Positions 1 through 32,000 of a stretch of 32,000 bases of DNA are shown one piece after another. Every line of letters starts with the position of its first letter. Within the stretch, counting starts at the first letter, position 1. The translations under genes and the position numbers were made by a program. This DNA is from Zygophlyctis sp. KS116 (Eukaryota; Fungi; Chytridiomycota), in assembly GCA_054661495.1 (NCBI GenBank), contig BAAFSQ010000076.1, positions 1 through 32,000 on the forward strand, written 5' to 3'. Below the pieces are notes generated by a model. That model was not told where the DNA came from and made no database searches. It saw nothing but the letters and a program-made list of their open reading frames with translations.

Positions 1-700
1 GCGCGTTTTGGCCTTTAAAAGTCAGTCGGAGCTTGAGTTTTGATCTTTGTCGATCAGCCACTTCAGAGCCTGCTACATTTGATTTTGTGTCTCTATCCTC
101 AAATTTTTGTATCAAGATCAACTTAGACGTTTCATTACATTCTTTAATGTTCACTCTGACCCATTCTCTATCAGTCAGATGATCTAGTGTTCCGCAATGC
201 CAAGTATCGGTCAAAGTGAAGATGATTTGTATTTGTATTTAAAAACATTATTTGTATTTGAGATAACTGCATTTAATTTCTTGAGAATTCATTTAAAAAA
301 AATGTGATAAATGAAACTTTTTACCCTGAGATCTAACATGGGGATTAATATCTAAACGATAGATTAAATTGACGATTATCCAGTCCTAAACTAACTTCTG
401 TAAGAGTTAAACACTCTAAATAAAGTTTTTATTTACTAAGCTGTTAGCACGTTCATGCTGCTGTAGTTCATTATTTTCTCAAAATTGAACTATTAGGAAA
501 TCAGCGTCTGCAGGATTGATGCAGATCCCAAGATCTCGATGCTCATACTCAGTTGGCTGACAACTATCAATATACAGCCTACTTTAATACTGAAATAGTC
601 AAGGAATACTCAATAGATGATTATTAAACTATTGCCAATCGTCCGCAATTAAATTAATGTTGTTTATGATTGAGTTTTGAAATCCAACAAATTAAACCTA

Positions 701-713
701 GACGCGTCGCGTC
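701..713 (+). promoter_or_regulatory. CGCG-containing element (MCB-like ACGCGT) just upstream of CIT1
   Basis: GACGCGTCGCGTC ends 13 bp before the ATG in otherwise AT-rich DNA. A related ACGCGAAAA lies at 8519-8527 before VMA3. Confidence 0.35.
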
Positions 714-726
714 ATCGGCAAAAAAA

Positions 727-2143
727 ATGTTGAGACTCAGAAGCTATTCATCTAAACCGCAATCTTTAAAGGCTCGCCTCAAGGAGATTATTCCAGTCAA
801 GCAGGCAGAAGTCAAGGCAGTCCGTGCAGAATATGGGGCAAAGAGTCTTGGTAATTCTACAGTTGATATGGTAAGTTGTGGCGATACTAAAATTACAGGC
901 TTATGGAGGTATGCGGGGGATAAAAGGGATGATTTGGGAAACTTCAGTATTAGATGCTGATGAGGGAATAAGATTTAGAGGATATACTATCCCAGAATGT
1001 CAAAAGTTGTTACCATCTGCTAAAGGTGGAGAAGAACCTCTCCCAGAAGGTCTTTTTTGGTTGCTTATGACTGGTGAAATTCCTTCTCAGGATCAAGTTG
1101 CTGAATTGTCGGCTGATTGGGCGGCTAGATCCGCTATTCCCGCGTATGTTGAAGATATTTTGGATAGATGTCCAAATACTTTACATCCAATGAGTCAATT
1201 CTCTTTAGCAGTAGTTGCTCTTCAGCAAGAGTCTAGTTTTGCGAAAGCTTATCAAAATGGAGTGTCAAAGACTAGTTACTGGGAGTATGTGTATGAGGAT
1301 GCTAATGATTTAATTGCTAAACTTCCAAATGTAGCTGCTAGAATTTACAGAAATGTTTTCAAAGATGGAAAAGTTCCAGATATTGATCCTAAATTGGATT
1401 ATGGAGCTAATTTTTCAAAACTTTTGGGATATTCTGATCCAAAGTTTATAGAACTAATGAGATTATATCTGACAATTCATTCTGATCATGAAGGTGGAAA
1501 TGTTAGGTATCTTTACCAACCTTAATTATAGTGCTCATGCTACTCATTTGGTTGGGAGTGCTCTCTCAGATCCTTATTTATCCTTTTCTGCAGGACTTAA
1601 CGGACTAGCAGGTCCACTTCATGGATTAGCTAATCAAGAAGTCCTTCGTTGGATCATTAAAATGAAGGATGAAGTTGGTTATGGAGCTACTGATGCTCAA
1701 ATTAAAGATTATATCTGGAAAACATTGAAATCTGGCCAAGTAGTTCCAGGATATGGTCATGCTGTTTTAAGAAAGACAGATCCTCGTTATACTTGTCAAA
1801 GAGAATTCGCCTTGAAACATTTGCCAACAGATCCAATGTTCAAGTTGGTGAGCCAACTTTACAATATTGTTCCTGGAGTTTTGACTGAACATGGTAAAAC
1901 AAAGAATCCATGGCCAAATGTTGATGCCCATAGTGGTGTTTTACTTCAGGTAGTATATATTTATTAAATTATTAGCATTTCGGCTTTGTTGAACAAGATT
2001 ATTACACTGTTCTCTTTGGTGTTTCTCGTGCGCTTGGAGTCATGTCTGGTCTTGTATGGGCCAGGATTTTGGGATTACCAATCGAAAGACCCAAATCATT
2101 AAGCACTGAAATGATTCGAAAAATGTTTTCAACAGCAAAATAA
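727..2143 (+). CDS. CIT1: Mitochondrial citrate synthase, 4 exons, 445 aa
   Basis: ATG at 727 after a poly-A run. Introns 871-898, 1507-1531 and 1950-1975 (28/25/26 nt) restore the motifs [65 protein letters not shown] and LPIERPKS. Stop TAA at 2141-2143. Confidence 0.97.
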
Positions 2144-2202
2144 AGAATGACATTATATTCTAAATTAATGAAATTTTTCTTAAGTCAAACACAACTGGTA
2201 TT

Positions 2203-3054
2203 TTACAAACTTGGACGCTTCTTAATTGATAGTAAGAGAAGCAGTTCTTCCATTTTTTCATCTTGATTCACTACCATATCCTTGAACCTTGATATATTTG
2301 CCTTTGTTTTTTCTATTTCTCTTTTAAAATTTTCAGATTTCCTAAATTGATCTGAAATATCCGTTTTAGTTTTTTTAATTTCTGGTGAATCATACTTTTG
2401 AATCACATAATCATCCTCTGAAGCCAGTAATTCCTTAAATTTCAATTGATTTTTTTCAATTTCTTGATATAGATCTTGTAGTTCTGGCCAAGCGGGTAAT
2501 TTATTCAATAGCCAATCTTTTAAAAAACCAATCTTCCCCTTGAATAAAAGAAGCATCCTTTGTCTTTCATCCAGGGTATCGTTAAGCTCCTTCTTATACA
2601 ATTTTCCTATATAAACAACCAATTCTTTTTCCAACTCCTTGACTGTAGATTTACATCCTAATATTTCTTTTTGCATGATTTCTCTCCTTTCCTTCAAACT
2701 TTTAATCTGCTGAAAGAGAGTATGGAGCATTCCTCCATGACCATTTTCACAAGTTAACTTTTGAATCTTGTATTTTAGAAATTCCTTTTCCTTTTGAATA
2801 TTAGATAGTCCTTTTATAACCAGAGAGTATTCATTCTTAATATCTGAGAGCAGATCTTCATAAATTGTAAAATGTGAAATAAATTCAGAAAATAGGTATT
2901 CGATTTCTTGCAAATCCATTGTATTTCCAATCCTGTCTTGTATTTCCACTAGAGATAAATGCCTATGAGATTTTCCTATTTTTGGCAAGTAAAATGCTCT
3001 TTTTCTTCTGGGAAGGAATGAATAATCAATTGTAGATGGAATACTAAGTTTCAT
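2203..3054 (-). CDS. Coiled-coil protein, probable TSNAXIP1_N-domain (TSNAXIP1/C6orf118-like) protein, about 283 aa
   Basis: Single long ORF rich in K/E/L heptads. The segment LFSEFISHFTIYEDLLSDIKNEY resembles the TSNAXIP1 N-terminal domain (recognised from memory, not searched). The first ATG is at 3054; the start is uncertain. Confidence 0.6.
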   Translation of the reverse strand: MKLSIPSTIDYSFLPRRKRAFYLPKIGKSHRHLSLVEIQDRIGNTMDLQEIEYLFSEFISHFTIYEDLLSDIKNEYSLVIKGLSNIQKEKEFLKYKIQKLTCENGHGGMLHTLFQQIKSLKERREIMQKEILGCKSTVKELEKELVVYIGKLYKKELNDTLDERQRMLLLFKGKIGFLKDWLLNKLPAWPELQDLYQEIEKNQLKFKELLASEDDYVIQKYDSPEIKKTKTDISDQFRKSENFKREIEKTKANISRFKDMVVNQDEKMEELLLLLSIKKRPSL

Positions 3055-3081
3055 TACCAAATCTATTATAGATGTTGTACG

Positions 3082-5173
3082 TCATTCGGATAATTCAAGA
3101 TCATCGGACTCTTCACGATGATGTGATTTTATAATGAGACTGCCAATCCAAATTGATAAAAGAGCAGCAGCATATTTTCCATAAGGCCTAATTTTAATCT
3201 AAAATTCAAGATACATCATGCGATTCTTAAACCATAGGCTAGATACTTGGCTATTAAAGTATCTTTCGGCCTGTGATAAAATACGATCAGAAGGAGGTTG
3301 ACCATTACTTTCATTAAATTAAATAAATATACGATAGAGCAGCTACTTGCTTGATCTTTGAGGAAGATCTAAAATTAAAATTAAAATTCTTACATCCAAA
3401 TCATTTCATGATTAAACCAACCATTCCAATTTTTGTGCTTATTATAACTTTTTATTACTAAAGTTCACTTACATTTCTTTCAAAGAATTCCAACCTTTAG
3501 AAAGTTTTTCACTATTGAGGTCTTGATTATCGATTGAATCAATTCTTAATTTATTAGTGATAAGCTTTTACATTTCCGATAATCGCATCAAACCTTCGAT
3601 TTTTTGTGGATCTTCTAAATTGTTGTGACTTAAATCACTTTTCGAATTATTAGTACTTATTTACATGATATATAGGTTTTGTAGGCCATTCAAGATCCTT
3701 TCTGGTACTTCTCCCGTCAAGTGATTATTTTGCAGGTACAATTCATTTAGTTCTATCAATCCTCCCATCTCTTCCGGTACAAGTCCCTCGAGGTAATTTT
3801 GGTGAAGATCACTATAATTAACCCAAATTTTAATTGATTTACAGCTCCTTCAAGTTTTTCATATTTCCAATTTCCTTTGGAATATTTCCAGACAACCTGT
3901 TATTGTTCAAGTATCTTATAATCAGCTTAACTGTCTTACAGTCTTTCCAATTTTACTAAATTTCCAAGCTCGGTTGGAATAGAACCAGTAAAGTGATTAA
4001 ACTTTAAACTCCTTTCAAAATTAGTATAATATAGATACAAAAATTTCAATTCAGTCAATTGACTAACCCATGATGGAATAGATCCAGAAAATCTGTTATT
4101 ATGCAATACCCTTGAATTCATAAATTAAAAAACATACAATCTTTCCAGACTAGTCAGAGCCTCCAAATCTTTTGGGATAATTCCAGAAAATTGATTATTA
4201 CTTAGGTAACTTTTACAATTAGCTTGAACTATTTACAGCATCTGCAACTTTTCTAAATTTCCAATCTCGGACGGAATTGATCCCTTAAGCTTATTACCTG
4301 AAAGACTTCTATCGATTAGCTTCAACAATATGTACAGAAAAGTCAAAGTCTTCAAATTTCCAATTTCTTTGGGAATCTCTCCATTCAACTTGTTATTTTC
4401 CAACCAACTATCCTGAGTTATAAAAAAGCATACAGACTTGTAAGACTCGGACATAAAGTCGGAATCCTTCCAGAAAGAGCATTCATATACAAATGCCTAT
4501 TATTCAGATTATAACTACTTACAACTTTTGCAAGAATTCTAGATTCCCAATGGACTCTGGTATTTCTCCTTGCAGTTCATTCCTGTATAGAAAACTTTTA
4601 ATTAAAAGAGAAATGTACTTACATATTAACGATATTTTTCAAGTTTCCTATTTCTAAAGGAATCTTTCCATTTAATTGATTTCTTTCAAGATATCTTATA
4701 TTAGATCTACAAGATTACAATTCCTTTAAATTTATCAAATTCCCAATTTCAGCAGGTATTGATCCGTTTAATCTATTTCCTGAACAATCACTTTTATAAA
4801 TAATCCCAACTTACAGTTTTTCCAAATTAACCAAATTTGATATGCCGACTGGCAATGATCCGGATAGTTGATTATCTGAAAGATCACTTTGCATTAATAA
4901 TCCTAAATAATACAGATGCTTTAGATTTTTCAATTGACCAATCTCTAAAGGAATCTCTCCAAAAAGACCATCATGTTTCCAATTAATCTCAATAACCATT
5001 GAATCCTTAATAGTCACACCATGCACTGAATGCATTGAAACAGTTGTTTTTCCACCCATTTTCCTATAAATCGCCTTCACCAACTTGATCTCATTCATTT
5101 GATTCTGATAAGTAGAGTAAATTCCTAGAGGAAACAAGAGCCATAATGCAAAAATCCATCCATGATGCATCAT
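3082..5173 (-). CDS. LRR receptor-like protein: signal peptide, about 14-15 plant-type 24-aa LRRs, degenerate repeats, short hydrophobic segment and acidic tail; 19 exons, 538 aa
   Basis: N-terminus MMHHGWIFALWLLFPLGIYS. Repeats follow LxLxxNxLxGxIPxEIGNLxxLxxL. Introns (plus-strand coordinates): 4887-4913, 4791-4814, 4695-4718, 4595-4622, 4497-4522, 4408-4433, 4309-4335, 4210-4236, 4111-4137, 4012-4038, 3915-3939, 3812-3842, 3638-3664, 3545-3571, 3448-3472, 3369-3393, 3308-3332, 3188-3214. The spliced frame is open to TGA at 3084-3082. C-terminus YAAALLSIWIGSLIIKSHHREESDDLELSE. The last four introns are less certain because no repeat consensus guides them. Confidence 0.88.
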
Positions 5174-5190
5174 CCCGAATATTTTTAGAA

Positions 5191-5242
5191 TAAATTTGCA
5201 ATTATAAATTTGCAATTCATTGCTAATTTGTTGGCAAATTTA
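5191..5242. repeat. Direct and inverted repeat in the divergent LRR/ABCA intergenic region
   Basis: TAAATTTGCAATT occurs at 5191-5203 and 5205-5217, with an inverted partial copy GCAAATTTA at 5234-5242. Confidence 0.7.
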
Positions 5243-5282
5243 CTGAATGCATTTCTGGCAATCGTAATCAGCTACAATCATC

Positions 5283-8200
5283 ATGGCGAAAGTGTCGAAA
5301 GAGTAATTTTGTTTCTATTTTGTATTTATAGTTGCATATGTTCTGTAAAAAGTCCGAATTCGTCGACCGGTCAAGGCTTGTCCACCTACAAATTCATGAA
5401 TCAAATCCGTGCGGTTGCATTCAACAAGGTATCATATCAGAAGAGGCAGGTATTTACAAACATTTCATGTGTGTCAATCTGTCCAATGACAATTGTATTT
5501 TTATCTTGGGGGCTTGGATTGCTGATTCAATCTTTAATAACTCCTTCTAGACGGCTGGAAGAAAATCTATTTTGTTCAAACTTGTCCGATTTCTATAATT
5601 TAAATTACAGCTGTAAATTAAGTTGTTTTTTAACATTTTTAGATGGGGATGCATCCAATATCCCAAGGGCCAAAAACGATATCATCAAAAATACATTTAA
5701 TCCACCGTCAGTCTTTTTACCAAATTCATGTGTTTATTATTTTGGAAAAAGTACTTCATTTTCACTTCCGTTTCAAAATTACTCTGTAGAAACTATGCCA
5801 GAAATTAAGGATTCAACTTATTGGGGACAGCCTAGAGGTGGTTGGTTAGATTCAAACCTGGTAAATGTATCCGATCCTTTTCAACAGGATAAATTTAATA
5901 GACTGCTACTAATTCAACAAAAATCGTTTGTTATTTTAGCTTCAGATCCGAATTTACGAAATATAATAGGACCAGTGCAGTCGATACAGAAATTAAATAT
6001 CACACAATTCTCATCAGCAAAAGACAATAACAATTTTACAGACTTGATATCTGCGATTCCCTATCGGTATTATCTTAATATTTCTTCATTGGATGTTACT
6101 TTGACTAATTTGGAATTTGTAAAAGTTCCATACTTTGAATGGTTTCCTTTCAATACGACTTTGGAAGGAATTGATGATTATTTTAATGATTTGATTCTAA
6201 ATGTTTTAGAAAGGATTAATAATGTGGATAAAATAGCGCTTATTCAAGATAACTCAGCAACTGAAACGCTATCTGAATATTATATAAACTCTGCTCTGAC
6301 TGTAACAGATTTACCATACGGTGCACTTTATTTTTCTAGCATAAATTATTCTAGTCTCGATTTTAAGTACACGTTGGTTTTTGGAAGTGATTCAAGGATA
6401 AGTAGTGGAGCTTGGAATTTTCCGGATGCTGGTTTAAGACGGATTATTATGCAGAGTCAACTTTCTAATGCTTTTTTAAGGTCGAGTGGAGATAAGTGGA
6501 AGGATTTTGAGATATCAGGAGGACTCAGAATGTTTCCAATGATAGGGACCAATGAATTTAAAATACCCGTGGGCAGTTTAATTGGAAGAATTGTTTATCC
6601 TTTTGGGGTCTCTTTTCTGTTACCAATATTTGTAGTCATCTTGGTAAAGGAAAAGGAAAATAGGATACAAATTATGACCAAAATGAATGGCCTACATTCC
6701 GCTGTGTACTATCTAGGTCATTATATACATTTTTATATTTTGCATATTCTTTCATCCGCTGTTTTCTTATTATCAGGGTATATATCTCAAATGGAAATGT
6801 TTACAATGACTTCCTGGGACGTATTGATCATCGTATGGCTTACATGGGGATTTGCACAAATAGCTACTGCATTTTTATTATCAGTGTTTTTCCAGCAGTC
6901 AAGCTTGGCCCTAGGTATTTTGATTAAACTAAGAAGAAGTCTTGACATTTGTCGCTACATTGACTGGTGTTATTGTGTCGAATGCAGTTGATTTTATTTT
7001 TGTTTCTGCAAATCCACCATTAATATACATGATTTGGCCGCCCTTTGCATTTTACAGATGTATTTCAGTTATGAATGCTGCAACATTAGGAGCTGCCGTT
7101 CAGGCACAATTTGGAGGAAATAGTGATGGTGTTACTGTAAATCCGTACAAATTAAGCTACTTAAAACCGGGAGACGAGGTTTTTAACGCAATTATGATGA
7201 TGTATGGATGTACAGTGTTTTTCCTTATCATGACAGCTTATTTAAGTCAAGTGCTACCTTCCAAATTTGGCGTCGCTAAGAGATGGGATTTTCCTCTAGA
7301 GTGGATTTATAAAATATTTACAAAACCTGAAAATAAAGTTGTGAATGGTCTGATTAAAGAACCAAGTGTGCATGGAGACCAGGATGTAATAGAAGAACGC
7401 CAAAGAGTTGATTTGGGACAAGTATCAAAAGATTCGCCTTTAATAATTAAGCATTTACACAAGTCTTTTGGAAAGAAAGTTGCTGTCGATAGTATCTCTT
7501 TTTCCGTAGAAAAAGGAATTGTATTTGGCCTATTGGGAGAAAATGGTGCTGGCAAAACTACCTTGATTTCTGTTTTAACAGGTCTTTTTTCTTGCGACTC
7601 TGGCACAGCTATCTTGGCTGGATACGATACTTCAACAGAAATGAAATTTATTCATAAAAGAATTGGCATTTGTCCTCAATACGACATTCATTGGGACGAC
7701 CTTACTATTGAAGAGCACTTACTTTTTTACGCAAGATTAAAAGACTCACCAATCAAGTTTGAAAAAGAAATTGTAGAAAAATCTTTACAGGATGTCGGAC
7801 TTGCTGGTATGGGACATCGTCTTGCACGTAGTCTATCTGGCGGTGAAAAGAGAAGACTCTCTATAGCCATGGCACTAGTGGGAGATCCTTGCCTTGTATT
7901 TTTAGATGAACCAACGACTGGACTTGACCCAGAAGTACGTAGAATTGTTTGGAAAATCATTCAACAATGTAGAAAAAGTCAAACTTTTCTATTAACCACT
8001 CATTCAATGGAAGAAGCAGAAGTTTTATGTCAAAGAATTGGTATAATGTCAAGGGGAAATCTAGAATGTATTGGTTCACCACTTCATTTAAAGAAACTGT
8101 ATGGAACTGGTTTCAAAATAACTGTCAAATACCTTGACCAAGAATTAGCCAAGACTTTTATGAGCAATTTACTAAATTTGTATTGCGAAACTTGGTCCTT

Positions 8201-8400
8201 TACCGCCACATTTGCTACTGGAATGATTATTGAACTACTTCCCAAACAAGAAATCTCTTTGGCAGACCTTTTTGAAGATATAGAGAATGGAAAAGATAAT
8301 CATGGCATTGACTGTTGGAGTCTTTGCCAGACTACCCTTGAAGTAATTTTATTATTATTAATTGTAGCAAGTATTTATCAAGATTACAAACGAATCATAG
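5283..8400 (+). CDS. ABC transporter subfamily A, half-size (one TMD + one NBD), 5 exons, about 1002 aa
   Basis: N-terminal QIRAVAFNKVSYQKRQ + TM1, a large exocytoplasmic loop, then LVKEKENRIQIMTKMNGL. Walker A GENGAGKTT, signature LSGGEKRRLS, Walker B VFLDEPTTGLD, H-loop LTTHSMEEAE, C-terminal TTLEQVFIKIT. Introns 5303-5331, 5613-5642, 6915-6939, 8343-8367. Stop TAG at 8398-8400. Confidence 0.93.
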
Positions 8401-8536
8401 TATCTCTTGAAATCTCATCAATCTCATGAATTATAAAAATTGTAAAAGCAATAAAAATTATAAAAATAATAGAAATAATATTATAAAGAGTTCACAGTCA
8501 CAAAACGCCAAGCCGTGAACGCGAAAAATAAAAAAA

Positions 8537-9076
8537 ATGCCATTGACATTCACAGAAGCTTGCCCTGCTTACAGGTACTTTTCCTAATTAATCTCTAGTC
8601 CATTCTTTGGAGCCATCGGATGTGCCGCCTCCATAATCTTTTCTTGTTTTGGAGCTGCCTATGGAACTGCTAAATCCGGTGTTGGAATAGCAGCTATGGG
8701 AGTCATGAGACCAGAACTCATTATGAAGAATGTAATTCCAGTTGTTATGGTATATTTATTAATTTAAATCCAGGCGGGTATCATTGCAATTTATGGTGTT
8801 GTTGTATCAGTCTTGATCAGTGGAGGATTAAAACAAATGATGTCTTTGTATGCAGGATTTATATTTTTTGCTGCTGGTTTGTCTGTCGGACTCTCTGGTC
8901 TTGCCGCAGGTTTTGCCATTGGAGTAGTGGGCGATGCAGGTGTTCGTGGGTCTGCACAACAACCAAAACTATTTGTGGGGATGATTTTAATTCTTATTTT
9001 TGCAGAAGTATTGGGTCTGTATGGACTGATTGTGGCTTTAATTTTGAATACTCGAGCGTCTGACGCAAGTTGCTGA
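8537..9076 (+). CDS. VMA3: V-type H+-ATPase 16-kDa proteolipid subunit c, 3 exons, 163 aa
   Basis: Motifs [34 protein letters not shown] and [28 protein letters not shown] (with the conserved Glu). Introns 8575-8598 and 8750-8773 (24 nt each). Confidence 0.97.
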
Positions 9077-9090
9077 GTAAAATTTTACTT

Positions 9091-9096
9091 AATAAA
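9091..9096 (+). terminator. Candidate AATAAA polyadenylation signal of VMA3
   Basis: AATAAA lies 14 nt after the VMA3 stop and 4 nt before the UTP10 ATG. AATAAA also overlaps the stops of CIT1 (2139-2144) and UTP10 (15231-15236). The AT-rich background weakens this call. Confidence 0.35.
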
Positions 9097-9100
9097 AAAG

Positions 9101-12100
9101 ATGCCATCATCAGTTTTACAAAAGCAATTAAACAAGTTGAATGGAGGAAAGGAAAGACAAAAAAGTTTGCATTCCTCACTACTCTTTGAAAGATCTAAAC
9201 AAGTGTCATTGCAAGAGATTTATGAAATTGCAAGAGTTGCATTTGAAGAATTTTGTGTGATTGACAAGAGATTTAATGATTTTTTGGAATTATTCTCAAT
9301 GCATCGAATGTCTAGTCATCGAATGGGAATGGTAATGTATTTTAGGCTAAGATTAGAATTTGGAGGAAAATGAGCAGATAAATGCACAAATTTCAAGGTT
9401 TTTGATGGTTTTGTCGCCACATTTTCTGCATTCTAATGCTTTCAAAGTTTTAGAGTATTTGATTAGACATTATAGGTAATGGACAATCTGTAAATTCTAG
9501 GGTTCATGAGTATAATGTGGATGATGTAGTACGATGTATCATTTCTTATCATGAAACAAGACAATTTGTTCAAGTATTGTCTTGTTTAATTATTCAACAA
9601 GAATCACAATGGGGATTTTTAAAAGTGATTCAAAAGTCTAAAGTTCCATTGGATAGAAGTAATCTGGTAAAAAGAGTTATATTAGACTCGTCAATTCTGG
9701 TTTTTATTTTGGATACTGTTCAGAAATCTTTTAATTTAGGAATTTCTCATGTCTCTTTAACTACTTTTTTTAATTCTACTTTTATGGATTTTATTCAAAC
9801 CAAGAGTATGACAGAGAATGATTTGGCATTGATGGTTCCAAGATTATTATCATTTTTAAGTTTAAAGGAAAAGAATTTACAGGCATCTATAGTTATGATT
9901 ATAAATCAGTTATCATCAAAGTGTATACTTGATGAAAAATTGATCTTTTTGATTTTGGAGAAAATGGCAGGGAATATGGATCAAGGGAATATAGGATTTA
10001 TGCTCTCTGGAATGATTGTAATGATTCAGTTGCAAGATCAAAGACAGAGTTTGAAATTTCCTGTAAAGGTTATGGAGTCTATAAGAGATGTGAATGGAGC
10101 TTTTCAGGAATTAATGGCGATTAATGAAAAGTTTAATGCAGAAAAGTTTTTATGTCTATTACTATCATCTTGTCTATTGGCCTCTTTTGAACAATCAGGG
10201 GTAGATTCAAGTGTAGAACAAGGTCAAAATTTAGACTTTTTAAAGAAGCTTTGTGGAATAAGGTTGTCACCCACCGTTGCTGAATTTCTATGTGATCAGT
10301 TATTGCAAACTATAAACAAAAATTCTGGAAATGATGCATCATTAATAATTTTCAAAGAGCTTTATCAAGTCATTCCAAATGATCTTAATAATGTTCTTAC
10401 AAAATACTATGATAATCTTTCTGATACAGCAAAGAAAAGTGATGCAGTGTTTGCTCTCACACAAAAGGCTTTGGAGGGTACCTTGGCTGAGCCGCTCAGT
10501 AATTCTGGGACTTCTCTGTTGTTGAGTCTGGAGCACCCTCATAGTCATTTAAGATGCATGGCAGTGAAAAAACTTGCAAAATCATTGCATAAAAATGATG
10601 GGATTGTTTTTGATGCTGCTGAAATTGAAATGCTACTTATTAATCGGTTAAAAGATGACGATGAAGACGTTATTAGAGCTGTATTGAAGATTAAAGATTT
10701 AGATACTGCCATTTCCTACAAGAAGCTTATGGATGTCCTTGATAGAATTATATGGAGTAGCTCAAAGACCAAGACTGTGATTTCAGCAATAACTGCATTG
10801 CTTCAATATTATAAGCTTGAGCATGATAGTCAAGTTGATCTTTCCGTTTTCCATGTCTGCTTTTGCTTTGCATTTTTGTCAAAAGGTAATAAGGATATCT
10901 CCCAGGCTTTGATTAAAAATTTAAAACTCTACCAGCCCAAGCTTTTCCCATTTTTGCAAGACGCTGAACTTTATGAATGCGAAAAGAAAGATTTTGGAGA
11001 ACGGAACTACTCAATACTCACAAATCTGGCCAGTAAGCATAATTTTTAATAATAAATAGAGAATTCATCTGGAATTCTAGATGCTGTAATTGATGGCTGT
11101 CAGTTAGACAATCTGAAAAAAAGATTTGTATTTACATTGATTTTGAATGCATTAATAGAAGACTCAAAAGGTATGAATATCTCGGTTTATTTTATAGAAT
11201 TCTCACCCACTCAAAGAGCACTTATCGTCAGTATAATTGAAGGCAATATGGTTACATATTTAAAAGCCGATCACAAAACTATTGATTTGAAAGCAATTGC
11301 TTTAAAAGACTTTTGTACACACGGTCTCGATATGGATAGAGTTGATGTCAAAGAAATGCAGTATATTTCACTGCTTTCACTGCAAAATATTTTGATTAAG
11401 AGTTTCAGCAATATGTCTAAATCAGACTGTGAATCTTTAGAAAGTATGCAATTGGCTACCCGATTATGCAGTATAATTTCGAAAATACCAGCCCAAAAAA
11501 CTATAAATCAATTCCTGATCATTTTGTTTACACATTATAAGTCCGCAGTCTTGGGGCTTTGTTGTTTTCAGCTAGCCAATAGTGGTAATTTATCTTAATA
11601 TTTAAATTTAGATCTTCCGGTAGAGGTTAGGATGCTTTCTCTAAAGATTATGTCGGCTTATCTCCAATCCGCCGTTTTGGGAGCAGAAATGCAACATTTA
11701 GCACCATTTATTTTGATGGCATGCTATGATTGCTCAAATGCATTGAGGTCTGTTGGGCTTCAAATATTGAAAATGCTTCATTCAAGATCTGAATCTCATG
11801 GGCTTTCTCATGGGTTACATATCAATAGAATGAATTTAGAGACAGTCAAGTGTATGAATAGTGAAAAGAATTCACTTTTGATGTCTAAGGTTTTGGAGAG
11901 ACATGCTGAAATTCTTGGGGACTGGACTCAGTTGCCATCATACATCGGGGAATTGTGCAAGGATAGGTATGACTTATTTTTTAAACTTATAGTGAAATAT
12001 TATCTTTTTTTACCAGCTTTATAGTATCATCGTCGGATGAGCTTTTGCAGAACACTTTGCTGTCGTTAATAGCAGAAGTTGACAGTGTAAACAAATTCAA

Positions 12101-15100
12101 ATCACTCTTTCCAATGTTTTCCAAGATGTCTGAATTGGAAAGTATAGATGAGAAACAGGCTCGTAAAATCTCACTATTAACGTCTTGCTATACACCCAAT
12201 ATCGCAAAGTTCATGAATTCATCAAACTCTTCACGCTATTTTTCTGCTTTTACTAAATTTCTGACCAGAAGAGATTTTGCCAGTGTTATATTAGCACTAT
12301 TGAAAATGATCACTCAGGAGTTCTTTGATAATCTTCACACTGAACAGCAGACAGAGTTAGTGGAAAAACTTTATCAAATCTTAGGTTATGAAGACTCTGA
12401 ACTTGCCGAAAAAGCTAAGCTAATCTTGAACCAATTATCTTTATCCTCTTTCCATATTTTACCTATTTTAAAGGCTAATGTGGTTTCTAAAGTTGATGAA
12501 AGCAAAAAAATCAAAACTGAAAAAAATACAGCTGATAGTTTGAGTAATTTATTTACATGCTTTCTGGAAATATTGGATTCAAAACAAAACATTGAAAATC
12601 GACAGGATTTGGTTTCACCGCTTTTCGATATACTTAAAGGAATCCTAGATATGGAATTCAACCTACATGAATATATGAAACAACTGCTTCTATCTATAAT
12701 CAATGATATAGTTTCTTCCTTGAACGAACTGAATCTAACTATTGATTCTAATCTTATTCATATTGACACGTTTTTGCAGTGCATTCGCGTCACAGATAAT
12801 GTGCAATCACATAATTTTGTTTTCGATTGTTTATCAAGTGTTACATGCATGCATCCTGAACTGGTTTTAACGAGTGTGATGCCAATATTTACTTTCATGG
12901 GAACCAATGTTCTACGTCAAGATGATGATTTTAGTTTCTTTATTATCAAAAAGACAATTATGGCTATTGTGCCAACTCTTGTGCGGGATGGTATTATGCA
13001 GAAGGAGCTGCAAGGAATTTTGGATGTATTCCTGAATGCTCTACATCATATTCCTAGGCATCGCCGGCTTCCAATATATAAGATTCTTATAGAGGAACTT
13101 GGACCAGCCTTGTTTTTAGGAAAAGTATTGTTAATGATCTTAGAAAATGATTCCTCTGATAGCCGAACTTGGGCTTTAAAAAATACATACAACTTTTGCA
13201 GCCAGCTAATTGCTGAATTTTCTGTTGATATGCAACTCAATGTAAGTTATATATTAATTAATGAATAAGGCATTGACATTTATTTTAAGTTCTGTTCATG
13301 AACAATTAAAAGCTAAAAAAAAGGGGATGAAAAATCACACGGAGGTTGTAAACTTTGTGAATATTTGTCTTAAAAATGACGAAATGGTTAAATTGATCAC
13401 ATTGAATGAATCCGGAATTAAAAAAGATATAACATCTTTCGTAGAAGTTCTGCTTCAAGGAATATGCCAATTAGAGAAAGGTAAGATATATTTAAGAAAA
13501 CTTAATCATATAGACGAGGACCTTCCAGGACTCCCAGAAGCCTTCCACTTAATTATGGGTATCTTGCCAATTGATCAGTTTATTGAAACTATTAAAACCT
13601 TGTTTCAACATACAGATGAAAACGTGGCGATCAGGGCAATCTCAACTCTTGAAGATAAAATTGTTAGTCACAATACTGATCCGAATTATTGCCATGCATT
13701 GCTCCCTCTTGTTAATTCAATCATTAGCTTATCAAACTCCAAAAAGCAGATATCTGAAAAAGTTCAAGCAACTTTCTCTTGTTGCGGGGAGTTGGCTCGA
13801 GCTTTAGGTGAATCATTCCGGGAAGATTTAGTTACATTGGTACCTTTTATTATCGGTGCTAACGGACTTCGGAATACAAAACCAGATGTTGTCTCGTCTG
13901 CCATGATGACATTGAATTACTTCTTAAGGAGCTTGGGTGCTCGAATAATCCCATTTCTGCCTCAATTCATGCCACAGGTCGTTAATATACTTCGTAGAGA
14001 AATTCAGTCAAATTCTCAAGATCCCTTAATGCTTTCAACCGTATTTCTAACGATTGATGTTGTTTCAGAAACTTTGCCGCAGTTTATCAGCTCTTATACA
14101 CCTGACATTATCAAACTTGCAGTTAATCCCAATATCTTCAAATTAAAGGGCTTGAAATCGTTGGAATCTGCGTCTAATTCTCTGGGAGCTATGTCTGAAT
14201 ACATTTCTCCCAGACACCTCTTGCCTACCATATTTTCATCACTCAGTGATTCATTTAATTTCGGAAAAACCAGTTTGATGGTCTTGTTTAACTTTCTAAA
14301 CAAAATTTTAAAGAATATCAGCAAAACAGATATTTTGGAATTCCGATCTGACTTGACAAAGTTCTTCCTGGAAGCTTTTGATTTTAGATCCAAGATCAAG
14401 GAGAATCTCATTTCTACCGATATGCTATCATTGGAAAATTGCATTATCTCCTCATTTTTCCAGCTAGTTCTAAAATTAAATGACGAACATTTCAAGCCTA
14501 TTTATTTGAAAATGGTTGATTGGGCAACATTAAGCATATCTTTTGATTCCTTATCTCAAGATGATATGATTAAGCGACAAATTACTTTTTATCATATCTT
14601 GGATGAAATGTTTACACGCTTAAAGGTATTTTTACATTATTTATTAACAATAGGGTCTATTAATTCCCTACTATAACTATACAATTGATCCATCACTTTT
14701 AATACTTGAAAACTTTAAAAAAGGAAATGATTATCTTGACTTATGGACCTCTTGCCTATCTACAATCCAAAAGTATTTAGAATTTAATGATAAAGGTAAT
14801 AATACTCTACAATTAAACATATTAGGAAGTCTGGATGACACAAAGTTTACCAAAGTACTCACAGCTCTTTTAAATCAATTGGATTTAAATAATGAATTTG
14901 AACAGGATTATTTGGAGCTTATGTCTAGATCTATATTACCTTGTATCAGTGAATTAGCAGTTTTCACTAAAGATGAATCTCAAAGAAAACAAATCAATAA
15001 GGCTTTATGCTTAAAGACTCGATCTAATGAAACTGAAACCCGGTTAATGACTGTCTTGATCTTGAAAGATGTTTACAAGCGTGTTGGGGAGCCCATGTTA

Positions 15101-15235
15101 ACCTTTTTCCCTGAAACTATTCCATTTATAGCAGAACTAATGGAGGACGAAGATTTAGAAGAGCCTACTCAGGATCTATGTCTTGTTATTCAAGATCACT
15201 TGGGAGAACCCATCCAACAGTACTTCACACAATAA
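9101..15235 (+). CDS. UTP10: U3 snoRNP/SSU processome HEAT-repeat protein Utp10 (HEATR1/BAP28), 11 exons, about 1952 aa
   Basis: Motifs MPSSVLQKQL...SLLF, KVLEYLIRHYRVHEYN, VMPIFTFMGTNVLRQDDDFS, HIPRHRR, LKLNDEHFKP and PETIPFIAELMEDED. Introns 9332-9356, 9476-9500, 11033-11059, 11171-11197, 11585-11611, 11967-11992, 13242-13269, 13481-13513, 14626-14653, 14796-14825. The spliced length is divisible by 3. Confidence 0.93.
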
Positions 15236-15299
15236 ACGTTTTAGTTCCTAACCAGGAGATTGAGTTGCATTAGCCTTGTCCTTAAAAATAAACAAGTCG

Positions 15300-18200
15300 A
15301 TGGATCTACAGAATTGCCAAGTCTCTGCACTAAGGCTTACTGATGACTCGGTGGATAATTCTGTTAAACTGGCGATTTTGAATGAACTTCGGGATGGAAT
15401 TGAAATCGTTCAAAGCCTCGAATATTCAAAGTATTTGGCACTTTTATTACCAGTGTTTATTCAACTGTTGAAGCAAGTAGACGTTTCATTTCAGTCACAG
15501 GAACTCGATCAGAAGATTAGGATGGTTGTATTGGAAATTTGTCACAGGCTTCCTCAATCTGAGGCGCTAAAGCCTTGGGCCGGCGAACTGATTGGTTGTC
15601 TAATGAATGTATTAGTAAATGATAATGAAGATGTTGCATCACTTGCTCTAAAGGTAATTTTACATTACTAAATCAAGGTGATTGTAGATTTACACAAGAA
15701 TTACAAGTCAGCAGTAGAAGGACATGTTCAAGCCTTTTTTGATTTTGTAGAAATGGGATATAAAAATATTGAAGAAACTGTGGCAAAAGTATTTGCAGAA
15801 AGTGTATATTGTTTTTCTTTAATTTGAAATAGGTGCCAAATACTCCAGGATCAAGTGCAGGTAATGACGCACCAAGAAAGTTGAAGAAATCTTTGAATTC
15901 TTTCAAAGTATTGACAGAATGTCCGATTATTATTGCTTTGCTGTTTCAATTGCACAAGAAATATGTTGCTGCAAATGTTCCTGTTTTAGTACCTCTGATA
16001 ATTAAAGCTATACAATTGGTTCCTATTGCACAAGAAGTTGCCCATTCTAAAGCAAAAAAGGAAAAAAAGCTACAGATTGGGATGACTAATGAAATTGCTA
16101 ATAAGACTGCTTACTCGGAATTAATTGCACTACAGGTATTATAATTTTTAGACTGAAATATAGGTTAAAACATTGTCATTTATTGCTTATATTTTGCGTA
16201 GTTTTGTCAGTCATTTAAAACCATATCAAGATGCTATAGCAGATGCTGTATTGGCTTTAATGCAGAATTGTCCAAGTGATGATTCAGTTACTAGAAAAGA
16301 ATTATTAGTTGCAACCAGGCATATACTTTTTACAGATTTTAGATTGCCTTTTTTAAGGTATGTAGATTTGCTTTTGGATGAAAATGTAATTGTGGGCACT
16401 GGATTAACATCTCGAGAGACTTTACGGTAAATTATTGTATTGATTAATATTATAGTCCTATAGCTCACTCTGTACTTCAAGACTTGCTTTATCATTTACG
16501 AAATGATTTAAATCAATCACAAATCTCGAAAATTATTACGATATGTGCCAAGAATTTGCATGATCCATCCTTTAGTTTATCCATGCAAATGATCTGTTTG
16601 AAGCTTCTAATCAATTTTACAGAGCCGATAACCAGATTACCCTCTAAATTTGAAAGTAGGATTAGTTTTTTAAATTTTTTAGGCAGGCTTCTACTGGTAA
16701 GAATTTTGGATGCGCTTGAAAAACGATTTGTTGCATTGAGAATGTCTATGAATTCAGTCGTTCAGCATGTCAAATCATCGCAATCCAATCCAAAATCAAT
16801 GGCGGATGGTCAGCAATCACTAACAAATTTATTGGATGAGAATACATCACCAATATCCTCTTATATGGATATTGGCTTCGTCCAACCGATTAAAACTTCA
16901 GCCCGCTTTTTAGATGGATCTATAGATGTACTGAAAGGTTAGTGTTTTTAATAATTGTTAGATGTAAAATTGATGTTTAAGTCTCTCAGTCAAGGGACTA
17001 AGTCGGTTACAGCCGCTTTGCGACTTGTTAGTAGTTCAGTTCCTGCTTTGGGGATGGATCAGCCCGTTCCCGTCAAGTCTCTTGAAGATCAAGTTGGTGT
17101 TTATATGAATATTTTGGTTAATGGCTTGGAATGTTTGGACTTGTATAACATAGATCTGCTTCTTAAACCAGAGTCTGCAAAAAATGAATCCGTAGCTACA
17201 AGTCATGGAATCAGTCCAACTGCTAAGGAAGATAAAGAAGCCATGGATGCGTTTGCGCTTATATTTGGAACTTTAGAGCCTTTTGTTTTCCAGGAAATCT
17301 TTGAATCTAAAATGCCTTTCCTCTTTGAAAGAATGGTTCAGAATTCTTTTGGATTACTTATACCTCAATTTTTCTTGGCCAACACTGCAACATCACCTGG
17401 TTTTATTGGACTTCTTCTGCGCTATCTTGTGGATAGACTTGAAGATTTGGGTTCCGCTAATCAAACACTGACAAATGTGATGCTAAGGCTGTTCAAGCTC
17501 ATATTCATGGCCATAACTCTGTTCCCGGAAAAAAATGAACCGGTTCTTCGTATGTTTTTGGGAAATTTAATTGTTAATTCTATGAAACTCTCTTCAAAAG
17601 CAAAAGTTCCTGTCAATTACTTTCTTTTGCTAAGATTTTTGTTCAGAAGTATTAGCGGAGGGCGATTTGAGCTACTATACCAGGAGGTATTACCGCTTCT
17701 TCCCTTGCTTTTTGAAACTTTAAATTCATTGCTGGCATCTCCCCACAAAAAGCAGATGAAGGAGTTGTTTGTTGAACTCTGTTTAACAGTCCCTGTAAGA
17801 TTAAGTGTTTTGCTACCGTTTTTGTCATACTTAATGCGCCCTTTAATTTTGTCTCTATCTGCAAGCACAGATCTAGTTAGTCAGGGCCTAAGAACCTTAG
17901 AGCTATGTGTTGACAATTTAACTCAGGAATTTTTAGAACCGATGATAACTCCATATATTGATGATCTAATTGCTGGATTGTGGCGGCACTTGAAGCCATT
18001 ACCGTACAATCAGATCCACAGTCATACAGCTATGCGTATTTTGGGGAAATTGGGTGGGAAAAATCGTCGCTTTATGAATAACCCTTCTGGTTTCCAGATC
18101 AAAAACGAAGAGAAACTGAAATTAAACCTCTCTTTCACCTTTAAAGAGAGTGATAAAGTTAATACCTGTAATTTAGAAGAAGTTCTTATGATTGCAATGC

Positions 18201-21200
18201 AAATATTGGAGGATAATGATGAACGGGAGTACTCATACAGGCAGGCGTTTGAATTTGTAAAATCTTGTTTGCCGCTTTTAATGGATTTTCTCCCATACGA
18301 ATCATTTTTAAATCTTTCTTTAAAAATGAAATCGCAACTCAAAGAGGGTAGAAATCAGACGGATTCAAATGAAATGCAAGTATCTGATGAGCCATTTAGT
18401 TTTCAGCCAGATGTTTCCTTCAAATGTATTAATTCATTAGAGCATACTATTTATACTCTTTTTAAGGCAATTTTTTCAGCAGCTGTTATTCATGAATCGC
18501 TTCAAAACGAAGCGGAAATTCTTTTAGATCATTTTACACAATATTTTACTCTTGTATCAATAGTAGAGGCTAAAAAATATGGTGATTTCAAAACATCGGA
18601 CGATTCTGCCGATCGTTCATACAACGAAACGGGCTTTCTAAAGGCGCTGGCTGATGCCATTGCATCCGAAGATGAGAAGAAACGCATGATTGGCGAGAAA
18701 TGTGTTATCAGCATTTATAATTATTACAAAGCTCATGCTTCTCCTGATATGTCTCTTGGAGGGTTTCCATCTTTTCATATTTTAGCGACTCTTTTCTGTG
18801 GGCAATGCTATGATCGAAACCCCCCTGTTAAAAATGGTGGCTGTTACGGAATATCTATTCTGTCATCAAAGATTGATCTTGGCTGTGGATGGATGCTCAA
18901 TCATGAGCTTGATTTTGTAAAATCCCTTTTATTTGTACTTAAGGATTGCTCACCATATATTTCTTCATCGAATTTAGAAGCATCCGTCCAGACTTTCTCA
19001 CATGTTCTCAAGGTTTGCAATAGACAAGAAGATGAAGATGGGAGCTCAGATAGGCAAGCCAAATTTAATAATTTGGTTTCATTATTAATCTCTGAATTGT
19101 CTAATTCTAATTCTATAGTAAGGGAGACAATACAATCAGCTTTTCAACTATTGGCAGATCTCACTGGAAATGAAGTCACAGAAATAATGACACCGGTCCG
19201 TGAACGTCTTCTTGCACCCATTTTTGCAAAACCGTTGCGCGCACTTCCTTTTGCCATGCAAATAGGCCATATAGACGCCATTACTTACTGTCTTTCTCTT
19301 AGACCCCCACTACTCTCCTTTTCAGAGGAATTAGTAAGATTGATACAAGAGGCCCTCGCCCTCGCCGATGCAGAGGATCAAGCTCTGGTCAGTAAATCAA
19401 ACCAATATAAAAATGCAACATCTCTGACGAATCTTCGTGTTGTATGCATTAAACTTCTTTCTGCAACGATGGCCAGTTCTGAATTCATGGCGCCCAAACA
19501 GGCTCCTACTAGGTCTAGAATTATCTCGGTGTTTTTTAAATCTTTATATTCGAAGTCTACAGAAGTCGTGGAATGCTCTTATAAAGGTAGAATTTTTTAT
19601 TATAAATATCCAGGTCTTCAACAAGTCCTTTCGCAGCAGCATAAAATCCCAAAAGATTTACTTCAGGCAGGTCTTCGACCAATTCTGATAAACTTGTCTG
19701 ATCATAAGCGTCTGACTGTTTCAGGTCTAGAAGGACTGGGGCGTCTGCTTGAATTGTTGAATAACTATTTTAAAGTGGAAATCGGAAAGAAGCTTTTAGA
19801 TCATTTAAGAGTATGGGCAGATCCTGCGGTCCTGGAAGACGCGTCGAATCGGCCTATAAATGAAGTTGAAGAAGTGAGAATTATTGCGGCCATCTTAGAT
19901 ATATTTTGTCTACTCCCTGCTTCGGCTAACATGTTCTTGGAGGATGTTATAAAGGAACTAGTTTCTTTAGAAGCTAAGCTACATAGAACGTCTTCTAGTC
20001 CTTTCAGAAAGCCTGTGCTTAAATTTCTGGGCAGATACCCTAGTGAGTCCATAGAATATTTCTATGGAAAAATATCTGATAATGCCCATTTTGCTGATTT
20101 ATTTAGTTCCCTATTGGATTCGGAGCACGCTTCTATTTTAAGAATGGAGGTTATCAGGACCTATCAAAGGCTTTTAGAAATTACCCTCAAGTCTAAATCC
20201 AAGAATTCCTTGGAGTGTAAGAAGCAAGGCATTATTGTTCTAGCTAAGATAGTGAAGCATAATCCTAGTTGGATGGAAGAAGATCTTGTTTTAAGTATTA
20301 AAACCATCTGGGATGAAATTTTTGACAATAACGGATATCAGCGGTTCCTTTCAGAAGAGGTTTCTCAGTCTCAGAATATTCTTCGAATTATGATCTCAAG
20401 TGCAAAGAATTCCCCAGTAGACATTGAATTACTTTTTGCTATTTTACAGGGATTCGAACGGAATGACATTTTAGACACCGGGGAATTAAAACAGTTTATA
20501 TTTGATCATATTAGCCAAAATTTGGATGTCAAAATCAAGCGCAGCATAATTGAACGTTTTCTTTCTATATTTGCTGATGAAAGAGTTTCACAATTGTACA
20601 AGCGTAATGTTTTGCGATTTTTGGTAAACCCCATGTTACTTCAAACCGTTCAAATGGATCCAGAAATATTTGCAGAAATTATTGATCTAGAGATTATAAG
20701 CCAGGTACAAAATCAAATATGGGCTCCCTTATCAACTGAAAAATTGGATAATATAATTACTGAAGACTTCTTGAAGGTGGAATTGCTTCAGTTGACTGCC
20801 CTTCTTATTCAATATGCCTCAAATTCAATTAGTGAGATAAGGAAAGATTTGATAAAGTTTGCATGGAAACATTTTAAAGTCGACGATACTATTTGCAAGC
20901 AGGCAGCTTATGTCGTTTTAGCCCGGTTTATCCGAGAATATGAAACACCGGTAAAAATTGTTATTCAAATTTATGTTGCTCTACTAAGAGCATATCAGGC
21001 CGAAGGAAAAACATTAGCAAAGCAGGCTTTGGATATTTTGTTACCAGTCCTTCCACAGCGAATGTCAGATTCTGGATCTGACATTAAAATGGCTACTTGG
21101 GTCCGATGGACTAGAAAAATTATAGTTGAAGAGGGCCATAACACATCACAGCTGGTTATGATATATCAATTAATTATTCGACATGCTCAGCAGTTTTACG

Positions 21201-24200
21201 AAAGCCGGGATCACTTTATCCCACATATAGTATTCAGTCTTGCTAAGTTGGGACTTTCTCCAAATGCTACTGCTGAAACGCGAAACTTAACAATGGATAT
21301 ATCGGAAGTTATGCTGAACTGGGAACAACTGGCGATTAAAGAATATCGGCAAAATAAAAATGAGAATAAAGGTATAAATAATTTTCTAATTGGAAAGACG
21401 CCATGGATTGGAAAACAGACAAAGACTCTGACTGTTTTTCCGAAACATTATGTTGGAGAGATTCTAACTACGCCGAAATGCTGCTTAACTATTTAATATG
21501 TTTTTCTACCTCAGCAAATGAAACTGTGCAAATGAAGGGACCAGTGTACAGAGCTTTGCAGATTATGCGTGTATTCTTAGACATTTTCCCTACAACATCT
21601 GTAAAACTGGTGCATTTCGAAAAATCGTCGACATTTGCAGACGGTGGAACAAGTTACAATTCGATTTCAAACTCCATCGACACATTGTCTGTTTTATCTG
21701 AGTTAAAATCAAATTCTTGGATAGTAGGAAATATTTTGAATATTCAGCCATTTATTGAATCATGGATAAAATTAGCTAACCCCAAACTTTCTGAAAACAT
21801 CAAAGTTCTTGTGAGCAGTATTTTGAAAGCAATTGGAGAAACAGAGTCAGAGGAAGTTTCTTCCTTTAAAAGCTTCGTGGAAACGAGTATAATCAATGGC
21901 TTACGTGATACTTCTTGTCTTCCAATCACTATCGCACTGATAGATTCAGGTCTTAAATTATCTGATTATTCAGTTTTCATAACAGATCTCATAAAAGCGC
22001 TCCAAAAAGTTATAAAAGAAATTCAAGTAGCTCCACCCACACCAGTTGCTGGATCTTCAAAGCAATCCGATTCAATTGGAATTTCTCTCAAGATCATTAG
22101 AATTCTAAATGATAACTTGGTATTCTTGGGAGAACAGCGTAGATCTTTTCTTCAATCATTATTATTATTAATTGAATTGACAGATGATGATGAAGTATTA
22201 AATGCTATTATACAGATTGCCCGAAGGTGGATTTTTGACAAGGAAACTGCGTTTCCCACTCTTAAAGAAAAGGCTAATATTTTAACTAAAATGATGTCTT
22301 TTCATAGTAGAAATTTAAATGATCTTTTCGATAGATTTTTAGAACTTGTTGCTGATGTATATTCAGACTCTCAATTTATTGGTACAGAACTAAGTGTGAA
22401 ATTAGAGCCTGCATTTTTAATGGGAGCAATCCGCAGAAAAAATCCGTTACTAAGCGAACGATTCTGCAATATTCTAGACGATTCAATTGGCAAAAACATA
22501 TACTCTCGTTTATCATATATTCTAGGTGTTCAGAAGTGGGAACCTTTGGCTGATCAGTATTGGATGGGTATTGCACTCGATATTTGTATGCGGGCGATTG
22601 ATTCGGATTCTACCATTTCTCATTCATCAGTAGGATTTAAGCTTCCTATGCCTGTAGATGAGACTTCGGCATCTATGAATGATACTCTTTCTCATGCAAA
22701 TGTTTCTTATTCTGAATCTTTTGTTAATTTTCTTAAAGGAATGGGCCAAGAGCATATTGATCGACTTGTCGCATCCGTCCGATATTTAGTTAAATTGGAC
22801 GATAATCTGTGCCATAAAGTTTGGGCTGGTCTATTTCCAGTTTTCTGTTCCTCTATTACCAAACGACAACGAAACGATTTAACCAAAATTCTTATTCCGT
22901 TATTATCAAAAGAGTTCCATATCAAGCAAGCGGAAATAAGACCAAATGTTATACAAACTCTTTTAAATGGGATAAGCGTTTCTGAACCTCCCCTTCATTT
23001 GCCCCCTCAACTCGTTAAATATCTTGGAAAAACTTTCAACGCATGGTATACAGCCATTGATTTGTTAAGTAGACCTATTTCATTTATATTTGATGGTAGT
23101 GGTTCGTCTGCCTCCCGTGATCAGGAAAGGATTAGAGACTTCACAATTGATGCACTTATTGATGTTTGTACTAGCGTAGGAGAGAGTGATCTGGTTTATG
23201 GGCTATCAAGAAGCCGGTCATTTTTCGATGAAACAAATTGTGCCTTATCATTTGAACAAATCGGGCTTTGGGCTCAAGCTCAAACTATGTATGAATCTGC
23301 CCAATCGAAAGCTAGATCTGGCATTCTTCCATTTACTGAATCGGAATATTGTTTATGGGAGAGCAACTGGATTGGGTGTGCACAAAGGCTTCAACAATGG
23401 GATATTTTAACTGACTTAGCAAGGGCTGAATCCGATGCGTCGCTCACCTTAGAATGCGCTTGGCGTTTATCAGATTGGCAAGCGGAGCGTGACTTTTTAA
23501 CATCAACTGTTTCATCCGTTGCACAAGATGATATCCGGAAACAGATATTTGAATCCTTTCTCCTGCTTCAAAACTATAATGAGGGAAAATGTTCAATTAT
23601 AGAAGTTCAAAGAGTTTGTGATGAGGGTGTACAGTCAGTAATGCGCCAATGGAGTTGTTTACCAAATAGTATTTCAGATTCTCATGTATCTTTAATGCAC
23701 AGTTTTCAGCTTTTTGTTGAAATGACGGAAGCGTGTCAAATTGTGTCTAATTTACAGAGCACAAATGCAGGAAATATAGACTCTAAGTCACAAGAACTCA
23801 AAGGTATTCTTCAGGTGTGGAGAGATCGACTACCAAATGAATGGGATGACATAAATATGTGGAGTGACATAGTATCATGGAGACAGCACGTTTTTTCAAT
23901 TGTAAATAAGGCTTATTTGCCACTTATACCGCAACTTTCACAGACAAATTCTGTCGCCGGAAATTCAACTAGTTCTTACGCATATCGCGGTTATCATGAG
24001 ACTGCTTGGATAATTAACAGATTTGCTCACATCTGCAGAAAGCATGATTTGAATGATGTATGCTTTACAGCACTGAGTAAAATATATACCTTACCGAATA
24101 TTGAAATTCAGGAGGCTTTCTTCAAATTAAGAGAGCAAGCCAAATGTCACTTTCGATTACCTTCAGATTATCCAGCCGGGCTAGATGTCATTAATAATAC

Positions 24201-26672
24201 AAATCTGCTGTACTTTACTACTTCACAAAAATCTGAATTTTTCGCAATGAAAGGAAAATTCTTAAATAAGTTGAATCTTCATGATGATGCTGCACTATCA
24301 TTCTCATCAGCAATTCAAATTGATATGAACTTGGCCAAAGCCTGGGGCCTTTGGGGCCAGTACAATGACAGGCTTTTTAAAGAGAATCCATCCGAAATAA
24401 AACATGCAATATCGGCGGTCAACTGCTTTTTGAATGCTTCTGGACTTTACAATAATGCTAGGTCGCGTAAATATATTTCAAAAATTATTTGGCTCTTAAG
24501 CATGGACGATTCTCAAGGGAGTATTCTCAAATGCTATGAATCATTCAAAGGTGAGGCTTCTTTATGGTTTTGGATCACATTTATTCCTCAGTTGCTCTCA
24601 TCTTTAGCATCAAAAGAGGCTCGTTTTGCCAGGCAAATATTGATGAAGATTGCGAAATCATATCCACAGGTAAATGAATATCTTTAAATTTCAGGCATTG
24701 CACTTTCATCTGAGAACTGCTAAGGAGGAGTTTCTACTTTTGAAAAAACAGTCAAATGGTACCAGTCAGGAAAGCGAGCAGTCTTCAGCGCAAGAAGTTA
24801 AAATTGAAGATGAAAAGTCCCCTGCAACGTTTAGTGAAGTAGAAGGTCTTATTTCCACTCCAACCCCATCATCTACAGTAAGACAGCCTTGGGAATATGT
24901 AGAAGAAATTATGTCTCTACTTAAAACAGCGTTTCCTCTTTTGGCATTAACTATGGAGACTATGGTTGATCAAATTTTACAGCGCTTAAAGCCCACTACT
25001 GATGAAGATATATATCGATTAATAGTTGCCCTTTTAAATGATGGTGTGCAAATGTATATGCAGCAGCTATCCCGCGATCCTGAAAATAGCGGGCAATTAT
25101 CATCAGCCACCGAAATGAATTTGCTTCGATTTGCAGAAAGTATGAGCCCAAATCATGTCAAGGTACAAAAGTTCCTTTTTAATAATATAGTATAAGGAGG
25201 CCTTTGAACGAGATTTTATAAACAGCAAACCAAATTTGGCTGTTCTGATTGATAGATTCAGATCATGGAGGGATAAATTAGAAAATATTCTAGATAACCG
25301 TCCAAGACATAGGCAATTAGAATATTTCAGTCATTACCTTTCGGAGTTTGAATATTCGAAATTTGATGAAGTAGAAGTGCCTGGTCAGTATTCATTGGTA
25401 ATTTTCCAACTTTTTATTTTAGATCCGAATGAATAATAAGGACTTCATCAAAATTCAGCGATTTGATTCTGTTATAGACATTATCAGGGGTCATTCAAGC
25501 TGTGCGCGTCGAATAACTATCCGTGGCCATGACGGAAGCGTTTATCCTTTCATTGTACAACATCCTGCAGCTCGACATTGTAGAAGGGAAGAAAGAATAC
25601 TTCAGCTTTTCAGATTTTTAAATGAAATAATAGGACGAAAAAAGGAAACTCGGCGCAGGAATTTAATGTTCCATTTACCTCTCATTGTACCAATAGCACC
25701 CCAAATTCGTCTGATTCAGGACGATACTAAATATGTTACTCTGCAAGAAGTATTTGAAGACTACTGTAAGCAGAAGAATATGGGACGTGACGATCCAGCC
25801 ATCTATTACACCAGTCGCATTCGAAAAGTTTTACTTTCTGAAGACATTTCCAAGAGAAGCAAAATCGAACTACTAAATCTTAAAGCAGAGCTTTTTGAAG
25901 AAATATCAAATCAGCTGGTACCCAATAACATCCTATCTACTGTAATAATTTATTTTTAACGTTTTAGTATCTATCAGCGACCATGAAAACTTACGAAGAT
26001 CTTTGGCTCCTTCGTCGTAACTTTATCCGCCAGATGGCTTGTAATTCATTTCTGACATACTCACTATGCGTTGGTCATCGCCATCCGCAAAAAATGCACA
26101 TTTCCTTAAAAACAGGAAACGTTTGGAATTCTGAACTTCTTCCATGTAAGATTAAATTATTTTAACCAACAGCAATATCTTCAAGCATGATCCAATTCAC
26201 AAATTCAGAAGCTGTTCCGTTTAGACTGACGCCGAATATTCAGCACTTTATGACTAAAGGAGGAACAGAGGGACTTTTTACCGCCGCATTACTATCATTA
26301 GCAAAGTCCATCATTGAATCGGAGGTAAATTATTTCTGATCTCATAAAAAAGTTTGAAATGGAGTCCTATCTTTTGATTTATCTTCGAGATGAACTAAGT
26401 TCGTGGTATTCGAGCTCATCCAAGAAGATTAGTCTGCATGAAGGAAAACTTCAGGACCATATTCTACAAAATTTAGAAATTATAACTGGACGTATGACTG
26501 CACTTTCCTGCAAAACTGAAAGACTTAAAGTAAGTTTGAATTTATTTGCTAATTTCTCTAGACCAGTGATAAACTTGAACCTGTATACCAAACCATCCTT
26601 GACTTAATCTCACAAGCGGTGAATCCTCTTAAATTAGCCCAAATGGATTTAGGATTTTTCCCCCAATTATAA
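15300..26672 (+). CDS. TRA1: Tra1/TRRAP PIKK pseudokinase (SAGA/NuA4 subunit), 16 exons, about 3655 aa
   Basis: Motifs SFKVLTECPII, RKELLVATRH, LCLTVPVRLSVLLP, QGLRTLELCVDNL, YRGYHETAWIINRFAH, PAARHCRREER, VPFRLTPN and the FATC end AVNPLKLAQMDLGFFPQL. Introns 15654-15677, 15804-15832, 16136-16163, 16427-16455, 16656-16682, 16938-16961, 19587-19613, 21372-21397, 24670-24694, 25163-25190, 25398-25422, 25942-25967, 26146-26172, 26325-26352, 26530-26561. Confidence 0.96.
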
Positions 26673-26734
26673 ATGACTTTATACACTTAAATTATTTTTG
26701 AGAAGATTAAAAGATGGTGAATTTAAAACATGAA

Positions 26735-27565
26735 TTAATTGTCATCATCTGAAGAACTTTCCGCATACACTGAACCCAACAAATTTAAAGGAGATATTTC
26801 CACTTTTTTACGAACTATTCCCAAATCTATTCCTGAATCAGTCTTTCTTTTCCCTAAATTATTTTGTTGCCCTTTAATAACCTGATTTTTTAATAATTCC
26901 AGAGGATCTCCATCTGCAACTCTTTTAACTATTTCCCCTTCAGCATTATAAAATACAGCATGAGCCAATTCATTATCTTGTTTTTCTTGTAATTCTAGTA
27001 ATTCCTTTTCTCTTGCATACTTTTTCAAAATAATATTTTCTATAGCTTGTAAAGAGCCACCTCTTTCATATGCAGCACTTTTAGTTTTTAATTCATCCAA
27101 GTTTTCCAAAATCTCCATTTCTCTTTTTGAGTTTAACGTCCTTAATTCCAACTTTGATATTGGATTTCTAGCTTCCTCTGCTTCTTTTTCCTTTTGTATT
27201 TCAGCTTCTAAAAGCCTTTCATCTCTAACCATTTCAAAATTCCTTTGAGCTCCAGACTCACAAACATAATCTGTTTTTTCGGGGTCCGTCTTAAAGGTAA
27301 TATCGCACGAGCACATTGGACATCGTATATAGAACCGATGTATTTGTATTCCTAAATAATGTTCTCCTTTTGCTCTTTCCTTTCTAGCGTTGAATTTCTT
27401 TCCTTTTGGAATCCATTCTGAGCAAGTTAAACATCTCATACTAAACGGAGCCATGAGTCTTACTACATGAGGATTAGAAGTTCTTAGTTCTCCTTTGTTT
27501 GATTCTAATTTAGAAGGATCAAAGTCTGGAGGAAAGTATTTATTGAGGACTTTTCTTTCTGACAT
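26735..27565 (-). CDS. YJU2: Step-1 splicing factor Yju2/Cwf16 (CCDC94), apparently intronless, 276 aa
   Basis: N-terminus [17 protein letters not shown]. Zn-binding [14 protein letters not shown]...KKFNARKE...IRCPMC and FKTDP. Confidence 0.95.
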
Positions 27566-27610
27566 TCTGTTTTGCCCAACAAAGGTTAGGAAAAAACAGG
27601 TTTTCTTAGG
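27566..27610. promoter_or_regulatory. 45-bp divergent spacer between YJU2 and TOR (putative bidirectional promoter core)
   Basis: The two ATGs (27565 on -, 27611 on +) face away from each other, 45 bp apart. Confidence 0.6.
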
Positions 27611-30600
27611 ATGAATGACAATTTGCGATTTATTCTCTCAGACTTGAAGGCAAAGTAATATTTTAATATATAAGATTAGAAATATGGAAATTAGGATAAA
27701 GGGGGCAGAGGCGCTAAGAGATTCTGTAAAATCCGCTTCCAGAGAATGTTCAGGCGAAACATTTGCTAAATTCTTGAATGAAGTTAATAGGAGAATATTT
27801 GAATTGGTTCATTCTAGTGATAATTCTGATAAGATTGGTGGGATTTTGGCTATAGATTACTTGATTGATTTTGATGCGGAAGAAGATCCAACTAAATTAG
27901 CAAGGTAAAATCATATTGTTTTTATTATAGATTTGCAAATTATTTAAGAATAGTTTTGCCTGGAAATGATCCGACTGTAACTGAATTAGCTGCACGAGCT
28001 TTAGGGAAATTGGCTTTACCGGGTGGTCCTTTAACTCTAGATTTTGTAGAATTTGAAGTCAAAAGAGCATTGGAATGGTTATCAGGAGATAGGAATGAAC
28101 AAAGAAGATATGCCGCAGTGCTAGTATTAAAGGAATTAGCTAATAATTCTTCTACGTTATTGTACTCTTATGTTTCACAGATTTTAGATTTGATTTGGAT
28201 ACCGTTAAGAGATCAAAAGGTTTGGAATTTATAATATTAAAAATTAGGTGTCAATTAGAGAAGGTGCGTCTGAAGGATTGGCGGCATGTCTTAAATTAGT
28301 CTCTATTAGACAAAATCAGATTAAAAGGCAACTTTATAAAAGACTCTTTGAAGAGGCTCAAAAAGGATTAAGACAAAATCAAAATCCAGATGTTATACAT
28401 GGTTCTTTATTAGCATTGGGACAGATTTCATTACATTTGATAAAGGAAAATGATGTTAGATTGAAAGAAATTATTGCTCTTGTATTGAAATTTAGGGATC
28501 ATAGAGATTCTCTAGTAAGGAAAACAGTTATAAATTTAATACCAACTTTGGCTAAAATGGATCCAGATTTATTTTTTAAAGAAAATTATCTTAGTGCAAG
28601 TGTAATGTATTTGACGGCTCAGTTGAAGAAAGAAAAAGAACGGAACTATGGTATTTTCAAAAGATTAACAATAGCATTTATTGCCATAGGAAAAGTTGCA
28701 GAAGCAGTAGGAATTAAAATATTGCCTTTTTTAGAATTCACGCTACAAAATATTAAAGAAGGTCTGTCAGTCAAGGGGAAATTAAGAATCAACTCTGAGG
28801 CTTCTATATTTCAATGTATAAGTAGTCTTGCTATTGCGGTCGGTCCTGCGCTTACAAAACATATGCATGAAACATTGGATTTTATGTTTCAAGGTGGAAT
28901 TTCAAGTGCTTTGATCCAGGCTCTTTTTGATCTTTCAAAAAATATTCCTCCGCTAGCAAACTCAATCAGAGGTATTTTTTATTCATCTAAGTTTAAAGTT
29001 CGATTACTTAATTTACTTTCAATGATTTTAGTAGGGCATCCTTATCAACATCCTGGAGTTCCAAATCGTGCTTCACCTAATGTTCATCCCAAAGACGGGA
29101 CTTTAGTATACAATAGTTTGATTAAAAATATAGGTTACAGAAATAAATGATTCGCAGACAATAGTACTTGCTTTAGAAACGTTGGGGTCCTTTGATTTTA
29201 GTGGTATATCTTTGTTTAATTACTCAAATCATTAGGTGTTTTATTAAGTGATCTTTTAAAAGATATATCTGAGCTTTATTTGGATGATGAATCGCCTCAG
29301 ATAAAAAAAAGTGCTGCATTAACTTGCGGTAAAGTATTAAAAGGTGATCCAATAAATTTTCAGGTATGTTTACCACGGAACCAATAATTTTTAGACAAGT
29401 GAAAGGTCGGTAACTCTTGTCGGAGAAGTGATTGGTAGATTGATGACTTTGGGAATAGCAGATCCGGGTATTATTTCAAATTTAAAGAGTTAGATCCGAA
29501 TATCCGTCTGGCAGTAATTACTTCATTAAACAATATTACGTTTGATCATCATTTGGCCCAAGTCGAAACTATTCATTCTCTGTTTTTAGCTGTGAATGAT
29601 GAAGTATTCGCTATCCGAGAAACAGCAATAGATATAATTGGAAGATTGTCGACCCAGAACCCAGCATATGTTTTGCCACCTCTTCGCCGGCTACTGATTA
29701 AATTGTTGACTGAAATTGAATATTGTGACATAAGGTATGAATAGATCGCGTAATAATTTTTTAGTGTCCAAAAAGAACAAAGTGCGAGACTACTGTGTTC
29801 TTTGATCGCTTCTGCCCAAAGCTTAATTCAGCCATATGTCGAATCTGTTTTAAAGGTTTTGCTACCAAAAGCCAGAGATCAAAGTCCAGTAGTTGCATCG
29901 CAAATTATTACATCTCTAGGCGAGTTATCTCGGGTTGGTTCTAAAAACATCAATAATCATCTCAACGATCTAATGATAATGATAATAGAAACACTGCAGG
30001 ACCAAAGTTCTCCAATGAAGCGTGAATCAGCATTGAAAACTCTAGGACAAATATCAAGTAATACTGGATGGGTGGTTGAACCATACCTTAAATATCCTAG
30101 TCTGCTAAATTTACTTATTAAGATTCTTAAAACAGAGCAATCGCCTTCCATAAGAAAAGAAACGGTCAAATTATTGGGTGTTCTCGGAGCTATCGATCCA
30201 TACAAACGTACTCAGGTAATTGTGATCATCCAGTTAATACTAGTTGCCTGACGGAACGGAAAATTCTGGGCCAGTAGTTTTAAATGAGCTAGAATCAACC
30301 ATAGGAATTAGTCCGTCTTCGGATGATTACTATCCTACTGTTGCTGTTCAAAGTTTAATCAAGATTTTGCGGGATGCTTCTTTAAGTAGTCACCACACGG
30401 CGGTAGTGACAGCTATTATGTACATATTTAAGACTCTCAGTTTAAAATGCGTCCCATTTATGCCGCAGGTATAATGATTTAAGTTTCTAAAATATAGATT
30501 ATGCCACCGTTTCTCGCTATGATGCGAACATGTCCTAGCGGAATGCTTGAATTTCATTTTCAGCAACTTTCATTAATCGTTAGTATAGTCAAACAGCACA

Positions 30601-32000
30601 TAAGAAATTACCTAGACGGTATTATATCTCTCATTCAGGATTTTTGGTCTAGTAATCTAAACTTGCAAGCAACTTCTTTGTCCTTAATTGAATCAATCGC
30701 TCAGGCTCTGGATGGTGAATTTAAAGTATACCTTCCAACATTGCTGCCTCAGCTTATCCAAATATTTGAAAACGACATCAGTGAAAATCGTTATCGTACT
30801 CAAAAGTTGCTGAATGCTCTCGTTAACTTTGGTCCGTCATTGGAGGATTACTTGCATCTGGTGATTCCGCCATTGGTCCGACTAATAGAAAATGCTGAAG
30901 CGCCGGTTCATATACGCAAGCAAGCGATTGTTGTTGCTGGTTATTTGTCGCGCCAAGTCACTTTTTGTGACTTAGCATCCCGAGTTATTCATCCTTTAAT
31001 TAGAATATTACATCTGCCTGAATATCGCCAGGAATCAATGGACACTCTTGCGCGCATTGTATTTCAAATGGGCCCCGAGTTCACTCTTTATATACCCACT
31101 TTAGCAAAGGTTTGAAAAATGATAATCTAAAACAAACAGATAATTACAAAACATAGAGTTCACCATCAAAAGTATGAAATGTTGATTGGACGCCTTCTAC
31201 GAGACGAGAATTTTCCTCAAGATGACGACTTTTTCACGGACTTAAAACTGTAATTTGATCTATTTAAATATAGAACCAATCTCCGTATCGAAGATGAGGT
31301 GGGTGAATCGGCATCAAAGAAGCTCCCTCTTAATCAGCAGCAGCTAAAAAAGGCTTGGGAAGCTTCCCAACGGTACACTAAGGATGATTGGCAGGAGTGG
31401 ATACGCAGATTTAGTGTTGAGCTTTTAAAAGAATCACCCTCGCATGCTTTGAGAGCGTGTGCGGCATTAGCTAGTGCCTACTATCCCCTTGCTCGTGAAC
31501 TTTTTAATGCGGCATTTTTGTCTTGTTGGGGTGAATTATATGACCAATTTCAAGATGAACTAGTTCGATCATTAGAGACGGCATTGACGTCAGTTAATAT
31601 TCCTCCTGAAATCTTACAAACATTGTTGAACTTGGCAGAGTTTATGGAGCACGATGATAAGGCATTGCCAATTGATATACGAACTTTAGGATTGTATGCG
31701 GCCAAATGTCACGCATATGCTAAAGCACTTCACTATAAAGAATTGGAATTTATTTCAGAGCCTTTGACGAATACTATCGAAGCTTTAATTAGTATTAATA
31801 ACCAGCTTCAGCAACCAGACTCTGCTATCGGTATATTGACTTACGCTCAACAGAATCATGATGTGGAGCTAAAAGAATCATGGTATGAAAAGCTTCAACG
31901 TTGGGATGATGGGCTTGCGGCTTATGAAAGGAAACAACTAGAGGATCCTAATTCTACCGATGCTACTCTTGGTAGAATGAGGTGTCTGCATAATCTTGGA
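27611..32000 (+). CDS. TOR: TOR kinase, 5' part (HEAT repeats to the start of the FAT domain), truncated by the window end
   Basis: Motifs [88 protein letters not shown] and [13 protein letters not shown]. 14 introns: 27655-27679, 27905-27930, 28220-28247, 28651-28674, 28972-28998, 29106-29133, 29204-29235, 29364-29394, 29468-29493, 29735-29764, 30216-30243, 30469-30497, 31110-31139, 31250-31273. Confidence 0.96.

Follow-up and report, generated by a model that had tools for sequence, protein, structure and literature searches.

A predominantly one-repeat-per-exon leucine-rich repeat gene of a freshwater chytrid, probably encoding an old and conserved receptor-like membrane protein

The window analysed here, a stretch of 32,000 nucleotides of contig BAAFSQ010000076.1 from the chytrid Zygophlyctis sp. 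KS116, carries on its minus strand (5173..3082) a leucine-rich repeat (LRR) gene that is probably an old, single-copy, conserved gene of a freshwater chytrid, encoding a type-I membrane protein similar to the plant LRR-RLPs and having no kinase. The initial annotation had proposed a candidate diversifiable recognition or immune receptor at this locus, but the gene we describe is single copy, old, colinear between relatives and under purifying selection.

The exon model is a prediction from the DNA, made with a splice-aware dynamic programme and then curated by hand, and it is supported by two orthologous loci, one near (L033) and one distant (L036), both from other metagenomes. The coding region (3082..5173, minus strand) opens with an ATG at 5173-5171 and closes with a TGA at 3084-3082, in agreement with the limits first annotated, and its 19 exons (E1 to E19) and 18 micro-introns, of 24-31 nt and all GTA..AG, give 538 codons before the stop. 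Translation and ortholog alignment indicate that E1 (260 nt, 4914..5173) encodes a hydrophobic, signal-peptide-like N-terminus, an N-terminal cap without Cys and the first LRR. Four single-LRR exons of 72 nt, with orthologous exons in L036, follow at 4523..4886 (E2 4886-4815, E3 4790-4719, E4 4694-4623 and E5 4594-4523); the introns between them have 24, 24 and 28 nt. E6 (4434..4496) was curated as a shortened LRR exon of 63 nt, or 21 residues; its counterpart in L036, the best-matching exon there, has 72 nt. The model and the comparison with L036 then give six more single-LRR exons, each of 72 nt, at 3843..4407 (E7 4407-4336, E8 4308-4237, E9 4209-4138, E10 4110-4039, E11 4011-3940 and E12 3914-3843). 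E13 (147 nt, 3665..3811) holds two LRRs, of 72 and 75 nt, as judged from a Pfam LRR_1 match of 25.2 bits, a phmmer search of the PDB and L036. The degenerate terminal LRR-like units at 3473..3637 are seen in the translations of E14 (66 nt, 3637-3572) and E15 (72 nt, 3544-3473), which have 69 and 57 nt in L036. A non-LRR stalk or juxtamembrane region (3215..3447) is made up of E16 (54 nt, 3447-3394), E17 (36 nt, 3368-3333) and E18 (93 nt, 3307-3215), with 54, 39 and 90 nt in L036, and E19 (106 nt, 3082..3187) encodes a putative transmembrane helix, found by hydropathy and conserved as a segment in L036 and in locus L040, then a 15-residue acidic and His-rich tail and the TGA.

Between this stop and the ATG (3054-3052) of a downstream TSNAXIP1-like gene lies a minus-strand spacer of 27 nt (3055..3081), while a divergent spacer of about 109 nt (5174..5282) leads to an ABC-transporter gene on the plus strand. 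Read-through fusion with the TSNAXIP1-like ORF was considered and ruled out: TGA terminates other genes here, and the several stops between the two genes in L036 count against it as well. A single 165-nt intron in place of E16 and E17 was also rejected: L033 preserves the two exons and the three introns of 25 nt that go with them, and counterparts of all these occur in L036. A search of sequencing runs found the locus in DNA contigs only and in no RNA run, and in the public databases the gene is represented by its first-exon ORF alone.

Our reconstruction arrives at the same layout that had been claimed at first, with all 18 introns in phase 2, all 17 internal exons multiples of three and eleven of them exactly 72 nt. 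The LRR introns all interrupt the codon for the first Leu in LxLxxN, so that every repeat is indeed cut at the same codon. All internal exons, E16, E17 and E18 included, are symmetric (2-2), and the loss or doubling of any one would leave the reading frame intact. The uniformity of phase is beyond what would be expected by chance, because the introns of neighbouring housekeeping genes in the window, which have similar size and signals (25-30 nt, GTA..AG), are of mixed phase where they join long ORFs (about nine in phase 0, five in phase 1 and five in phase 2). Retention would introduce an in-frame stop for 15 of the 18 introns of the LRR gene, the remaining three being stop-free and 27 nt each.

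The product contains 14 canonical and about two degenerate 24-residue plant-type LRRs with the consensus xLxxNxLxGxIPxEIGNLxxLxx+L. When the 11 exon peptides are aligned, N5, G9 and P12 are invariant and L2, L18 and L21 are at least 90% conserved; the repeats belong to the plant-specific-type class of 24 residues (LxxLxLxxNxLxGxIPxxLGxLxx). In the phmmer search of the PDB with E13, the top 40 or more matches are all plant LRR-RLK or LRR-RLP ectodomains, among them GSO1, FLS2, PEPR1, BRI1, ERL1 and RXEG1. Very good matches of the LRR part are found in giant LRR proteins of bacteria (Bacteroidota) too; the repeat type is therefore not restricted to plants. A profile of three E1 orthologs searched against 1.84 billion proteins returned mostly long multi-LRR proteins, matched in the LRR part only; the sole full-length matches were the two known first-exon ORFs, and the top matches carrying names, in the sample inspected, were bacterial. 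Searches with E1 found no relatives in the JGI metagenome contigs and only generic LRR clusters in the ESM Atlas. An early-diverging, chytrid-like fungal host, as first suggested, is supported by the neighbouring Yju2 gene, whose best named matches are in Chytridiomycota.

Comparison with the near ortholog shows a conserved gene. L033 is syntenic with the window and colinear over the whole set of 19 exons and 18 introns, with 96.9% identity in exons and 93.0% in introns; the only length changes are of 1 nt and fall within predicted introns 2 and 14. From this pair we obtain a dN/dS of 0.27 at a dS of 0.078, although only 50 substitutions enter the estimate. L036 likewise comprises 19 exons, its 18 introns being phase 2 without exception, and it differs from the LRR gene by one gain or loss of a repeat exon and one loss or gain of an intron, no further exon or intron change of this kind having been seen between the species. 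One of E8-E12 lacks a counterpart in L036 (E10 stays unpaired when the exons are aligned), and L036 has an intron between the two repeats of E13 that is absent in the window; about half of the LRR exons have a firm ortholog in L036, and the others are matched to it by position. The tandem order of the LRR gene and the TSNAXIP1-like gene is conserved in L033, L036 and L040. Contigs from four other metagenomes contain no rearrangement joints at the locus, and the clade is present in samples from lake, estuary and wastewater. Single-nucleotide differences within populations comprise nine synonymous, four nonsynonymous and five intronic changes, and the only place with indels in another population is the spacer to the ABC-transporter gene (5203-5218, run X4).

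Conservation extends to the putative binding face. In the near ortholog, just one nonsynonymous change is found among the 70 face codons (175 face sites), and none of the population variants is on the face. Against L036, face identity is 40% between orthologous exon pairs and 12% between non-orthologous ones (permutation p = 5e-5), while the other variable positions show 23% and 20%, respectively, making the face the best-conserved repeat-specific feature of the gene. The check for diversifying selection recommended in the initial annotation thus gave the opposite result, with face residues kept between orthologous repeats under purifying selection.

The genome-wide exon search for paralogs that had also been recommended was carried out on 20 loci and a list of genome matches. 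In the 12.7-Mb genome, E18 and E19 match only themselves, so the transmembrane and tail exons are single copy, and the cap part of E1 (residues 46-85) has 28 weaker relatives. The repeat exons, or cassettes, belong to a genome-wide family of 535 candidates. Of 173 cassettes in the fetched loci, 170 are 72 nt long and lie between AG and GTA in the same register, giving at least 170 such exons. The cassettes of the LRR gene are old: they are 52% identical to one another, and their best matches among the other fetched cassettes reach 58-72%, with a mean of 66%. A young family, in contrast, shows 83-91% identity between loci. The two share the 72-nt exon, the cut codon, micro-introns (24-31 nt) and a homologous N-cap, and L018 on contig C778, a member of the young family, carries a hydrophobic anchor and tail at its end as the LRR gene does. 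They differ in that young members have Cys-rich N- and C-caps, whereas the LRR gene is Cys-poor, and in that the young scaffold is nearly invariant (NQLSGSIPAEIGNL), whereas that of the LRR gene has diverged to 52-66% identity. The face evolves fast in the young family (omega 1.36 for face codons and 0.42 for the rest) and is under purifying selection in the LRR gene. The LRR gene is an old, static relative of the young cassette family, membrane-bound by prediction.

That prediction is based on the two ends of the protein. The hydrophobic N-terminus is retained in L036, and a single C-terminal hydrophobic segment of about 15-17 residues (residues ~507-525; mean Kyte-Doolittle value 1.55 over 17 residues) stands at the same place in the LRR gene, L036 and L040, with a Lys and then a charged tail after it. 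The tail has 15 residues here and 47 in L036, and as it is conserved in neither length nor sequence, no signalling motif is evident in it. Pfam found no domain in the tail exons, E19 included, and no LRRNT_2 match in E1 of the LRR gene, of L036 or of one young paralog. There is no kinase domain in the gene, its stop lying 27 nt before the ATG of the next gene, and no cassette array has one of the kinase matches scored in the genome directly downstream on its own strand, the nearest case being about 5 kb away on C117. The plant-type LRRs, hydrophobic segment and short tail of the initial annotation all stand, and where it placed a signal peptide there is a signal-peptide-like start.

It is rather unlikely that the product is not transmembrane. 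It might be secreted or wall-bound, either by removal of the C-terminal stretch or by retention of intron 18, which would stop translation ahead of the hydrophobic segment, or it might be an intracellular LRR scaffold with incidental hydrophobic ends. The segment is short, the whole protein has only two Cys and one N-glycosylation sequon, its caps lack the Cys pairs usual for extracellular LRR caps, and in most young paralogs the C-terminus is a cap with Cys and no anchor. Yet the segment, the Lys and the charged tail have all been kept in the three loci while the tail itself drifted, purifying selection acts on the tail exons taken together (dN/dS 0.26 in the near-ortholog comparison), and persistence of the N-terminus in L036 points the same way. 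A GPI anchor was ruled out because a charged tail comes after the hydrophobic segment; a hydrophilic tail of 15-47 residues in that position speaks against a GPI signal. A membrane-anchored protein is the preferred reading.

A recognition or immune receptor diversified by skipping, duplicating and swapping exons, either somatically through alternative splicing or through frequent germline exchange with paralogs, now seems quite improbable. The symmetric exons would permit it, a large paralogous cassette family with fast-evolving face codons exists, and one repeat exon does differ between the LRR gene and L036. Colinearity with L033, near-colinearity with L036 and the lack of joints in four metagenomes nonetheless speak against a diversifiable gene, as do its age, its single copy and a face more conserved than the scaffold. 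Under intron-definition splicing, moreover, genomes with micro-introns are expected to show intron retention rather than exon skipping. There is also a slim chance that the protein acts as a fixed surface partner, for docking or as a co-receptor, of the fast-evolving secreted LRR family, or that regulated isoforms differing in repeat number arise by exon skipping or by retention of the three stop-free introns; if either were true, a chytrid would possess two tiers of LRR recognition, both made from one and the same 72-nt exon module. That the locus represents a relic in decay or a mis-assembly of repeat DNA, with exons that merely reflect a choice of GT..AG pairs preserving an open frame, is highly improbable even for a DNA-based model from a programme that rewards open frames, given the low dN/dS, exons more conserved than introns, frame-breaking indels confined to introns, a 19-exon plan that stays open in L036 and near-identical contigs of the locus in independent studies.

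The old conserved gene can be compared with several known systems. It shares 24-residue NxLxGxIP repeats with the ectodomains of plant LRR-RLPs and LRR-RLKs (RXEG1, TMM, FLS2, GSO1, BRI1), as well as the plant RLP plan of a signal peptide (here a signal-peptide-like N-terminus), cap, LRR solenoid, one transmembrane helix (putative here) and a short tail free of kinase. What sets it apart from these plant proteins is that its N-cap has neither an LRRNT_2 match nor Cys pairs, that its hydrophobic segment lacks GxxxG, and that it contains no island domain and no kinase. The likeness is one of features, the repeats being too short and convergent for a tree of common descent. The 72-nt exons may also resemble those of plant genes of the SERK/ERECTA type, as the initial annotation proposed. 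In the ROCO genes of Ectocarpus and Saccharina, with their 'type I' LRR exons, each LRR occupies a 72-nt exon and introns are in phase 2 throughout (PMC3341825, PMC11378527), and the resemblance to brown algae noted initially holds in exon length, one LRR per exon and phase. It fails at the cut position, since the algal exon opens with the G..P portion of its repeat, as GxxPxxLxxxxxLxxLxLxxNxLx (PMC3341825), whereas the cut here is at the first Leu of LxLxxN. The brown-algal products, which are LRR-ROC-COR proteins of the cytosol, come from genes with strong shuffling and splice variants, while the present protein has a predicted membrane anchor, no ROC-COR domain and a static exon order. In Tetrahymena, the LRR genes consist of tandem arrays of equal-length 90-bp exons; over 96% of the introns are in phase 2, the codon at the junction is split, and the genes fall into old and young age groups (PMC6564038). 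The gene described here resembles a member of the old group beside a young, expanding one, although Tetrahymena is a ciliate, its exons have 90 bp rather than 72, its LRRs are of another subtype and its genes number thousands rather than dozens.

Fungi have long been described as nearly devoid of LRR surface receptors, and Soanes and Talbot found a handful of proteins with LRRs and a transmembrane segment in Batrachochytrium dendrobatidis and zygomycetes (PMC2939053). In a Lobulomycetales MAG, LRR-RLK orthogroups are the most abundant families (PMC13618815). The portions of these two sources (PMC2939053, PMC13618815) considered here make no mention of an exon-per-repeat architecture.

As an old, conserved surface protein, the product would be directed into the secretory pathway by its hydrophobic N-terminus, and the cap, 14 canonical and about two degenerate repeats would form a curved extracellular solenoid, with the single hydrophobic helix as membrane anchor and the short acidic and His-rich tail having no catalytic domain. 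Each repeat has concave-face residues (xxLxLxx) of its own, and these are retained from one species to another; a single conserved ligand or partner is therefore the most likely binding target, for example in adhesion, in sensing of a substrate or host, or in a co-receptor role. Any signalling would then pass through another protein. The all-phase-2, one-repeat-per-exon layout may go back to ancient tandem duplication of one 72-nt exon together with one micro-intron, a unit that would also have built the large young family of the same genome, and in the LRR gene it appears to have permitted only slow changes by whole repeats, one exon and one intron between species.

A freshwater chytrid lineage thus keeps a plant-type LRR protein, with a predicted membrane anchor, under selection across species, beside a large and expanding family made of the same exon module. 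Exon-per-repeat genes of this kind also hold a lesson for annotation, as ORF-based callers catch only fragments of them. The old static gene and the young dynamic family offer a natural contrast on the evolutionary role of a symmetric exon layout, and the pair parallels the age groups of the Tetrahymena LRR genes.

The ATG at 5173 (minus strand) opens the LRR gene (5173..3082), and a hydrophobic stretch comes next when the reverse complement of 5300..3000 is read. Past that stretch, open stretches of 23-24 codons with the motif xLxxNxLxGxIP recur every 96-103 nt, with stops in all frames between them. A dynamic programme (GT..AG introns of 18-70 nt allowed), combined with hand curation on the repeat register, gave a model of 19 exons, all on the minus strand. 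E1 (5173-4914, 260 nt) is followed by E2 to E5 (4886-4815, 4790-4719, 4694-4623 and 4594-4523; 72 nt each), E6 (4496-4434, 63 nt) and E7 to E12 (4407-4336, 4308-4237, 4209-4138, 4110-4039, 4011-3940 and 3914-3843; again 72 nt each). E13 (3811-3665, 147 nt) holds two repeats, while E14 (3637-3572, 66 nt) and E15 (3544-3473, 72 nt) are degenerate repeats. The tail is encoded by E16, E17 and E18 (3447-3394, 3368-3333 and 3307-3215; 54, 36 and 93 nt) and E19 (3187-3082, 106 nt). Predicted introns 1 to 18 are 27, 24, 24, 28, 26, 26, 27, 27, 27, 27, 25, 31, 27, 27, 25, 25, 25 and 27 nt long, and in this model all 18 are GTA..AG and phase 2. The initial annotation had counted 18 introns, all in phase 2, 17 internal exons divisible by three and eleven exons of 72 nt, and the rebuilt model reproduces each count exactly. 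Retention would bring in an in-frame stop from 15 of the 18 predicted introns. Introns 1, 7 and 10 (4913-4887, 4335-4309 and 4038-4012), each of 27 nt, carry no such stop, thus their retention would add nine residues rather than truncate the protein.

As control introns we considered those needed to join the long ORFs of neighbouring housekeeping genes (Tra1, UTP10/HEATR1, the ABC transporter and others, by Pfam). These are 25-30 nt long and GTA..AG, like those of the LRR gene, but their phases are mixed (approximately 9, 5 and 5 for phases 0, 1 and 2), so the uniform phase 2 belongs to the LRR gene and is not genome-wide. Among public proteins, the E1 ORF has a relative at 90% identity (P0122) on a 20-kb ENA metagenome scaffold, the near ortholog locus L033. 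This locus has the neighbours seen in the window: the LRR gene is flanked at one end by U3snoRNP10/UTP10, an ATP-synthase-C/VMA3 gene and the ABC transporter, and at the other by the TSNAXIP1-like gene and citrate synthase. All 19 exons and all 18 introns are colinear, and GTA..AG is kept in every L033 intron that has sequence coverage; a gap around E9 and intron 9 consists of N in the L033 scaffold. Identity is 96.9% in exons and 93.0% in introns. Length changes other than by multiples of three are limited to one added nucleotide in each of the predicted introns 2 and 14; within exons, the sole indel is a 9-nt deletion in E1 that keeps the frame. Coding exons separated by non-coding introns, as in the model, would be expected to show such a pattern.

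The initial annotation had proposed a diversifiable receptor, and the evidence on copy number, exon order and selection all goes against this proposal. No second copy of the tail exons E18 and E19 is found in the genome. A profile of the gene's eleven exon peptides (alignment A1) does return 535 candidate cassettes (72-nt one-repeat LRR exons) genome-wide, but the cassettes of this gene are old and diverged, with a mean nucleotide identity of 52% internally and 55% to other loci, and a best match of each to another fetched cassette of 58-72% (mean 66%). The corresponding between-locus mean best match in a young cassette family of the same genome is 83-91%. Besides the colinearity with L033, the locus is near-identical, where covered, in contigs of four other studies (freshwater, estuary, wastewater and lake), and no rearranged breakpoints at the gene were found in the covered parts of those contigs. 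The 18 differences seen there comprise 9 synonymous, 4 nonsynonymous (none on the concave xxLxLxx face, the putative binding face) and 5 intronic changes. The only between-population indels in the stretch compared (9, 1, 1 and 2 nt missing; run X4) lie at 5203-5218, in the 109-nt spacer between the divergent LRR and ABC-transporter genes. In comparison with L033, dN/dS is 0.27 overall, 0.21 in the LRR scaffold and 0.26 in the tail exons (50 substitutions), and the 70 face codons show a single nonsynonymous change, with a dN of 0.0057 versus 0.0189 for the scaffold.

A more distant comparison is provided by the TSNAXIP1-like ORF downstream of the LRR gene, which has relatives at approximately 60-65% identity, one of them on a 7-kb Logan contig (the distant ortholog locus L036). 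The 2.3 kb upstream of that ORF carry the same kind of LRR gene, with a curated model of 19 exons (329 nt, eleven of 72 nt, then 84, 69, 57, 54, 39, 90 and 195 nt) and 18 introns, all in phase 2. Two L036 introns (599-627 and 1291-1319) start with GTT and GTG; GTA is otherwise universal. The exon-level alignment is colinear, and for E4, E6, E7, both repeats of E13 and E15 to E19 no L036 exon matches better than the positional partner. Of the pairings between LRR exons, about half rest on position and are not significant individually. Between E8 and E12 the alignment leaves E10 unpaired, the window gene having one LRR exon more than L036 there. The two repeats fused in E13 (3665-3811) occupy separate exons of 72 and 84 nt at L036:1517-1700, so that a micro-intron has been precisely lost or gained at a cassette junction. 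Identity of face residues is 40% in orthologous exon pairs and 12% in non-orthologous ones (permutation p = 5e-5), while non-face variable positions have no ortholog excess (23% versus 20%, p = 0.31); each repeat is thus defined by its face, which is kept. Taken together, these sequence comparisons show a conserved, single-copy gene, predicted to be spliced, under purifying selection and with a conserved, repeat-specific putative binding face.

The tandem pair of LRR and TSNAXIP1-like genes is conserved in L033, L036 and a third relative, L040, which keeps the end of E18 and the last exon. The ATG of the TSNAXIP1_N-domain gene lies 27 nt past the TGA of the LRR gene, in the same frame and across a stop-free spacer (3052-3084, minus strand). 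A read-through fusion of the two was considered and rejected; TGA ends other genes of the window and several stops separate the two genes in L036, thus the arrangement reflects tight tandem packing. In a JGI contig with a TSNAXIP1 ortholog (L037), a threefold tandem repeat of an approximately 39-nt unit (40-160) stands upstream of that ortholog, where the last LRR exon would be, so the synteny is not universal among relatives.

The predicted product has 538 residues. Its N-terminus is hydrophobic, as is that of L036 (alignment A2, E1 of the orthologs), and its cap is homologous to that of the paralogs, yet has no cysteines. There follow 14 canonical repeats and the two degenerate ones, approximately 90 residues from E16-E18 with no recognisable domain, and the sole strongly hydrophobic internal segment (residues ~507-525, mean Kyte-Doolittle 1.55 over 17 residues), before an acidic/His-rich C-terminal tail of 15 residues. 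The hydrophobic segment and short tail noted earlier are both present. L036 and L040 likewise have the segment with a Lys behind it and a charged tail rich in His, Asp and Glu, although tail length and sequence differ among the three. Pfam finds LRR_1, LRR_8 and LRR_4 alone on the exons, and no domain on the cap and tail. With E13 as query, every one of the best 40 solved structures is a plant LRR-RLK, RLP or LRX ectodomain (among them GSO1, FLS2, PEPR1, MIK2, BRI1, ERL1/2, HAESA-like, TDR, PSKR1, RXEG1 and TMM), which together with the xLxxNxLxGxIP motif agrees with the plant-type (GxIP) repeats first described and places the repeat in the 24-residue 'plant-specific' type. A profile including the first repeat matches giant LRR proteins best, the sampled named ones being from Bacteroidota; judged by such matches, this type is not exclusive to plants.

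The host genome (12.7 Mb in 1175 contigs) comes from freshwater metagenomes, and the best named matches of the neighbouring Yju2 are to Chytridiomycota only (45-56% identity), ahead of other early-diverging fungi. All 150 scored cassette candidates lie in open frames, mostly of 25-40 codons (up to 142), on about 45 contigs. A census of 20 loci, which is a lower bound for the young family, comprises 173 cassettes, of which 170 measure exactly 72 nt. All 173 lie between an AG and a GTA at one common register, and the introns between them are 24-31 nt (mode 29). The scaffold is almost invariant (NQLSGSIPAEIGNL), while exon-peptide positions 1, 3, 4, 22 and 23, rich in Tyr, Trp, Asp, Ser, Arg and Asn, are hypervariable. 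These positions are the xxLxLxx face, which straddles the intron, with two of the five positions on one exon and three on the exon after it. Across 57 independent nearest-neighbour cassette pairs, 48 of them between different loci, face codons have a dN of 0.363 and an omega of 1.36, versus 0.42 elsewhere. Complete paralogs (local models) have a signal peptide, a Cys-rich cap, a variable number of 72-nt LRR exons and a Cys-containing C-cap.

Several features of individual loci deserve mention. Young-family introns (L013-L032; C136, C770, C543, C683, C716, C778 and others) are 81% identical even in random pairs, and the many members on short contigs suggest assembly breaks in the family. In L018 (G000:C778, minus strand) a C-cap with Cys precedes a hydrophobic segment and a Lys-rich tail, so the family may have gained, or retained, membrane anchoring on more than one occasion. 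The L018 anchor is unrelated in sequence to E19. L015 (G000:C543, minus strand) has an extra Cys-rich domain, a last exon of approximately 170 residues past the LRR array. L004 (G000:C48) and L011 (G000:C540) are other plant-type LRR genes with three or four repeats per exon, thus some GxIP-type LRR genes of this genome do not consist of single-repeat cassettes. The proteins of L001-L003 and L005-L010 are LRR proteins of the ordinary intracellular type.

Several groups are known to have LRR exons of equal length together with phase-2 introns. The brown-alga ROCO genes, to which the gene had been likened, also have 72-nt LRR exons and phase-2 introns, but the algal exons start at GxxP and encode cytosolic proteins (PMC3341825, PMC11378527). 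Tetrahymena LRR genes have 90-bp exons, more than 96% phase-2 introns, and old and young age groups (PMC6564038), and vertebrate gonadotropin receptors are a further case (cited in PMC11378527). LRR proteins with a transmembrane segment have been reported as all but missing from fungi, apart from a few in a chytrid and in zygomycetes (PMC2939053), and in a recent report on a chytrid MAG the most abundant families are LRR-RLK orthogroups (PMC13618815). The window gene thus belongs to known kinds, the exon-cassette LRR genes and, as a putative surface protein, the RLP-like LRR proteins. It differs from the named families in cap, kinase and ROC-COR features.

We suggest that the product is a type-I surface protein whose solenoid would bind one conserved ligand or partner. 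No adjoining kinase or catalytic tail was found, and therefore a role in adhesion or docking, or one exerted via a co-receptor, would be expected. The exon layout is best read as left over from the tandem duplication of a unit made up of exon and intron. It tolerates whole-repeat indels and intron loss, with one case of each between species. The best reading is that this layout is not being used for rapid change in the window gene, which by sequence comparison is a static member beside a young family.
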